Assembly: GCA_963977015.1 (NCBI GenBank)
Contig: CAXBMO010000002.1
Location: 128,001 to 192,000, forward strand
Reading direction: 5' to 3'
Source of the DNA: an uncultured bacterium
Lineage (GTDB): Bacteria; Verrucomicrobiota; Verrucomicrobiia; Verrucomicrobiales; DEV007
DNA: 64,000 nucleotides
A program made the position numbers and the translations under genes. The notes under the pieces are model-generated. The model made no database searches and was not told where the DNA came from. It saw only the letters and a program-made list of their open reading frames with translations. Below, piece after piece: positions 1 to 64,000 of this stretch (its first letter is position 1; each line of letters starts with the position of its first letter).

Positions 1-385
1 GCAGGACCAGATGCCGAACCTCATCCCCGCCTTCAACCCACTCAACGTGAGGATATTCCAACCCGACCCGTCCCAGCCGCTCCTGAAGATCGGCGACGTC
101 CTCCATCGTGCCCATCTCACACAGGCCGATGATCGCAGGACGCAGCTTGGCAAACGTCGCGACAACCGCCCGCTTCTCCTCGTCCGGTTTGGGCACGTCC
201 TTGATGATCTCACCCTTGACCGTGCGATCCTGGCGAAGGTAGTTTTCGACGTTGTAGGCAATGAATCGAATCTCGGGAACCGACTCATCCCCGGACTGGG
301 CAATCGCAGATCCCAGTCCAAAAAACAGGGCGGACATTGCTGTCCACCCTGTGTAAAATCGTTTGGTTGCGACTGCGGGAAGCAT
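1..385 (-). CDS. Endonuclease/exonuclease/phosphatase (EEP) family protein, partial (runs off the window start)
   Basis: Translated by hand from ATG at 385 (overlapping the tatA stop, TGATG): MLPAVATKRF...IRFIAYNVENYL...IIGLCEMG. The (T/A)xNVEN and 'gLcE' motifs are typical of EEP N-termini, and a hydrophobic signal-like segment precedes them. Confidence 0.75.
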   Translation of the reverse strand, partial: MLPAVATKRFYTGWTAMSALFFGLGSAIAQSGDESVPEIRFIAYNVENYLRQDRTVKGEIIKDVPKPDEEKRAVVATFAKLRPAIIGLCEMGTMEDVADLQERLGRVGLEYPHVEWVEGGDEVRHLVL

Positions 386-657
386 CAGGCCTTACCCGAC
401 TCATTCGCGTGATCACCCGAATGCTGCTCTCGTTCGAACTCCGAGGCTGGAGAGCGCATCTCAAGTTTTCGGGTTTCTTCCTGCACGGAGTATTCCGCGC
501 GGCGAATCTCCTGCTCGAACTCGTTGCGAGCTTTCTTGAATTCGCCCATCGCCTTTCCCATGCCCTTTGCCAAATCCGGCAATTTTTTGGCACCGAACAA
601 AAGGAGAACGGCCACGAAGATGATGATCATCTCCCCACCACCAGGTAGTCCCATCAT
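385..657 (-). CDS. tatA: Sec-independent protein translocase subunit TatA/E
   Basis: GGGEMIIIFVAVLLLFGAKKLPDLAKGMGKAMGEFKKA: N-terminal TM helix, FG hinge and amphipathic helix. Confidence 0.92.
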   Translation of the reverse strand: MMGLPGGGEMIIIFVAVLLLFGAKKLPDLAKGMGKAMGEFKKARNEFEQEIRRAEYSVQEETRKLEMRSPASEFEREQHSGDHANESGKA

Positions 658-692
658 AAGCTTGGAGTAATTCGAGGTTTTAAAAAACGAAC

Positions 693-890
693 TCAGGCAG
701 CGGACGACTTGTCGTCATCATCGCTTTTCGCAGTGACTTCAGCTTCCGCTTCTTCCATTTCCTTGCGGGCTTTTTGGAATTCGTTGAGACTTTCACCGAC
801 CCCACGAGCGAGTTGTGGGAGTTTCTTTGCTCCGAAGAGTAGGATGATCACGAAAACAATAATCGCGATCTGCATTGGACCAGGCATCAT
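693..890 (-). CDS. tatA: Sec-independent protein translocase subunit TatA/E (second copy)
   Basis: MMPGPMQIAIIVFVIILLFGAKKLPQLARGVGESLNEFQKA; start placed at ATG 890. Confidence 0.92.
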   Translation of the reverse strand: MMPGPMQIAIIVFVIILLFGAKKLPQLARGVGESLNEFQKARKEMEEAEAEVTAKSDDDDKSSAA

Positions 891-1097
891 AAGCTTTTTA
901 AAAAGTTGGAGGTTGGTAATTTGCAAACACGGGCCGGTTTGCGGCTGCTTTCGTGCTCTGTCGTAGGTAGAACGTCCCTAGCGGACCGTTTCTTGCCATG
1001 TTTTTAGACTATCTTCATTCTAGGCGGATGAAGGAACTTTGCAAAGGGAAGATTTTTGGCTGGCAGGAGAGCCGATGAACGTTGAAAGAAGGGCGCT

Positions 1098-2243
1098 ATG
1101 CCAAAACCGGTCGTCGCCAGTTATTGCACAACCTTCCTCAAACCGGAAATGCTCCACATTTACCGTCAGGTGACCGGGTTGAAGGAATTCGAAACGTTTG
1201 TGATTTGTAAGGAACGAAAGAGCGAGGAACGCTTTCCGTTTCCGGGGATCGAGGTGCAACCCAAAGTCCGCAGCAACTTCGTCCGGCGCTTTTGGCAGAA
1301 ATACGTCAAGCACGAGCCGCCCATCGTCTATCGGGGCGAATATCAGACGATCGCCAACATTCTCGACCGTCGTGATGCCGATCTGATGCATGTTTACTTT
1401 GGCCACACCGGCGTTCATCTGCTGCCCTTTATGCGGCGTTGGCCCAAACCGGCGATTGTCTCGTTTCACGGCATGGATGTCCAGACTCGCGAAGGGCAAC
1501 CCGGCTACATCGACCGGTTGAAGGATCTCCTTTCGGAACTTCCGCTCGTTCTGGCGCGAAGCGAATCCCTCAAATCGCGCCTCGTCGATTTGGGATGCGA
1601 TCCCGGAAAAGTGCGAATCAATCGAACCGGCATCCCGATGGATCGCTTTCCGTTTCAGGATCGCCCCGAGCCGGAGAATGGAGCCTGGCACCTGGTGCAG
1701 GCATGTCGATTGATCGAGAAAAAGGGGCTGGATCTAACGCTCAAGGCATTTCACGCCTTTCGAAACGAATTCCCCAATGCCAAATTGACCATTGCCGGAG
1801 AAGGCCCGCTCCAGGAAGAACTGGAAAGTCAGGCCAAGAGTCTGGATTTGGGAGAATCGATCCAGTTTTGCGGGTTTTTGAGCGTGGAGGAGTTGTCCGC
1901 GTTGTATCAAAGCGCCCACTTTTTCATTCATCCCAGCCGACTCACGAGCGATCAAAATCAGGAGGGCATTCCGAATTCGATGGTCGAGGCGATGGCGACG
2001 GGACTGCCGGTGATTTCCACCTTTCACGGAGGAATCCCCGAAGCAGTCAAAGATGGTGTCACCGGTTTGCTTTGTGCCGAAAACGAATGGGAACCTCTTC
2101 GCGATTTTCTCATCGATCTCGCCAAGAATCCCGAGCGTTGGTCGACCATTTCCAAAGCGGCGGCGGAAGATGTTCGCGAAAACTTTGCCCACGACGCTCA
2201 AATCGCCAAACTCGAGGGATTTTATCGTGAAGCGCTTGGATAA
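1098..2243 (+). CDS. Glycosyltransferase family 4 (GT-B, WcaL-like)
   Basis: SFHGMD, CRLIEKKG, EGIPNSMVEAMATGLPVISTFHGGIPE motifs. Confidence 0.9.
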   Translation: MPKPVVASYCTTFLKPEMLHIYRQVTGLKEFETFVICKERKSEERFPFPGIEVQPKVRSNFVRRFWQKYVKHEPPIVYRGEYQTIANILDRRDADLMHVYFGHTGVHLLPFMRRWPKPAIVSFHGMDVQTREGQPGYIDRLKDLLSELPLVLARSESLKSRLVDLGCDPGKVRINRTGIPMDRFPFQDRPEPENGAWHLVQACRLIEKKGLDLTLKAFHAFRNEFPNAKLTIAGEGPLQEELESQAKSLDLGESIQFCGFLSVEELSALYQSAHFFIHPSRLTSDQNQEGIPNSMVEAMATGLPVISTFHGGIPEAVKDGVTGLLCAENEWEPLRDFLIDLAKNPERWSTISKAAAEDVRENFAHDAQIAKLEGFYREALG

Positions 2244-2261
2244 ACCGAAAATTCCCACAAA

Positions 2262-2888
2262 ATGACCAAGAAACGCCTCCGCCGTTACGTCGGCCAAATC
2301 GTCTTCGCCGTGGTGATTGTCTTGCTGCTCGCGGCGATGGCAAAATGCCCGAAAATCCCAATTCCGGAATCGCTCTACGGATACATCACCGACATGTCGA
2401 TCCTGATTTTCACGATCGCCTCGGTTCTGCTCGCGAACACGTTTCGGAAACGCCAGGTTTTCATCGACTCTCTCCGCGAAGAATGGCGCGAGATCGTCGA
2501 CACCAAGGCCGCCCTTTCCGTTTATTGTCAGCGCGAAGCACCATCGCTGGATGATTACCTCGACACCTACTGCCTCATCAGCCGGGCGATCGACAACATG
2601 CGAATGGTGTATCGCAACGTCGGCGAAACCAAAAAGTTAATCGGCTACTACCCGTTTGAGCCCTTGCACGACATGCGAAGATCGATGGAGGCAATTGATC
2701 CGCGGAACGGCCCCGTTTCATTGGAAGAACGCATGTCCGCCCGCGAAGACATTTGGGAAGCCTTCAACGCGCTTCGAGAGCGTTTTCTGGATGAACTCGA
2801 ACTGGTGGAACCGGCCAATCCCATTCTCGGAATCGCCGCCAAGCGCACCAAGCAGCCAGGCTCGAGCTCCCGTTCTCAGGCGTCGTAA
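2262..2888 (+). CDS. Hypothetical membrane protein
   Basis: 208-aa ORF with two N-terminal hydrophobic segments, co-oriented just after the glycosyltransferase. Confidence 0.65.
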   Translation: MTKKRLRRYVGQIVFAVVIVLLLAAMAKCPKIPIPESLYGYITDMSILIFTIASVLLANTFRKRQVFIDSLREEWREIVDTKAALSVYCQREAPSLDDYLDTYCLISRAIDNMRMVYRNVGETKKLIGYYPFEPLHDMRRSMEAIDPRNGPVSLEERMSAREDIWEAFNALRERFLDELELVEPANPILGIAAKRTKQPGSSSRSQAS

Positions 2889-4033
2889 AACAGTGCGGCG
2901 GAAGCGGTGTATCCGTGGAGAAAATTCGAGTCGCCTATCGGACCGATCTCTCCGTTGCAGAAAAATCCCCCGATTGGGACTTTCCCGAACGCGTCGGCGA
3001 TCACGTCAGCATCGTGATTGGGAATGCCAAACATCCGCGAACCTCTTCCCGTGCAACTAAAGAGCAACCCGGCGATCGGAACGCCGAGTTTCTCCACGGT
3101 TTTTTCGCACAGTATCTTGAGATCCTCGTCCGCTGAATCCTTGTCTCGAATCTGAAATTGCATCGTCTGTCCTGCCCGCGGAAACGCGCCCAGCATGATG
3201 ACTCCAGCCGTCGGATCCCCACCGAGAATGTTCCGGACCAAAAAATCGCCCCGGCTGAACTCTTCCAGGTACTCACTCACCGCCAATCCCGCAAAAATGT
3301 TCCCCTTGGCGACTTCCTTGTCTTCGCTGCTCAAACTCTCGAAAGCTTCTTCCAACACGTCAAAAGCGCGGCGTGACGCAATACTCACAATCACGTTTTC
3401 ATCCACTTCTGTAATCGTGTAGGGACTCCCGATCGGCCGGCAGCCCTGGCTCACCACTCCACGAATCTGGATTCCGCCTTCGAATCGAACGCCAATACAG
3501 GCTGCAGACGCCGCATCTCGATTGTGGAACAGAAAAACGTCCTCAGGATCTCCGCCCCCACTTGCCAATCCTCCAAACGTCGGAGTCTGATCGAAAATCG
3601 CGTTCCAGCGAGTCATCCATTGCTCCGCATGAGCCAGAAACGGATTGCAGAGGGAAATCCAGAAACCACCGGGCTCGATTCCACCGGAGTCAAAGTCTTC
3701 GATATCGTCAGGAGATAGCTCCAGGAACTGAACATTGGTGTTGGGAAAATGGAGAAAAACCAGGCAACATCCCGAGACGTTCTCATCCTCTTCCTGGGTG
3801 CCGATAAAACCATCTGCGGTGCAGCCGACAATTTCAGCGGCATGGCCATAAACCTGAACGACTTCGACAAAGTCTTGAAAGTGCTTTCTCCAGTCGGAAC
3901 TGATGAATGCGAATACGACGCTCGGCCGGTCACCAATCTCATTTCGACACTGCTCCGCTGCCTCACGAACAGTATCCTCATCATAGGTGGATCGCACAAT
4001 GCGCGACGCTGATCGGTTCTCACTAACCATCAA
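2876..4033 (-). CDS. FIST (FIST_N/FIST_C) signal transduction protein
   Basis: FGGLASGG, VSQGCRPIG, LLFSCTGRG and GGFFCNGEIGPIG...LHGYT motifs. Confidence 0.9.
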   Translation of the reverse strand: MMVSENRSASRIVRSTYDEDTVREAAEQCRNEIGDRPSVVFAFISSDWRKHFQDFVEVVQVYGHAAEIVGCTADGFIGTQEEDENVSGCCLVFLHFPNTNVQFLELSPDDIEDFDSGGIEPGGFWISLCNPFLAHAEQWMTRWNAIFDQTPTFGGLASGGGDPEDVFLFHNRDAASAACIGVRFEGGIQIRGVVSQGCRPIGSPYTITEVDENVIVSIASRRAFDVLEEAFESLSSEDKEVAKGNIFAGLAVSEYLEEFSRGDFLVRNILGGDPTAGVIMLGAFPRAGQTMQFQIRDKDSADEDLKILCEKTVEKLGVPIAGLLFSCTGRGSRMFGIPNHDADVIADAFGKVPIGGFFCNGEIGPIGDSNFLHGYTASAALFYDA

Positions 4034-4083
4034 TCAGCGTTGCACGGGGCGGCGTGCATCGAAAGCGAAAACCGCCTTACAAA

Positions 4084-4320
4084 TCAACCGCACAGGCTCA
4101 CCGGCAGCCGCAACTCGGAAACGCGGGTCATCACAACTTGCTCCATCTGGCGGCGGAGATACATGCGCCGTAGGGGATTCGCATTCCGCAATCGTGTTCG
4201 ATACTCGTCCTCAACCTCTTGGGAAATTCGTTGCACCTCGTCCAGCTGCGCTTCCAACCAGACTTCAGGATCATCAACAACAAGCGATGCGGTAATGGAT
4301 TGGGCGAGTTCCTTTTTCAT
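4084..4320 (-). CDS. Hypothetical protein
   Basis: 78-aa ATG-started ORF filling the gap between the FIST gene and the tRNA. Confidence 0.45.
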   Translation of the reverse strand: MKKELAQSITASLVVDDPEVWLEAQLDEVQRISQEVEDEYRTRLRNANPLRRMYLRRQMEQVVMTRVSELRLPVSLCG

Positions 4321-4474
4321 AACGAGTGTCAGTGACTAACTGCAAGTTACCGTCTTTTCTTGGACCCAACTTTCAACCGGTCAGCGCCTGCAAGTTTTGA
4401 GCAACTTTGATCAGAAACTATACAATCATTCCCGGCTTGAACAACTGAAACCTCTATACCCACCAAAATAAGAA

Positions 4475-4556
4475 TACCAAGGACAGGAATCGAACCTGCA
4501 CGGATTGCTCCACTTGATCCTAAGTCAAGCGCGTCTACCAATTTCGCCACCTTGGC
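4475..4556 (-). tRNA. tRNA-Leu (anticodon TAG)
   Basis: Minus strand GCCAAGGTGGCGAAATTGGTAGACGCGCTTGACTTAGGATCAAGTGGAGCAATCCGTGCAGGTTCGATTCCTGTCCTTGGTA: acceptor stem, CTTGA/TCAAG anticodon stem with TAG, long variable arm, GTTCGA T-loop; CCA not encoded. Confidence 0.97.
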
Positions 4557-4701
4557 TTTGAGGTCAGGAGAACAAATGGCGGAACTTGATTGGATCTCAA
4601 ATGGCCACGCATTCTCGCGAAAACGGTCCGGATTGTAACGCAAGATTGCAGCGTCTCAACTCAAGGCTTTGCGAAACATGACTTTCGTTCTAATTTCATG
4701 A

Positions 4702-5217
4702 ATGCGACTGCTTTGGACCGCGATGTTTTTCGGACTCCTTTCCTGCTCCCAAGCCGAGCCCAATGCCCGATTTGAGGCGATGCTGGACAAGACGCTGGAT
4801 GGGTCGATTCCGCAGATTACGGCGTCCGAATTGCTCGATTTACGCCGTTCCAATCCCGATTTGATTCTGCTGGATTCGCGGGAGATCGGAGAATTCACCG
4901 TGAGCCATCTGGAGGGCGCAACCTGGATCGGGTTTGACGATTTCGAGGAAGAGCGCGTCGCAGAGTTGCCCCGCGATGGGCAAGTCGTGGTCTACTGCTC
5001 CATTGGCCGGCGTAGCGAAATTCTGGGCGAAAAACTCACCAAGCTTGGATTCACCTCCGTGTTGAATCTCCGCGGGGGAATTTTTGACTGGGCAAACCGC
5101 GAGTTGCCGATGGTGGATTCGGAAGGCGAAACAACAAAGGCGGTCCACCCCTTCAACCGCTGGTGGGGTCGATGGCTCTTGCCGACGATTGAGCGCCGCT
5201 ACGAACCCGGGAATTAG
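4702..5217 (+). CDS. Rhodanese-like domain protein (probably exported or lipoprotein)
   Basis: LLDSRE..EF..SHL, VVVYCSIGRRS, NLRGGIFDW motifs; lipobox-like LLSC. Confidence 0.88.
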   Translation: MRLLWTAMFFGLLSCSQAEPNARFEAMLDKTLDGSIPQITASELLDLRRSNPDLILLDSREIGEFTVSHLEGATWIGFDDFEEERVAELPRDGQVVVYCSIGRRSEILGEKLTKLGFTSVLNLRGGIFDWANRELPMVDSEGETTKAVHPFNRWWGRWLLPTIERRYEPGN

Positions 5218-5219
5218 TC

Positions 5220-6356
5220 TCAGCGCGCGAAGGTGAGTCCGTCCAGCCGCAGATTGGGCACGTTCTTCCCCAAAACCAAGGTTTGAAAAACCTGTCCCAT
5301 CGTTCCGGGATGGGTGAGGGTCTGGAATTGGCGAACCAGGGAAGTCGGCGGAGATCCGTCAATCTCGCGAAGCCAATCGGCGGCAACACCGGTGAGAAAT
5401 CGACTTTGATCGGTGAGACCAAGCGCCTTGAACCCCTGGCGTTCCGCACAATCGATGACCTGGGAGAAATTCACCTGAGCCGTCAGATCAGTTTCTCCAA
5501 TCGCTTCGAATGGCGAGTCCGGGCTCTGGTGTTCGCGATAGCATCGCAGGGTGCCGTCTTTGCGACCGGAGTCAAAGAACTCATCAGCCAACAATCCATA
5601 ATCGAGAAGAATGACCACACCAGTTTCAAAGGCTTGATCCAACTCCGCAACCCACGGCTCGATGCCCGGACAGAATTCGGTGGTAAAGCCGTCTTCAACC
5701 TCGTCGGGAAACGCAATCGGAGGATTCCCTTCGAGTTCAAAGGTCGACTCTGCCAGGTTCCCAGCATCATCCACCACCACCCGTAGTTCCTGCCACGTCC
5801 CATCAGAAAACCGATATCGATCGACGGGAAACGCATCGAGAAGCTCGTTGCCTATCAACACGCCGTGTTTCGCTTTCAACTCCTCCAATTTGACCGGATG
5901 CTGCCGGAGTCGCGCCCCCAACCTCTCGGCCTGGAGTTTCCGATAGGCCGGTTTCGGCTCGATAATTGCGTAGTCCAGGTCGAGTCCCAAATCCTGAAGG
6001 GCCGAGAGGATATCGTCCGCCAACTGCCCATCGTGAGCTCCCTGCTCTGCTATCGAGAAATCCGCCGGACACCCCAGATTCTCCCAGATCTGGCGAATTT
6101 GCCGGGCCAACAGCATTCCAAAACAGGGCCCCACACTGACACTGGTAAAAAAGTCACCTTGTTTCCCGATTCTTCGAGGCACGGAGTAGTATCCCAGGTG
6201 GGGATGATAGAGCGCCAACTCCATAAATTTACCGAACGAAATCCCCCGATTGCTTTTTTTGATAAGTTCAACGATTTGGGCGCGTAATTTTTCCACAATA
6301 TCAGGATGCCCTACGTCTGACAATATGCCAGGACTTGCCGAGCCTGGCAAAACCAT
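5220..6356 (-). CDS. SAM-dependent methyltransferase, MidA/NDUFAF7 family (start uncertain)
   Basis: FMELALYHP..GYY, GDFFTS, NELLDAFPV, LDYG, DLTAQVNF, LTHPGTMGQVF motifs. Confidence 0.88.
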   Translation of the reverse strand: MVLPGSASPGILSDVGHPDIVEKLRAQIVELIKKSNRGISFGKFMELALYHPHLGYYSVPRRIGKQGDFFTSVSVGPCFGMLLARQIRQIWENLGCPADFSIAEQGAHDGQLADDILSALQDLGLDLDYAIIEPKPAYRKLQAERLGARLRQHPVKLEELKAKHGVLIGNELLDAFPVDRYRFSDGTWQELRVVVDDAGNLAESTFELEGNPPIAFPDEVEDGFTTEFCPGIEPWVAELDQAFETGVVILLDYGLLADEFFDSGRKDGTLRCYREHQSPDSPFEAIGETDLTAQVNFSQVIDCAERQGFKALGLTDQSRFLTGVAADWLREIDGSPPTSLVRQFQTLTHPGTMGQVFQTLVLGKNVPNLRLDGLTFAR

Positions 6357-6403
6357 GCATACTCGAAGCTGGGTAGTTCTGCCCAGGCCCAGTTCCACTC
6401 ACC

Positions 6404-9274
6404 ATGTTTGAATACCACTACCGACCTCCTTTCTACCTGCGACGCTGGTTTCAGGTCTTGGTCGTCCTTTTTCTCCTGCTGATCATTGCGGGAGCAGTTT
6501 CCGCCTATCTCTTTCTCGAGCCCTACAAACAGAAGGCCTATTCGTTCGACTTCGCGGAAATCAACAAACTCGAGAAGGCGAGTATCATCTACGATCGCAA
6601 CAATCGCGAGCTGGGCCGGATATTCGTCTTGAACCGTGACCCCGTCGAACTGGAAAAGGTCCCGCGTCACATGATCGAAGCCCTCACGGCGATTGAGGAT
6701 GCCCGCTTTTTCGAACATGACGGCGTGGATTACATGGGAATCCTTCGAGCGATGATTCGAAACGCCAAGGCCGGCAGCAAAAAGCAGGGTGCCAGTACGA
6801 TTACCCAGCAGTTGGCCAGGAACGCATACGGAATTCGCGAAAAATCCTACGAGCGAAAATTGGTGGAAGCCTTTCTCGCTCACCGGATTGAGAAGAATTT
6901 CTCCAAGGGCGAAATTCTGGAGATGTATCTGAACCGAATCTATTTCGGCAGTGGATTTTACGGCGTCAATGCAGCCTCGAAAGGATATTTCGGGAAAGAG
7001 GTCAGCGAAATCACGTTGGAAGAAGCCGCCACGCTTTGCGGATTGATCAAGAGTCCGAACGGACTTTCCCCCTTCAACAATCCTGACCGATCCAAACAGG
7101 CGCGGGACTATGTGTTTGAGCGGATGGTTGCGGAAAACATGCTGACGCGAAAGGAAGCGGACGAGTATCAGGCGAAACCGATCAAAACGGTCAGTCGACG
7201 AAAAGAACGAAAACGATCGTTTGAGTATGCGTATGAACAGATTCGCCAACAGGTCGTTGAGCAAATCGGTTTTGAATCCGCCTCTCAAGGCGGTTTTGAA
7301 ATTTATACGACCATCGATTCGGACCTTCAGCAGGTGGTTCAGCAAAGCGTCGTGAACAACATGCTCAAGGTCGAGCGTCACGCGAATTACGAAGGGCAGA
7401 CCCATGCCGAATTCGATAAAATCCTCACGGACTGGCGAAAGAAGGAAGCGGACGCCCTTGAGGACGAGAACAAGGCGGCCAACCGCCCAAAACCTGAATA
7501 CGTTCAAGGTTCCGCTCTGGTGATTGACACGAAAAGTGGCGCGATTCGCGCATTGGTAGGCGGACGGGATTTCTCTCACAGCGCCTTCGACCGCACGATG
7601 CTCGCCCGGAGGAAACCGGGAACCGCATTCACGCCCTTTGTCTATGCATCGGGATTTTCGCGGCGCCAATACCCCGGCACATTGGTCGAGGACAGCCCTC
7701 TCGATAACCGATTCGTCCAGATTGGCGGAATGACGGGGATTTTGGGCGAATGGGGAGTCGAACAGATTCCCGTTCCCGACTACGAAAACTGGATCACCGC
7801 GCGCAAAGCCCTCATTCAGGGGAAGAATGCCGCGACCGTCCGGTTTGGCATCCAGGTTGGAGTCGACAACGTGGTGGAATTCGCGAAAGACGCCGGAATG
7901 ACCTTCAAAGGAGAGATCCAGAAGTACAATTCCACGTTTTTGGGGAATGCGGAGGTTTCGATGAAGGAACTCGCGCTCGGCTACACCGTGTTTGCGAATC
8001 AGGGCGCGCGTCCGCAGGAGATCTTCATCATTGACGAAATCCGGCGCCCTGACGGAACCAAAATTTTTGAAAACAAGAGTGATGGTTCGGTAATCGACGT
8101 ACTCGATCCTTACAGCGCCTATCAAGTCCACTCCGCCCTGAAAGAGTCGCTCAAAGTTGGAACTGGAAAACGGGCTTACGAGGAATATGGGCTCCACGAT
8201 TTTCCTGCAGCGGGCAAAACGGGAACCGCGCACTTCGATTTCAAAGACACCTGGTTCGTCGGTTACACCGATCAAGTGACCTGCGCGGTTTGGGCCGGTT
8301 TTGACAAAGCAAAGCCGATCTATCCTGGCGCGTTCAGCAACCAGGTGACCTTGCCGATCTGGACCGAGATCATGAACGAGGCGAACAAGATTTTTCCGGC
8401 AAGCGAGATCAAAGCCCCCAAAGAAGCGAGCCGGGTCGAAATCTGTTCCGTCTCCGGGGAACGCGCGACGCCATTTTGTTTCCATCATCACACCGAAGAC
8501 GGAGACAAAGAGCAAATTCGGGACAGCTACATCGAGTATCTTAATCCAAACTACAAGCTGACCCGGTCTTGTGCGGTCCACAGTGCCGGAGGGCGAATCA
8601 ATCTGGCCTTGCTCAATCCTCCCACCGCTGGTGGCGATTCGAATGACAGTTGGATGCGGGATGGGGCGATTCGGCCACGGCGAATCGATGGCTACGGACT
8701 CAATGTGACTCCGATTTTCATGCAGTCTCCCACCGTAATTGGAAATGATCCCTACAACGCACCACAGGGCGCGATTCGGCCGCGAATTATTGCCCCTGCC
8801 CCGCCAGCAGAAGGGGAAGAAGGATCCGAAGTCATCGGCGAGGGAGAAATGCCAGCGGAGGGAGATCCCGTTCAAACCGCTGACATGGATCCGAATCAGG
8901 AAGGTGAGGACGATGGCGAATTGGCACCGATTTTCCGGAACTCTGCGACCGTAGCCCCATCCACGGATATGGGGCCGATTCCTCCTCCTCCACCACCTCA
9001 ACCACCGGCCATCAGCCAGCCCCGGATTCCCACCTACCCGGGCGAAGCGCAACCGGAAGGATCGCGGGCTACCGGGAACCCGCGAACGATGCCCAATCCT
9101 TCCAATGAAGAAGAGTTGGCTCCTGTCTTTCGAAATCGTAACGCCGTCTTGCCTCGAGTTGAAGAACCTGGACCACCACCGGCGACGGAAGATGGGTTGC
9201 CGTCGATTCTTGAGGAAGTGCCTCGCGCCGTCCGAATCAAGCCTCCCAAGGCCGAGCGAATCGAGTTCGACTAG
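6404..9274 (+). CDS. Class A penicillin-binding protein (PBP1A-like): intact transglycosylase, degenerate transpeptidase, Pro/Glu-rich tail
   Basis: N-terminal TM; EDARFFEHDGVD, GASTITQQLARN, RKLVEA, KGEILEMYLN; TP-fold motifs PGTAFTPF, QGKN, GKTGT. Confidence 0.9.
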   Translation: MFEYHYRPPFYLRRWFQVLVVLFLLLIIAGAVSAYLFLEPYKQKAYSFDFAEINKLEKASIIYDRNNRELGRIFVLNRDPVELEKVPRHMIEALTAIEDARFFEHDGVDYMGILRAMIRNAKAGSKKQGASTITQQLARNAYGIREKSYERKLVEAFLAHRIEKNFSKGEILEMYLNRIYFGSGFYGVNAASKGYFGKEVSEITLEEAATLCGLIKSPNGLSPFNNPDRSKQARDYVFERMVAENMLTRKEADEYQAKPIKTVSRRKERKRSFEYAYEQIRQQVVEQIGFESASQGGFEIYTTIDSDLQQVVQQSVVNNMLKVERHANYEGQTHAEFDKILTDWRKKEADALEDENKAANRPKPEYVQGSALVIDTKSGAIRALVGGRDFSHSAFDRTMLARRKPGTAFTPFVYASGFSRRQYPGTLVEDSPLDNRFVQIGGMTGILGEWGVEQIPVPDYENWITARKALIQGKNAATVRFGIQVGVDNVVEFAKDAGMTFKGEIQKYNSTFLGNAEVSMKELALGYTVFANQGARPQEIFIIDEIRRPDGTKIFENKSDGSVIDVLDPYSAYQVHSALKESLKVGTGKRAYEEYGLHDFPAAGKTGTAHFDFKDTWFVGYTDQVTCAVWAGFDKAKPIYPGAFSNQVTLPIWTEIMNEANKIFPASEIKAPKEASRVEICSVSGERATPFCFHHHTEDGDKEQIRDSYIEYLNPNYKLTRSCAVHSAGGRINLALLNPPTAGGDSNDSWMRDGAIRPRRIDGYGLNVTPIFMQSPTVIGNDPYNAPQGAIRPRIIAPAPPAEGEEGSEVIGEGEMPAEGDPVQTADMDPNQEGEDDGELAPIFRNSATVAPSTDMGPIPPPPPPQPPAISQPRIPTYPGEAQPEGSRATGNPRTMPNPSNEEELAPVFRNRNAVLPRVEEPGPPPATEDGLPSILEEVPRAVRIKPPKAERIEFD

Positions 9275-9296
9275 GATTTTGATCGGTTAACCTGCT

Positions 9297-9752
9297 CTAA
9301 CGCATCGCGGACTGCCATTCGCTCACTATTCCGTTCGTGAAAACTGCCCGGGCGCTCGGGTCACCGTGGTAGTGAGTATTCGGCCCGATGGGAAAATTCA
9401 CGCCGTAGCCAAAGTGGCCACCGCCGCGACCATAGCCGCCATACCCATAACCAACATTGAACCGGGGTGAGTTGTAGTCCGTGTATCCCCCGCCATAAAG
9501 CCAGGTTTCAACGGCTTTCCCGTCTTTGCTGCCTTGGGTGATATTGTCGGCAGGTCCCCAGGCCAGAAATACCGCATTCCGGTTCATTCCTTCCTGCACC
9601 CGGCCCTGCCTCACCAACAATTGATGGTCCTCAGAGAGTTGAGCAAACAACTCAGGATATTTCGAAATTCGCTTTTCGATGACCGTGGTCGTTGAGCAGC
9701 CGACCAGCAGAACAACCGGAATGAGAACAAGAAATTTGAGGGAGGTTTTCAT
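9297..9752 (-). CDS. Lipoprotein, SmpA/OmlA-like
   Basis: Lipobox LVGC; GM..AV.LAWG.. and ETWLY motifs; Gly/Tyr-rich insert. Confidence 0.65.
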   Translation of the reverse strand: MKTSLKFLVLIPVVLLVGCSTTTVIEKRISKYPELFAQLSEDHQLLVRQGRVQEGMNRNAVFLAWGPADNITQGSKDGKAVETWLYGGGYTDYNSPRFNVGYGYGGYGRGGGHFGYGVNFPIGPNTHYHGDPSARAVFTNGIVSEWQSAMR

Positions 9753-9806
9753 CAGAGCCTCAGGATAAACGAAATTTATTCCGTTGAAAGCACTGGATTT
9801 CGCGGA

Positions 9807-11258
9807 ATGAATGCGACACGCATGAAATCAGACCGGCCGAGACTATTCGACACCTTGCATCGCAAGGAACTGGAACTCAATCCCTCCGATGGAGAGACCT
9901 TCCGGTTTTATTGCTGCGGCCCAACGGTTTATGGACCGGCTCACATTGGTAACTTTCGTACCTTTGTGCTTCAGGACATTCTGCGGCGAGTCATCGAGCT
10001 TTCCGGAATGAAGGCAAAACACGTTCGCAACATCACGGACGTCGATGACAAAACCATTCGCGACTCCCAGGCCGAAGGGAAAACGTTAACCGAATTCACG
10101 CAGCATTGGACCGAGCGGTTTCACGAGGACTGCCGGAAGCTCAACTTGCTAGAGCCGCACATTGAACCCAGCGCCGTGGATCACATTCCCCATCAGATCA
10201 CCATGATCGCGCAGTTGATGGAAAGCGGACATGCCTATCAAGGCAGCGACAAGTCCATCTACTACAAAGTCGATTCTTTTCCGGCCTACGGGAAGTTGAG
10301 TCACCTCGACGAACGAGAGATTCAGCTGGGCAGCTCGCAATCAGCCAACGATTCGGACGAGTATGAAAAGGACTCGCTTGCCGATTTTGCGCTTTGGAAA
10401 GCCCGCAAACCGGAGGATGGCGACAACTATTGGGACAGTGCCTGGGGCCAGGGCCGCCCCGGCTGGCACTTGGAATGCTCGGCGATGAGTTTGGAGTATC
10501 TGGGAGCTCCGTTCGACCTTCACTCCGGCGGCATTGACCTCTGCTTTCCCCACCACGAAAACGAGATCGCGCAAAGCGAAGCCGCGACAGGAAAGGAAAT
10601 GTGCCACCACTGGTTTCATACCACCCACCTGACGGTCAACGGCGGAAAAATGTCGAAGACGGCTCGCAACTTCTACACGCTCACGGATTTGGAGGAAGCA
10701 GGGTTCTCGGCTTCAGAACTTCGCTACGCGTTGGCAAGCGCCCACTACCGGCAGCCTCTCAATTTCGTGGCCAAAGACAAGCTGGGCAACGAAACCTTCG
10801 AATCGCTTCATTCGGCGCAGCAAGCCCTCAATCGACTCGCTCGCGCTGAGTTGGAGCTTCGCAATGCGGCCGGAGAAACCGAGCCTCCCACCTATCAATC
10901 CCTGCTGGACCAGGAGATTGAACTTGGGGCCTTTCAACCGGCATGGGAAGCCCTTCTCAGTGATCTCAACACGCCGGATTGCCTTGGCAAAACCTTTACC
11001 GCCCTCAAAGAGAAGCATTCGGCTCCCAAAAATGCATGGCTAGCGTTGCACGTGATCCTCGCCGGATTGGGCATTACCTTGCCGGTTGAAGAAAGCGTCG
11101 ACGTTCCGGCGGAAATTCAGGAAAAAGCTCAGAAACGTTGGGATGCCAAGCAGGCCAAAGACTGGGCAGCTGCCGACGCCCTGCGCGACGAATTGGCGGA
11201 GGCGGGATGGCAGATCAAGGACGCGAAAGACGGTTTTGAGGTCGTTCCGATCGACTAG
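9807..11258 (+). CDS. cysS: Cysteine--tRNA ligase
   Basis: CGPTVY..HIGN, NITDVDDK, GRPGWHLECSAM, DLCFPHHENEIAQSE, KMSK. Confidence 0.97.
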   Translation: MNATRMKSDRPRLFDTLHRKELELNPSDGETFRFYCCGPTVYGPAHIGNFRTFVLQDILRRVIELSGMKAKHVRNITDVDDKTIRDSQAEGKTLTEFTQHWTERFHEDCRKLNLLEPHIEPSAVDHIPHQITMIAQLMESGHAYQGSDKSIYYKVDSFPAYGKLSHLDEREIQLGSSQSANDSDEYEKDSLADFALWKARKPEDGDNYWDSAWGQGRPGWHLECSAMSLEYLGAPFDLHSGGIDLCFPHHENEIAQSEAATGKEMCHHWFHTTHLTVNGGKMSKTARNFYTLTDLEEAGFSASELRYALASAHYRQPLNFVAKDKLGNETFESLHSAQQALNRLARAELELRNAAGETEPPTYQSLLDQEIELGAFQPAWEALLSDLNTPDCLGKTFTALKEKHSAPKNAWLALHVILAGLGITLPVEESVDVPAEIQEKAQKRWDAKQAKDWAAADALRDELAEAGWQIKDAKDGFEVVPID

Positions 11259-11334
11259 CCCTCCCTGAAACCTCCTGTTTTTTTTCGAAGTAATGATTGT
11301 TGATCGCGATTCGCGGTTGATGATTCTAATTACC

Positions 11335-12186
11335 ATGAATTCGAAAATCCAATTCCGTATGATGTTGATCGCGGTCGGGCTTTTCATCTCCGGGATTCAA
11401 CCGGGGCTAGGCGATCCCTCGGTGGCAAGCGCTTCCGTCGATACGCCGCCCGTAGATTCGACGACGCGAAAGTTGGTTGATATCCGGGAAGTTGTGAAAG
11501 CTGATGATGAAGGTGGTTTTTTGCGACCAAGGTTTTCACCGGACGGCCTTCAACTGATGCTGACTCGTCCGGGCTATCAGGGAATCTTTCTGGTTCCAAC
11601 CAAGGGCGGACAAGCGAAGCGTATCAGTGAAGACAATGCCTTCAAAGCTGAGTGGAGTAAGGATGGGCTGATTGCACTCCCGGCACCTAACGATAAGCGG
11701 CGAATCCTGAAACGCGATGGAAGTCAGGCACGGATCGAAGCAGTCGAACACGAGCAAGTCTTTTGCGAGAACGACAAGGTCTTCACCGAGGTGGAGGAAG
11801 GGGCCAACCCGGTCGCGATAAGCGACAACAGCGACCGCTTTATAGCGCCTCAACTCTGCCCGAAACACAAAATGGTCAGTTTTGTCGGGGTGGAGTCCGG
11901 CATCTATCTGGCTCCTGCGAGCGCGTCTCGAGAACCCGTTTTCCTCGGCGAAGGCCAGGATGTGACCTGGGCTCCCGACAGTTCTTTCATCGTCTATGTT
12001 CATGCTCGGGATGACGGACACGAAATCGTGGAAAGCGACCTCTACCAATATGAGTTGCGCACCAAAAAGCTCTTTAACCTGACGGCAACATCGGACCTGA
12101 TGATCAACTCCCCTTCCCTCAGCCCCGACGGCAAAACCGTCGCCTTTGAAGCGGAGGGAACAATCTACGTTGGCACAATCCAATAG
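11335..12186 (+). CDS. Exported TolB-like (PD40/WD40) beta-propeller protein
   Basis: Signal peptide; repeated PRFSPDG, WSKDG, WAPDS and PSLSPDGKTVAF blades. Confidence 0.75.
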   Translation: MNSKIQFRMMLIAVGLFISGIQPGLGDPSVASASVDTPPVDSTTRKLVDIREVVKADDEGGFLRPRFSPDGLQLMLTRPGYQGIFLVPTKGGQAKRISEDNAFKAEWSKDGLIALPAPNDKRRILKRDGSQARIEAVEHEQVFCENDKVFTEVEEGANPVAISDNSDRFIAPQLCPKHKMVSFVGVESGIYLAPASASREPVFLGEGQDVTWAPDSSFIVYVHARDDGHEIVESDLYQYELRTKKLFNLTATSDLMINSPSLSPDGKTVAFEAEGTIYVGTIQ

Positions 12187-12235
12187 GGCAATCCGCATCT
12201 CGAAAATCCTCGCTTGGTCCGTCAAAGACTCTGCC

Positions 12236-13759
12236 ATGAAATACCTGCACATGTTAGTGATGAACAAGAGCCACGGCGTCCTCTGGCTCATTTTGCTTTC
12301 CACGATCGCCAGCCACGCGCAGACCAAGATCTACATCGACCCGGGCCATGGCGGCACGGATCCTGGCGCGGTCAATTCGTCAAACGGCACCAAGGAAGCC
12401 GATCGCGTTTTATTTACCAGCCTCGAACTCCGCGACTACCTCCAGGAAGACTCCGACGATGAAAGCGGCGGGGGTAACTGGGATGTCCGATTGTCGCGAA
12501 GCACGGACACGTTTATCAGCCTGAGCGCCCGATCCGCGGACGCCAATTTTTGGGGAGCAGACCGGTTTCTTTCCATCCACCAGAATGCTTTCAACCAATC
12601 GGCAAACGGAACGGAAACGTTTTCGTTATCGGATTCGGGCTCGAGCGCCCGGCTTCGCAACTTGGTGCAATCAGAGGCAATTGAGGCCTGGGGACTAACG
12701 AATCGCGGGAATAAGACCGCGGGATTCTCGGTCCTTCGCAATACCGCGATGCCCGCAGTGCTGACCGAGATGGGGTTCATCGATTCGCCAACCGATCACG
12801 AGTTCTGCTCCTCGGACGAGGAATGCCGAAAGTATGCCAAACACATGATGTTCGCGCTCCAACGTCATTATGATTTGGACGAGTATCTTCCTGGTGGAAC
12901 CTCTCCTGAGGAAGTCATCGTGGACAACACAAACATGAGTGGCTATTCGGAAACCGGGAATTGGAGCACATCCACCTCTCCAGGATTCTGGCAAGCCAAC
13001 TCGAGATACGCCTCGGCTTACAATCCATCGCCAGACAACAAGGCAACGTTTCGTCCCAATCTTTTGCAGGATGGCCAATACGAGGTCTATGCGTGGTGGG
13101 TTCAGGGTGGAAACCGCTCTCCAGGCGCTGCGTTTGTTGTGACTGACCTTACCGGCTCTACCACGGTCAACCTGGATCAACGGGACAACGGAAAACAATG
13201 GAACCTGATTGGAACCTTCAACTTCCGGTCCGGGACAGACGGGAGCGTCGTCCTTTCAGCCAAGCAATCAGCCGTCGGGACCTCCAATCCGTCCAGTGTC
13301 GTGGTGATGGCGGATGCCGTGCGGTTCGTAAGAGTTGGCAATCTTGATATCCAGGAAGTCATTGTCGACAACACCGATCCCGGCTTCTCCGCACCTTCGC
13401 GGGATTGGTTTACGGGGGACTACACCTCGGGCTTTCTTGGCTCCAACTACCATGCGCGTCCTACTGAATACGTTAGTGATCCCGCATCCTGGTCGCTGGG
13501 TCTCCCGGTCGCAGGACAATGGGAAGTGTTCGCACGTTGGACGATCGGCTCCAATCGAACGCGCTCCGCACCGTTCTTTATCCGGCACAATGGAGGCACG
13601 GCAACGCGCTACGTGAATCAACGCACCAGCGGTGGCCAATGGGTTTCGCTGGGGACCTACGAGTTTGCAACCGGCGTTTCCACGAAGGTCCAACTGTCTT
13701 GTTGGACCGATCCCGGAGCATTTGTGATCGCTGATGCGGTTCGTTTTGTGAAACGTTAG
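12236..13759 (+). CDS. N-acetylmuramoyl-L-alanine amidase (Amidase_3) with two C-terminal golvesin/xanthan-lyase-CBD-like domains
   Basis: IYIDPGHGG, KEAD, LSIHQNA, VLTEMGF catalytic motifs; two repeats of VIVDN...Y/WEV.A.W....NR...W..LGT..F...ADAVRFV. Confidence 0.88.
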   Translation: MKYLHMLVMNKSHGVLWLILLSTIASHAQTKIYIDPGHGGTDPGAVNSSNGTKEADRVLFTSLELRDYLQEDSDDESGGGNWDVRLSRSTDTFISLSARSADANFWGADRFLSIHQNAFNQSANGTETFSLSDSGSSARLRNLVQSEAIEAWGLTNRGNKTAGFSVLRNTAMPAVLTEMGFIDSPTDHEFCSSDEECRKYAKHMMFALQRHYDLDEYLPGGTSPEEVIVDNTNMSGYSETGNWSTSTSPGFWQANSRYASAYNPSPDNKATFRPNLLQDGQYEVYAWWVQGGNRSPGAAFVVTDLTGSTTVNLDQRDNGKQWNLIGTFNFRSGTDGSVVLSAKQSAVGTSNPSSVVVMADAVRFVRVGNLDIQEVIVDNTDPGFSAPSRDWFTGDYTSGFLGSNYHARPTEYVSDPASWSLGLPVAGQWEVFARWTIGSNRTRSAPFFIRHNGGTATRYVNQRTSGGQWVSLGTYEFATGVSTKVQLSCWTDPGAFVIADAVRFVKR

Positions 13760-13764
13760 CCAAT

Positions 13765-16203
13765 TTGTCCCGCCACCAAAGTCGCAGAACCTCGGTTCAT
13801 CGCCTCCCCATTCTTTGGGCGTTGTTCGGTTTTCTGACCACCGCGCCCTTCGCTTCAATTTCCGATGGTTCGACGGCCCCACAAGACCTTGAAATTCTCG
13901 AGAAGGCGTACGAGCTAACCGTAAAAGGTGAGATCGCAGAAGCTGAGTCCATGTATCGCGATTTGGCGTCCACCAATCCTCAAATCGGCCTCCCCGCGCT
14001 CAGCCGGTTTCTCTACCTCGCCCCGGAAAGCGAAAAGCTCGAACGCTTTCTCCAGTCCGTTCAAGCAGACGAGACGTTCCCAGACGAGCTAAAGACAGAA
14101 GTCTTGATCGAGGCTGACCGGAAAGAAGACGCCCTGACACGGCTTCGAGCATCTTCCCCCGAGAAAACCGATATCCTGGCGAAGGCCGAATTCCTTCACC
14201 GCCATGGGGAGAAAGGCGAGTCCATTGAACTCCTAATTCAAACGATTCTCCAATCTGAACGGCATCCGAATGTTGGGACTTGGGCAGAGAAGCTTCTCGA
14301 TTTTTCGGATTCATTGGCCATCGGAAAGGGGCATTTTCTCCAGGCTTTCGCAATCGGCCATCAAACCTTGGAACTCGTTCCGGAAGATTTTTTGGCTCAC
14401 ATGGACCAACAAGTTTTCCAGTGGCAAACATCCCAAACCTACTGGGAAGAACGGAACGCCCTTTTCGAGACGATAGCGCTTGAGTCTTTTTCAGCCCTTG
14501 CCGCTTCGATCATCTGCTATCACGAAGGCAATCTCGAGAAAGCGGAAGCCTTTCTCTCTTCGTCTCCCAGTAGCCCGGTTTGGCTTGCAACTGCAACGAC
14601 GATTCACAAGATTCGACTGCTCAAAGCCTTGGGAAGAAACAAAGAGTCTACCCGACTTGCGGCAACACTATTGGCGGAACTGGAACGCGAGCCATCTGCC
14701 GATCAGCGTTGCCAGGCAGCCCTCCAGGCCTTGGACAAACTCAATCATGAGCAAGCTCGACTCATCTTCGATTCCATCACTCCGTCCGAGCTTTCTGCCG
14801 AGGCTCTCGCCACCTTCCATCTGGTTCACCTCCGACTCGCCGCCTTCGCTCAGGATTTCGACCTCCTGATTTCCCAGTTCTCACGGTATGCCAGCACGGT
14901 AACCGCGGAAGTTCGGCAACGCGGCATTGATTCGACCGTTTCCCATCTTCACTCCGTTGAGGCGAGGCAGAAACTCATCGATCAAATTCATTCCAAGGTG
15001 GAAACCGGCGCGGCATCTCCGGTTCTCTACCTGTTGGCGGCCGCACTTGAGGAACAAAATGGGCTTGGGATCCAGGCCATCAAATCCCGATGGCTCTATG
15101 GCCAATCGAATCCGGATGACTACCCGGCACAAGTCAGCTTGGTCGCCAAGGCGGTTCACCTTGCCATTGAGCTGAATACCCAACCAAACGCCGAAGTCAC
15201 TGCCGACCAAGTCAAACAAATGACGGACCTTGCCACGGAAAGTGCCCTGACATTGATTCAGACAAACCCCTACAACGCAGAAGCAATGCGGGCATTGATG
15301 GATCTCTACCGCAAGAGCAATCAGGAAACGAAGGCTCCTGAAGTTCCGGATCTGGTGGGCAAACAGGCAACCAATCCCAAACTCCTCGCTCATTGCGCCT
15401 ACGTCTTGGCCACCGAAGGATACCCGGACAAGGCGCTGCTCTACTACCAACAAGCACTCGAAAAGGATCCGGGAAATCCATTCTTCCTGATGAATCGTGC
15501 GTCTTGCCATACCAGGCTTGGACGCTGGGACGACGCCGCTGCCTTTTATCGTCAAAGCATCGAACAAGGTTTTGCCGGGAAGCCGTTCCATCTTCACGAA
15601 AGCCTGCTTCGACTTTGGTCCATCGCGGAACACCAAAACAATGAGGAAGCATGCTTGAGCTATTTCCGATCCTTACCACGCAACAACGAGCTCAGGTGGC
15701 AGTCTGTTCTCGTTCCGGAGTTGGTTGCGCTCATGGTTCAAGTGCGGCGGATGGATGATGCGACCTTTTTTCACGAGGCGCTGTTGGAGCGTTTTCGGTC
15801 GGGCAATCTCGAAATTTCAGAAGCCATCAAGAGCTACCAACGGGTTGCCCGTGGCTTGGTGGAGACTGATCACCTTGACCAGGCCGAAGCGTTTCTGGAA
15901 AGCGGGCTCGCGGAATTTCCTGACCACCCCGAAATCAACCTCGCGATGGTTCAGAGCCTGGCCTCCCTGGATCTCGAACGGGGTCGGTTTGATGCCGCGA
16001 TTGGACGACTCGAAGGAAAGGCTCGCGACATCAAATCGCCAGGCGCACTTGAACTTCTCTATTTCGCAGGCCGGCTTGCTGAGCAAAACAACCAACCGGA
16101 AAAAGCGACCAGCCTTTTTGTAGAATTCCTCGAATCCGATTCACGGAACTTTGAACTCCGCGCGTCTACGGCCAGACGCCTCGCCAAATTGCGTCAAGAC
16201 TAG
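13765..16203 (+). CDS. Large tetratricopeptide repeat protein, probably exported
   Basis: Hydrophobic N-terminus; TPR-like repeats, e.g. ALLYYQQALEKDPGNP, RLGRWDDAAAFY. Confidence 0.75.
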   Translation: MSRHQSRRTSVHRLPILWALFGFLTTAPFASISDGSTAPQDLEILEKAYELTVKGEIAEAESMYRDLASTNPQIGLPALSRFLYLAPESEKLERFLQSVQADETFPDELKTEVLIEADRKEDALTRLRASSPEKTDILAKAEFLHRHGEKGESIELLIQTILQSERHPNVGTWAEKLLDFSDSLAIGKGHFLQAFAIGHQTLELVPEDFLAHMDQQVFQWQTSQTYWEERNALFETIALESFSALAASIICYHEGNLEKAEAFLSSSPSSPVWLATATTIHKIRLLKALGRNKESTRLAATLLAELEREPSADQRCQAALQALDKLNHEQARLIFDSITPSELSAEALATFHLVHLRLAAFAQDFDLLISQFSRYASTVTAEVRQRGIDSTVSHLHSVEARQKLIDQIHSKVETGAASPVLYLLAAALEEQNGLGIQAIKSRWLYGQSNPDDYPAQVSLVAKAVHLAIELNTQPNAEVTADQVKQMTDLATESALTLIQTNPYNAEAMRALMDLYRKSNQETKAPEVPDLVGKQATNPKLLAHCAYVLATEGYPDKALLYYQQALEKDPGNPFFLMNRASCHTRLGRWDDAAAFYRQSIEQGFAGKPFHLHESLLRLWSIAEHQNNEEACLSYFRSLPRNNELRWQSVLVPELVALMVQVRRMDDATFFHEALLERFRSGNLEISEAIKSYQRVARGLVETDHLDQAEAFLESGLAEFPDHPEINLAMVQSLASLDLERGRFDAAIGRLEGKARDIKSPGALELLYFAGRLAEQNNQPEKATSLFVEFLESDSRNFELRASTARRLAKLRQD

Positions 16204-16703
16204 GCGGGCGAACTAATCCGCAGGGCTTCGTCAATCGTGTCGTTCACCAATTGCTCTTCCTCGTTGCTGATCTCGCGCGTGACCTCAAGATCGAGATTCA
16301 CCTTGCCGTCATTCTTCACGGTAACTCCAAAATGGCTGACCATTCCCTCCGGCAGCCGGGAAAGCACGTATTCCTCAATAAACTTCGCCACTTTGGCCCC
16401 ATTGTTGTGGCAACCGCAATCCAGACCGGAATTCAGGGCATCCAGGTGTTGACGGCCAACGGCATAGTCCGCCAAACCTTCATCCATGACACTGATGGCA
16501 TGTTCAAGAAAAAGGCGAGCCTCATCCATCCGTCCCTTGTGCTGATAGTAGATACCAAGCGCGGTTCTTGCCTCGCCTTCCAGGACGGTGTTTCCATCTT
16601 GCTGGGCGGTTTGAATGGCGTTTGAGAGTTGCTCTTCGGCGTCGGGCTGATTCTGAAGCTCCATCGCGACGGACCAAGCCTCCGATTCTTCATGCGATAA
16701 CAT
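16200..16703 (-). CDS. Hypothetical protein with a single TPR-like helix pair
   Basis: ALGIYYQHKGRMDEARLFLEHA; CGC motif; start placed at ATG 16703. Confidence 0.6.
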   Translation of the reverse strand: MLSHEESEAWSVAMELQNQPDAEEQLSNAIQTAQQDGNTVLEGEARTALGIYYQHKGRMDEARLFLEHAISVMDEGLADYAVGRQHLDALNSGLDCGCHNNGAKVAKFIEEYVLSRLPEGMVSHFGVTVKNDGKVNLDLEVTREISNEEEQLVNDTIDEALRISSPA

Positions 16704-16838
16704 GTCGGTTGGGTAAAAGTGGACGAAGGCAAGCCCCACTCGCTTCAATCCGCGGGTGCGAGATTACTCGCCCGTGCCACAATTGGTCAATGCTTTTTCT
16801 GGTCGAAACAATTCATCCAGTATTTATGCTGATTATAG

Positions 16839-17186
16839 TCAGGACCGCTTTCGCGTCAGCATAAATTCGTTCCCTTCCGGATCAACACACATCGCGAGAT
16901 GAGGAGGTTCACCGTTCTCCGGTTCTGGTTTTCGCTTCAGTTCTCCGCCTCCGGCAACCACTTCGCTCGCTCCCTCCACCACATCGGCAACCTGAAAACT
17001 CATCCCGGTCCACGTTCGTTTCCCCTCGCCTCCCCCGTGAATTCCAATGATCGCGCCGCAAAGTTCAACTTCACTGATCACGTCTGACTGCTTGGTGACC
17101 TCCGCTCCGAGGACTTTTTCATAAAAGTGAAGAGCTCGATCCATATCGGCAGCCCAAATCACATATTTGACGCGTTCTACATTCAT
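16839..17186 (-). CDS. VOC/glyoxalase family protein
   Basis: DMDRALHFYEKVLG ... DPEGNEFML; ATG at 17186. Confidence 0.88.
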   Translation of the reverse strand: MNVERVKYVIWAADMDRALHFYEKVLGAEVTKQSDVISEVELCGAIIGIHGGGEGKRTWTGMSFQVADVVEGASEVVAGGGELKRKPEPENGEPPHLAMCVDPEGNEFMLTRKRS

Positions 17187-17270
17187 GCGGCACGCTGAAG
17201 ACCAATTGAGCCTCACACAAGTAAAAAGAAAAACGTGGAGGAATGCGCCAGTTTGTGGGACAGAGACCGG

Positions 17271-18137
17271 ATGACGGTAAAGCAGATACTGACTCACCCT
17301 GGAAGCGCTCACAAAGACGACTTCATGGCGTGCAGTGTGCTTATCCATCAGCATCAAGTCGACGTCGTACGCCGTGAACCCAGTCAGTCGGATCTGGATG
17401 ATTCTGGGATTCTGGTGGTCGACGTCGGAGGATCTCACGATCCTGAATTGGGCAATTTTGACCACCACCAGTTTCCGCGGGATCATCCTCCCATCTGCGC
17501 CTTGAGTCTCGTTTTGCAGCATCTTGGCGTCTACGAAGATGCCCTGAAATTCTGCGATTGGCTGGAGCCTGCGGAGTGGTTTGACTCACGCGGTCCGTCA
17601 GAAACCGCCGAGTGGCTGGGCGTCGAACGCGACCTTCTCAGCAAGCTCAATTCACCGGTCGACTTGACGTTGCTCCGTCGTTTTGCGCTGACCTCGCGAC
17701 TGACTCAGGATCAGCCGCTTTGGCACATCATGCGGTACATTGGCGAGGATCTGTTGAGCTACCTGACCCTGTTGAGACAGCGTTTGGAGTTTATCGCCGA
17801 AAACTCGGAATTCTGGACCGTCTCGACCGAAAACTCCGAGTTCGAGGTTCTGTTCATGCCGAGAACCGAACCCGTTCCCGACGATTCCTCACTTGGATTG
17901 CAACGCTACATTGACGAAACCGGAAAAAGCGAGTCGGTCGCGGCGATGATTTACCCAGATCGACGCGGTTCAGGCTATGGAATTTCCCGTTACAATGGCA
18001 ACAAACAGCTCGATTTCTCCCAACTGACGGAATGCGAAGACGTTCATTTTGCTCATATTCGCGGATTTGTCGCCAAAACAACGGCTACCGAGCCGGAACG
18101 GCTGAGAGAACTCTTGCAACTGGCCGTAGTTGAGTGA
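17271..18137 (+). CDS. MYG1 family (DHH-like) exonuclease/hydrolase
   Basis: THPGSAHKDD, VVDVGG...FDHHQ, FAHIRGF motifs. Confidence 0.85.
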   Translation: MTVKQILTHPGSAHKDDFMACSVLIHQHQVDVVRREPSQSDLDDSGILVVDVGGSHDPELGNFDHHQFPRDHPPICALSLVLQHLGVYEDALKFCDWLEPAEWFDSRGPSETAEWLGVERDLLSKLNSPVDLTLLRRFALTSRLTQDQPLWHIMRYIGEDLLSYLTLLRQRLEFIAENSEFWTVSTENSEFEVLFMPRTEPVPDDSSLGLQRYIDETGKSESVAAMIYPDRRGSGYGISRYNGNKQLDFSQLTECEDVHFAHIRGFVAKTTATEPERLRELLQLAVVE

Positions 18138-18159
18138 TTAGGCGAAGTCTTCCCCTTCA

Positions 18160-18549
18160 ATGCCTCCCTTTCTCTCCATTTCCGAACAGACGACTGACGT
18201 CTTTGAGAGCTCGATCTTTTGTGATCGCCGTTTCGGCGCCGATCTCCGCTTCCTGGGCGTTGTTCGTCATCTGGAAAACGGACGGGAAATCCTCGGGATC
18301 GACTATTCGTGCTATCAACAGATGGCGGAGCAGAAATTGGAGGAAATTTATCGGGAACTCTCCAACAGCGAAAGTGAGCACCGCGTCTGGGTCCATCATC
18401 GCATTGGCTTCGTCAAAGCTGGCGAGGCTTCGATCGTGATTCGCATCCAAACGCCTCATAGCGCCGAAGGATATGCCATTAGCCAAGCGTATCTCCGCCA
18501 AATCAAGACGACCGTCCCGATCTGGAAAAAACCGGTCTTTTCCGAATGA
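18160..18549 (+). CDS. moaE: Molybdopterin synthase catalytic subunit MoaE-like
   Basis: FLGVVR, HRIG.VKAGEASIVI, IKTTVPIWKK. Confidence 0.85.
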   Translation: MPPFLSISEQTTDVFESSIFCDRRFGADLRFLGVVRHLENGREILGIDYSCYQQMAEQKLEEIYRELSNSESEHRVWVHHRIGFVKAGEASIVIRIQTPHSAEGYAISQAYLRQIKTTVPIWKKPVFSE

Positions 18550-19127
18550 ACCTACCCAACCAACTTACCGTTCTTCGCCTCATCCTGACCGCGATCTTTG
18601 CGGTTGCGATGTCCATTGAGTTTGCCGGGCAATATTCCATCGCTCTCATCCTTTTTTCAGTCGCTGCGTTTACCGACTTTCTGGATGGCTATCTGGCTCG
18701 GAAACACAATCTGATCACGAATTTCGGGAAGCTGATGGATCCCCTGGCCGACAAGGTTCTGATGTGTGCCGGTTTTGTGCTGCTTTCCGAAATTGGCCTG
18801 ATTCCAGGTTGGCTCGTGGTCGCCATTCTCACCCGGGAGTTTCTCGTCACTGGTCTGAGGTTGATCGCAGCAGGAGATGGTAAAGTTGTTTCCGCCGACA
18901 AACTCGGGAAACAGAAGACGATCTGGCAAATCGTGACGCTCATCTACTTTTTGCTCTTTCTTGCGTCTGATGAAACAGCTTTTCACTGGATGCGTTGGCT
19001 GTTTGACTGGGCGCCAACAAGCCCACCCATCGCAGGCTTCCTCCTGTTGGCGCTCTCACTGGTTCTTACCGTCTGGTCGGGAATTGGCTATGTTTTCAAG
19101 AATCTCCATGTTTTGAGAACAGAGTGA
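18546..19127 (+). CDS. pgsA: CDP-diacylglycerol--glycerol-3-phosphate 3-phosphatidyltransferase
   Basis: MNLPNQLT, TDFLDGYLARK..ITNFGKLMDPLADK CDP-alcohol phosphotransferase signature. Confidence 0.95.
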   Translation: MNLPNQLTVLRLILTAIFAVAMSIEFAGQYSIALILFSVAAFTDFLDGYLARKHNLITNFGKLMDPLADKVLMCAGFVLLSEIGLIPGWLVVAILTREFLVTGLRLIAAGDGKVVSADKLGKQKTIWQIVTLIYFLLFLASDETAFHWMRWLFDWAPTSPPIAGFLLLALSLVLTVWSGIGYVFKNLHVLRTE

Positions 19128-19168
19128 GCTTTTTTCCCGGCGCCTCTCCGGGCGTTTCCACCGTCAGC

Positions 19169-19188
19169 TTATCCACAAGTAATTCACA
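19169..19188 (+). promoter_or_regulatory. DnaA-box-like pair
   Basis: Perfect TTATCCACA at 19169-19177 followed by TAATTCACA at 19180-19188 in the intergenic gap. Confidence 0.4.
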
Positions 19189-19257
19189 GTTTAATGCTGA
19201 CAGTTAGGATTTCTTACGCTATTGCTCTTGTTTGCAGTTTTCCACCAACTGTCAGGC

Positions 19258-22200
19258 ATGAGCACGACTCGAACTTCACCGGCCAAACGACGCTACCAAG
19301 CCTACATCTCCTATCGCCGGGAAGACAACCGGCACGAGGGGAGACGTTGGGGAAATTGGCTCCAGGAAAACCTGGAGGGTTTTCGCGTGCCTCCCAAATT
19401 CGCCGGGCAACGAAATAGCCGGGAAGAAGACGCTCCGGAATCACTTTTCCCGATCTATTGCGCGACGGAACCTCATCAGGGTGAGGAACTCAGCGAAGCA
19501 AGCCTTGAGGCGCTACGAACCTCTGAGACACTGGTCGTTGTGGCCAGTCCCGAGGCGGCAAACTGCAATTTTATGCGGGAGGAGATCCGCTTTTTCAAAG
19601 AGATCGGTCGAGCCGACCGAATCGTGGTTCTGATGATCGCCGGTGAACCGCATGCCGACATTCCGACCAAGGCCGAATTTGGGATTTCCGAGAAGGATGA
19701 ATGCCTCGCCGAAGAGCTTCGCTACGGAAAGCCCCGGAAGGACGGGACGGTCAACTGGGGAGCACCGGTTGAACCGATTTGCGCCGACGTGAGAGTCGCG
19801 GCTGAAGCCGATCATCGAAAAGTCACCACCGGACAGGGCTACACCAATAAAGTTGCCTACATGACGGAACTGCTGCGTCGGGGGATTCCTGGAGCAAAGG
19901 CAGGGAAACTTGCGGATGAGTATGAGGGGCGCCTCGACCGGGCCATCCGAACGCTCGCCGCCGGAATCCTGGGGTTTCCGGCCAGGGAGGTGATCAATGA
20001 GTCCCAACTCGCAGCGGTAAAACGCTTGAAAACCGGACTGTTTGGGCTCGGGGCAGCCGCCGCCGTTCTGGCCGCGCTGGCGATCATCGGGTTCACGGGA
20101 TCTGATTCAGATTCAGCTTCGTCAGGAAATGGAGGTGTCGCTTCCGCCGCCACCAAAGAGTCCCTGAAAGCCGCCAATCAGGTCGCTGAAAAACTTCAGA
20201 ACGAAATCAACGCCATGGAGCAGGAGCTGGCCGCGAAAATCGCCCATTCCAACGCTTCCAAAACCAAACTTGAGCGAGAGCAAATCGAAACGCTGTCCGG
20301 GTTCCAACGAGGCGATCTGCCAGCCTTGGAAGTTCTCGAACAATTGGCGAAGTCCAGCCAAATCCGCTTGGAAAGCATTCCCGAACAAGATCGCAAGCCT
20401 GAGAATCAAGCCCAATTGGCGTCCCTCCTTGAAACTCGGGCAACCATTTCTCGCCACCAGGAGGATCTGAACCGGTCGCTCAGTTTTCTGGAATCCAGCC
20501 TGGCGCTGATCGAACAAAATCGTGCAGGCTATGAGAACGAGGTCAATTGGCTCTCTCGCCAGAGTGATCTTCGCCATCAGATTGGAAAAATCCGCTTTGA
20601 TCAGTCCAAATTGGATGGAGCGGAACAGGCTTTCAACATGGCTCTCGCAATCGATGAACGCCTTGCGGAACTTGAGCCCGAAGAGGTGAAATGGCGTCAG
20701 AACCTGAGCGCGGGTCAGGATTATCTCGCAAAGATTCTCAATCAGAAAGGCGGCGGAGCTGATGTCGTGATCGCGACGGAGACCACCGATTCAGCGTCCG
20801 CCCAACTGACCAGCGATGGAACGGCCCCGACCAGTTCTCCGATTCCAAATTCTGACGAAAAAGCGGCCATCGCCGAAACCCAGCAAGCCGCCGGAGATCT
20901 GGAAGGTGCCATTGCGAGCCTGGGTGAGGCCATGGAACTCGCTACGGCAGGACCGCAAAACGATCCAACCGCCCAACGAAAACTGGCGGCCTATCATCTC
21001 CATCTCGGGCGACTTTACCAGTTGGTCGAAAATTCGGAGCTCGCCCTGAAGCACGTTCGAGAGGGACTCGCGATTCAACAAACCGCAGCGTTCCATTGGA
21101 CCGGTGCACGCGAGTTGGAACATCTGGCGTGGGCGCAGATCACCGAGGCCAATCTTTCGCTCCAGAATGCAGACGCGCCGGCCGCAGTCTCGACCGCTCA
21201 GCAGGCAGTCAACACCGCGCACCAACTGATCAAAGCCGCGCCCCAATCAATCGAGGCCCATAGCCTGCTCGCAACCGCCTATGAAACCACGGCCCAAGCC
21301 CAACAAGTTCAGGGTCAATCGGGTTTGGCGGCTGGAAGCCTGGAGGCAGCGTCCGATCTCCGGAGTCAAATCGCGGCAGCTCAGCCGGCGGATCCGGCTT
21401 CTGCCAAAAAGTATGTCGAAGGCCAACTCGCCTTGACGGAACTTCATCGGAAAGAGGAGAACCTTGATGCGGCAGCAGTCGGTCTGCAAAAATTGACCCA
21501 AACCGCAGCGCGAATTTACCAGCAGAATCCGGCAAATCTGGAGTGGATCAAAGCGGCAGCCTCAGCGAGCCGGAGCCTCTCTGAAGTCCAGATTCAACGC
21601 AACGACTTGATCGGAGCCCAAAAAGCAACGGTCGATGCGATGAGCTACACGGAAAAGCTGGCAAATCTGGATCCGGAAAACCAGGAATGGCGCGCCAAGT
21701 TGCAAGCCGATTACCAGTCCCTCGGGACTTCGTATCAACGCCAGGGCAACTTCCCCCAAGCCAAGGCGATGCTGATTCGCAGCGCGGAACTTGCCCGCAC
21801 GTCGTCCTCGCAGGACGCCGCTTCGCTCTTGAACCTGCTCGGCTACGAAGAACAAATCGCGAACATCAGCCTGACGTTGCAGGAAAACGCGCTCGCCAAA
21901 GACGAGTATCTCATTGCTCTGGCAACGGCGGAACAAGTGGCCGCAGTCGAACCCGAGAACCTGCAGATCCAGGCGAAAATCGCCGAAATTTCGAAAGTGA
22001 TCGGAGATTTGGCGGCCTCCCTTGACGACGTTGAAGCGGCCGAGCAGCACTACGCCAGGTGCCTGAGCATTGCCGCAGAAAGCGCCAATCTTGCCCCCCA
22101 GGAAGATATTTGGTGGAGTCTCGCCGGCGATTGTCACAACCAACTCGGGGCGCTGCACCAGAAGCGCGGCAACCTCAGCAATGCCAAGGCCAGTTATGAA

Positions 22201-22620
22201 GCGGCGCTTCAAGCCTTCGACTATTTGGCGCAGCGACATCCCCAATTGCCGACCACCCATGCCGGAATGGCGCTGAGTTTCTTCGGAATCGGAGATGTGG
22301 CGACCAAACTCGGGAACGTCGATTTGGCGCTCCGCCGCTTCCAGGACAGTTGTCAGTTTCACCAAAAACTGGCTTCCGCAGAGCCTGAAAATGTGGATTG
22401 GCAAAGCGGAATCGCAGAATCCTCACTCCGAATCGGACAGATTTTCGCCGAAAACCGCAATCGTCGGGATGCCATCGCGTGGCTGAACAGCGCTCAGGAG
22501 CAAATCGAATTCATGCAGAAAAAGTCTCCTCTTCGCGAGCAAGACAAACTGGTGGCGAGCACCATTTCTGCGGAAATTCGCTCATTGAGCCGATTTCGCG
22601 TTTTGGGCGGCGCTCAGTAA
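19258..22620 (+). CDS. TIR domain - transmembrane - TPR repeat protein
   Basis: YQAYISYRRED...LVVVASPEAANCNFMREEIRFF TIR-like N-terminus; TM LFGLGAAAAVLAALAIIGF; many TPR-like repeats. Confidence 0.82.
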   Translation: MSTTRTSPAKRRYQAYISYRREDNRHEGRRWGNWLQENLEGFRVPPKFAGQRNSREEDAPESLFPIYCATEPHQGEELSEASLEALRTSETLVVVASPEAANCNFMREEIRFFKEIGRADRIVVLMIAGEPHADIPTKAEFGISEKDECLAEELRYGKPRKDGTVNWGAPVEPICADVRVAAEADHRKVTTGQGYTNKVAYMTELLRRGIPGAKAGKLADEYEGRLDRAIRTLAAGILGFPAREVINESQLAAVKRLKTGLFGLGAAAAVLAALAIIGFTGSDSDSASSGNGGVASAATKESLKAANQVAEKLQNEINAMEQELAAKIAHSNASKTKLEREQIETLSGFQRGDLPALEVLEQLAKSSQIRLESIPEQDRKPENQAQLASLLETRATISRHQEDLNRSLSFLESSLALIEQNRAGYENEVNWLSRQSDLRHQIGKIRFDQSKLDGAEQAFNMALAIDERLAELEPEEVKWRQNLSAGQDYLAKILNQKGGGADVVIATETTDSASAQLTSDGTAPTSSPIPNSDEKAAIAETQQAAGDLEGAIASLGEAMELATAGPQNDPTAQRKLAAYHLHLGRLYQLVENSELALKHVREGLAIQQTAAFHWTGARELEHLAWAQITEANLSLQNADAPAAVSTAQQAVNTAHQLIKAAPQSIEAHSLLATAYETTAQAQQVQGQSGLAAGSLEAASDLRSQIAAAQPADPASAKKYVEGQLALTELHRKEENLDAAAVGLQKLTQTAARIYQQNPANLEWIKAAASASRSLSEVQIQRNDLIGAQKATVDAMSYTEKLANLDPENQEWRAKLQADYQSLGTSYQRQGNFPQAKAMLIRSAELARTSSSQDAASLLNLLGYEEQIANISLTLQENALAKDEYLIALATAEQVAAVEPENLQIQAKIAEISKVIGDLAASLDDVEAAEQHYARCLSIAAESANLAPQEDIWWSLAGDCHNQLGALHQKRGNLSNAKASYEAALQAFDYLAQRHPQLPTTHAGMALSFFGIGDVATKLGNVDLALRRFQDSCQFHQKLASAEPENVDWQSGIAESSLRIGQIFAENRNRRDAIAWLNSAQEQIEFMQKKSPLREQDKLVASTISAEIRSLSRFRVLGGAQ

Positions 22621-22681
22621 CCTGTGCGGAATCCGCGCTCGACGTTTGAGTGTCGGGTGAAATGACGCTAACAGAGTCACG

Positions 22682-24541
22682 ATGGGACGAATCCGCCTCA
22701 TGCCCGATGCTCTCGCCAGCCAAGTCGCTGCTGGTGAAGTGGTCGAGCGCCCTGCCAGCGTGGTCAAGGAACTGGTCGAAAACTCGATCGACGCCGAAGC
22801 GCGCAAAATCGAAATCCGCGTTCAGGGCGGAGGGCGCACCCAAATTCGTGTCGTCGACGACGGCATTGGGATGAATCGGGATGACGCGTTGATGTGCCTG
22901 GAACGGCATGCCACGAGCAAGATTCGCACGACCGAGGATCTCGATGGGATCGCCACACTCGGTTTTCGAGGGGAAGCAATTCCCAGCATCGCGAGCGTCA
23001 GTAAATTTCGGCTGACTTCCCGGGAGAAAGACGCGCTCGTTGGCACGGAAATTTTCGTGAATGGCGGAAAACTGATCGACGTGAAGGATAGCGGAGACGC
23101 GCCGGGAACCCAGGTTGATATCCGCAGCCTGTTTTTCAACATCCCGGCCCGCCGCAAGTTCCTGCGAACCGAAAACACCGAATACAGCCACCTCGAACAG
23201 ATCGTCAAGGTGCAGGCGATCGCGCATCCGGAAGTCGGATTCACCCTCCTCCGCAATGATCGCCCCCAGTTCCAACTACCGCCGGGTAGCCAGCTCCTCG
23301 AACGCGTCCAGGGCCTGGCCGGAACCGACATCGCCGAGCGTTTGCTCAAGATCGAGCCCTACGAGGCGGATGACATCCGGGTGACCGGCTACATTGGCGG
23401 ATTCGGCATGGGGAGAAGCAATCGAAGCCTCCAACTCTCCTTCCTCAACGGACGCCCGGTCGAAGCCGCGATGCTGAATTACGCGCTTCGCGAAGGATTC
23501 CACACCGCCCTGATGAAGGGCCAATATCCGATCACCTTCCTGTTCCTGGAGATGAGCCCGTTCGCCGTTGACGTGAACGTGCATCCCGCGAAGAAGGAAG
23601 TCCGCTTTCGCGATGGCAACGCGGTGAGGGATGCGGTGATCGAAGCGGTAACGCGGACCTTGACGCGGGAACAATCCACGATTCCCGGCCAGCAGGTTCG
23701 CCAAATCGCGGCACCACAAGCCGCTCCCCCAACATCTCCCGCGTTCCAGCCGCCGTCCCAACCGAGCCTGATTCCGGAACGCGAACAAACCGCGCTCCGG
23801 CGGGATTGGCTGCAGACGCCTCCTCCCCCGAAAGACTCCGCTCAGGAAGCTCCTGCGGCTCAACCGGAGTTGCCCGCGGCTCAGGCTGAAGCACCGGAAG
23901 CGGAACCTGCGCCCATCGAACCTCCGGCGACGGAGCCCGAACCGCAAGCCACCGTTCAGGCAGAGGACTTTCGCATCATCGGGGTCCTGAAAAAGCTCTA
24001 TGTGCTGATGGAAAGCGCGGAAGGGCTCGTGTTGATGGATCAACATGCGGCTCACGAGCGCGTCCTGTTCGAGAAAATGCGCCGGCGAATGGCGAATGAA
24101 GGCGTGCCTGCGCAAAAACTGCTCATGCCGCTCACGGTCGAACTCGCCCCCAGGGATTTCGACCTCGTTCAGCAAAACCTCGAGGCGATTCAGCGGCTCG
24201 GGATCGGCGCGGAACCATTTGGGAAGAACACGCTCAAGATCGACAGCCTCCCCACTTTCTTCAAAACCGATGATCCCGCGACCTACATGAGCGAGGTGAT
24301 CGATGAACTGAAGAAGGCGAGTCGCCGCATGAGTTCCATGCGGCTGGGCGAGGACATGGTCGCGACGACAGTTTGCCGCTACGCCGTCAAGGCGAACGAC
24401 GATCTGCGTCCCCCCGAAGTGAGCAAACTCCTGGAGGACTTGCTCGACTGTGAACTGCCGTATTGCTGCCCCCATGGCCGCCCCACCCTCATTCAGATGT
24501 CGTTCGAGGAGTTGGAGAAGAAATTCGGCCGCACCGTGTAG
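22682..24541 (+). CDS. mutL: DNA mismatch repair endonuclease MutL
   Basis: AAGEVVERPASVVKELVENSIDA, GFRGEA, DVNVHPAK, DQHAAHER, CPHGRP. Confidence 0.98.
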   Translation: MGRIRLMPDALASQVAAGEVVERPASVVKELVENSIDAEARKIEIRVQGGGRTQIRVVDDGIGMNRDDALMCLERHATSKIRTTEDLDGIATLGFRGEAIPSIASVSKFRLTSREKDALVGTEIFVNGGKLIDVKDSGDAPGTQVDIRSLFFNIPARRKFLRTENTEYSHLEQIVKVQAIAHPEVGFTLLRNDRPQFQLPPGSQLLERVQGLAGTDIAERLLKIEPYEADDIRVTGYIGGFGMGRSNRSLQLSFLNGRPVEAAMLNYALREGFHTALMKGQYPITFLFLEMSPFAVDVNVHPAKKEVRFRDGNAVRDAVIEAVTRTLTREQSTIPGQQVRQIAAPQAAPPTSPAFQPPSQPSLIPEREQTALRRDWLQTPPPPKDSAQEAPAAQPELPAAQAEAPEAEPAPIEPPATEPEPQATVQAEDFRIIGVLKKLYVLMESAEGLVLMDQHAAHERVLFEKMRRRMANEGVPAQKLLMPLTVELAPRDFDLVQQNLEAIQRLGIGAEPFGKNTLKIDSLPTFFKTDDPATYMSEVIDELKKASRRMSSMRLGEDMVATTVCRYAVKANDDLRPPEVSKLLEDLLDCELPYCCPHGRPTLIQMSFEELEKKFGRTV

Positions 24542-24582
24542 CGGGTTGCACCCCGGCCAATCCACCTTCATTCTGCCTTCTC

Positions 24583-25227
24583 ATGATTGACCTCAGCCAG
24601 ATTCCCAACCTTCACGTGATCGATCATCCGTTGATCAAAACGCGAATGGCCAAATTGCGAGCTGTCGGGACGACGCCGGGCGAGTTTCGCGATCACCTGG
24701 GAACCATTGGCCGCCTCATGGCCTATCGGGTGACTGAAGACCTGCCGCTCACGGAGCTGGAAGTGGAAACTCCGCTCGAGGTCATGACCGGCCATCAACC
24801 GGCCCGCCCGGTCGTGGTCGTCTCGATACTGCGCGCGGGTTTGGGAATGGTCGAGCCGTTTCAGCAGTTGCTTCCCGAAGCCTATTTCGGCCACATTGGC
24901 TTGGCCAGAAATGAAGAAACCCTTCAACCCGAATCGTATTACTGCAAACTCCCACCGACGTTGAGCGAAGCCGATGTCTTTCTGGTCGATCCAATGTTGG
25001 CGACGGGGAACAGCAGCATCGAGGCCACGTCCCAGCTCAAGGCGGAGGGTGCATCGCGTTTGCGCCTGGTCTGCCTCGTCAGCGCTCCGGAGGGAATCCA
25101 GAAGTATCACGAGGCTCATCCCGACGTGCCCATCTATACCGCGGTCGTCGACCGTGGCTTGAATGAAAAAGGCTACATCGTTCCAGGGTTGGGCGATGCC
25201 GGGGATCGCTACTTCGGAACCCTATGA
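24583..25227 (+). CDS. upp: Uracil phosphoribosyltransferase
   Basis: ILRAGLGM, VDPMLATGNS, GYIVPGLGDAGDRYFGT. Confidence 0.97.
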   Translation: MIDLSQIPNLHVIDHPLIKTRMAKLRAVGTTPGEFRDHLGTIGRLMAYRVTEDLPLTELEVETPLEVMTGHQPARPVVVVSILRAGLGMVEPFQQLLPEAYFGHIGLARNEETLQPESYYCKLPPTLSEADVFLVDPMLATGNSSIEATSQLKAEGASRLRLVCLVSAPEGIQKYHEAHPDVPIYTAVVDRGLNEKGYIVPGLGDAGDRYFGTL

Positions 25228-25790
25228 GAACGCCAATTCATCTGGCGGACCTCTCGCCCTGCCCATTCCTCCCGCCAACGGACGAGCCGCAAACCGCAGC
25301 CGCGATGCGCAGGCATGGCAAGAACCGGGGCCCCGCATTCTACGAGGCGGCGTTGACCTGCGGACAATCGCTCTGGCTCCAGGGGCTCCCGGCCCAGGCG
25401 ATGTTGCAGATCAACCGGGCTTTTGGCGCGGACCTCGCGAGTGACGATCCCGTCCTCGAATCCTGGCCACTTCCCTACCCGGCGATGGCCTGGGTCATGG
25501 TCGAACGAACGGAAGATCAATTCATCGGCAATCCGCGTCGCCACTTTCAACATCTCGCCACCCGCATGGTCGAGCCCCGCAAGGAACTCCGGACTTGGAG
25601 AGCCTGGGCCTGTTGGTGGATGAGCCGACTGATTTTTCCGGACTATCCGGCCGATGAGGAACAGATCGCGAACGAAGGGATCGCGGAACCGACCTTTGCC
25701 GTGATTTCAGCGCAACTCGCGAAAACCGGCCATCCCGGCGAGGTCGAAATCTGGGCGTCGGTCTGCGATCAGTTGGGCGAGCGGAAGTAG
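25224..25790 (+). CDS. Hypothetical protein
   Basis: 188-aa ORF coupled to upp (ATGA overlap); Trp-rich motifs FIGNPRRHFQHLATRM, WRAWACW. Confidence 0.7.
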   Translation: MRTPIHLADLSPCPFLPPTDEPQTAAAMRRHGKNRGPAFYEAALTCGQSLWLQGLPAQAMLQINRAFGADLASDDPVLESWPLPYPAMAWVMVERTEDQFIGNPRRHFQHLATRMVEPRKELRTWRAWACWWMSRLIFPDYPADEEQIANEGIAEPTFAVISAQLAKTGHPGEVEIWASVCDQLGERK

Positions 25791-27076
25791 TCCACCGTTC
25801 CCTGGGCGGAAAACGCATCGCCAATCCGCTCCAGCGCATGCGCGTAGGCTGCCGTTCGCATGTCGATCCCGTGTTCCTGGCTCCGGTGGTAAACCGCGCG
25901 AAACTCGTCCTGCATCTTCGCCTTCAGCTTCTCGTTCACCTCTTCCTCGGTCCAATACCAGCCCGCCTTGTTCTGTACCCACTCAAAGTAGCTCACCGTC
26001 ACTCCGCCCGCGTTTGCCAGGATGTCGGGAATCACAAACGTCCCGTTTTTGTGAAGGGTCTCCCCGGCTTCGGAAGTGATGGGCCCGTTGGCCAACTCCA
26101 AAATGTTCTTTGCCCGCACCCGGCCCGCGTTTTTTGCGGTAATCACGTTCTCCAGCGCGGCCGGGATCAGGAGATCCACGTCCAGCTCCAGCAATTCCGC
26201 ATTGCTGATTTCCTCGGCGTCCAGCATCTCGCAAACGCCCTCCTTGCAATAGACCGCATCCAGGGTGCGACGGTTGTTTTTCGCATTGATCAGACTCTGA
26301 ACGTGAAACCCTTCCTCGCTGTAGATCCCGCCTTTTGAGTCGCTCACCGCAACGATCTTGTAGCCGTCGTTGTGCAGCAATCGCGCGACCGCCTGTCCCG
26401 CGTTGCCGAATCCCTGAATCGCCACCGTTACCTCGCGAGGATTCCAACTATGAATCGCCTCCATTTCCTTCAGGCAATAGTAGCCTCCCCTTCCCGTCGC
26501 CTCGCTGCGCCCCTGACTTCCTCCCAACGCAATCGGCTTTCCGGTGATCACCGCCGGGGTGTGGCGCCCGACCAGGTTGGAAAATTCATCCATCATCCAC
26601 CCCATGATCATCGCATTCGTATAAACATCAGGTGCGGGCACGTCGATCTCCGGCCCGATGAAATCCGCAATCCGCCGAATGAACCCGCGGCTCAACCGCT
26701 CCAGCTCCATGTTGGAGAGTTCCTTCGGGTTCACACAAATGCCCCCCTTCGCCCCTCCATACGGCAGATTCATCACCGCACACTTGCACGTCATCCAAAA
26801 CGCCAGCGCCTTCACCTCACTGATGTCCACATCCGGATGGTAGCGGATTCCCCCCTTGCCCGGGCCGCGCGTATCATCGTGCCGCACGCGATACCCCTTG
26901 AAAACCCGCATGGATCCGTCGTCCATCCGTACCGGCACGGACACCTCAATCACCATCTTGGGATGTTTCAGCCGTTCCAGGCCTTCTTCGTGGAGTTTCG
27001 TGTATTGAAAGGCGTGATCCAGGTTCTTAATGGCATCAGCAAAGACATCAGTGGTAGCAGGGGGATGGGAACTCAT
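25769..27076 (-). CDS. gdhA: Glutamate dehydrogenase (Glu/Leu/Phe/Val dehydrogenase)
   Basis: GPGKGGIRYHP, GGAKGG, DVPAPDV, QGFGNAG, NAGGVTVSYFEWVQN. Confidence 0.93.
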   Translation of the reverse strand: MSSHPPATTDVFADAIKNLDHAFQYTKLHEEGLERLKHPKMVIEVSVPVRMDDGSMRVFKGYRVRHDDTRGPGKGGIRYHPDVDISEVKALAFWMTCKCAVMNLPYGGAKGGICVNPKELSNMELERLSRGFIRRIADFIGPEIDVPAPDVYTNAMIMGWMMDEFSNLVGRHTPAVITGKPIALGGSQGRSEATGRGGYYCLKEMEAIHSWNPREVTVAIQGFGNAGQAVARLLHNDGYKIVAVSDSKGGIYSEEGFHVQSLINAKNNRRTLDAVYCKEGVCEMLDAEEISNAELLELDVDLLIPAALENVITAKNAGRVRAKNILELANGPITSEAGETLHKNGTFVIPDILANAGGVTVSYFEWVQNKAGWYWTEEEVNEKLKAKMQDEFRAVYHRSQEHGIDMRTAAYAHALERIGDAFSAQGTVDYFRSPN

Positions 27077-27120
27077 GGTAGGGGTTGGATTCTATCACTT
27101 CATAGACGCAACTTGGACGG

Positions 27121-27561
27121 TCAACTTTCGCCGATATCTTCATTCCACTCGTCCGGGTGGGCCGTAATGAAGGTTTGCATCAGCGCCTTGCACTCCGCGT
27201 TGTCGTTTCGCTCCAGGGTCACCCCCTTCTGCTCCAGCCAATCTTCCGCGCCCAGAAACGTCGTGCTTTCGCCGATCACCACCCTGGGAATGCCATAGAG
27301 CAGAATCGCGCCCGAGCACATCGGGCACGGGCTCAACGTCGTGTAAATCGTCGACTCCCGGTAGGTCTTTGCCGGCAATCGCCCGGCATTCTCCAGCGCA
27401 TCCATCTCCCCATGCAGCACGACGCTCCCGTTCTGCATCCGGCGATTATGGCCCCGGCCAATGATTTCGCCCTCGTGCACCAACACACTCCCGATGGGAA
27501 TCCCCCCTTCGTCGAGGCCCTTGCGCGCCTCCTCAATTGCGGCTTCAAGAAATTTGTCCAT
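27121..27561 (-). CDS. Zn-dependent nucleoside/cytosine deaminase (Fcy1-like)
   Basis: GIPIGSVL, HGEMDALENAG, LSPCPMCSGAILLYGIP. Confidence 0.9.
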   Translation of the reverse strand: MDKFLEAAIEEARKGLDEGGIPIGSVLVHEGEIIGRGHNRRMQNGSVVLHGEMDALENAGRLPAKTYRESTIYTTLSPCPMCSGAILLYGIPRVVIGESTTFLGAEDWLEQKGVTLERNDNAECKALMQTFITAHPDEWNEDIGES

Positions 27562-27592
27562 GCCACGTTCCTACCTGATTTCCCAAGCCGGC

Positions 27593-28124
27593 TCAATCAA
27601 AGATCAGGCTCTAGGGAAAAGTAGTCACGTGCGCGTTGGCCGATTGGCCTCCTGCCACTTCACGCGCTCGTCATGATGTTTCTCTTCGAGTCGTTTTAAA
27701 CGGCGACTTACAACCGAACGATTGACTGACAAGATTCCGATTCCAACAAACATAAGCGTAGGCCACACAAAGATAAATCTCGCACCTGCGGCAAAGAAAG
27801 CGGCCGCGATCAAGATTCCACCACCCAATATCAAAAATGGCATTAACAACGCACTAATCGGCGGGATCATCGCCTTCATTCGTTCATTTCGTTGTCGATT
27901 TTTTAAATCTAATTGCGTTTCCATGAATCACGATAATCTGCCCGAAATACGCCGTCAGATAATTGAAAGAATGCTTGTCTTTGTCCAGCACGAAATCGGG
28001 TGAGGGACGATCTTAGCGCAACAATAACAACGGCCCCACTCAGTGGTGGCTCGATACCGACGAAGAACCGAATTTCTCGCAAATGTGTGCACCGAACTCA
28101 CTCAATCAATCAAAGATCAGGCTC
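27593..28124. repeat. 19-bp direct repeat TCAATCAAAGATCAGGCTC flanking an AT-richer segment
   Basis: Identical copies at 27593-27611 and 28106-28124. Confidence 0.85.
27625..27924 (-). CDS. Small hypothetical membrane protein
   Basis: 99 aa with two hydrophobic segments, lying between the direct repeats. Confidence 0.5.
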   Translation of the reverse strand: METQLDLKNRQRNERMKAMIPPISALLMPFLILGGGILIAAAFFAAGARFIFVWPTLMFVGIGILSVNRSVVSRRLKRLEEKHHDERVKWQEANRPTRT

Positions 28125-28207
28125 CGTGCAAAAACACCGCGCCGGGAACGCGAACTTGCATTCTGCCGACGGCAAGCTTGTGTCCCTACCCAAATCCCTC
28201 TTACCGC

Positions 28208-29326
28208 ATGATCAAACCCCGCATTTTTCTCCTCACGCTTCTCCTCGCCACCACGTCCCCCCTTGTCGCCGCCCCAATCGACGTTTTCTTTGGCACCGGA
28301 AGCCGCGAGTCCAAGGGCATTTATCACGCCACCTTCGATCCTGAAAACGGCAAGCTTTCCGGCGCCGAACTTGCCGCGGAAATCAAGGGACCGGGATTCC
28401 TCGCCTGGCATCCCGATGGAACCAAAATTTACGCAGTTGCAGGGCTGGAAGGCGGCCCCGGCGTTGCCGGCTTTCACGTCAAACCCGAGGGAAAACTGGA
28501 GCAATTCACCAACAGCCCGATCGGCGATGGCGGCGGAGCGCATATCTCGGTGCATCCCTCCGGAAAATTCCTGCTCACCGCCCAATACGGAGGCGGTTCC
28601 GTCGCGTTCTTTCCAATCGATGCGGAGGGCAACTTGGGCGAAGCCGTGATTCATGAGCACGAAGGCGGCTCCAGGGTTGTCGATCGGCGCCAGGACTCGC
28701 CCCACCCCCACTGGTGCGGCTTCTCGCCGGACGGCAAGTTCAGCTTCACCCCGGACCTCGGCACCGACAACATCCACATCTACCAGGTCGCCCCCGACCA
28801 AAACGCGATCACCAAGCACGGTCTGGCCGCGAGTATCCCCGGCGGCGGCCCCCGGCACATGCGCTTTTCGGCAGACGGAAAGTTCATCTACCTGCTCAAC
28901 GAGCTGACCCTCTCCGTCACCACCTTTGCTTACGATGCCGCAACCGGCACCGCCAAGGCTCTCACCACCACCCCCGCCCTGGCCGATGAGGTCAAAGCGA
29001 AGGAAGGCTTTAACTCGGCAGCTGAGATCCTGATTCACCCGAACGGCAAGTTCGTCTGGTCCTCCAATCGCGGGAACGACAGCATTACCTGCTATCGCGC
29101 CGATCCGGCCACCGGGCAGCTGACGGTGACGGAAGTCGAGCCCATTCGCGGAGCCTGGCCCCGCAACATCAACATCGACCCGACCTCTCAATGGATTCTC
29201 GCCGCTGGTGCGAATTCAAACACCGTATCCGTTCACAAAATCGACCAGGAGACGGGCGAACTCACCTACCAAACACGCAGCATCATCAACGTCCCCGGTC
29301 CCATCTGCATCCTCTTTGGGAAGTAG
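28208..29326 (+). CDS. Lactonase family protein (6-phosphogluconolactonase-like 7-bladed propeller), exported
   Basis: Signal peptide; RQDSPHPH, PDLGTD, GGPRH, SNRGNDSI, WPRN motifs. Confidence 0.9.
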   Translation: MIKPRIFLLTLLLATTSPLVAAPIDVFFGTGSRESKGIYHATFDPENGKLSGAELAAEIKGPGFLAWHPDGTKIYAVAGLEGGPGVAGFHVKPEGKLEQFTNSPIGDGGGAHISVHPSGKFLLTAQYGGGSVAFFPIDAEGNLGEAVIHEHEGGSRVVDRRQDSPHPHWCGFSPDGKFSFTPDLGTDNIHIYQVAPDQNAITKHGLAASIPGGGPRHMRFSADGKFIYLLNELTLSVTTFAYDAATGTAKALTTTPALADEVKAKEGFNSAAEILIHPNGKFVWSSNRGNDSITCYRADPATGQLTVTEVEPIRGAWPRNINIDPTSQWILAAGANSNTVSVHKIDQETGELTYQTRSIINVPGPICILFGK

Positions 29327-29407
29327 ATCCGGGAAGGAGGGGTTCGGCGACAAGCGGAGTGTTCCTCATTAACGGCGATGACAGTGCAGCAGCGCTCTCC
29401 AGTTCGC

Positions 29408-29436
29408 TTGACGCCATTGCGAGTGCCTTCTAACCT
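29408..29436 (+). promoter_or_regulatory. Sigma70-like promoter, probably giving a leaderless mRNA
   Basis: TTGACG-17 nt-TAACCT ending 6 nt before ATG 29443. Confidence 0.55.
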
Positions 29437-29442
29437 CTGCCC

Positions 29443-30201
29443 ATGATGATGAAGCCCCTTTTTGCTGTTCTCATTTCTGTCGCGTTTTTGTCTTCCGTTC
29501 AGGCGGATGACAAAAAGCTGTATGCCGGTGAGCCGATCCAGGCGCTGCTGATTACGGGCGGGTGCTGCCACAATTACATCTTTCAGGCGACGACGCTGTT
29601 GAAGGGCGCTTCCGAGAGGGCGGAAATCGAGTGGGCGGTGGTGAATGAGGGCGGAACGGGCACGTCGGCGATGATCGACCTCTACAAGGATCCGGATTGG
29701 GCCAAGGACTATGACGTGGTGATCCACAATGAGTGTTTCGCGAATACGAAGGATCCGGACTACATCCGCAAGATTACGGAGGCGCACAAGGCGGGCGTGC
29801 CGGCGGTGGTGATTCACTGTGCGATGCACACCTATCGGGCGGCGGAGATTGATGATTGGCGCCAGTTTTTGGGGGTGACGAGCCGCAGACACGATCACAA
29901 GTCGGAGTATCCAGTGAAGATCGTGGAGCCAGAGCATCCGGCAATGGTGGGGTTCAAGACCGATTGGGTGACGCCGAGCGACGAGCTTTACATCATCGAG
30001 AAGCTGTGGCCGGGCGCGACGACGCTGGCGACTTCGGTCAGCGAGAAGGACGGGAAGGCGCATCCCGTCGTCTGGGTGAACGATTATGAGGGCACGCGGG
30101 TGTTTGGAACGACCTACGGGCATTCCGACGACACGTTTCGCGATCCGGTGTTTATCGATCTGCTGACGCGCGGAATCGTGTGGGCGGCGGGAAAGATGTA
30201 A
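29443..30201 (+). CDS. ThuA (trehalose utilisation) domain protein, exported
   Basis: LLITGGCCH, YDVVIHNEC, VVIHCAMH, DELY, RVFGTTYGH. Confidence 0.85.
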   Translation: MMMKPLFAVLISVAFLSSVQADDKKLYAGEPIQALLITGGCCHNYIFQATTLLKGASERAEIEWAVVNEGGTGTSAMIDLYKDPDWAKDYDVVIHNECFANTKDPDYIRKITEAHKAGVPAVVIHCAMHTYRAAEIDDWRQFLGVTSRRHDHKSEYPVKIVEPEHPAMVGFKTDWVTPSDELYIIEKLWPGATTLATSVSEKDGKAHPVVWVNDYEGTRVFGTTYGHSDDTFRDPVFIDLLTRGIVWAAGKM

Positions 30202-30291
30202 GGTGCGAATCCCCGCACCGGGGAAGGACGTAGTGAGGATGACTCACTTTTCTTTCGACATTCGCCGTTGGCTCGATAGGAATTCTGCACC

Positions 30292-31368
30292 ATGTCCCAC
30301 GTAAAACTTTTCATTCCCGGCCCGGTCGAGATTTCGCCGGAGACCTACGAAGCCATTTGCACGCCGATGATCGGGCATCGCGGCAAGGAATTTCAGGAGC
30401 TGTACGGCGAGATTCAGCCGAAGTTGCAGAAACTGTTCATGACGGAACAGCCGGTGTATTTGAGCACGTCATCGGCTTGGGGAATCATGGAAGGCGCGGT
30501 TCGCAACACGGTGAAGAAGAAGGTGCTGAACTGCTGCGGCGGCGCGTTTTCCGACAAATGGTTCGATGTGTCGAAGCGTTGCGGCAAGGAGGCGGAGGCG
30601 CTGCAGGTGGAATGGGGCGAGCAGATTCGCCCGGAAGACGTCGATGCGAAGCTGGCGACGGGCGAATTTGATGTGGTGACGTTGATCCACAATGAGACGT
30701 CGACCGGGGTGATGAATCCGCTCAAGGAGATCGCGGCAGTCGTGCGCAAGTATGACGATGTCATTTTGATTGTCGATTCGGTGTCGTCGTTCTCGGTCGT
30801 GCCGATCCCGTTTGATGAACTCGGAATCGACGTGCTGCTGACCGGCAGCCAGAAGGCGTTGGCGTTGCCCCCCGGGTTGGCGTTGTTCGCGCTTTCGGAG
30901 CGGGCGATCGAACGGGCGAAGACGTTGCCGGATCGTGGCTACTACTTCGACTTCATCGAGTTCCAGAAAAATCAGGAGAAGGACATGACGCCGAGCACTC
31001 CCTGCATCCACACGATCTTTGGCCTGCGCCAGAAGGTGAACGAGATCGAGGCGGAGGGCATCGAGAATCGCTATGCGCGACACGAGAAGCTGAACAACCT
31101 GGCCCACGATTGGGTGCGGGCGAATGGGTTCGAGTTCTTCGCGCCGGAAGGATTTCGCTCAAAATCGTTAACTTGTGTGGCGAACAACCGACAAATCGAC
31201 GTGGCCAAGCTTCAAAAACTGATGCGCGAGAATCACTCCATCGCCCTTGATGGTGGATACGGAAAAATCAAGGGACCGACCTTCCGGATCTCCAACATGG
31301 GGAACGAAACGGAAGCAACGATGAACGAGCTGTTCGCGGCGCTCGACGACAGCCTGGCCAAACTCTAG
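30292..31368 (+). CDS. Class V PLP aminotransferase (alanine-glyoxylate/serine-pyruvate family)
   Basis: FIPGP, HNETSTG, VDSVSS, GSQKALALPPG, FRISNMG. Confidence 0.92.
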   Translation: MSHVKLFIPGPVEISPETYEAICTPMIGHRGKEFQELYGEIQPKLQKLFMTEQPVYLSTSSAWGIMEGAVRNTVKKKVLNCCGGAFSDKWFDVSKRCGKEAEALQVEWGEQIRPEDVDAKLATGEFDVVTLIHNETSTGVMNPLKEIAAVVRKYDDVILIVDSVSSFSVVPIPFDELGIDVLLTGSQKALALPPGLALFALSERAIERAKTLPDRGYYFDFIEFQKNQEKDMTPSTPCIHTIFGLRQKVNEIEAEGIENRYARHEKLNNLAHDWVRANGFEFFAPEGFRSKSLTCVANNRQIDVAKLQKLMRENHSIALDGGYGKIKGPTFRISNMGNETEATMNELFAALDDSLAKL

Positions 31369-31572
31369 GGTGCGATTGAAAAATGAGATGGACGCGCAAT
31401 TGATTTAATTTCGGGTATAAATGGCTTCGCTAATTTTGAGATGCGGCGCTTTTTCCGGCTGGAATTGCTGTTCGGGGCTTTGTGAGGAAGCTCATCTCCG
31501 CCCCGAGCCATCAATTCCAGCCAAAAAAATCGCTCGCAGCTCGCCTCACCTCATTTTACAAACTCACCCTAG
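31365..31572. mobile_element. MITE-like non-autonomous element with terminal inverted repeats and CTAG flanks
   Basis: Left CTAGGGTGCGATTGAAAAATGAG versus reverse complement of right end CTAGGGTGAGTTTGTAAAATGAG (20/23 match); internal long hairpin 31457-31522. Confidence 0.72.
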
Positions 31573-31583
31573 GACTCGACCTC

Positions 31584-32099
31584 ATGAATAATTACCGCTG
31601 GGAAACCACGTTCTCGAATCTCTTCCATCGCTGCCTCGACCGCTACCAAGGCGGGGACGCAGACTACACCGGGTATTACTCCGATGAGGACTCTGCGTTT
31701 CTCACGTCGATCGGTTACAAGCCTCGCGAGTTCTTCGATTTTGTGGAGGACTATGCTGATGGTGATGATCCCTCCCCCACCACAGCCGTGATGATCGCGG
31801 CTGCCCGGCGCGACTATCTCCACACGATAATGGACGGGAAACTGAGCGATCACGAAATCAAACCGAACGAGCTTCCCGGCAAGGGGGAAGACCTCGGCGG
31901 CATTCGCTGGTTGCCCCGCATCATCCGGAAAGCCGAAGGCAAACTGCGCGGCGAACTGGATCCGGACATCATGTATTGCTGTGGAGGCGATCGTGGGTTC
32001 CTCAACCAGCACGACATTCATCCGGCGGATTTCCTTCGCGTGGTATGGGCGGCGGACGGGAATACCGATTACGTCGTCGACTACGTTAGGAATCACTGA
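31584..32099 (+). CDS. DUF5069-like protein
   Basis: LGGIRWLPRIIRKA..KLRGEL..DIMYCCGGDRGFL motif; ATG 31584. Confidence 0.75.
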   Translation: MNNYRWETTFSNLFHRCLDRYQGGDADYTGYYSDEDSAFLTSIGYKPREFFDFVEDYADGDDPSPTTAVMIAAARRDYLHTIMDGKLSDHEIKPNELPGKGEDLGGIRWLPRIIRKAEGKLRGELDPDIMYCCGGDRGFLNQHDIHPADFLRVVWAADGNTDYVVDYVRNH

Positions 32100-32662
32100 C
32101 GAAGCCTTGAATCATCGAGAGGCGGAGACGGGATTCGGCGGAAATGCAGGATCATCGTTACAAGGATCCCCGCCAGGAGGAACATGTAGACAACGACAGC
32201 TCCGATGGTAATCGCCAATTCCTGATTCGCACGGACTTGATTGGCCTGAACCACATCCCAATGGACAGCGCCGAGTAGGAGGAGAGTTGCGAATGCCATC
32301 GCGAGTAAGTCGCGCCCAATCCGGGTGGTGGTGCCGACGGCACGTTCCGGAGCCAGCCAATAGTTCTTGTTCGGCAGGTTCCAATGCGTTTGCGAGATGC
32401 GGGGGAGAAACCAGGCAATGCCGGTGAAGGTGAGAAATTCAAGAGTTGCGACCATTGATATCGCCAGGGTCAACTCCCTTGGGCTCGACCAACGGTCCGG
32501 CTCGCCTCCCGCCCCAAAATGGACCGCGACCTGTTTAGGCAATTGCCCGTGCGTCCAAACGACGTAGCTGATCAACACCAGCCAGGTGATGCCGACCGCC
32601 ATGACAAGGGGCCAAATTGGTCGGAGATGCTCGGGTAGTCTCGCCATGATGAGGAGATTCAA
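32093..32662 (-). CDS. DUF1648 domain membrane protein
   Basis: LPKQVAVHFGAGGEPDRW motif, NLPNKNYW, four TM segments. Confidence 0.8.
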   Translation of the reverse strand: MNLLIMARLPEHLRPIWPLVMAVGITWLVLISYVVWTHGQLPKQVAVHFGAGGEPDRWSSPRELTLAISMVATLEFLTFTGIAWFLPRISQTHWNLPNKNYWLAPERAVGTTTRIGRDLLAMAFATLLLLGAVHWDVVQANQVRANQELAITIGAVVVYMFLLAGILVTMILHFRRIPSPPLDDSRLRQ

Positions 32663-32767
32663 CCCCGTTGAAGGCGACTTCGCGATTGCAAAATGTCACT
32701 GGATTTCTCGCGACAGAGTGACTAACGGGTCCTTACCCTTGCCGAATCCCCCAATGTTGTTAACCCG

Positions 32768-33823
32768 ATGAATTGGCTTCTACAATCCCTCAGCCTCAGC
32801 GTATTGCTTCTGCCATGGTGCCTCCATGCGGGAGAGGCTCCGCCAATCTCGGAGCCACTTCCGAAGCGACTCGCTTCGGCTTCGATTCTATGGGAAAACG
32901 ACTCGCTGGGAGGGACGGACAAGCATTACACGAACGGGACGCGCTTTGAATTTACCCTGGGTTCGACCATCGACCGCGAATCGACCTTTCTGGGGCCGTT
33001 GGTCAACGTGTTTCAGGATCATGAGGAAATCTACGGAACCGTATTTTTCGGTCAGGACCTGTACACGCCGCGGGACATCACCGTGACTGAATTGATCGAA
33101 GACGACCGCCCTTACGCCGGTTGGCTTTATGCGGGAATGCGTTTTGGGACGGTGAATGAATGGACTGACGATCAGAAGTTCTGGTTCATCAAACGGGCGT
33201 TGGATTACACGAGTCTGGAACTGAATTTGGGGGTGGTTGGCCCATGGGCGCTGGGCGATGAAATCCAATCCGGCTTCCATGAGTTGATCAACGGCCAGGA
33301 ACCAATGGGCTGGGACAATCAGATCAACAACGAGATCGTTTTCGACGCGAATTTGTTTCAAAGCCTGAGTTTCCGCGTGCTGGAGGATTCCGCGCAGCGT
33401 GTGAGCTTCGATCTCGAACCGTTCTACAACCTGCGGGCCGGGATGGTCCAGGTTTCCGGCGGTGGTGGAATCGCTGCCGTGCTGGGGCTGAACCACAAGC
33501 TTGGGGCGACGCCTCGCCGGCTCTCTTACTCCGGGCCGCTGAGCCGGACGGGAATGCAGTCCAGTTGGGAGGTTGCGTTGTTTGGCTCAATGGAAGGGCG
33601 CGGCGTTGCGTGGAACACGTTTTTGGACGGCAACGTGTTCGCCGACGGAAGCCACTCCGTCGACAAGGAGCACTTCATTTGGCATTCAGAGGTGGGAATC
33701 ATGCTGCGCTACCGCTGGCTCGTTGCCTCCTACATCCAGGTTTTCCGCTCCGAGGAGTTTGATGGCCAGGAGGGAATTCACGAATACGGCTCCGGACGGG
33801 TCGGCTTTGAGTTCCCGTTTTAG
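32768..33823 (+). CDS. Lipid A 3-O-deacylase LpxR family outer-membrane protein
   Basis: END...DKHYTNG, GQDLYTP, DRPYAGWLY, GWDNQI, NTFLDG; C-terminal Phe. Confidence 0.9.
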   Translation: MNWLLQSLSLSVLLLPWCLHAGEAPPISEPLPKRLASASILWENDSLGGTDKHYTNGTRFEFTLGSTIDRESTFLGPLVNVFQDHEEIYGTVFFGQDLYTPRDITVTELIEDDRPYAGWLYAGMRFGTVNEWTDDQKFWFIKRALDYTSLELNLGVVGPWALGDEIQSGFHELINGQEPMGWDNQINNEIVFDANLFQSLSFRVLEDSAQRVSFDLEPFYNLRAGMVQVSGGGGIAAVLGLNHKLGATPRRLSYSGPLSRTGMQSSWEVALFGSMEGRGVAWNTFLDGNVFADGSHSVDKEHFIWHSEVGIMLRYRWLVASYIQVFRSEEFDGQEGIHEYGSGRVGFEFPF

Positions 33824-33886
33824 GCCGGATATCCTTGACGGCGAGCGCCGCAAGATTTTCAATTTTGGATCGAGTTTTCAACCTCT

Positions 33887-36250
33887 ATGCGCGCCACGTT
33901 CTTCGCCTTTTTCCTTACCGCTCTCTCCGGAATTGCATCTGATCACACGGCGTTTTTTGAAGCCCATTGTGTAAAATGCCACGGGCCGGAGAAGCAGAAG
34001 GGCGACTTTCGACTCGATACGCTGGGTGCGCCCGACTTTGACACGGCGGAAGATTGGTCCTTGATCGCTGACGTCATCGAAACCGGCGAGATGCCGCCCC
34101 GCAAAGAGCCTCGCCCCGATGCCGCAGTTGCCACCACGCTGGTCGATTGGATCAGCCACGAACTTGGCCAGATTGTCGAGCCGACGTTGGGGCTTCGCCG
34201 CATGAATCGCGTGGAATATGAAAACACGCTACATGATCTGCTCGGGATTGACACGCCGCTGGCCGAACTGCTTCCCGAAGACGGCAGCGTCCAGGGTTTT
34301 GACAACGTGGCCAACGGTTTGGGCATTTCTTCGATTCTGATGGAGCGTTATCTCGAAGCGGCGGATGCGGCATTTGAGGGAACGATTCGGCGGATTCAAC
34401 CTCTGCCTCCCGCGACGCGCCGCGCCAACCTGATGGAGATAAAGGACAACATCGAGTCGGTCAAAAAGAAGAAGGGCGGCGTGATCGAGGAAGCGGGCGG
34501 GTTCGTGGATTTCACACCGGGTTGGCCACCTGCTCGAATTGACCCCGCACATCCGATTGAGGAAGGGGTTTATCGCTGCCGCGTTGCGGTTTTTCCCCAC
34601 GAACCGAATGACCATCGCACACTTTCCGTGGCGGTATTTGCCGGTCCGTTGTTTGGCGACGGCAAGCGCCGATTCATGGGGATGTTTGACGTGACCGGAA
34701 CACCGGAGAAGCCCCGCATCATTGAATTCACGACGCGTATGGGCGAGCTTCACGCCCTCCACATTCTTCCCTGGATTTACCCGGAACACCTAACCTACCG
34801 CGATAAGCACGAAAAGCGGCCCGGTGTCGGGATTCTGTGGGCGGAGACGCATGGCCCACTGGATCAGGCGTTTCCCTCTGAACCTCAGAAGCAGCTTTTC
34901 GGGGAGTCGGAGACGCTCTCGATGGAAGCGGGTGCTTCGTTTTATATTCGGCACCGCAAGGGCGTGAAATCCCACCATGTTGCATCAACCGCACCCCGTG
35001 AGGACGCTGAGCGAATCATTCGCGATCTGATTCCACGCGCGTTTCGGCGTCCGGTCCCTGACGAATTGGCCGATCAGTTTGTCGATTTGGCGCTGGCCAA
35101 ACTCGACCAAGGAAACACCTTTGAAGATTCTGTCCGCGCAGGCTTCACCGCCGTGTTCTGCTCGCCTCATTTCCTTCTCCTGAACCGGGAAACGAAGGTG
35201 GATGACTACGAGATCGCGTCCCGCCTTTCCTACTTCCTCTGGTCGTCGCTTCCGGATGCGGAACTGATGAGCCTGGCCGCCGCCGGTAAGCTCAGTGACG
35301 CAACCGTCCGCCATGCTCAAATCGAACGGATGTTGAACGATCCCAAGAGCGAACGCCTGATCGACAACTTCACCGGTCAATGGTTGGACCTCCGGGACAT
35401 CGAATTCACGACACCGGACAAGAAGCTGTTTCCCGAATTTGATGAGTTGCTGCAACGCTCCATGGTCGCGGAGACCAAGGGATTCTTTCGCCATTTGTTA
35501 ACCGAGAACCTCAGCGTTCTGAATTTCATCGATTCGGACTTCGCCGTTCTCAACCAACGGCTGGCAACGCACTACGGCATTCCCGGAATTCGCGGCCACG
35601 AAGAGTTTCGCATCGTGCCGTTGCCGAAGGAGAGTATTCGCGGCGGAATTCTCACACACGGCAGCGTTCTCAAAGTGACCGCGAATGGAACCAGCACCTC
35701 ACCCATTTTGCGCGGGGTCTGGGTTCTCGACAATTTGCTCGGTCAACCGGCGCTGCCACCGCCACCCGGCGTTCCGGCAGTTGAGCCCGATATTCGCGGC
35801 GCGATCAACATTCGGGATCAGCTCGAGAAACATCGCGAAGACGAATCCTGCGCTCGTTGCCATGCTCGGATTGATCCTCCGGGATTCGCGCTGGAACAGT
35901 TCAATGCGATTGGAGGAGAGCGGGAATGGTATCGATCACTGGGAGGGGACGGTGGAAAGGTCAGGCATGTCAGCTATCGAATCGGTCAAACCGTTCAAAA
36001 GGGCGACGTCTGGCCCGATGGACGGAAGTTTGCGGACTTCACCGAGTTTCAGCAACAACTTCTGGATAATCCCGACGTGGTTGCCAAGGCGATCGCCTCA
36101 AAACTGCTCGTCTATGGAACCGGGCGCCCGCTCACAAATGCAGACCGCAAGATTGTGGATGCCGTTGTCGACGCCACTCGCAAGGACGATTTTGGTCTGC
36201 GATCCATGATCCATGCCGTCGCCGAGAGTGAACTCTTTTTCCGCCCGTAA
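33887..36250 (+). CDS. Planctomycete-type cytochrome c protein with DUF1592/1588/1595/1587/1585 domains
   Basis: CVKCH and CARCH heme motifs; RRMNRVEYENTL, ASRLSYFLWSS.PD, TSPILRGVWV. Confidence 0.9.
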   Translation: MRATFFAFFLTALSGIASDHTAFFEAHCVKCHGPEKQKGDFRLDTLGAPDFDTAEDWSLIADVIETGEMPPRKEPRPDAAVATTLVDWISHELGQIVEPTLGLRRMNRVEYENTLHDLLGIDTPLAELLPEDGSVQGFDNVANGLGISSILMERYLEAADAAFEGTIRRIQPLPPATRRANLMEIKDNIESVKKKKGGVIEEAGGFVDFTPGWPPARIDPAHPIEEGVYRCRVAVFPHEPNDHRTLSVAVFAGPLFGDGKRRFMGMFDVTGTPEKPRIIEFTTRMGELHALHILPWIYPEHLTYRDKHEKRPGVGILWAETHGPLDQAFPSEPQKQLFGESETLSMEAGASFYIRHRKGVKSHHVASTAPREDAERIIRDLIPRAFRRPVPDELADQFVDLALAKLDQGNTFEDSVRAGFTAVFCSPHFLLLNRETKVDDYEIASRLSYFLWSSLPDAELMSLAAAGKLSDATVRHAQIERMLNDPKSERLIDNFTGQWLDLRDIEFTTPDKKLFPEFDELLQRSMVAETKGFFRHLLTENLSVLNFIDSDFAVLNQRLATHYGIPGIRGHEEFRIVPLPKESIRGGILTHGSVLKVTANGTSTSPILRGVWVLDNLLGQPALPPPPGVPAVEPDIRGAINIRDQLEKHREDESCARCHARIDPPGFALEQFNAIGGEREWYRSLGGDGGKVRHVSYRIGQTVQKGDVWPDGRKFADFTEFQQQLLDNPDVVAKAIASKLLVYGTGRPLTNADRKIVDAVVDATRKDDFGLRSMIHAVAESELFFRP

Positions 36251-36271
36251 CCTCAGCCAGAACCCACCATC

Positions 36272-37519
36272 ATGATGAATCGCCGAACTTTTCTTCGCTC
36301 CGCCGGAGTTGCCATGGCTCTCCCCGGACTGCCCAGCCTCGGAGCGGCTCCATCCAGCCCGGACATTCGAAGGATGCTGGCCATTTGCGCTCCTCTCGGA
36401 ATCCACACTCCCCACCTCTTCCCTCAAACCGCCGGAAAAGACTATGAGGTCACGCCCTACCTGAAGCCCCTGCAATCGGTTCGAGACAAATTCACGGTAA
36501 TGTCCGGATTGAGGCACCCGATGGTGGATGGCGGCCATGCTGCGGAAAAGAGTTTCCTAACTGGTGCAGCTCATCCCGGCCAACCGAGTTTTCGCAATAC
36601 GATTTCGCTCGATCAGTATGCCGCTGAGCGCATCGGTCACGAAACGCGGTTTCCCTTTCTGGCCCTGTCGGCCAGCAACAACGGAATTTCCTACACCCGT
36701 TCCGGCGTTCTGATCCCGGCGGAAACTCGTCCGTCCAAAGTGTTCGGGCGCCTCTTCCTCGAGGGCAATCAAGCTGAAAAGGCTGCCCAGATGCGACGGA
36801 TCAAGGATGGCCAGAGCATCATGGATCTCGTCCGCGACCAGACCAGTTCGCTAACCCGAAAACTGGGCCATGAGGATCATGAGACCCTGGATCAGTATTT
36901 CACCAGCGTCCGCGAAGTGGAACAACGGCTGGTTCAGGCTGAAGAATGGGCAAAACGTCCCAAGCCGATCGTCGACCAGAAGCCCCCCACAGACATCAAC
37001 GACCGTGCCGAGTTCACCGCCCGGATGAAGACGATGTTCGATCTCATCTATCTGGCGCTGCAGACGGACTCCACCAGATTGGTGACGATGACCGGCGCGG
37101 GCGGGAACGAGGTCGTCAATCTCAAAGGGGTGGATGACGGTTGGCACAACCTGAGTCACCACGGCAAGGATCCAAGCAAGATTGAGCAGCTTTCCATCAT
37201 TGAGTTGGAGGAAATGCGACTCTTCGGCGAGTTCCTTGAGCGCTTGGATCAGACCCGGGAAGGCGAACACACGCTCCTCGATCAAACCGCGATCTTGATG
37301 GGCTCCAATCTCGGGAATGCCTCCAGCCACAACAACACCAATCTTCCCATCGTGGCTGCCGGGGGCCACTTTCAACATGGCCAGCACCTTGCGTTTGGCC
37401 CTGAGCACCAGCCGCCCTTGTGCAATCTCCACGTTTCCTACCTTCAACACCTCGGATTGGAAGTTGACACCTTTTCGACCGGAAAAGGAACGATGCGAGG
37501 TTTGGAAAGTTGGAGTTAG
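36272..37519 (+). CDS. DUF1552 (HXXSHH) protein with Tat signal
   Basis: NRRTFLR twin-arginine leader; ISLDQ, WHNLSHHG. Confidence 0.9.
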   Translation: MMNRRTFLRSAGVAMALPGLPSLGAAPSSPDIRRMLAICAPLGIHTPHLFPQTAGKDYEVTPYLKPLQSVRDKFTVMSGLRHPMVDGGHAAEKSFLTGAAHPGQPSFRNTISLDQYAAERIGHETRFPFLALSASNNGISYTRSGVLIPAETRPSKVFGRLFLEGNQAEKAAQMRRIKDGQSIMDLVRDQTSSLTRKLGHEDHETLDQYFTSVREVEQRLVQAEEWAKRPKPIVDQKPPTDINDRAEFTARMKTMFDLIYLALQTDSTRLVTMTGAGGNEVVNLKGVDDGWHNLSHHGKDPSKIEQLSIIELEEMRLFGEFLERLDQTREGEHTLLDQTAILMGSNLGNASSHNNTNLPIVAAGGHFQHGQHLAFGPEHQPPLCNLHVSYLQHLGLEVDTFSTGKGTMRGLESWS

Positions 37520-37679
37520 CGTGCCCCCCTGCCGTCATGGCGATTCGACCGAACCTTCAGGGATGGTGCAGTCTTGAGGTTCCGGATGAATCGCGGCCCC
37601 CGGACGCAGTTTTATCCAGCATTGACATTTGTTCCCGCTACCACCCCAATGGGGGGAGCATCAGCACGAGTGTCTGACC

Positions 37680-38822
37680 ATGAAATCCCCCGACGATCCC
37701 TTCGAAGAAAAACGCAAAGCATCAGGAACGCTGCGCTGTGAGTTTCAAGGCGAAGATCTGCCCATGATTCTTCGCCATGCAGACGTCAGGCAAGCGGCGA
37801 AAGACTGGAAAACGTTCAGCTCGGATGCCCCCTTTCGGGTTCCGATACCTTCCGAGGAGGATTTTCGCAAAATGCGGCAACTTCCCATCGAGACCGACCC
37901 TCCGGAACACACCGAGTATCGCAAAATCGTCGAGCCCTTCTTCAAGCGAGCGAAAAATCCCAAGGTCATTGCGAAGGTCGAGAACTTGATCGACCGCATG
38001 CTGCGAGAGTCCCTCGAATTGGATTCGCTTGAGGTGGTTCGCGACTTTGCCTTGCCGCTGCAATCTCACGCCCTGACGTATCTCTTGAACGTCGATGAAG
38101 CTGAAGCAGAAACCTGGATCAGTTGGGGCATTCACGTGTTCCGCGATGGAGAATCCGGTGAGTTGAAAGGGGCAACGTTGGACCGCTATCTCAATGAACG
38201 CTTGGATCAAGCGATTCAAAACCCGGGCGAAGACTTCTTCAGCGCCCTGACGAAAGCCACATTCCAGGGCAAACGTCTCACGAAAGACGAAATGTTGGGA
38301 TTCGCCAATCTGACCTTCGCAGGTGGGCGAGACACAGTCATCCATACCATTTCATCCATCTTCGCTTACATTGCAGGTCATCCAGAAGCGCTCGATTTTC
38401 TTCGAGCAGATTCGAAGCGGGTTGTGAATGCTTCTGAAGAATTTTTCAGGGTGATCTCTCCCCTCACCCACATCGGTCGGGTTTGTCCGGTAAAAACCGA
38501 TGTGCACGGATCCACCGTTCCGCCTCAAGGTCGTGTCTCACTCTGCTGGGCTTCGGCCAACCAAGACGAAACCGCGTTTGATGCGCCAAACGAAATTCGT
38601 TTGGATCGCAAACCCAATCCTCACCTGGCATTTGGCGCTGGCGCCCACCTTTGCCTTGGAGCGGCTCACGCCCGGCTCATTGTGCGAACGCTTCTCGCCA
38701 AGCTTTGCCTCCATGTCAGCGCCGTGGAAGTGGTCGCGGCACAGGAAAATGTGGAAAAGGAGGCTCAGTACCAGCGTTCGGTGGGATACGAGTCTCTTGA
38801 AGTTCAGCTCAAGGGTTTGTAG
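37680..38822 (+). CDS. Cytochrome P450
   Basis: DPPEHTEYR, AGGRDT I-helix, EEFFR (ExxR), HLAFGAGAHLCLG heme ligand loop. Confidence 0.95.
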   Translation: MKSPDDPFEEKRKASGTLRCEFQGEDLPMILRHADVRQAAKDWKTFSSDAPFRVPIPSEEDFRKMRQLPIETDPPEHTEYRKIVEPFFKRAKNPKVIAKVENLIDRMLRESLELDSLEVVRDFALPLQSHALTYLLNVDEAEAETWISWGIHVFRDGESGELKGATLDRYLNERLDQAIQNPGEDFFSALTKATFQGKRLTKDEMLGFANLTFAGGRDTVIHTISSIFAYIAGHPEALDFLRADSKRVVNASEEFFRVISPLTHIGRVCPVKTDVHGSTVPPQGRVSLCWASANQDETAFDAPNEIRLDRKPNPHLAFGAGAHLCLGAAHARLIVRTLLAKLCLHVSAVEVVAAQENVEKEAQYQRSVGYESLEVQLKGL

Positions 38823-38849
38823 GCAACTTCACCATTTGCTCACCTCACC

Positions 38850-39833
38850 TTAGAATGAAGCCAGAACCTGCTGCGAAAGTCGCTCACTGTAGGAGTTGAT
38901 CTTCCAATGTCCGGGACACCACCCTTTCAAAAACCGGTGAAAATCAACCCAGGCAAAAGGGAACAGGTCACGCCATTCGGCGATGACAGCTTGTGAGTCG
39001 GTTTCCGGGGTTCGCGGATCGATCGCCTTCTTCAATTTGGCGAAATAGAGATCCAAAAGCGCGGGGATCCGCTCTTCACAGGCTTCCTCATCGAGACAAC
39101 TCCCCAGGAAATAGGCGACGTCTTTCATTCCGCATCCTCCTCCCACATATTGGAAGTCGAGCGCGGCGACTCGATCCGCCGACTTCGAGAAACAGAAATT
39201 GGCAAGCTTGGCGTCTCCATGAACCAAGGTTTGATACCTTGCGCCGCTTAACTTTTGATCAATTGCCTCCGCCGCAGCCTTCAAAGGGAGATCATCAAGA
39301 GCATCAAGTTCGTCCGGCCGAGTTGTTAGATGCCAATACGTTCCCGTCTTCCAGAGACCATCGGGCGCCTCCCCCAAAAACAAGGCGTGAAATTCAGCCA
39401 GCCATTCCAGACACCGTTCGATTTCCGGTTCCCCGATCGTAGTCAATCTCGAAGGATAGCCTGCGGCATCGATGTCTTCGAGAAGCAGACAAATCGAATC
39501 TTCATGATCTGCGAATGAGAGAAACTGGGGAATCCGGCAGCAATCATCACAACGCGACGCCCAGGATCGATACCAATGCGTTTCGACCTGATACGAACGG
39601 ACCTTCCGTTGATGTGAAAGGTCGGAAGTCCACCCGCGGGGATGCGTTCTCTCGCTTGGCATCGCAACGTGCTTCGCGACGAGCGTTTGGCGATCACCGC
39701 CCTCGAGAACAATCCTCAGGATTTGGCCATACCCACTCCAGAGCTCCTGAATGACCTGATCGATCTTCATTCCTGAAGCACCTGTCGAATCCAGCACAAA
39801 GGATCCGAATTCGGCTTCAAAGTTCGATCTCAT
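38850..39833 (-). CDS. Aminoglycoside/ecdysteroid kinase-like phosphotransferase
   Basis: [28 protein letters not shown] motifs. Confidence 0.85.
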
Positions 39834-39858
39834 CAAGCAATGGCTTGTCAGGAGGCAA

Positions 39859-40191
39859 TCACCGCTGAATTCGAATGATGGTTTCGCCTTTCCGCTGCAA
39901 ATCCAACCGATCACGAGCGACCGATTCGCGATACGCAGCTTCTTCGCGGAGCCATTCAAAATCCTGCTTCAAAGCATCTCGCTTGGAACGAAGCGACTGC
40001 TCTTCACTCTGAAGCTCAGCAATCTGCTCGTTCAAGAGGCTTTGACGCCGGATCTCGGGCAGAAACTTCGCAATCAGGGCAGCACTTGCGATCAAGGCCA
40101 CAAGTGCCACCAGAATTCGATTCAGCTTTTGCCAAACGTCGAGTCCACCGATCGAAGTGGAGTGCATTTCAGATCGGGGCTCGCGATTCAT
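39859..40191 (-). CDS. ftsB: Septum formation initiator (FtsB/DivIC family)
   Basis: Single TM, coiled coil, E..ARDRL.L.RKGE motif; directly downstream of eno (conserved synteny). Confidence 0.78.
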
Positions 40192-40198
40192 GCGGGAA

Positions 40199-41587
<1,389 letters not shown>

Positions 41588-41773
41588 TTAATTCCTTCAA
41601 CCGTAATTGTCCATCAATTGTTCGTTAGAAGTTTTCGAACCGAATTCGCTCTCGTGGGATAAGCCCGCGGATTGGATAAATCCGGCCCTGAGCATTGGGT
41701 GGTGCCAATCGCAAAAGACGCTATACTCGCCGACGTTATGAGCAAAGTGCCTGACAGAACCTGATCAGACTTC

Positions 41774-42178
41774 GTGGATTACAGACTCGATATATTCGCC
41801 GGTTTTCAAGTACGGGAAATCAGTGTCGATGGCAAAGTTCGGCGTCGATCGTTTTACATCGCGTTTTCCGGCCAACCGGGAGCTTCCGTGACCATCAACA
41901 TTCTTGACCTTTCCTTCATGGTCGGATCCAGCACGTCAGTTATCGGCCACAATGGGGATCTGGAGATCGTGATTCCAGATTCATCCTTCGCGAAAAAGTC
42001 TTACACTCTGCAAATCATCGTCACTCCACCAACTCCGGAAGGCGGATCGCTCCAGCCTTCACAAAGTTACTACGTCACCTTTGACGCCGCGTTGGAGCCA
42101 CCGAACGGAGAGGCGCTCAAGATCGGCGATATCTACGGACAAGTCTTGGACGCACCTTCCCCGAGCAATCCGGGTTAG
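41774..42178 (+). CDS. Hypothetical protein (no recognised family)
   Basis: 134-aa beta-rich ORF between eno and greA. Confidence 0.5.
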   Translation: MDYRLDIFAGFQVREISVDGKVRRRSFYIAFSGQPGASVTINILDLSFMVGSSTSVIGHNGDLEIVIPDSSFAKKSYTLQIIVTPPTPEGGSLQPSQSYYVTFDAALEPPNGEALKIGDIYGQVLDAPSPSNPG

Positions 42179-42199
42179 GCTCAATGACCAGCTCTACGC

Positions 42200-44047
42200 T
42201 TAGGAGGCGTAGGCCTTGATCGAAACGATTTTGACTGAGCGGGTGTGGTCGGGAATTTCGGTTGGGAGGCTTGCGGAATCTCCAACGGATTTCCCGATCA
42301 AAGACTGTCCAGCACCGGTCGTGTAGGCGATGATGTTGTTGTCCGGGTCAGAATCCCAAGCACCCAGGATGGTGTAGGTTTCCTTTTTGCCCGCTTCTTC
42401 ATCTTCGATTTCAACGATGGTTCCAACGGAAACAAACGAAGTATCGACATCAGAAAAGTCAGTGCCTCGTGCACGGCTGATATCCCGCTCCATTTCTTCG
42501 CGCTGACGGCGCAGAACCGCTTCCTGCTGCTTGGCTGCCTTGTATTCGAAGTTCTCTCGCAAGTCACCATATTCACGGGCGACCTTGATTTCCTCACGGT
42601 TTTTCGGCTGAAGCACATTGCAGAGATTATCGAATTCCTTCTGCTTCGCTTCCAGACTTTCAAACGAGACGATCAGGTGCTCGTCCTTCTGAGTCTGAGC
42701 GTCCTTGCTTCCCGTGATCAGGTCCTGAATTTCAGGATGAACTTTTACGATTCGAGCCAGAAGCGATTTCCGCGTCAACTCATCGAAAGCCGGGCTCATC
42801 ATCAATCGACGAGCAAATCCCCTCACCGCGTTGATATCGAGTCCGGTGATCATGTCCGGAATCAGATCCTGGTCACCCTGGAGGGTCTCGGCCAGGCGGT
42901 TGGAACGGCGAACGCCTTCACCAAAGTGGTCTTTTTCCAGAGCGGCCATGAGAACGGAAGGCAGATCCGCATCGACAACATCCGCAGCCTTTCCTGTCCG
43001 CTCCTTACAAATCCAGGCGAGAAGGTCGGAACTGTGGGCCCGCTGCTGGAGTCCCAAACGCAGAAAGTCGTTCAGTTCGGTTTGCTTACCTTTCTCGACG
43101 AGAAATTTCGTCAGCTCGCTCGTGCCTCTCAAACCGGCCGTGCTGAGCATCTCCATGACGACTTCCGGCCATTCTTCACCAAAAGCATCTGGAAAGGATT
43201 CCAGAACCTGACGCTGCCTCGCAACACCGAGTCCCCGCAAGATTTCGCCAAGCTGATTCCGCTCGCCAACCAAAAAGCCGGCCAACTCGAGTTTGTCTTC
43301 TCCGGAATCAACGCCCTCAAATTTCGCCTCGACTTCCTCGCGAGCCAAAATCAGCTCCAACGCTTGGCCGGGCATCATTTTCGCGCATTTCAGAGCCGAC
43401 GCATTAAGATCGTCGACAACGGGATTGAGCTCCTCAACGGGATTATCAAACGCCTTTTCGTCCTTCAAAATGGCTTCAACGTTCTTCGCCTTGGATTTGA
43501 GGTCAGGGCTCGAAATGATGTCTTCGATCATTGCCGCCGAAGGGCTAACGTCAGCACCACGCAACTCCAACGGGAGATTCCGTTTCGAAGGAACCACGAA
43601 ACTCCGGTCCTGCCGCAGTTCCTTTTTCGCCTTGTCCCACCAGTTCTTGTATTTGCCGTCGGGAACAATCACGCCCTTCAAAACAGCGTCCAATTCATCG
43701 AGGGACATTGTGTTGTTGTGGCTGATCAAGGTTCGACGAACGAGTTCTACAGGATCCTTTTCCGCAAGTTCCTGCAACTCACTCGTGCTTTCCAGCCGTT
43801 GCGCCATGATGTGATCAGCAGGAAGCGGAACCAAGGCATTGGCCGCGAATTTCAGCTTCATTGCGTGGTTTGGCTTCTCCTCAAAATCGATCAGTAACCG
43901 ATCAGCAACCAAATCCCAGCTCTTGATCTTTCCGACTCCCCAACTTTTGTGCTGACAAAAAGCTCCCGGGGAGAGTGCTTGTACTTTCTCTGCGGTCTCG
44001 GTGTCCAGTTTCTTAGCGTTTACAAGATGTTCTAGCTCAGCGTCCAT
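42200..44047 (-). CDS. greA: Transcription elongation factor GreA with large N-terminal extension
   Basis: C-terminal AREYGDLRENFEYKAAK, VGTIV, YTILGAWDSD after about 450 aa of extra sequence. Confidence 0.88.
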   Translation of the reverse strand: MDAELEHLVNAKKLDTETAEKVQALSPGAFCQHKSWGVGKIKSWDLVADRLLIDFEEKPNHAMKLKFAANALVPLPADHIMAQRLESTSELQELAEKDPVELVRRTLISHNNTMSLDELDAVLKGVIVPDGKYKNWWDKAKKELRQDRSFVVPSKRNLPLELRGADVSPSAAMIEDIISSPDLKSKAKNVEAILKDEKAFDNPVEELNPVVDDLNASALKCAKMMPGQALELILAREEVEAKFEGVDSGEDKLELAGFLVGERNQLGEILRGLGVARQRQVLESFPDAFGEEWPEVVMEMLSTAGLRGTSELTKFLVEKGKQTELNDFLRLGLQQRAHSSDLLAWICKERTGKAADVVDADLPSVLMAALEKDHFGEGVRRSNRLAETLQGDQDLIPDMITGLDINAVRGFARRLMMSPAFDELTRKSLLARIVKVHPEIQDLITGSKDAQTQKDEHLIVSFESLEAKQKEFDNLCNVLQPKNREEIKVAREYGDLRENFEYKAAKQQEAVLRRQREEMERDISRARGTDFSDVDTSFVSVGTIVEIEDEEAGKKETYTILGAWDSDPDNNIIAYTTGAGQSLIGKSVGDSASLPTEIPDHTRSVKIVSIKAYAS

Positions 44048-44109
44048 TTTTTCGTGAAGACAAATTTAGAGAGCTTCCCTACCTGCGAAAGCGATTTTTA
44101 TTTAAAAGG

Positions 44110-44138
44110 TTGCCAAGGATTCTGATTTTGCCTAGTCT
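44110..44138 (+). promoter_or_regulatory. Sigma70-like promoter
   Basis: TTGCCA-17 nt-TAGTCT ending 8 nt before ATG 44147. Confidence 0.5.
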
Positions 44139-44146
44139 CGGCCTCG

Positions 44147-44563
44147 ATGAAAAAAGTGCTTGCTATTCTTTTGGCAGTTTCGGTCGCAGGGGCGGCCTTT
44201 GCCGACATTCAGTCTCCTCCCGCAGATCGCGAAACTTCAGTTCGCAAGCTGAGTCGCGGTCTTTCCAACATTCTTTACGGTTTTATGGAGATCCCGGCAT
44301 CGTTCGAAACCACGCTGAAGAATGAGGGTGCCGGAGAAGCTTTCACCTACGGAATCATCAACGGATTTGATCGCGCCGGAATGCGTTTCGGTTACGGACT
44401 CTACGAAGTGGTCAATTTCCGCAGTCCAAAATACAAGGAAAGCTATCGCAAGCCATACAAGGGTTTGGACTACGACACGGTTCATGGAATGCGCGAGTTT
44501 CCGCCAGAGGTTGGGTTCAGCTCCCGTTCAGGCTACGTTCGCTCGAGTTCCAATACGAACTAA
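44147..44563 (+). CDS. Exosortase system-associated protein, TIGR04073-like
   Basis: Signal peptide followed by RKLSRGLSNILYGFMEIP and R..YGLYEVV. Confidence 0.72.
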   Translation: MKKVLAILLAVSVAGAAFADIQSPPADRETSVRKLSRGLSNILYGFMEIPASFETTLKNEGAGEAFTYGIINGFDRAGMRFGYGLYEVVNFRSPKYKESYRKPYKGLDYDTVHGMREFPPEVGFSSRSGYVRSSSNTN

Positions 44564-44592
44564 TCGCACTTTTCTGACTTTCGAATTTTCGG

Positions 44593-44625
44593 AAAGCGTC
44601 GCCTGAAACCGGGCGGCGCTTTTTC
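44593..44625 (+). terminator. Rho-independent terminator
   Basis: AAAGCGTCGCCT-GAAACC-GGGCGGCGCTTTTT hairpin with U-tract. Confidence 0.75.
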
Positions 44626-44703
44626 GTTGCCCCCCTGTCCCCGGCTAGCCGTCGTCAGTCTTGACGCAGGGGCAATCTACCCGAAGTTAACGATTTACCT
44701 GAC

Positions 44704-46743
44704 ATGCGCAAAATTCTCGTCACTTCAGCCCTTCCTTATGCCAATGGCCACATTCATATCGGCCATCTCGTCGAATATTTGCAAACCGACATGTGGGTTC
44801 GGTTTCAGAAAATGATGGGGAACCAGTGCCGCTACTTTTGTGCAGATGACACCCACGGCACCGCGATCATGCTCCGTGCCCAGAAAGAAGGACGCAGTGA
44901 AGAGGCCTTGATCGCCGAAATGAGCGAGGCGCATCAGCGTGACTTCGGCGGATTCGGTATCGAATTTGATCACTACGGCAGCACGAACAGCCCGGAAAAT
45001 GAAGTTCTTTGCGGGCAGATCTGGAAATCCCTCCGCGAGGCCGGGATGGTTCACGAGCGCGAGATCGAGCAACTCTATGACACCGAGAAAGGGACGTTTC
45101 TGGCGGATCGTCAGGTGAGAGGAACCTGCCCCAATCCGGATTGCCATTCGCCCAACCAACCCGGCGATAACTGCGGAAATTGCGGAAAAACCTATTCGCC
45201 CAAGGACCTGATTGATCCAGTCAGCCAGCTTTCAGGGACGAAACCGGAGGTTCGGTCGGCCCTCCACCTGTTTGTCGAGACCGAGCAGCTGCACGATTTT
45301 CTCACGGAATGGACCCAGTCCGGCGTGATGCCGAAGGAGAGCGCCAAGTACCTGAAGAATTTCTTTTTGGCGGAGCCGCTCCAGGATTGGGACATTTCAC
45401 GCCCGGCTCCCTATTTTGGCTTTGAGATTCCGGACAGCCCCGGGAACTACTGGTATGTCTGGTTTGACGCTCCCATCGGCTACATCGCCTCAACGCAGGC
45501 GTGGTGTAACGCGAACGGGGAGAAACTCGACGATTGGTGGAAAAACGATGACGTCGAGATTCATCATTTCATCGGGAAAGACATTCAGTATTTCCACACC
45601 CTGTTTTGGCCGGCCATGCTCAAAACGGCGGGTTTCAGTCTCCCCAAATTTGTTCACATCCACGGCTTCCTCACGGTCGACGGCGAGAAAATGTCAAAAT
45701 CTCGCGGCACCTTCATCCAGGCGTCCAAATATCTGGAGCATCTCGACCCGAGCTATCTGCGCTACTACTACGCGACCAAACTCTCGAGCCGGGTCGAGGA
45801 CATCGACCTCAACCTGGAAGAATTCGCATCAACCGTGGATGGCCTTTTCAAGAAGGTCGTCAATCTGGCAAGCCGAACCGCGAAGTTCCTCAAACCAACG
45901 GGATTCTCAGAGACCTATCCCGACGACCAGGGCCTTTTCCAAACGTTCAGCAATGGATCAAAGACGATCGCCGAGCACTATGAAAACGGGGATTACAACA
46001 AGGCGATTCGATCGATTCTCGAGTTGGCCGATCAAGCCAACGCCTACATTGAACAGAATGCCCCCTGGGAACTGAAGAAGGATCCGGACAAGGCCGGTCA
46101 AATTCAGGATGTCTGCTCGGTGGGGCTCAACCTCTTCCGCCAACTCGCCATTTTCCTCGCACCGGTCGTCCCAAGCCTGGCCGAAAAAGCCGGCGAGTTG
46201 CTTGGCGAGGCAATTACGTCCTGGGAGCAGGCACAGAAGCCACTTGAGGGAACTCCGGTTGCCAAATTCAAGCACATGATGAAGCCGGTCGATCCGGTAA
46301 AGATTCAAGCCATGGTCGAAGAGAGCAAAATCGAGCAAGAGGCCGAAGCGTCTCCATCTTCGACCTTGAGCACTGCTGACTCCGACGAGTGGTTGAAAGC
46401 GGAACCTCTGGCCGATGAGATGACGATTGATGACTTTGTGAAAGTGGATCTCCGCGTCGCTCGAATCATCGAAGCAAACGAGGTTCCGGAAGCTCGCAAG
46501 CTACTCAATCTCAAGGTTTCCCTTGGAGGCGATGAGGTTCGCAACGTTTTTGCCGGGATCAAGGCCGCTTATCAGCCCGAAGACTTGGTCGGCAAGCTCG
46601 TCATCGTGGCTGCAAACCTGGCACCCCGGAAGATGAAGTTTGGCGTAAGCGAAGGGATGGTCATTGCGGCGGGCCCCGGCGGGAAGGACGTTTTCCTGCT
46701 TCAGCCGGATTCCGGCGCCCAACCAGGGCAGCGGGTTCATTGA
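44704..46743 (+). CDS. metG: Methionine--tRNA ligase
   Basis: [33 protein letters not shown]-terminal tRNA-binding domain. Confidence 0.98.
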
Positions 46744-46753
46744 TGAATCGGGC

Positions 46754-48253
46754 CTAAACGGAAGGCGACGCCCCAAATGCGCCCATCGACTGACGCAGCT
46801 CCGGAAGCGTATAGATCTCCATTTCCTGAGCCACCCCTCGAAGCTGGATACTGCCAATTTGTTCGAAATCAAAACGGTCGCGGACAGCTTGATAGGTGTC
46901 CGCACTGACCAAGCCACAGGTATTGAACTCCTTGGTCTTGGCTTCGAGCCGCGCCGCCACGTTCACGGTTCTGCCGATCGCGGTGTAGTCCATTTTTTGC
47001 TCCGACCCAATGTTCCCAACCACCGCCGTGCCGGTGTGGACCGCCATTCCGATCTGAAGCGCTCGTTGTCCTTTCACGAACCAGTTCGCAGCGAGCGCCC
47101 GGGCAGCCTCCTCCATCTCGATCATGGCTTTGACTGCGTGATACTCCTGCTCGTCATCGTTGAGAGGCGCCCCAAAAACCGCCATCATTCCATCCCCGAT
47201 AAATTTGTCGATCCCTCCCTTATTCGCGAACACGATCTCCACCATTTTGGTGAAGTATTCGTTCAGCTGGGAAACGACATCCTCAGGCGAGACATCTTCC
47301 GCCCAGGCGGTAAAGTCCCGAATATCGGTAAACAGGATGGTGACTTTTTGACGGGTTCCCTCAAGGCGGGGAAGCTCATTGGACTCGATGATCCGTTCGG
47401 CCACATCCCTGGAAACGTAACGCGCAAAAGCCTCTTTTAGCATCTCCCGCTCCTGAAGCGACCGCGCCATCGCATTGACCGCATCCCCAAGCTGGCCAAA
47501 TTCATCCGGGGCCAACCCGGAAATTCGGGTATCGAGATCGCCGTCGGCAATTTTCAAAACGCCTTCGCGCACAATCTGAAGTGGACGGGTTGCAGCTGCC
47601 GAATTTATCAGGGAAACGACGATTCCCAGCGCGATGGTGCATCCCATGATCAAGAGGCCCTGCTTCAACAATTCCACGTTTTGGTCCACCACATCGCTGG
47701 CCTCGATATCGACTCCAACAACCGCGACTGCATCACCGTTCGAATTCAGGACCGGTGCGCCTGCGGAGAAGAACACCCCGTATTCATCTTCCAGAAAGCC
47801 GTCTTCGGCCGCAGCCACTTCCAACCACTCCGCCAGTGGATTCAATTCTCCAGTTACTTCTTCATACTCAAACCGTTCGCCAATCACGGGCTTGATCTCA
47901 TCGTTTTCATCTGAATCGATCACGTATTCCCAAGGCCCGGAAGGCTCCCCGACTGGACGAAAGGTGTAAATGTAGGCGACGTAGACATCATCGCGACGGT
48001 GACGATCCCGCAACGCCCGAAGCTTCAATTCAATGGCACGATAGGCTTCAGATTCATCATCGCCTTCACCAAGCGTCTCGTGAAGGTCGCCATCAATCAA
48101 AGATGCCGCATCAACTGCAATCGAAAGCACTGTGGATTGAATCTGCTGAAAAGCCAATCGCCGCGTTTGAATCAACGAAAACCCAAAGAAGAACGCAGCG
48201 GTCAAGGTAACGGTGCCGACAAAGCCGATGAGCAGTTTGATCCGGTGCGTCAT
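46754..48253 (-). CDS. Membrane adenylate/guanylate cyclase with periplasmic sensor and HAMP domain
   Basis: Two TMs, DEFGQL HAMP, FTDIRDFT, KFIGDG, TAIG.TVNVAARLE. Confidence 0.92.
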   Translation of the reverse strand: MTHRIKLLIGFVGTVTLTAAFFFGFSLIQTRRLAFQQIQSTVLSIAVDAASLIDGDLHETLGEGDDESEAYRAIELKLRALRDRHRRDDVYVAYIYTFRPVGEPSGPWEYVIDSDENDEIKPVIGERFEYEEVTGELNPLAEWLEVAAAEDGFLEDEYGVFFSAGAPVLNSNGDAVAVVGVDIEASDVVDQNVELLKQGLLIMGCTIALGIVVSLINSAAATRPLQIVREGVLKIADGDLDTRISGLAPDEFGQLGDAVNAMARSLQEREMLKEAFARYVSRDVAERIIESNELPRLEGTRQKVTILFTDIRDFTAWAEDVSPEDVVSQLNEYFTKMVEIVFANKGGIDKFIGDGMMAVFGAPLNDDEQEYHAVKAMIEMEEAARALAANWFVKGQRALQIGMAVHTGTAVVGNIGSEQKMDYTAIGRTVNVAARLEAKTKEFNTCGLVSADTYQAVRDRFDFEQIGSIQLRGVAQEMEIYTLPELRQSMGAFGASPSV

Positions 48254-48504
48254 GGCAAGCAGGTAGCGATGAATACAGGCTCCCGCAAGGGAAGGCTCCA
48301 AACTGTAACGAAACCGCCACAATTTACGAGTCGCCTGCGGCCATCCAGCGCTAGACTAGGCGATGCAGATTTAGTGAACCTGTAGCCAATGAAAATGACT
48401 AAACACCGGAAAGTTTTCAGCTTTGCCGAAGGTCGAAAGACAGCGGTATCTTTCGCTACCTGCAGCATTGGCCAACACTTCACTTCAAATGCTCTAGGAG
48501 AACA

Positions 48505-49425
48505 ATGAACGACCACGATCTAACAGCAACTGGCAATCAGTTCGAACAAATTCGCGACGAGTACATCGATCATCTCGACGAGGAACTGGAATTGGAGCTT
48601 TTCGATAGCGCTGAGGATTCCGAGTCCGACAAAGCGGCGGGAGGAGATCTGGCTGCTTTTCGACGAATGTATTTCCGCGAGCTGCATCAATTGCAGATTG
48701 AGTTGGTCAAGCTTCAGGATTGGGTGGTGGCCACCGGAGAGAAAATCGTCGTCCTGTTTGAAGGCCGGGACGCGGCGGGAAAAGGCGGTGTAATCACGAG
48801 GTTTACGCAACGCATGAACCCGCGAGTCTGCCGCGTCGTCGCTCTACCGGCCCCAAGTGATCGCGAAAAAACGCAGTGGTATTTTCAACGCTATGTCCCC
48901 CACCTGCCAGCTGCGGGTGAGATTGTGTTGTTTGACCGCAGCTGGTACAACCGGGCCGGAGTGGAAAAAGTGATGGGTTTCTGCACCGATGCCGAATACG
49001 ACTCCTTCTTTCGCACCGTACCCGACTTTGAACGCATGTTAGTCGACTCGGGAATTCGGCTCTTCAAATATTGGTTCTCGATTCAGGACGAGGAGCAGAT
49101 TTATCGCTTCCGAGCCCGAATTCATGATCCGCTCAAACGCTGGAAACTCAGCCCGATGGATCTGGAATCACGTCGCCGCTGGGAGGACTACACGAAGGCC
49201 AAAGAAGTGATGTTAAACAAAACCCACTTTGAGTATGCGCCATGGTGGGTGGTGCCCGCCGGAAACAAAAAGCGCGCGCGGCTCAATTGCATCGACCACT
49301 TCCTGAACCAATTGCCGTACGAAGCAATCAAGCGGAAGGATATCGAGCTTCCATCAAGGGTTCATCACAAGGACTACGACCGGCACCCCGTCCCTGACAC
49401 AATGATCGTTCCCCAGAAATACTAA
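48505..49425 (+). CDS. ppk2: Polyphosphate kinase 2
   Basis: FEGRDAAGKGG, FDRSWYNRAGVE, WKLSPMD. Confidence 0.96.
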   Translation: MNDHDLTATGNQFEQIRDEYIDHLDEELELELFDSAEDSESDKAAGGDLAAFRRMYFRELHQLQIELVKLQDWVVATGEKIVVLFEGRDAAGKGGVITRFTQRMNPRVCRVVALPAPSDREKTQWYFQRYVPHLPAAGEIVLFDRSWYNRAGVEKVMGFCTDAEYDSFFRTVPDFERMLVDSGIRLFKYWFSIQDEEQIYRFRARIHDPLKRWKLSPMDLESRRRWEDYTKAKEVMLNKTHFEYAPWWVVPAGNKKRARLNCIDHFLNQLPYEAIKRKDIELPSRVHHKDYDRHPVPDTMIVPQKY

Positions 49426-49429
49426 GGTC

Positions 49430-49750
49430 AGGGGGTCCCGTCCTGGCAACCAGCGCCCTCTCGTAGAATTCCAGCCAATGACGACCGGATTCTAGGAAGA
49501 CAGATGAGAAATCCTCAATGTTCGGATTCTCGCTGGAGCCAAGAAGTTCACCTCAAATTGGAGGCAAAGGGACGTTGGCCTTCAACCAACACGTTGATTT
49601 TCATCAATTGGGGGCCACGCGATTAACGTGGAAAGTTCCCCCTCCCGCGAACGGGCGCCATCTGGCGTCTAAGTGCTTTCCCAAAGGAAAGCGGAGCTGA
49701 AAGAGAAGCCTCTTCAGCAGATTTTGAGTTCATTCCAATAATGGACTGCA
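49430..49750 (-). ncRNA. Candidate large structured non-coding RNA (unassigned family; may extend to about 49950)
   Basis: About a dozen consecutive hairpins plus a nested multiloop; G-U pairs and GAAA/UUCG loops favour the minus strand; no credible ORF. Confidence 0.6.
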
Positions 49751-49962
49751 TGTATTATTCTTTCTAAAGCCTGGCGGGTTAGTGTCGCTTATCTCACTTC
49801 AACCGAGAAACCACAGAAAACGCAGCACCACAGAAATTGCAAAACAAGCCACGGCCAGGATGAAAGCAGGCTCGACGCGTTTGGAGTACGGGCAAGCCCT
49901 TTCCCCGCATTTCTCGGGAAATACGATGATTCACCTGGCAACGGAAAGAAGCCTGAAGGCGA

Positions 49963-51966
49963 TTAAGCCATCTCGCCGGCTACCCGAACGACATTCGCCG
50001 CCGTCATGCCAAGTTCTTCCATCACGGTGTCGCCCGGAGCGCTGATGCCAAACCGGTCAATCGCGATGACTTCGCCTTCGCAGCCAACGTATTTCCACCA
50101 AAGCCCGGAAACACCGGCTTCGATCGCGATACGCTTGGTGCAACTCTTCGGCAGCACTTCCTCCCGGTATTCGGCAGGCTGGCGGTCAAAACGCTCCATG
50201 CAGGGCATGGAAACCACCCGAACGCCGTCTCCGAGTTCCTTCGCCGCATCGATCGCGTGCTGAAGCTCGCTGCCCGTTCCGATCAGGATCATTTCGAGAG
50301 GAGCGGTCTCCTTTTTCGCAATGTAAGCACCACGATAAACGCCTTCCCTTCGCTCCATCACGGGAATCTGGCTTTGATTGGGAACATTCTGGCGCGTCAG
50401 CAGAAGCATCGTCGGTCCATCGGTCCGCTGCAATCCTGCGGCAAACGCTCCGGCAGTTTCTTCAGGATCGGCGGGACGAATCACATCCAAGCCCGGAATG
50501 ACCCGGAGTCCGCTGCAGGTTTCGACGGGCTGGTGGGTTGGACCGTCTTCGCCAACACCCACGGAATCGTGCGTGAAAATGTAAAGGACCGGCAATTTGG
50601 CCAAGGCGGCCAAACGAATCGACGGACGGCAATAGTCGGCAAACACGGCAAACGTCGCACCGGAAGCGCGGAAAATCCCGTCATACGCAAGTCCGTTCAT
50701 GATCGCTCCCATCGCGTGTTCGCGAATCCCGTACCAAATGTTGCGCTGGGTGTAATCTTCGCGCGAGAGATCGCCGCTGCTCTTGATGTAGTTTTTGGTC
50801 GACCCGTAGAGGTCGGCACTTCCCGTGACGAGAAGGGGCATCGACTCGGCAATCGGCTGGATGACGGCACCACCTGCGGCGCGTGTCGCCATTTTGTCGT
50901 CCGGTCCAAACTCCGGAATCTCGTTGAGCAGATTGGAAGGCACAAACTTGGCAATTCCCTGGGTCAACGTCTCGGAGAGCTCGGGATTTGCGGCTTTCCA
51001 TGCTTCGTATTTGGCTTCCCAAACTGCGTGAGCCTGAAGCAACGCAGCTTTTCGCTCCGCGAAATACGCCTTAACCTCGTCGGAAATGTAGAACTTCTCT
51101 TCGGGCAACCCAAGCCCTTTGCGGGCTTCGTCCTGGAACTTGATACCTCCTTCGCCGTGACCAGCCGCGGTTCCGGCAACCTGAGGAATGCCCCGCCCAA
51201 TCTCGGTTTTCACTTCGATCAACTTCGGCCGTCCATTGTCATTGGCTTTGGCCTCGGCGACTGCTTTTTCGATCGCAACAAGATCATGTCCGTCAATCGT
51301 GACGGTGTCCCACCCCATCGCTTCAAATCTGGCGGTGGCGTTTTCACTTTGCGTGACTGCCGCCATCGCATCGAGCGTGACGTCGTTTGAATCGTAGATC
51401 AAAATGAGGTTGTCTAGCCCCACATGCCCGGCAAAAGCTGCAGACTCATTCGCGACACCTTCCTGAAGGCAACCGTCTCCGGCCAATGCAATCACGTGGT
51501 AATCAAGAATCTGATGATCGGCGGTATTGAAGCGCTGACCGGCCATTTTTCCGCTCAATGCGTAGCCAACCGCGTTTCCAATTCCCTGACCGAGTGGCCC
51601 CGTGGTTGCTTCGACGCCGGGCGTCTCGTCAAATTCCGGGTGGCCTGGAGTCGTAGAGTGAAGCTGGCGAAAGTCTTTCACCTGCTGCAAAGGCAAATCA
51701 TATCCCGACAAGTGAAGCCAGCTGTAGAGGAACATGGAGCCGTGTCCTGCACTCAGCACGAAGCGATCGCGATTGATCCATTTCGGAGCATCGGGATTGA
51801 ATTGCATGGAATGCCCAAAAAGCACCGCTCCAACTTCCGTCGCACCAAGTGGCAATCCAAGATGTCCTGATTTTGCTTGAGCAACAGCGTCGAGGGAAAG
51901 CCCACGGGCAATGGTGGCGGCTTTCGCGAGAATTTCTGGATTCAACTCCTGGGTACCTTGGCTCAT
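49963..51966 (-). CDS. tkt: Transketolase
   Basis: [49 protein letters not shown]. Confidence 0.98.
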
Positions 51967-52122
51967 TTTTCGTAGTCTACAGTTAGCGTCAATTTGGGCC
52001 GAGCATGGCGAGAATTATCCCCGTTGCAAGTTGGGAATGACGACAGTCCCGACTCAGAGTCGTCAGAATGCGATCGGCCAACCGAAATTGGCGGCCGAAT
52101 CCGCGCTTAGTCCTTGCTCCGC

Positions 52123-53364
52123 CTAGGCTTCTTCAGGTTCCGCCCCCGGGGGCAACTGCGCCGCATGCTCCTGTTCCTCAATCAGCGCTTCCAGCTGCTC
52201 CTCCTTATTCTTGCTCATCACCACGGAGATCCATTTGAAGTCCTCACTTTCATCGAGAGTCATCTTCATCATCATGGTTAGAGGAACCGCCAGGAACATT
52301 CCCACGGGCCCCCAAACCCAGCCCCAGAACAGGACGGAAAGAACGACAACAACCGTCGAAATCCCGAAACGATGCCCCAGTAACGTCGGCTCAATAAAGT
52401 TTCCGATTCCCACATTGATCGCGAGGTAACAGATCGCCACTCCCATACTGGGAAGTCCTCCGCCTCCCGGTTGAATCAAGGCAACCAATACCGGAGGAAT
52501 CGCTGCGACCAGGGAGCCAATGGTAGGAACGTAGTTGAAGAGAAAGGCGACCAGTCCCCACAAGACCGCGAACTGAACCCCGAAAATCGCGCAAACGCCC
52601 CACGCGAGCAATCCAGTCGCAATACTGGCGAGCGTTTTGATTCCCAAATAACGCTGAACTTCCTGTCCCGCGTTTCGAAAACGGCGGAAATTCGGACCAC
52701 GGGCTTCCACCACTTTCTCAATCTTATCGGCAAACTTCCCAGCCTCTCCCAAGATGAAAATCATGAGGATGAAGGCGAAAAACGTCATCGTTACCAACGA
52801 AGTCGTTTTTTGGATGATGTTCACCTGGTTGATCCAATTGAAGAGCGATTTGAGGGAATTGACACTGACGAGCTGCTCGGCGGCAGATTTGACATCAAAC
52901 ACCACCTGAGGAGGTAGCTCGGGTCCTTCCAGCTCGTCTCCTTCGGTCCCGACTTTCGAAGAAAACCAAGTTTGAAGTGGCACCACATGACTGTTGATCC
53001 ACGTCTGCACCGCTTCTGCCCGCTCAATGACGATTTCTTGAAAATCCTTGTCGTATTCGGAAAGACTTTTCTCGAAATCCGGCATGATGTTGGCAATCAC
53101 GACGACCAACAGCGTCAGGAGGGAAACGTGAATCAGAACCGCCATGAGTACGGCGAGCGGCCCGGGAATCCGGTGTGCGCGAAACCATGCCGTGATCGGC
53201 ATACTCAAAATCGCAAGGAACAATCCCAGCAGAATCGGGATCAGAAAATCCTGCGCCGCACGAAGGCCGGCAATGATGACGACGGTGCACGCCAGCGTTA
53301 GCAGCAGTTTGAAACCGCCGTTGCGCCGACTCGGAACTGGGGGGTTCATTCCTTGATCTTCCAC
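52123..53364 (-). CDS. AI-2E family transporter (TqsA/PerM-like)
   Basis: Multiple TMs; FNYVPTIGS, GNFIEP, FWGWVWGPVGMFLAVP. Confidence 0.9.
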   Translation of the reverse strand: MEDQGMNPPVPSRRNGGFKLLLTLACTVVIIAGLRAAQDFLIPILLGLFLAILSMPITAWFRAHRIPGPLAVLMAVLIHVSLLTLLVVVIANIMPDFEKSLSEYDKDFQEIVIERAEAVQTWINSHVVPLQTWFSSKVGTEGDELEGPELPPQVVFDVKSAAEQLVSVNSLKSLFNWINQVNIIQKTTSLVTMTFFAFILMIFILGEAGKFADKIEKVVEARGPNFRRFRNAGQEVQRYLGIKTLASIATGLLAWGVCAIFGVQFAVLWGLVAFLFNYVPTIGSLVAAIPPVLVALIQPGGGGLPSMGVAICYLAINVGIGNFIEPTLLGHRFGISTVVVVLSVLFWGWVWGPVGMFLAVPLTMMMKMTLDESEDFKWISVVMSKNKEEQLEALIEEQEHAAQLPPGAEPEEA

Positions 53365-53472
53365 AAGTGCTTAGACTCGCCCCGAAGTGGAATACTCACA
53401 ACCCGAAAAAGACAATCCTCCTGTCGTTTTTCCAAAATTCTCCGCTTGCAGACCGCTATCGAACAGAAGTTT

Positions 53473-54039
53473 TCAGGATTCTGAATCGGCCCACTCGTTG
53501 AGCACTTCCCCCAGTCCCTCATCAGCATTGCCCATTTTGGCCGCCTGCTGCACAACGAGAGCTTTTGCAAACGCCTGACTGCCAATCGCACCTTCTCCAG
53601 AGCTGACAGCTTGTGCCAAGCCGTTCAATTCATCCGCCAAGGCGCCCAAATCACGCAGGAGCGCCACCTCGCGGCGGAACGAATCGAGATCAAACGAACG
53701 CGGCAAAATTCGCTCATTCGCTTCGGCAACTTGCAACGCCCGTTCGACAAAGGATCTTCCACCTTCGCCCATTCGATGCATCAGACACGACTCTCCCACC
53801 GTGTATTCGTCGAGAAAGGCAAACCGCTGTTGAAGCTCGGTTACCGATTGGCGGGCATCATCCAACGGCGAAGACTTCTTCCGTTTGGAACCGGCTGTCG
53901 AAGGTGAATCCAAAGGCGCTTTCAACCGGTTTTTAGCTGAATGTTTTCCCCTTTCCGTCGAGTCTCCCAACGCGGTTTTGGACTCTCCCGAGCGAAAAAT
54001 TTCGAGTAAATTGGCCTTGGAATCGGACATGGGATCCAA
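53473..54039 (-). CDS. Conserved hypothetical alpha-helical protein
   Basis: RMGE..RSFV.RAL......ILPRSFD..GSQAF..AL pattern recalls a widespread uncharacterised family. Confidence 0.6.
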   Translation of the reverse strand: MDPMSDSKANLLEIFRSGESKTALGDSTERGKHSAKNRLKAPLDSPSTAGSKRKKSSPLDDARQSVTELQQRFAFLDEYTVGESCLMHRMGEGGRSFVERALQVAEANERILPRSFDLDSFRREVALLRDLGALADELNGLAQAVSSGEGAIGSQAFAKALVVQQAAKMGNADEGLGEVLNEWADSES

Positions 54040-54120
54040 ATCTACTGTTTGAAGCCGAAAAGACGATTAAAATTTTAATAATTTCGAGAATTCAAACTTC
54101 TCTAAAATTTCTTCAACGTG

Positions 54121-54525
54121 TCAATCGTCCCGCGAAGGCTTGCGCCGCAAACGCTTCGTGTTGCTGCGACGTCGCTTTTGCTCAGTCATCCGGGCTCGAG
54201 ATGCAGCGCTGGGTCGTCGATTCCGAACCCTGGCCCGGGCCGCCGTCCGTTGGCGGCGTAGTTTCCGTTGCCGGCGTTCTTCCTCAAAAATCTCGCAGAT
54301 CTGGGACCGGGCGATATAGCGATTCATCGCTCGCGAACGGCCACTCTGGCATTTCACTTCATGCCCGCTTGGCTCGTGTTTCAACCAGACGCAGGAGTGC
54401 GTTTTGTTGATCTTTTGCCCACCGCTTCCGGTTCCAAGCACGAACTTTTCCGCCAAGTCATCTTCCAAGATGCCCAGGCTCTCCATACGCTCCTCGAGCG
54501 CGCTCTGTTTTTCTGCGGAGATCAT
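54121..54525 (-). CDS. arfB: Peptidyl-tRNA hydrolase ArfB-like ribosome rescue factor
   Basis: GSGGQKINKT (GGQ), KCQ..RS...NR, basic C-terminal tail. Confidence 0.85.
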   Translation of the reverse strand: MISAEKQSALEERMESLGILEDDLAEKFVLGTGSGGQKINKTHSCVWLKHEPSGHEVKCQSGRSRAMNRYIARSQICEIFEEERRQRKLRRQRTAARARVRNRRPSAASRARMTEQKRRRSNTKRLRRKPSRDD

Positions 54526-54654
54526 GAGATGGGTTCATGCGTTAGGACATCATACCCGGTATTTCAGCTTCGTAAAGGAGATTGGCGGGATGCGCCGCCA
54601 GTTCCAGATCGAGAAATTCCCCGTCCCGAAGCTGGCGGCGCCCGATTTTCGTCC

Positions 54655-55875
54655 TCATCCGGCCTGCGGAATCGGCGGAGGTGAAGGCCTTCGCGATTTT
54701 GCCGAGTCGGCGAACAACTTGGGCCAATCAACTTTCGCCGTCATCCACATGAGCAGAGCCAAGGTCACGATCGCTCCAATCGTAATCGTCAACCCGCTGA
54801 GCCCTTCGAAAAAGAAACTGTAGCTGAAAAGCACCATGTAGGCGGTTTGCGCCATCGCCGTGACGAAGGCGAATTGCCTTCCCGCAACCGCCCAAACGTA
54901 GGAACAGACGAGCAGCAGCGAAACGATACAGGAAATGACGAACGACACGTGGAGCGGAACGACATCGACGAGATAGGCCAACAGGAGTTGGAACGCGAAG
55001 TATCCAGCGGCGAGGAAGAAGTAGTTCATCGGGTGCAGATTCTTGTTCGTCGCCATCCCGACAATGACGAGCACAGCAAAAAAGAAGAGCAGCGAAATCG
55101 GCGCGAAGAAGGTGATGCGCTCAACAGTCGGGCCCGGATTGAGCACCGAAGGCATGCTCATCCCGATCGCGTTGGCTGCGATCACATCCGGATAGACCCA
55201 TTCCAGATTCCAACCTCCATCGGGTGAGGACTCGCGTTGGTTCGGCGATCCTGTCCCGTGAGGAAAATCGATCTCTTCAAAGTCGGTCTTCATCGCCAGG
55301 GTGAAGTTTCGAATTCGGGGATTCTCCCCAAAAACATAGCGCCACGAGTCGAGTCCGCGCGAGCGATACGCGATTGTGACCGGAGTGCTCGCCCCCGCTT
55401 CCAAATGAACCGCCTCGGTGATTTTCCCTTCTCTTGGAGTTCGTTGGGTCGACTCTGATTCGCCCACCCGAAGCTTGAAGTCATCGTAGCTGGTTCCCTT
55501 GGCGGGAAGCTCGAACTCCACGTAAACGGTCTGCCGAATCGGAGTGGGATTCGCAACCTCATACGTCGCCAGGAAATCGACCTCGTAAGTTCGATACCAG
55601 AGCAGCCCTTTCTTCTTTCGATCATAAGCCAAGTTCACGGATACGTCGCTGGCTTCAGGCTGAATTTCCCGCATCGATTTTCGATTCGTGGGCGAAGCAT
55701 AGAAAATCCGCGGGTGTTTCTGAACCATTGGTGGCCCCCAGTTTCCTTCCACATTCAGACACAGTTTGGCGTCCTGTTGGTTGGTTCGGTAGGCAACGGT
55801 TTCACGAAGAAGATGCCAACCGAGGCTGGTTGCGGCGAAGATTCCGCCGATCGCGACAAGATGGATGAGTTTCAT
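54655..55875 (-). CDS. Inner membrane CreD-like protein
   Basis: N-terminal TM, periplasmic domain, six C-terminal TMs with LHPMNY and LM..T..VDW motifs. Confidence 0.78.
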   Translation of the reverse strand: MKLIHLVAIGGIFAATSLGWHLLRETVAYRTNQQDAKLCLNVEGNWGPPMVQKHPRIFYASPTNRKSMREIQPEASDVSVNLAYDRKKKGLLWYRTYEVDFLATYEVANPTPIRQTVYVEFELPAKGTSYDDFKLRVGESESTQRTPREGKITEAVHLEAGASTPVTIAYRSRGLDSWRYVFGENPRIRNFTLAMKTDFEEIDFPHGTGSPNQRESSPDGGWNLEWVYPDVIAANAIGMSMPSVLNPGPTVERITFFAPISLLFFFAVLVIVGMATNKNLHPMNYFFLAAGYFAFQLLLAYLVDVVPLHVSFVISCIVSLLLVCSYVWAVAGRQFAFVTAMAQTAYMVLFSYSFFFEGLSGLTITIGAIVTLALLMWMTAKVDWPKLFADSAKSRRPSPPPIPQAG

Positions 55876-55901
55876 TGGTCGATGGAGTTTGGGTGCGTTG
55901 T

Positions 55902-57590
55902 TTATTCGTTGGCGGCAGGCCGGCGGTAGAAGACTTCAACCGTCGGCGCGTCGCCCTGACAGAGTTGCTTGAGAAGGGTCACGGAGTTGGCGCCCGTGGA
56001 ACTCGCCGCGGGCTCCAGGTTTCCATCCACCGCACTGATGACGAAGATCCCGGGAATCCTGAGATTCCAACTGAGTTGGTGAATGAAGAGCGGTGTCTCC
56101 GGCAGACCCAGAGTCAGATTTCCCTCGATTTCCGAGAGGGGCTCGCCGCGATATGCATAGTCCAGCGCGACCTGCGTTTGGCAGGATTCACAGGGCGTCA
56201 AGGTTAGCTCAATCGTCCGTTCATCGCGCGCCACGGGAGTCGTCGGCTGATTGTTGACGGTGCATTTCAGCACTTCGCATCCTTCCGGCAAGGTAGTTTG
56301 CCAGACCAGGGTACTGTCATGATCAATCGTGTAGGCCGCCCGGTTCAAGGTCTGCCCGTTCCTCTCAAGTTGCGTTTCGAAGTTCGCCTCCGCGATGGTT
56401 GCTTGCGCAGTTGAGCGCCGGGGAAGCCAACGCGGCTGAACTTCAGCATCGTCGGTGGATTGTAGACTCACGTAATCCGCATTTCCAAGCTGCTCCTGAA
56501 ACCAGGGGGAAATGCGCTGCGCTTGCGCGGAGGCGACCACGCCATCGCCCTCCACTTCGAGCCCTTCCGCCAGCGGAATCACAAATAGAGCGCGGGCCGA
56601 TTCGCCATTCTCCGCCTTTGGGACAAAAAGCGGCCACACTTCAGCGAGGGGCGAAACGGGAAGCTCAAATCTCAATTGAATCTGGCGATCCAACGTTCCG
56701 GCGTCTTCCCAACTCACCTGATACCGCAATTCCCCTTCTCCAGTCCGAGTTGGCCGGGTTGCGGCGATTGAGTCGCTTTGAACGGCAACGTTGCGAGCGT
56801 TCTTCGGTAGTTGCAGGGCCATTTCATCGCCTGCCCCGGTTCTGTCCTGGGCAAAAAGTCGTGCCTCGTAGTGCAAAGCTCCGTCATCGTAGCGGGTCAG
56901 GATTTGAGAGGAAACATCCCACGAACTTGGGACGGCGACTTTGGGTCTCGCGGAATCCTCCATCGCCGCGATCAGCCCCAACTTCAGCGAACCCAAATTC
57001 TGCGAAAGCGCGGTGGTCGCCGTTCCGTTCATCACCGGCAGCGGAGAACCATTGAGCTCCAACCCGCGATCCCGCGGCACACCAACAACGCTTAAAACCT
57101 GAACCGTCGCATTGCGCGGGACGAGATCCAGAATCAGCTCTCGTCGCCCACCCTTCCGAGTTTTGGAGAACGCCAGCGTCACCGCGCTCTCACCCGCTTC
57201 ATCGCGGAGCAAAACATAACCATCGTCTTTCCAGACCACGCTCGCGCCGGCCGGTTCCACACTCACCAATTGGGCGGATCCGCCGAGAAGCGGGATGGAA
57301 TGCCAGCCATCCTCAAAACTCTCGACTTCGAACGTGACCGAAAGCTGGATCGTTTCTTCGCCAATCCCAACGTCCGCCTTCATCGATCGCACCACGGCCT
57401 GAACCGGGGGTTGGGCTTCCTCCGGTTCGACACTACGCGCCTTCGCCGCCTCCCACAGCTCCTTCACTTCGGAATACGGGAGGGTGACCTGCGCCTGCTT
57501 CGATTCAAAGAGCGACAATTCCTGGCCTTGAGCGATTCCTCCCTGAAACATCAGGCCAACCGACATCATCCACACGGTTCGTGTTTTCAT
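55902..57590 (-). CDS. Exported hypothetical protein, first gene of the creD-like operon
   Basis: Signal peptide, beta-rich 562 aa, 26 bp upstream of the creD-like gene. Confidence 0.75.
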   Translation of the reverse strand: MKTRTVWMMSVGLMFQGGIAQGQELSLFESKQAQVTLPYSEVKELWEAAKARSVEPEEAQPPVQAVVRSMKADVGIGEETIQLSVTFEVESFEDGWHSIPLLGGSAQLVSVEPAGASVVWKDDGYVLLRDEAGESAVTLAFSKTRKGGRRELILDLVPRNATVQVLSVVGVPRDRGLELNGSPLPVMNGTATTALSQNLGSLKLGLIAAMEDSARPKVAVPSSWDVSSQILTRYDDGALHYEARLFAQDRTGAGDEMALQLPKNARNVAVQSDSIAATRPTRTGEGELRYQVSWEDAGTLDRQIQLRFELPVSPLAEVWPLFVPKAENGESARALFVIPLAEGLEVEGDGVVASAQAQRISPWFQEQLGNADYVSLQSTDDAEVQPRWLPRRSTAQATIAEANFETQLERNGQTLNRAAYTIDHDSTLVWQTTLPEGCEVLKCTVNNQPTTPVARDERTIELTLTPCESCQTQVALDYAYRGEPLSEIEGNLTLGLPETPLFIHQLSWNLRIPGIFVISAVDGNLEPAASSTGANSVTLLKQLCQGDAPTVEVFYRRPAANE

Positions 57591-57613
57591 GACGCCGAGA
57601 CTGGAGCCTCCGT

Positions 57614-57651
57614 GTGACGGTTTTATGAAGCTCGTGTGAATTGACCGTGAA
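57614..57651 (-). promoter_or_regulatory. CreB/OmpR-family tandem binding site (cre-tag)
   Basis: Minus strand TTCAC-N6-TTCAC-N6-TTCAT-N6-GTCAC, 11-bp period, upstream of the creD-like operon. Confidence 0.75.
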
Positions 57652-57714
57652 AATCGGGTGCGTTGATTCTCCCAAAATGCGCCGGTTTCACTTGAGCCGG
57701 TTTCGATTCACGAG

Positions 57715-60700
57715 ATGGTTTCGCCAATGAATCTTCAAACCCCGCAATTGGTTCTCCTCGTTTCCCTGCTTCTTGGACCGGCCGTTCTTTTCGCCCAGAC
57801 CTTTCCCCAACCCTACAATAGTGAGCCGGATCAAACTGCGGAGCCGCCGTCGCCGCAGGAAGCTCTCAAGCTATTTCAGCTTCCCGACGGGTTTACGGCT
57901 GATCTCTTTGCCGCCGAGCCCGAGGTGCAGAATCCGATTGCGATGGCCTGGGATTGGCGCGGCAGAATGTGGGTCGCGGAAAACTACACCTATGCGGAAC
58001 GGGAAAAACGGTTTGATCTCGCCCTGCGCGACCGGGTCCTCATCCTCGAAGATTCCAACGGAGATGGAGAGGCGGATTCCCGAACCGTTTTCGCCGACAA
58101 TCTCCAGTATCTCACCAGCGTGGAAATTGGTCGTGGCGGCGTTTGGTTGATGTGCCCACCTCAATTGCTCTTCGTCCCGGATGCGAATGAAGACGACGTT
58201 CCCGATGGTCAGCCCGAGGTGGTTTTGGATGGATTCACCGTCGCGGAAAGCAACTACCACAATTTTGCGAACGGATTGCGATGGGGGCCCGATGGGTGGC
58301 TGTATGGCCGCTGCGGACACTCCTGCCCCGGCAGGCTCGGGATCCCTGGAACGCCCGAGGCCGACCGAATTCCGATGAAAGGCGGAATCTGGAGATTTCA
58401 TCCCGAGCGCAAGGTCGTGGAGGTGCTGACCCATGGAACGACGAATCCCTGGGGTCACGACTGGGATGCGCACGGCGAACTCTTTTTCATCAACACCGTC
58501 AACGGCCACTTGTGGCACGGAATTCACGGCGCCCATTTCAAAGAGAGTTTTGGCCAGGATCCGAACCCCGGCGTTTACGAGCGACTCGACATGCATGCCG
58601 ATCACTGGCATTTCGACACCACCGGCAAGTGGTCGGATTCTCGCGGTGGCAAGGCGAACGACTACGGCGGGGGACACGCCCACATCGGAATGATGATCTA
58701 TCAGGGCGACGCCTGGCCGAAGCACTTTCACGGCCGGCTCATGACCTTGAACATGCATGGCTTTCGCACCAACGTGGAGCGACTCGAACGTCATGGCAGT
58801 GGCTACCTTGGGCGGCATGAAGAAGACGTTTTCCTGATGGGCGATTCGTGGTTTCGAGGAATCGACATCCGACAGGGCCCGGATGGCTCTGCCTACCTTC
58901 TTGATTGGAGCGATACCGGTGAATGCCACGAGCACACCGGCGTTCATCGCACGAGCGGTCGCATTTACCGGATAAGCTATGGCGAATCGCAAGCTGCCGG
59001 CATCGCCGATTTGGCGATGATTTGTGAAGCGATCGCGCTCGGTGTCTGGGAACCGGCAGTTGCCCCGGTTCACCGGCTCCTCAATCATCCGAACCCCTGG
59101 TTTGAGCGCCAATTGCGCAGCATTCTGGTTTCCGCAAAAAACTCCGGTCAGAACGTTGATGATATCACCTCCCAGCTTTCCAGCGCCGCCCTCGCCAAGG
59201 AAACCACGCTGGTTACCCATCGCCTGCGAGCCCTTTGGACGCTTCACGCTCTGGGAGAAACTTCGCCTGAAATGCTCCGGAGTTTTCTTGCGGCAGACGA
59301 CGAGCACCTTCGCGTTTGGAGCATCCGCCTACTCACGGACAGCCAGCCGATGGATACGGGATTGGGGCCGAGGATGGCAAATATGCCCAAACCGCTTCCA
59401 ACGGCTGACATCAACAAGTTCGTCGAACTCGCCAAGACGGATTCGTCCGGACTCGTCCGATTGGCGCTCGCCAGCGCGTTGCAACGTCTTCCTCTCGACC
59501 AACGCGCGGAGTTGGGAAGCGCCCTCGCCGCTCGCGATGAAGACGCCGGAGACCACAATCTCCCGTCAATGGTTTGGTATGGGTTGATTCCACTGGCCGA
59601 GTCCAACCCCGCCGCGTTGGTTCAGTTGGCCGCAACCAGCGAATGGCCGACGCTCCTCAATTGGCTGGCGCGGAGTCTTTCCGGTGGGCAAGAAGACCAG
59701 ACGTCTTCGCTCAACACGTTGCTCGCTCAAAACACAACGCGAGAACCGCAAATTCAAACGGCAATTCTGCAGGGAATCAGCGATGGAATGCAGGGGCTCC
59801 GCCAAGCGACGAAACCGGAGTCCTGGGATTCCTTTGCCGCTTCGGTCGATCCGGGCAATGCGGAACTGGCTCAACTCACTCAGGAATTGAGCGTCCTTTT
59901 CGGGGACGGCCGGGCGCTGGATGCGATCCGGAAAATCGCGCTCGATCAGAAGGCCGATCTGGCGATGCGAAAAGCAGCATTGCAAACCTTGATCGAGAAT
60001 CGCCCGCCCGATCTGCGCGAGATTTGCGAATCCCTGCTCAATCAGCGGATCATCAACACCGTCGCGGTCGGCGGACTGGCCATCTATGACGATCCCAAAA
60101 TCGGGAACTCGCTTGCCCAAAACTACCGCAGATTCTATCCCGCCGAGCGATCCGCCGTCATCTCGACGCTGGTTTCACGTCCCGCCTGGGCCTCGGCCCT
60201 GCTCGCCGAGATGAAGGCTGGAAAAATTCCAAAAGCAGACCTCACCGCGTTTCAAGCCCGCCAGATCCGCTCATTCGCCGATGAGAAACTCACCCGTGAA
60301 CTGGAATCCGTTTGGGGAAAGCTTCGCGATTCCTCGGAGGAGAAACGAAAGCAAATCGCGGAATGGAAGGACAAACTGAGCCCCGAATTTCTCGCCGATT
60401 CCGACTTGAGCCGTGGCCGGGTTCTCTTTCAAGCGGTGTGCGGTGCCTGCCATATCATGTATGGCGAAGGTGGCAAAATTGGGCCCGACTTGACTGGCTC
60501 CGGACGCGCCGACCTCGACTATTTGGTCGAGAACATCTTTGATCCCAGCGCGGTGGTTGGCGCCGACTACCAGATGTCCATCATCACGTTGACCGATGGA
60601 CGCGTCCTAACCGGAGTCATCACTTCCGAGAACGATCGAACCCTGACGCTACGTCAGGCAACCGAAGAAACGACGCTCGAAATCAGCGCCATCGCCAAGC

Positions 60701-60825
60701 GGGAAACCTCTCCCGTCTCGATGATGCCGGAAGGTCTTCTCCTCGCGTTTGGGCCCGAGCAGGTTCGCGATCTGATCGCCTATCTTCAGCATCCCCGCCA
60801 GGTTTCGCTGCCTGAGATTCCCTGA
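57715..60825 (+). CDS. PVC-type heme-binding CxxCH protein (membrane-bound dehydrogenase-like propeller, HEAT repeats, cytochrome c)
   Basis: LFAAEP..NPIAM.WD.RGRMWV, WGPDGWLY, CGACH, GPDLT, SMMPEGL. Confidence 0.9.
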   Translation: MVSPMNLQTPQLVLLVSLLLGPAVLFAQTFPQPYNSEPDQTAEPPSPQEALKLFQLPDGFTADLFAAEPEVQNPIAMAWDWRGRMWVAENYTYAEREKRFDLALRDRVLILEDSNGDGEADSRTVFADNLQYLTSVEIGRGGVWLMCPPQLLFVPDANEDDVPDGQPEVVLDGFTVAESNYHNFANGLRWGPDGWLYGRCGHSCPGRLGIPGTPEADRIPMKGGIWRFHPERKVVEVLTHGTTNPWGHDWDAHGELFFINTVNGHLWHGIHGAHFKESFGQDPNPGVYERLDMHADHWHFDTTGKWSDSRGGKANDYGGGHAHIGMMIYQGDAWPKHFHGRLMTLNMHGFRTNVERLERHGSGYLGRHEEDVFLMGDSWFRGIDIRQGPDGSAYLLDWSDTGECHEHTGVHRTSGRIYRISYGESQAAGIADLAMICEAIALGVWEPAVAPVHRLLNHPNPWFERQLRSILVSAKNSGQNVDDITSQLSSAALAKETTLVTHRLRALWTLHALGETSPEMLRSFLAADDEHLRVWSIRLLTDSQPMDTGLGPRMANMPKPLPTADINKFVELAKTDSSGLVRLALASALQRLPLDQRAELGSALAARDEDAGDHNLPSMVWYGLIPLAESNPAALVQLAATSEWPTLLNWLARSLSGGQEDQTSSLNTLLAQNTTREPQIQTAILQGISDGMQGLRQATKPESWDSFAASVDPGNAELAQLTQELSVLFGDGRALDAIRKIALDQKADLAMRKAALQTLIENRPPDLREICESLLNQRIINTVAVGGLAIYDDPKIGNSLAQNYRRFYPAERSAVISTLVSRPAWASALLAEMKAGKIPKADLTAFQARQIRSFADEKLTRELESVWGKLRDSSEEKRKQIAEWKDKLSPEFLADSDLSRGRVLFQAVCGACHIMYGEGGKIGPDLTGSGRADLDYLVENIFDPSAVVGADYQMSIITLTDGRVLTGVITSENDRTLTLRQATEETTLEISAIAKRETSPVSMMPEGLLLAFGPEQVRDLIAYLQHPRQVSLPEIP

Positions 60826-60836
60826 CCGCGTTGCAA

Positions 60837-61853
60837 TCAGTTTGATCGCCGCTGAGCAAAGAGCCAATCCCAGATTTTGGGCGTGGGATCACAACGATCA
60901 TTCGTCTGCTGCGTTTGCCAACCGGCTTCCACATCGTTGGCATCAAAGACGAACGCGTAAGCCGCCGCCCCGTGACCTACTCCCGCCAATTCGGTGTATT
61001 TCATATTCCCACCAACCTCACGAAGCGCCGCGAACAACTCCTGGCTGGTTCGAACCGGCACTTTGTCATCATTCGCTCCGTGAAAGGCCCAAATTGGCAC
61101 CTTGCGGAACGTCGCCACGCGCTCGGGAGGATGCCCTCCACAAACCGGAATCGCAGCCGCGAACAAATCCGGACGCTGATGGATTGCGGCCCAACTGCCA
61201 TAGCCGCCCATCGACGCGCCTAAAACGTAGATCCGATTCCGGTCAATCGGGTGCTCCTGCACGAGTTTCTCAACGAGACTCAACGCCTGGGGCAGAAAAT
61301 TCTTCGGCTCCTTTTTGGCGCCAAGAAGTCCATGAAAATCCTCACGCGTGCCCCAGGTTCCGTCGGCCTGCGGAACCGCGACGAAAGCCGGATGTTGACT
61401 CCGCAATGCTTCGTCAACCAAGGGCGCCATCCAACCGACCAGGTTGCTCTTGTTGTCAGCCCCCTTCCCTCCGGCTCCGTGGAGCGCGAGAATCAGCGGA
61501 TACTTTTCACCGGCTATCTGCTTGAGAGGCGCCATCCAACGATAAGGAAGCTCTCCGTGATTTTTGGCTTCGAAGAATGCTTCCAACTCCTGGCCCGGAA
61601 TTCGCGAGGTCGCTCGACTCGGCATCCCGGGCGCCGACTTGGGATTCGACTTCGAGCGGCGGTCCGCAAGGAACGCTCGCGCTTCATCCATTGTCAGCTC
61701 TCCATCTTGATTCGCATCAGCTTCAGGGTGCTTCTTGAACAGTGCCTCCAATCGCGTTGCTCTCGGGTCATCAGCTTGAGCGAAAGAAAAGCAGATCATT
61801 CCCGAACTGGCGACAAAGAGAGCGAAACGGAACTTCATGGTCATGAAACCCAC
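60837..61853 (-). CDS. Exported alpha/beta hydrolase (predicted peptidase/esterase) with N-terminal EF-hand-like motif
   Basis: DANQDGELT; LHGAG, GASMGG nucleophile elbow, FHGANDDKV, GVGH. Confidence 0.85.
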   Translation of the reverse strand: MGFMTMKFRFALFVASSGMICFSFAQADDPRATRLEALFKKHPEADANQDGELTMDEARAFLADRRSKSNPKSAPGMPSRATSRIPGQELEAFFEAKNHGELPYRWMAPLKQIAGEKYPLILALHGAGGKGADNKSNLVGWMAPLVDEALRSQHPAFVAVPQADGTWGTREDFHGLLGAKKEPKNFLPQALSLVEKLVQEHPIDRNRIYVLGASMGGYGSWAAIHQRPDLFAAAIPVCGGHPPERVATFRKVPIWAFHGANDDKVPVRTSQELFAALREVGGNMKYTELAGVGHGAAAYAFVFDANDVEAGWQTQQTNDRCDPTPKIWDWLFAQRRSN

Positions 61854-61996
61854 ATTGAAGCAGGGAGTTGCTCTCCCATTTTTCCGATTTTTTTAGACCC
61901 ACCAGACCCAGTCAACCATCCGAGTCTCAGTATTTCCCACAAAATCCCCACAGGAAAACAGTTGGCGAATCGGGAATCCGCCTAACAGTAGACCCT

Positions 61997-63169
61997 ATGG
62001 ATTTGCCACCCCACGTGCCAGAGATTCTTGCATCAGCGAAGAATCACTTGGATGCCCTTCCCCAGCTTCGAGACGTCGTATTGGCTAATGCGGTCTTCTG
62101 CGGAGAGATCCCTTCACCGACGTTCGGAGAGAACAAGCGCATCAGCTTTTTGAGCGACCGCTTCACGGAAAGCGGAGTCGAAAGCTCTGTCGACGAAGTC
62201 GGCAATGTGACCGCGATTGTGCCCGGGAAGAACAACAAGAAGAATATCCTTCTCGCAGCTCACGCTGATACGTTGTGGGACACCAGCGACGATCACGCCG
62301 TCACCGCCCTGACCGACACGCTGCAAGGAATCGGACTCGCCGACAACAGTCTCGGTGTCGCGGCAATGGCATCGTTGCCGCTCATTCTGGAACGTCTCGG
62401 AATTCAATTGGACTCCAACCTCATTTTGCTTGGCGCGGTCCGCAGCTTGGGACGGGGCGACTTGGAAGGGCTACGTTTCTTTCTCGACCACACTCAAAAA
62501 CCGGTTCACGGCGCAGTCTGCATCGAGGGAGCGCAACTCGGTCGACTCAGCCACTCCTGCCTTGGCATGGTTCGCGGCAAGATCACCGTAACCGTTCCCA
62601 AAAACCAGGACTGGAAGTTGTGGGGAGCCTCAAACGCGATCACGAGCCTCCACCAGATTATCGATCGAATCCTCGCGATCGGGCGCCCGGACAAGCCAAG
62701 AACCCAGATCATTCTGGGCTCCGTTCGGGCTGGCAGCGGCTACAACAGTTCGCCGGAACGGGCAACCCTGCGTTTTGAGGTCCGCAGCGAAAGCGAGGAT
62801 GTCGTCCAGAAGATCCAAACGGAGATCAATCAAATTCTGGACGAGGTCAATGCCCATCACCAGGGCAATGCCGAACTCTCCATCATTGCGCAACGCACGC
62901 CAGGAAACCTCGGTTACAACCACCCTCTGGTTACCTCTGTTCGCGCGATCATGGATACGCTGAAGATCCCCGTCACCGTCCAGCCGAGCATGAGCGAGCT
63001 TTCCGCCCTTCTGGTTCGCGACATCCCCAGTGTCACGCTCGGTCTGACCCATGCCGAACACTACAACGAGTTGAACGAAACCGTGCAGATCGAGCCACTG
63101 TTCAAGGGACTGGCTCAAGTCATTGCCACCCTTCAAGTCATGGACCAATCGCTTGCCGCCGAAGCTTAA
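61997..63169 (+). CDS. M20/M25/M40 peptidase-fold protein (catalytic EE motif altered)
   Basis: DEVGNV, AHADT, GLADNSLG, dimerisation domain; VRSLGRGDLEG in place of an EE-containing motif. Confidence 0.8.
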   Translation: MDLPPHVPEILASAKNHLDALPQLRDVVLANAVFCGEIPSPTFGENKRISFLSDRFTESGVESSVDEVGNVTAIVPGKNNKKNILLAAHADTLWDTSDDHAVTALTDTLQGIGLADNSLGVAAMASLPLILERLGIQLDSNLILLGAVRSLGRGDLEGLRFFLDHTQKPVHGAVCIEGAQLGRLSHSCLGMVRGKITVTVPKNQDWKLWGASNAITSLHQIIDRILAIGRPDKPRTQIILGSVRAGSGYNSSPERATLRFEVRSESEDVVQKIQTEINQILDEVNAHHQGNAELSIIAQRTPGNLGYNHPLVTSVRAIMDTLKIPVTVQPSMSELSALLVRDIPSVTLGLTHAEHYNELNETVQIEPLFKGLAQVIATLQVMDQSLAAEA

Positions 63170-63208
63170 CCATTGCAATAAGCCTCAACCCACTATTTCG
63201 CCCGTTCT

Positions 63209-64000
63209 ATGAGTGAGAGCAAAACTATCAATCGCTGGCTGAAGACGAACACGTTTCACCACAGCAATTTCTGGGATCTCCTTCCCTTGCTGGAGGAAAA
63301 AGAGGAGAAGAAACTGAAGATCAGTCTCTGCATCCCGACCCTCAATGAGGAAGCCACCATCGGCAAAGAGATCATCATCTTCAAAAGCGAATTGATGGAC
63401 CGCTACCCGCTCGTTGATGAGATCGCGGTGATCGATTCCGGCTCCAACGACAAGACTTGTGAGATTGCGGCTTCGTTTGGCGCTGATGTCTATTTTTCCG
63501 GCGACATTCTGCCTAGCGAAGGCTTCAAACGCGGCAAGGGCGAAAACCTCTGGAAAGCCATTCATCAGCTGAAAGGGGACATCATTTGCTATGTCGATGC
63601 CGACATCAAAAACATCCATCCCCGTTTCGTCACAGGCTTGGTCGCGCCCCTGATTCGCAACGACGACATGCACTACGTGAAGGCGTTTTACGATCGTCCG
63701 CTCGCGTTCAGTGAGGGCATCCGCCCCTCCGGTGGTGGTCGCGTTACGGAGATTCTCGTCCGCCCGCTCTTCTCCCTCTTCTTTCCTGAGCTAACCGCAT
63801 TGGTTCAGCCGCTTTCCGGCGAATATGCCGTCCGCCGCAAGGTGCTGGAAGAAATTCCGTTCCCCATTGGTTACGGCGTCGAAACGTCGCACATCATCGA
63901 CGTTTACAAGCGGTGGGGACTCAATGCGTTCGGTCAGACCGACCTCGATCAACGCGTCCACCGCAACCAAACGACTCGCGCCCTTGGCAAAATGTCTTTC
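63209..64000 (+). CDS. gpgS: Glucosyl-3-phosphoglycerate synthase, partial (runs off the window end)
   Basis: Translated by hand: CIPTLNEE, IDSGS, GKGENLWKA, YVDAD, VKAFYDRP, GGRVTE, QPLSGEYA, GYGVE, RVHRNQ. Confidence 0.9.
   Translation, partial: MSESKTINRWLKTNTFHHSNFWDLLPLLEEKEEKKLKISLCIPTLNEEATIGKEIIIFKSELMDRYPLVDEIAVIDSGSNDKTCEIAASFGADVYFSGDILPSEGFKRGKGENLWKAIHQLKGDIICYVDADIKNIHPRFVTGLVAPLIRNDDMHYVKAFYDRPLAFSEGIRPSGGGRVTEILVRPLFSLFFPELTALVQPLSGEYAVRRKVLEEIPFPIGYGVETSHIIDVYKRWGLNAFGQTDLDQRVHRNQTTRALGKMSF

Follow-up and report, generated by a model that had tools for sequence, protein, structure and literature searches.

The long 5′ UTR of Escherichia coli cspA serves in cold shock as a thermosensor, and a DEAD-box helicase is a typical cold-shock partner. 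In bacteria, transcribed pseudogenes are remnants of genes whose promoter and leader persist, and the Chlorobi-RRM motif, as its name records, is linked to RRM genes. Control elements in the leaders of RRM-protein genes have, to our knowledge, been put forward several times and as proposals only. In the motif listing of Weinberg et al. 2010 (PMC2864571), Chlorobi-RRM (RF01697) appears as a likely cis-regulatory RNA of Chlorobi. The element described here lies between ppk2 and tkt of an uncultured bacterium of the Verrucomicrobiales (genome G000), within a 64,000-nucleotide stretch of DNA that we call the window. Like Chlorobi-RRM, it is a conserved structured element in the 5′ UTR of small RRM-type protein genes, with a presumed cis-regulatory role; unlike Chlorobi-RRM, which comes from another phylum, it was found in two genera only and in G000 precedes a decayed ORF, and the gap region yields no sequence or structure match to the RF01697 covariance model at E ≤ 10. 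With cspA-type leaders it shares a length of ~110 nt, an extended hairpin and a place before an RNA-chaperone-type gene, which in one relative (G001) is followed by a DEAD-box helicase gene, a further likeness to cold-shock systems. Unlike those leaders, it has no Rfam match and its hairpin is not unusually stable; a role in temperature response would be an analogy only. The locus also resembles a transcribed pseudogene, in that the coding core is lost, the expression signals are kept and the position is that of the intact gene in a relative, and departs from one in that the remnant is unusually rich in hairpins next to its intact orthologues and its non-coding signals are conserved in two species. 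A structured leader before RRM genes is thus a known kind of element, and the present leader is a new, narrowly distributed member.

The genes ppk2 (48505–49425, plus strand; Pfam PPK2, 5.7e-107) and tkt (49963–51966, minus strand; Pfam Transketolase_N, 3.6e-108) converge on a gap of 537 bp (49426–49962). A preliminary description had taken this gap for a stand-alone large non-coding RNA, such as a ribozyme or an RNP scaffold, and that interpretation is supported in part. The stems are genuine and belong to an RNA of the minus strand; the stand-alone molecule does not survive, with a 5′ third that consists of promoter-like sequence and the 5′ UTR of an RRM gene and a middle made up of the remains of an ORF. 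We conclude that the gap is probably a vestigial minus-strand transcription unit for a small RRM-type RNA-binding protein (rbp). Copies of the leader stand before intact RRM genes, and it is from these that we read the gap as promoter, leader, ribosome-binding site and ATG, broken ORF and 3′ structures.

The evidence for this reading begins with homologues. In G002, a member of the same genus, a homologous element directly follows the ppk2 orthologue, with its blocks in the same order and at nearly identical spacings (18/18, 22/22 and 108/107 nt in G000/G002). The far neighbour of the G002 element is a gene other than tkt; it is therefore ppk2, not tkt, that the element accompanies. A covariance model (R1) built on a 171-column alignment of G000 and G002 only, and run against 134 species representatives of the family, matched one further genome convincingly: G001, again of the same genus (E 7e-8, 48.8 bits, full length, positions 1–171). 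This match stops 9 nt short of the ATG of an 81-aa ORF, itself a Pfam RRM_1 match (5.4e-16). A second model (R2), trained on G000, G002 and G001, reached G019 and G154 of genus g17 (E 1.7e-5 and 9.4e-5, positions 1–127), whose leaders each stop precisely at the ATG of an rbp orthologue. The leader thus runs up to an RRM-gene start codon in G001, G019 and G154; in this window and in G002 it ends at an ATG that opens a 42- or 33-codon ORF without an RRM domain. The scores of the window's own sequence, 120.9 and 112.1 bits, are those of a training-set member.

Beyond these five genomes the leader was not recovered. A third model (R3) matched 5 of the 134 family genomes, all of them training sequences, and gave a best match of E 0.93 with filters off at the 27 other orthologous rbp loci; in a sample of 151 genomes of the order (without G001 and G002), the structure-aware models found only G000 significant. 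Weak model hits in G145 (E 0.2), G010 (E 0.9) and G215, G038 and G057 (E 0.04–0.07) do not lie beside RRM genes and were rejected. R1 and R3 each match a single place in G000, and the intact RRM genes of that genome (contigs C12 and C15) do not carry this leader. Among the regions downstream of tkt in 28 relatives we found neither ppk2 nor a homologue of the gap, and a metagenome scan with ppk2 gave 80 loci of at most 72% identity, none with both conserved blocks. The pattern TTAGACGCC-N5-12-GCCCGTT occurs in 3/134 family genomes (G000, G002 and G005); the G005 match looks like chance, and a reversed control pattern matches five times. DNA BLAST of the gap against 60 relatives and its own genome returned only itself, and it also missed the genuine homologue in G002. 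A repetitive extragenic palindrome or MITE-like element was likewise set aside: the whole gap matches only itself in G000, and three sub-segments gave only chance matches of 15–20 nt there.

The leader folds as a long, imperfect hairpin (49768–49861, minus strand) of ~95 nt, with 29 consensus pairs in alignments of three and of five species. In the five-species alignment, which was fitted to a covariance model, 83.2% of cells are paired compared with 74.3% in shuffles (0/500), and 11 pairs have changed on both sides compared with 5.7 in shuffles (0/500); slid controls give 36–43% paired. The three-species alignment, made with MAFFT, has 86.2% of cells paired against 78.8% in shuffles (0/500) and 8 pairs changed on both sides (3/500 shuffles). 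Independent minimum-free-energy (MFE) folds of G000 and G002 have 20 pairs in common, where the null mean is 1–2 and 3/400 and 0/400 permutations reach that number, and helix 1 of the leader carries three both-side changes between these two genomes. Two further comparisons of this pair speak against the structure: the consensus fold energy of the two-sequence alignment showed no gain over column shuffles (z +0.08), and threading either sequence on the fold of the other did no better than permutation. Nor is the leader exceptionally stable, at z −1.4 for minus-strand positions 1–205 and z +0.5 for the G001 leader alone. Taken as comparative evidence, the alignments indicate that the hairpin has been kept by compensatory changes. 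The idea, voiced at the outset, of a selected RNA structure on the minus strand holds, on the evidence of the leader hairpin and its covariation; thermodynamically, the 5′ third is ordinary.

Downstream of the hairpin, a Shine–Dalgarno-like UAGAAAG (49760–49766, minus strand) lies 8 nt before an ATG at 49751. The corresponding stretch, UUAGAAAG, is invariant in G000, G002 and G001 and reads AGA..AAGAAUA in G019 and G154. Over 171 columns the G000 and G002 leaders are 51% identical with one 1-nt indel, compared with 38% identity at the four-fold degenerate sites of the adjacent ppk2, for which composition alone predicts 32%; this implies selection on the non-coding signals over much of the period since the two species diverged.

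Upstream of the hairpin, the letters conserved across copies fall into three blocks, namely an A-rich block, TTG(A/C)C(A/C/T) (TTGCTT in G001) and GA(G/C)nnT, whose hexamers are kept while the spacers between them vary. In the window the A-rich block (AGAAAUG, 5 nt, AAAG; 49897–49914, minus strand) stands directly upstream of a −35-like hexamer, with the same spacing in G002, and is present also in G001 and at one G010 locus; it may be an upstream promoter element. The −35-like TTGCCC (49890–49895) is part of a conserved block, CTTGCCCGT (49888–49896, minus strand), and is followed after 16 nt by a −10-like GAGCCT (49868–49873, minus strand), the latter reading GAGCCT, GAGGAT or GACUCU in the five leader copies. 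The motif TTGnCn-15–17 nt-GA(G/C)nnT occurs 145–154 nt before the ATG at 6/30 orthologous rbp loci, compared with a mean of 0.97 loci for the same motif in shuffles (0/200 reach 6); in this window its distance to the ATG is 144 nt. From this pattern of conservation we infer that the 5′ blocks are a promoter, with a putative transcript start near 49861. A scan with the sigma-70 consensus did not flag GAGCCT or a promoter here, and GAGCCT matches TATAAT at only two positions. Readings of the blocks as a sigma-54 or an ECF-type promoter were dropped on spacing, by eye. In its own genome the promoter-like block, searched by regular expression and nhmmer, had the locus itself as its only significant match (11 matches to the regular expression and 7 to a control pattern). 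A further hairpin of the minus-strand MFE fold, GUAUUUC-CCGA-GAAAUGC (49907–49924), lies 38 nt downstream of the tkt stop and extends with its 3′ arm into the A-rich block that precedes the −35-like hexamer.

The ATG at 49751 opens a 42-codon ORF, MQSIIGMNSKSAEEASLSAPLSFGKALRRQMAPVRGRGNFPR (49623–49751, minus strand), in the position held in G001 by the intact 81-aa RRM gene. The statement that the gap holds no credible ORF is therefore right in that no intact gene is present, and overlooks this ORF (49751–49623, minus strand) behind a ribosome-binding-site-like AGAAAG. Searched against Pfam, the 42 codons match no family at E ≤ 10, RRM_1 (PF00076) included; the 33-codon counterpart in G002 is dissimilar except, by eye, for a short RR..GA stretch. 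Homology to the rbp gene is visible at the 3′ end. The stretch UUAGACGCC...GGCGCC...GGGGG...CAAUUGA (49604–49672, minus strand), made up of the last ~70 nt of the ORF and the bases just beyond it and covering the old stop (49604–49606), aligns with the 3′-terminal ~70 nt of the rbp coding sequence in G001, stop codon included. The local alignment scores z 5.9 (0/300 shuffles as good), and that of the G002 counterpart with G001 rbp z 2.96 (4/300). From ATG to old stop the remnant measures 148 nt against 246 nt in G001, and is thus ~100 nt shorter.

As a comparison of sequences, this apparent homology to the 3′ end of rbp is significant only in its local context. A protein profile of 30 orthologues, run on the six-frame translation of the genome at E ≤ 1000, did not find the remnant; scored directly on the three minus-strand frames of the gap, it gave only RGFSF, at −4.9 bits and not in the frame of the ORF. 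A DNA profile of rbp coding sequences found nothing, and a blastn search of the whole genome with the rbp coding sequence of G001 as query, at E ≤ 50, does not list the gap. Two candidate vestiges were not significant and were discarded: the N terminus of the ORF as that of an RRM (9/22 identical, by eye), and RGFSF in the other frame as an old RNP-1. They use the same bases and are mutually exclusive. G001-type rbp orthologues in other genera of the family have 59–71% identity; the best RRM matches to G001 rbp reach 50–51% in G000 and 55% in G003. With the best match in G000 at 50–51%, no intact orthologue was recovered in precisely the genome that carries the remnant, a pattern in keeping with gene loss. 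The best-scoring named relatives of the rbp protein come from Verrucomicrobiia and Verrucomicrobiales metagenome-assembled genomes. A gluQ-like gene also flanks the G001 locus, which has no neighbour genes in common with the present one, so orthology is drawn from the sequence itself.

The folding signal that first drew attention to the gap is substantial. On the minus strand, 49426–49962 folds at −207 kcal/mol, compared with a mean of −174.2 for dinucleotide shuffles (z −4.83; 0/100 as stable), and the centroid is nearly identical to the MFE structure; the plus strand reaches −170.8 kcal/mol (z −1.16; 12/100 as stable). The shuffle comparison on both strands that the preliminary description had called for thus comes out for the minus strand. 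Both-strand folds of 14 randomly placed 537-nt segments of this genome have a mean z of +0.13 (sd 1.08, minimum −2.96), and the two strands of a segment differ by at most 2.6. All of the stems listed beforehand, among them 49734–49745, are present in the minus-strand MFE fold, offset by at most a few bases, as are the UUCG (49644–49655) and GAAA (49594–49607) loops and the nested domain closed by 49435–49439 with 49569–49573, with its two AGAAUCC-type hairpins. G-U pairs make up 25/173 pairs of the minus-strand fold and 14/150 of the plus-strand fold; in the hairpin array, which is near strand-symmetric, they make up 3/53.

Folding sub-segments against shuffles reveals that the excess stability is uneven along the gap. 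Minus-strand positions 1–205 (49758–49962) give the z of −1.4 noted above; positions 206–389, the hairpin array, give −3.8 (minus strand) and −3.1 (plus strand), similar values that mark nearly symmetric palindromes; and positions 390–537, with the nested domain, give −4.5 on the minus and −0.3 on the plus strand. The strong folding signal is confined to the 3′ part of the gap, that is, to the hairpins and the nested domain. A long-range helix (49903–49906 with 49431–49434) is probably in part upstream of the transcript start and is likely to be a folding artefact.

The array (49574–49718, minus strand) consists of short, near-perfect hairpins inside and just past the vestigial ORF, found in the MFE fold at 49696–49718, 49675–49692, 49656–49667, 49644–49655 (UUCG), 49610–49642, 49594–49607 (GAAA) and 49574–49590. 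Beyond it, the nested domain (49435–49573, minus strand; 139 nt) abuts the ppk2 stop codon. Folded by itself, it scores z −4.53 on the minus strand (0/60 shuffles) and −0.27 on the plus, with G-U in 8/53 pairs; it is absent from G002, and the genome holds no second copy. It may form the 3′ end structure of the minus-strand transcript. In the G002 gap, the fold has a long stem with an inner hairpin followed by UUUUCAGUUUUU, an arrangement that exceeds the loop limit of our terminator scan. DNA contigs of four sequencing runs (with labels that include marine and seawater metagenome) cover the gap in pieces from near-identical strains; the variants, 49433 G>A (X6) and 49708 G>A (X7, in a loop), are too few for statistics. 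One X6 contig has a 9-nt insertion behind 49914, which we read as lengthening the stem 49907–49924.

Together these features suggest how the unit would work. The A-rich block, −35-like TTGCCC and −10-like GAGCCT would set a transcript start near 49861. The RNA would open with the ~95-nt leader hairpin, the element for which homology and covariation were found, and continue through the purine-rich ribosome-binding site and ATG at 49751 into a 42-codon ORF that seems no longer to encode an RRM fold and whose 3′ end aligns with rbp up to the old stop. The hairpins and nested domain would then probably terminate and shield the transcript at its junction with the convergent ppk2. In intact relatives, by analogy with known leaders, this one most likely controls production of the RNA-binding protein, through autoregulation or in response to temperature. 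The strongly folded RNA of the gap would accordingly be what is left of an mRNA (leader, broken coding part and 3′ structures) whose protein is gone.

Two observations run counter to a remnant that is simply dead: each of the two species that bear one has preserved the hairpin and ATG as well as the ribosome-binding site and promoter-like blocks, and both remnants are rich in hairpins where intact coding sequences are not. They raise the possibility, unlikely on present evidence, that the rbp mRNA lost its coding capacity and was kept as a functional structured RNA. Such an RNA might act as a decoy for whatever binds the leader, be it RRM paralogues or another regulator, or as a convergent antisense RNA that fixes where ppk2 transcripts end. 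What speaks for retention is that the promoter-like blocks, the leader hairpin, the ribosome-binding site and UUAGACGCC..GCCCGUU..GGGGGAA are common to both species while the four-fold sites of ppk2 are near saturation (the 38% against 32% expected given above), that helix 1 of the leader has the three both-side changes between G000 and G002, and that the 3′ block is conserved as nucleotides without a common reading frame. The remnants, too, are more structured than the gene from which they would derive: from ATG to old stop the G000 remnant scores z −3.36 and −3.01 and the 3′ half of that in G002 z −3.8 and −3.6, with stems that differ in sequence, compared with −0.73 on average in the intact coding sequences of 14 orthologues, and the stability of the nested domain is limited to the minus strand. 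Against this, the remnant-bearing genomes are only two, and the decays may be recent and independent, in which case the conservation goes back to a still intact gene; the nested domain has no counterpart in G002; and 3′ flanks of tkt in relatives fold comparably (mean z −1.75; z ≤ −2.9 in 8/28). The 3′ flanks of rbp genes (mean z −2.48; z ≤ −2.9 in 12/26) were considered as unusually structured, a claim that these tkt flanks leave unsupported. The retained signals and hairpins are also compatible with recent, independent decay accompanied by ordinary 3′-end hairpins. The specific proposal that the decayed rbp mRNA, with its intact promoter, a leader of autoregulatory type and new hairpins, serves as a decoy or sponge that tunes the remaining RRM proteins, or as a structured convergent RNA that defines the 3′ end of ppk2, we regard as quite doubtful.

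The hairpins might instead be mainly 3′-end or terminator structures of ppk2 and tkt, with the homology to rbp leaders incidental to folding. The near strand-symmetry of the array (z −3.8/−3.1, G-U in 3/53 pairs) would suit such a role, as would a terminator-like site on the plus strand at 49574–49590, downstream of ppk2, the fact that the hairpin-rich half adjoins the ppk2 stop in both G000 and G002, and the structured tkt 3′ flanks of 8/28 relatives. This reading leaves the conserved leader, ribosome-binding site and ATG unexplained, though, and the nested domain that abuts ppk2 is stable on the minus strand only, with z −0.27 on the strand of ppk2 itself. A terminator consensus scan, moreover, found no site on the minus strand of 49300–50100 and none on either strand of the G002 gap. 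We consider it very unlikely.

Most improbable of all is a stand-alone structured RNA of ~500 nt across the whole gap, a ribozyme or RNP scaffold: the minus-strand z of −4.83 with its centroid close to the MFE fold, the UUCG and GAAA loops and the missing Rfam match would be expected of one, but the 5′ third matches a leader whose copies in three species run up to the start codon of rbp, the 3′ domain is not kept even within the genus, the other 129/134 family genomes and 150 other genomes of the order sample gave no match to structure-aware models, and part of the helix needed to close such a molecule falls in promoter-like DNA.

OLE, GOLLD, ROOL, HEARO, raiA, 6S, RNase P and tmRNA are known large bacterial non-coding RNAs, and none has an Rfam match here, at gathering thresholds or at E ≤ 10. 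At gathering thresholds the sole match in the whole window is one tRNA outside the gap. Membership of MISL, which had been suggested as the family to exclude first and which is named as an Rfam family in PMC10925082, can be dismissed: cmscan of 49350–50050 with all 4227 Rfam families at E ≤ 10 returned four hits, all with E ≥ 5 and far under their own thresholds, and MISL is not among them.

This study describes a small leader RNA that precedes RRM-protein genes in two genera and is supported by covariation, and it illustrates how the remains of a gene can be mistaken for a large structured non-coding RNA. A strong, strand-specific z-score, tetraloops and a missing Rfam match did not tell the readings apart; homologues before an intact gene did. 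If the remnant is expressed and bound by RRM proteins, it would be a rare case of a bacterial mRNA reused as a regulatory RNA, and a decoy role, if true, would make it a prokaryotic counterpart of regulatory pseudogene RNAs.

At Rfam gathering thresholds the window yields a single hit, a tRNA gene on the minus strand (4475–4556, 58.6 bits). In the gap between ppk2 and tkt, one contig of a near-identical strain from sequencing run X6 carries a 9-nt insertion behind position 49914; on our reading of the sequence, this would add about five pairs to the 7-bp hairpin 49907–49924, a change that would lengthen the palindrome. Among the control set, the 200 nt that immediately follow tkt fold very strongly on both strands in a genome of a second genus (G019, locus L013; z −8.4/−9.0) and in the relative G008 (locus L012; z −5.3/−4.5). 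Downstream of the ppk2 orthologue in the family relative G010 (locus L036) lies an IS200/RAYT-like transposase ORF, flanked at either side by what by eye are inverted copies of a G+C-rich palindrome of the CCGGGGTTGAGCGAAGCGAGGCCCCGG type; the arrangement looks like a REP-associated transposase locus.

One of the intact RRM protein genes in the window's own genome (contig C15:107157–107573, plus strand) encodes a long Gly/Arg-rich C-terminal tail, whose coding region folds on the sense strand with z −5.0, owing to its repetitive GGY/CGY codons. The same family relative, G010, has on contig C208 (L149 1380–1700, minus strand) an A-rich block followed by TTGCCT, 16 nt and GAGGCT. They closely resemble the promoter-like region of rbp, the small RRM-type protein gene that is probably vestigial in the window, and the gene for an FKBP/SlyD-like isomerase follows ~210 nt further downstream. 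R1, the covariance model of the rbp leader region, scores weakly there (E 0.89), but the 5′ blocks can be aligned by eye.

The DEAD-box helicase gene, which adjoins intact rbp in the congeneric genome G001, has a conserved 5′ region: blastn aligns G001 (L147 2120–2184) with the window's own genome (contig C16:8141–8198) over 59 nt at 85% identity (E 2e-7), immediately 5′ of the helicase start in both. The region may represent a conserved leader in front of an RNA-chaperone gene, the second after that of rbp.
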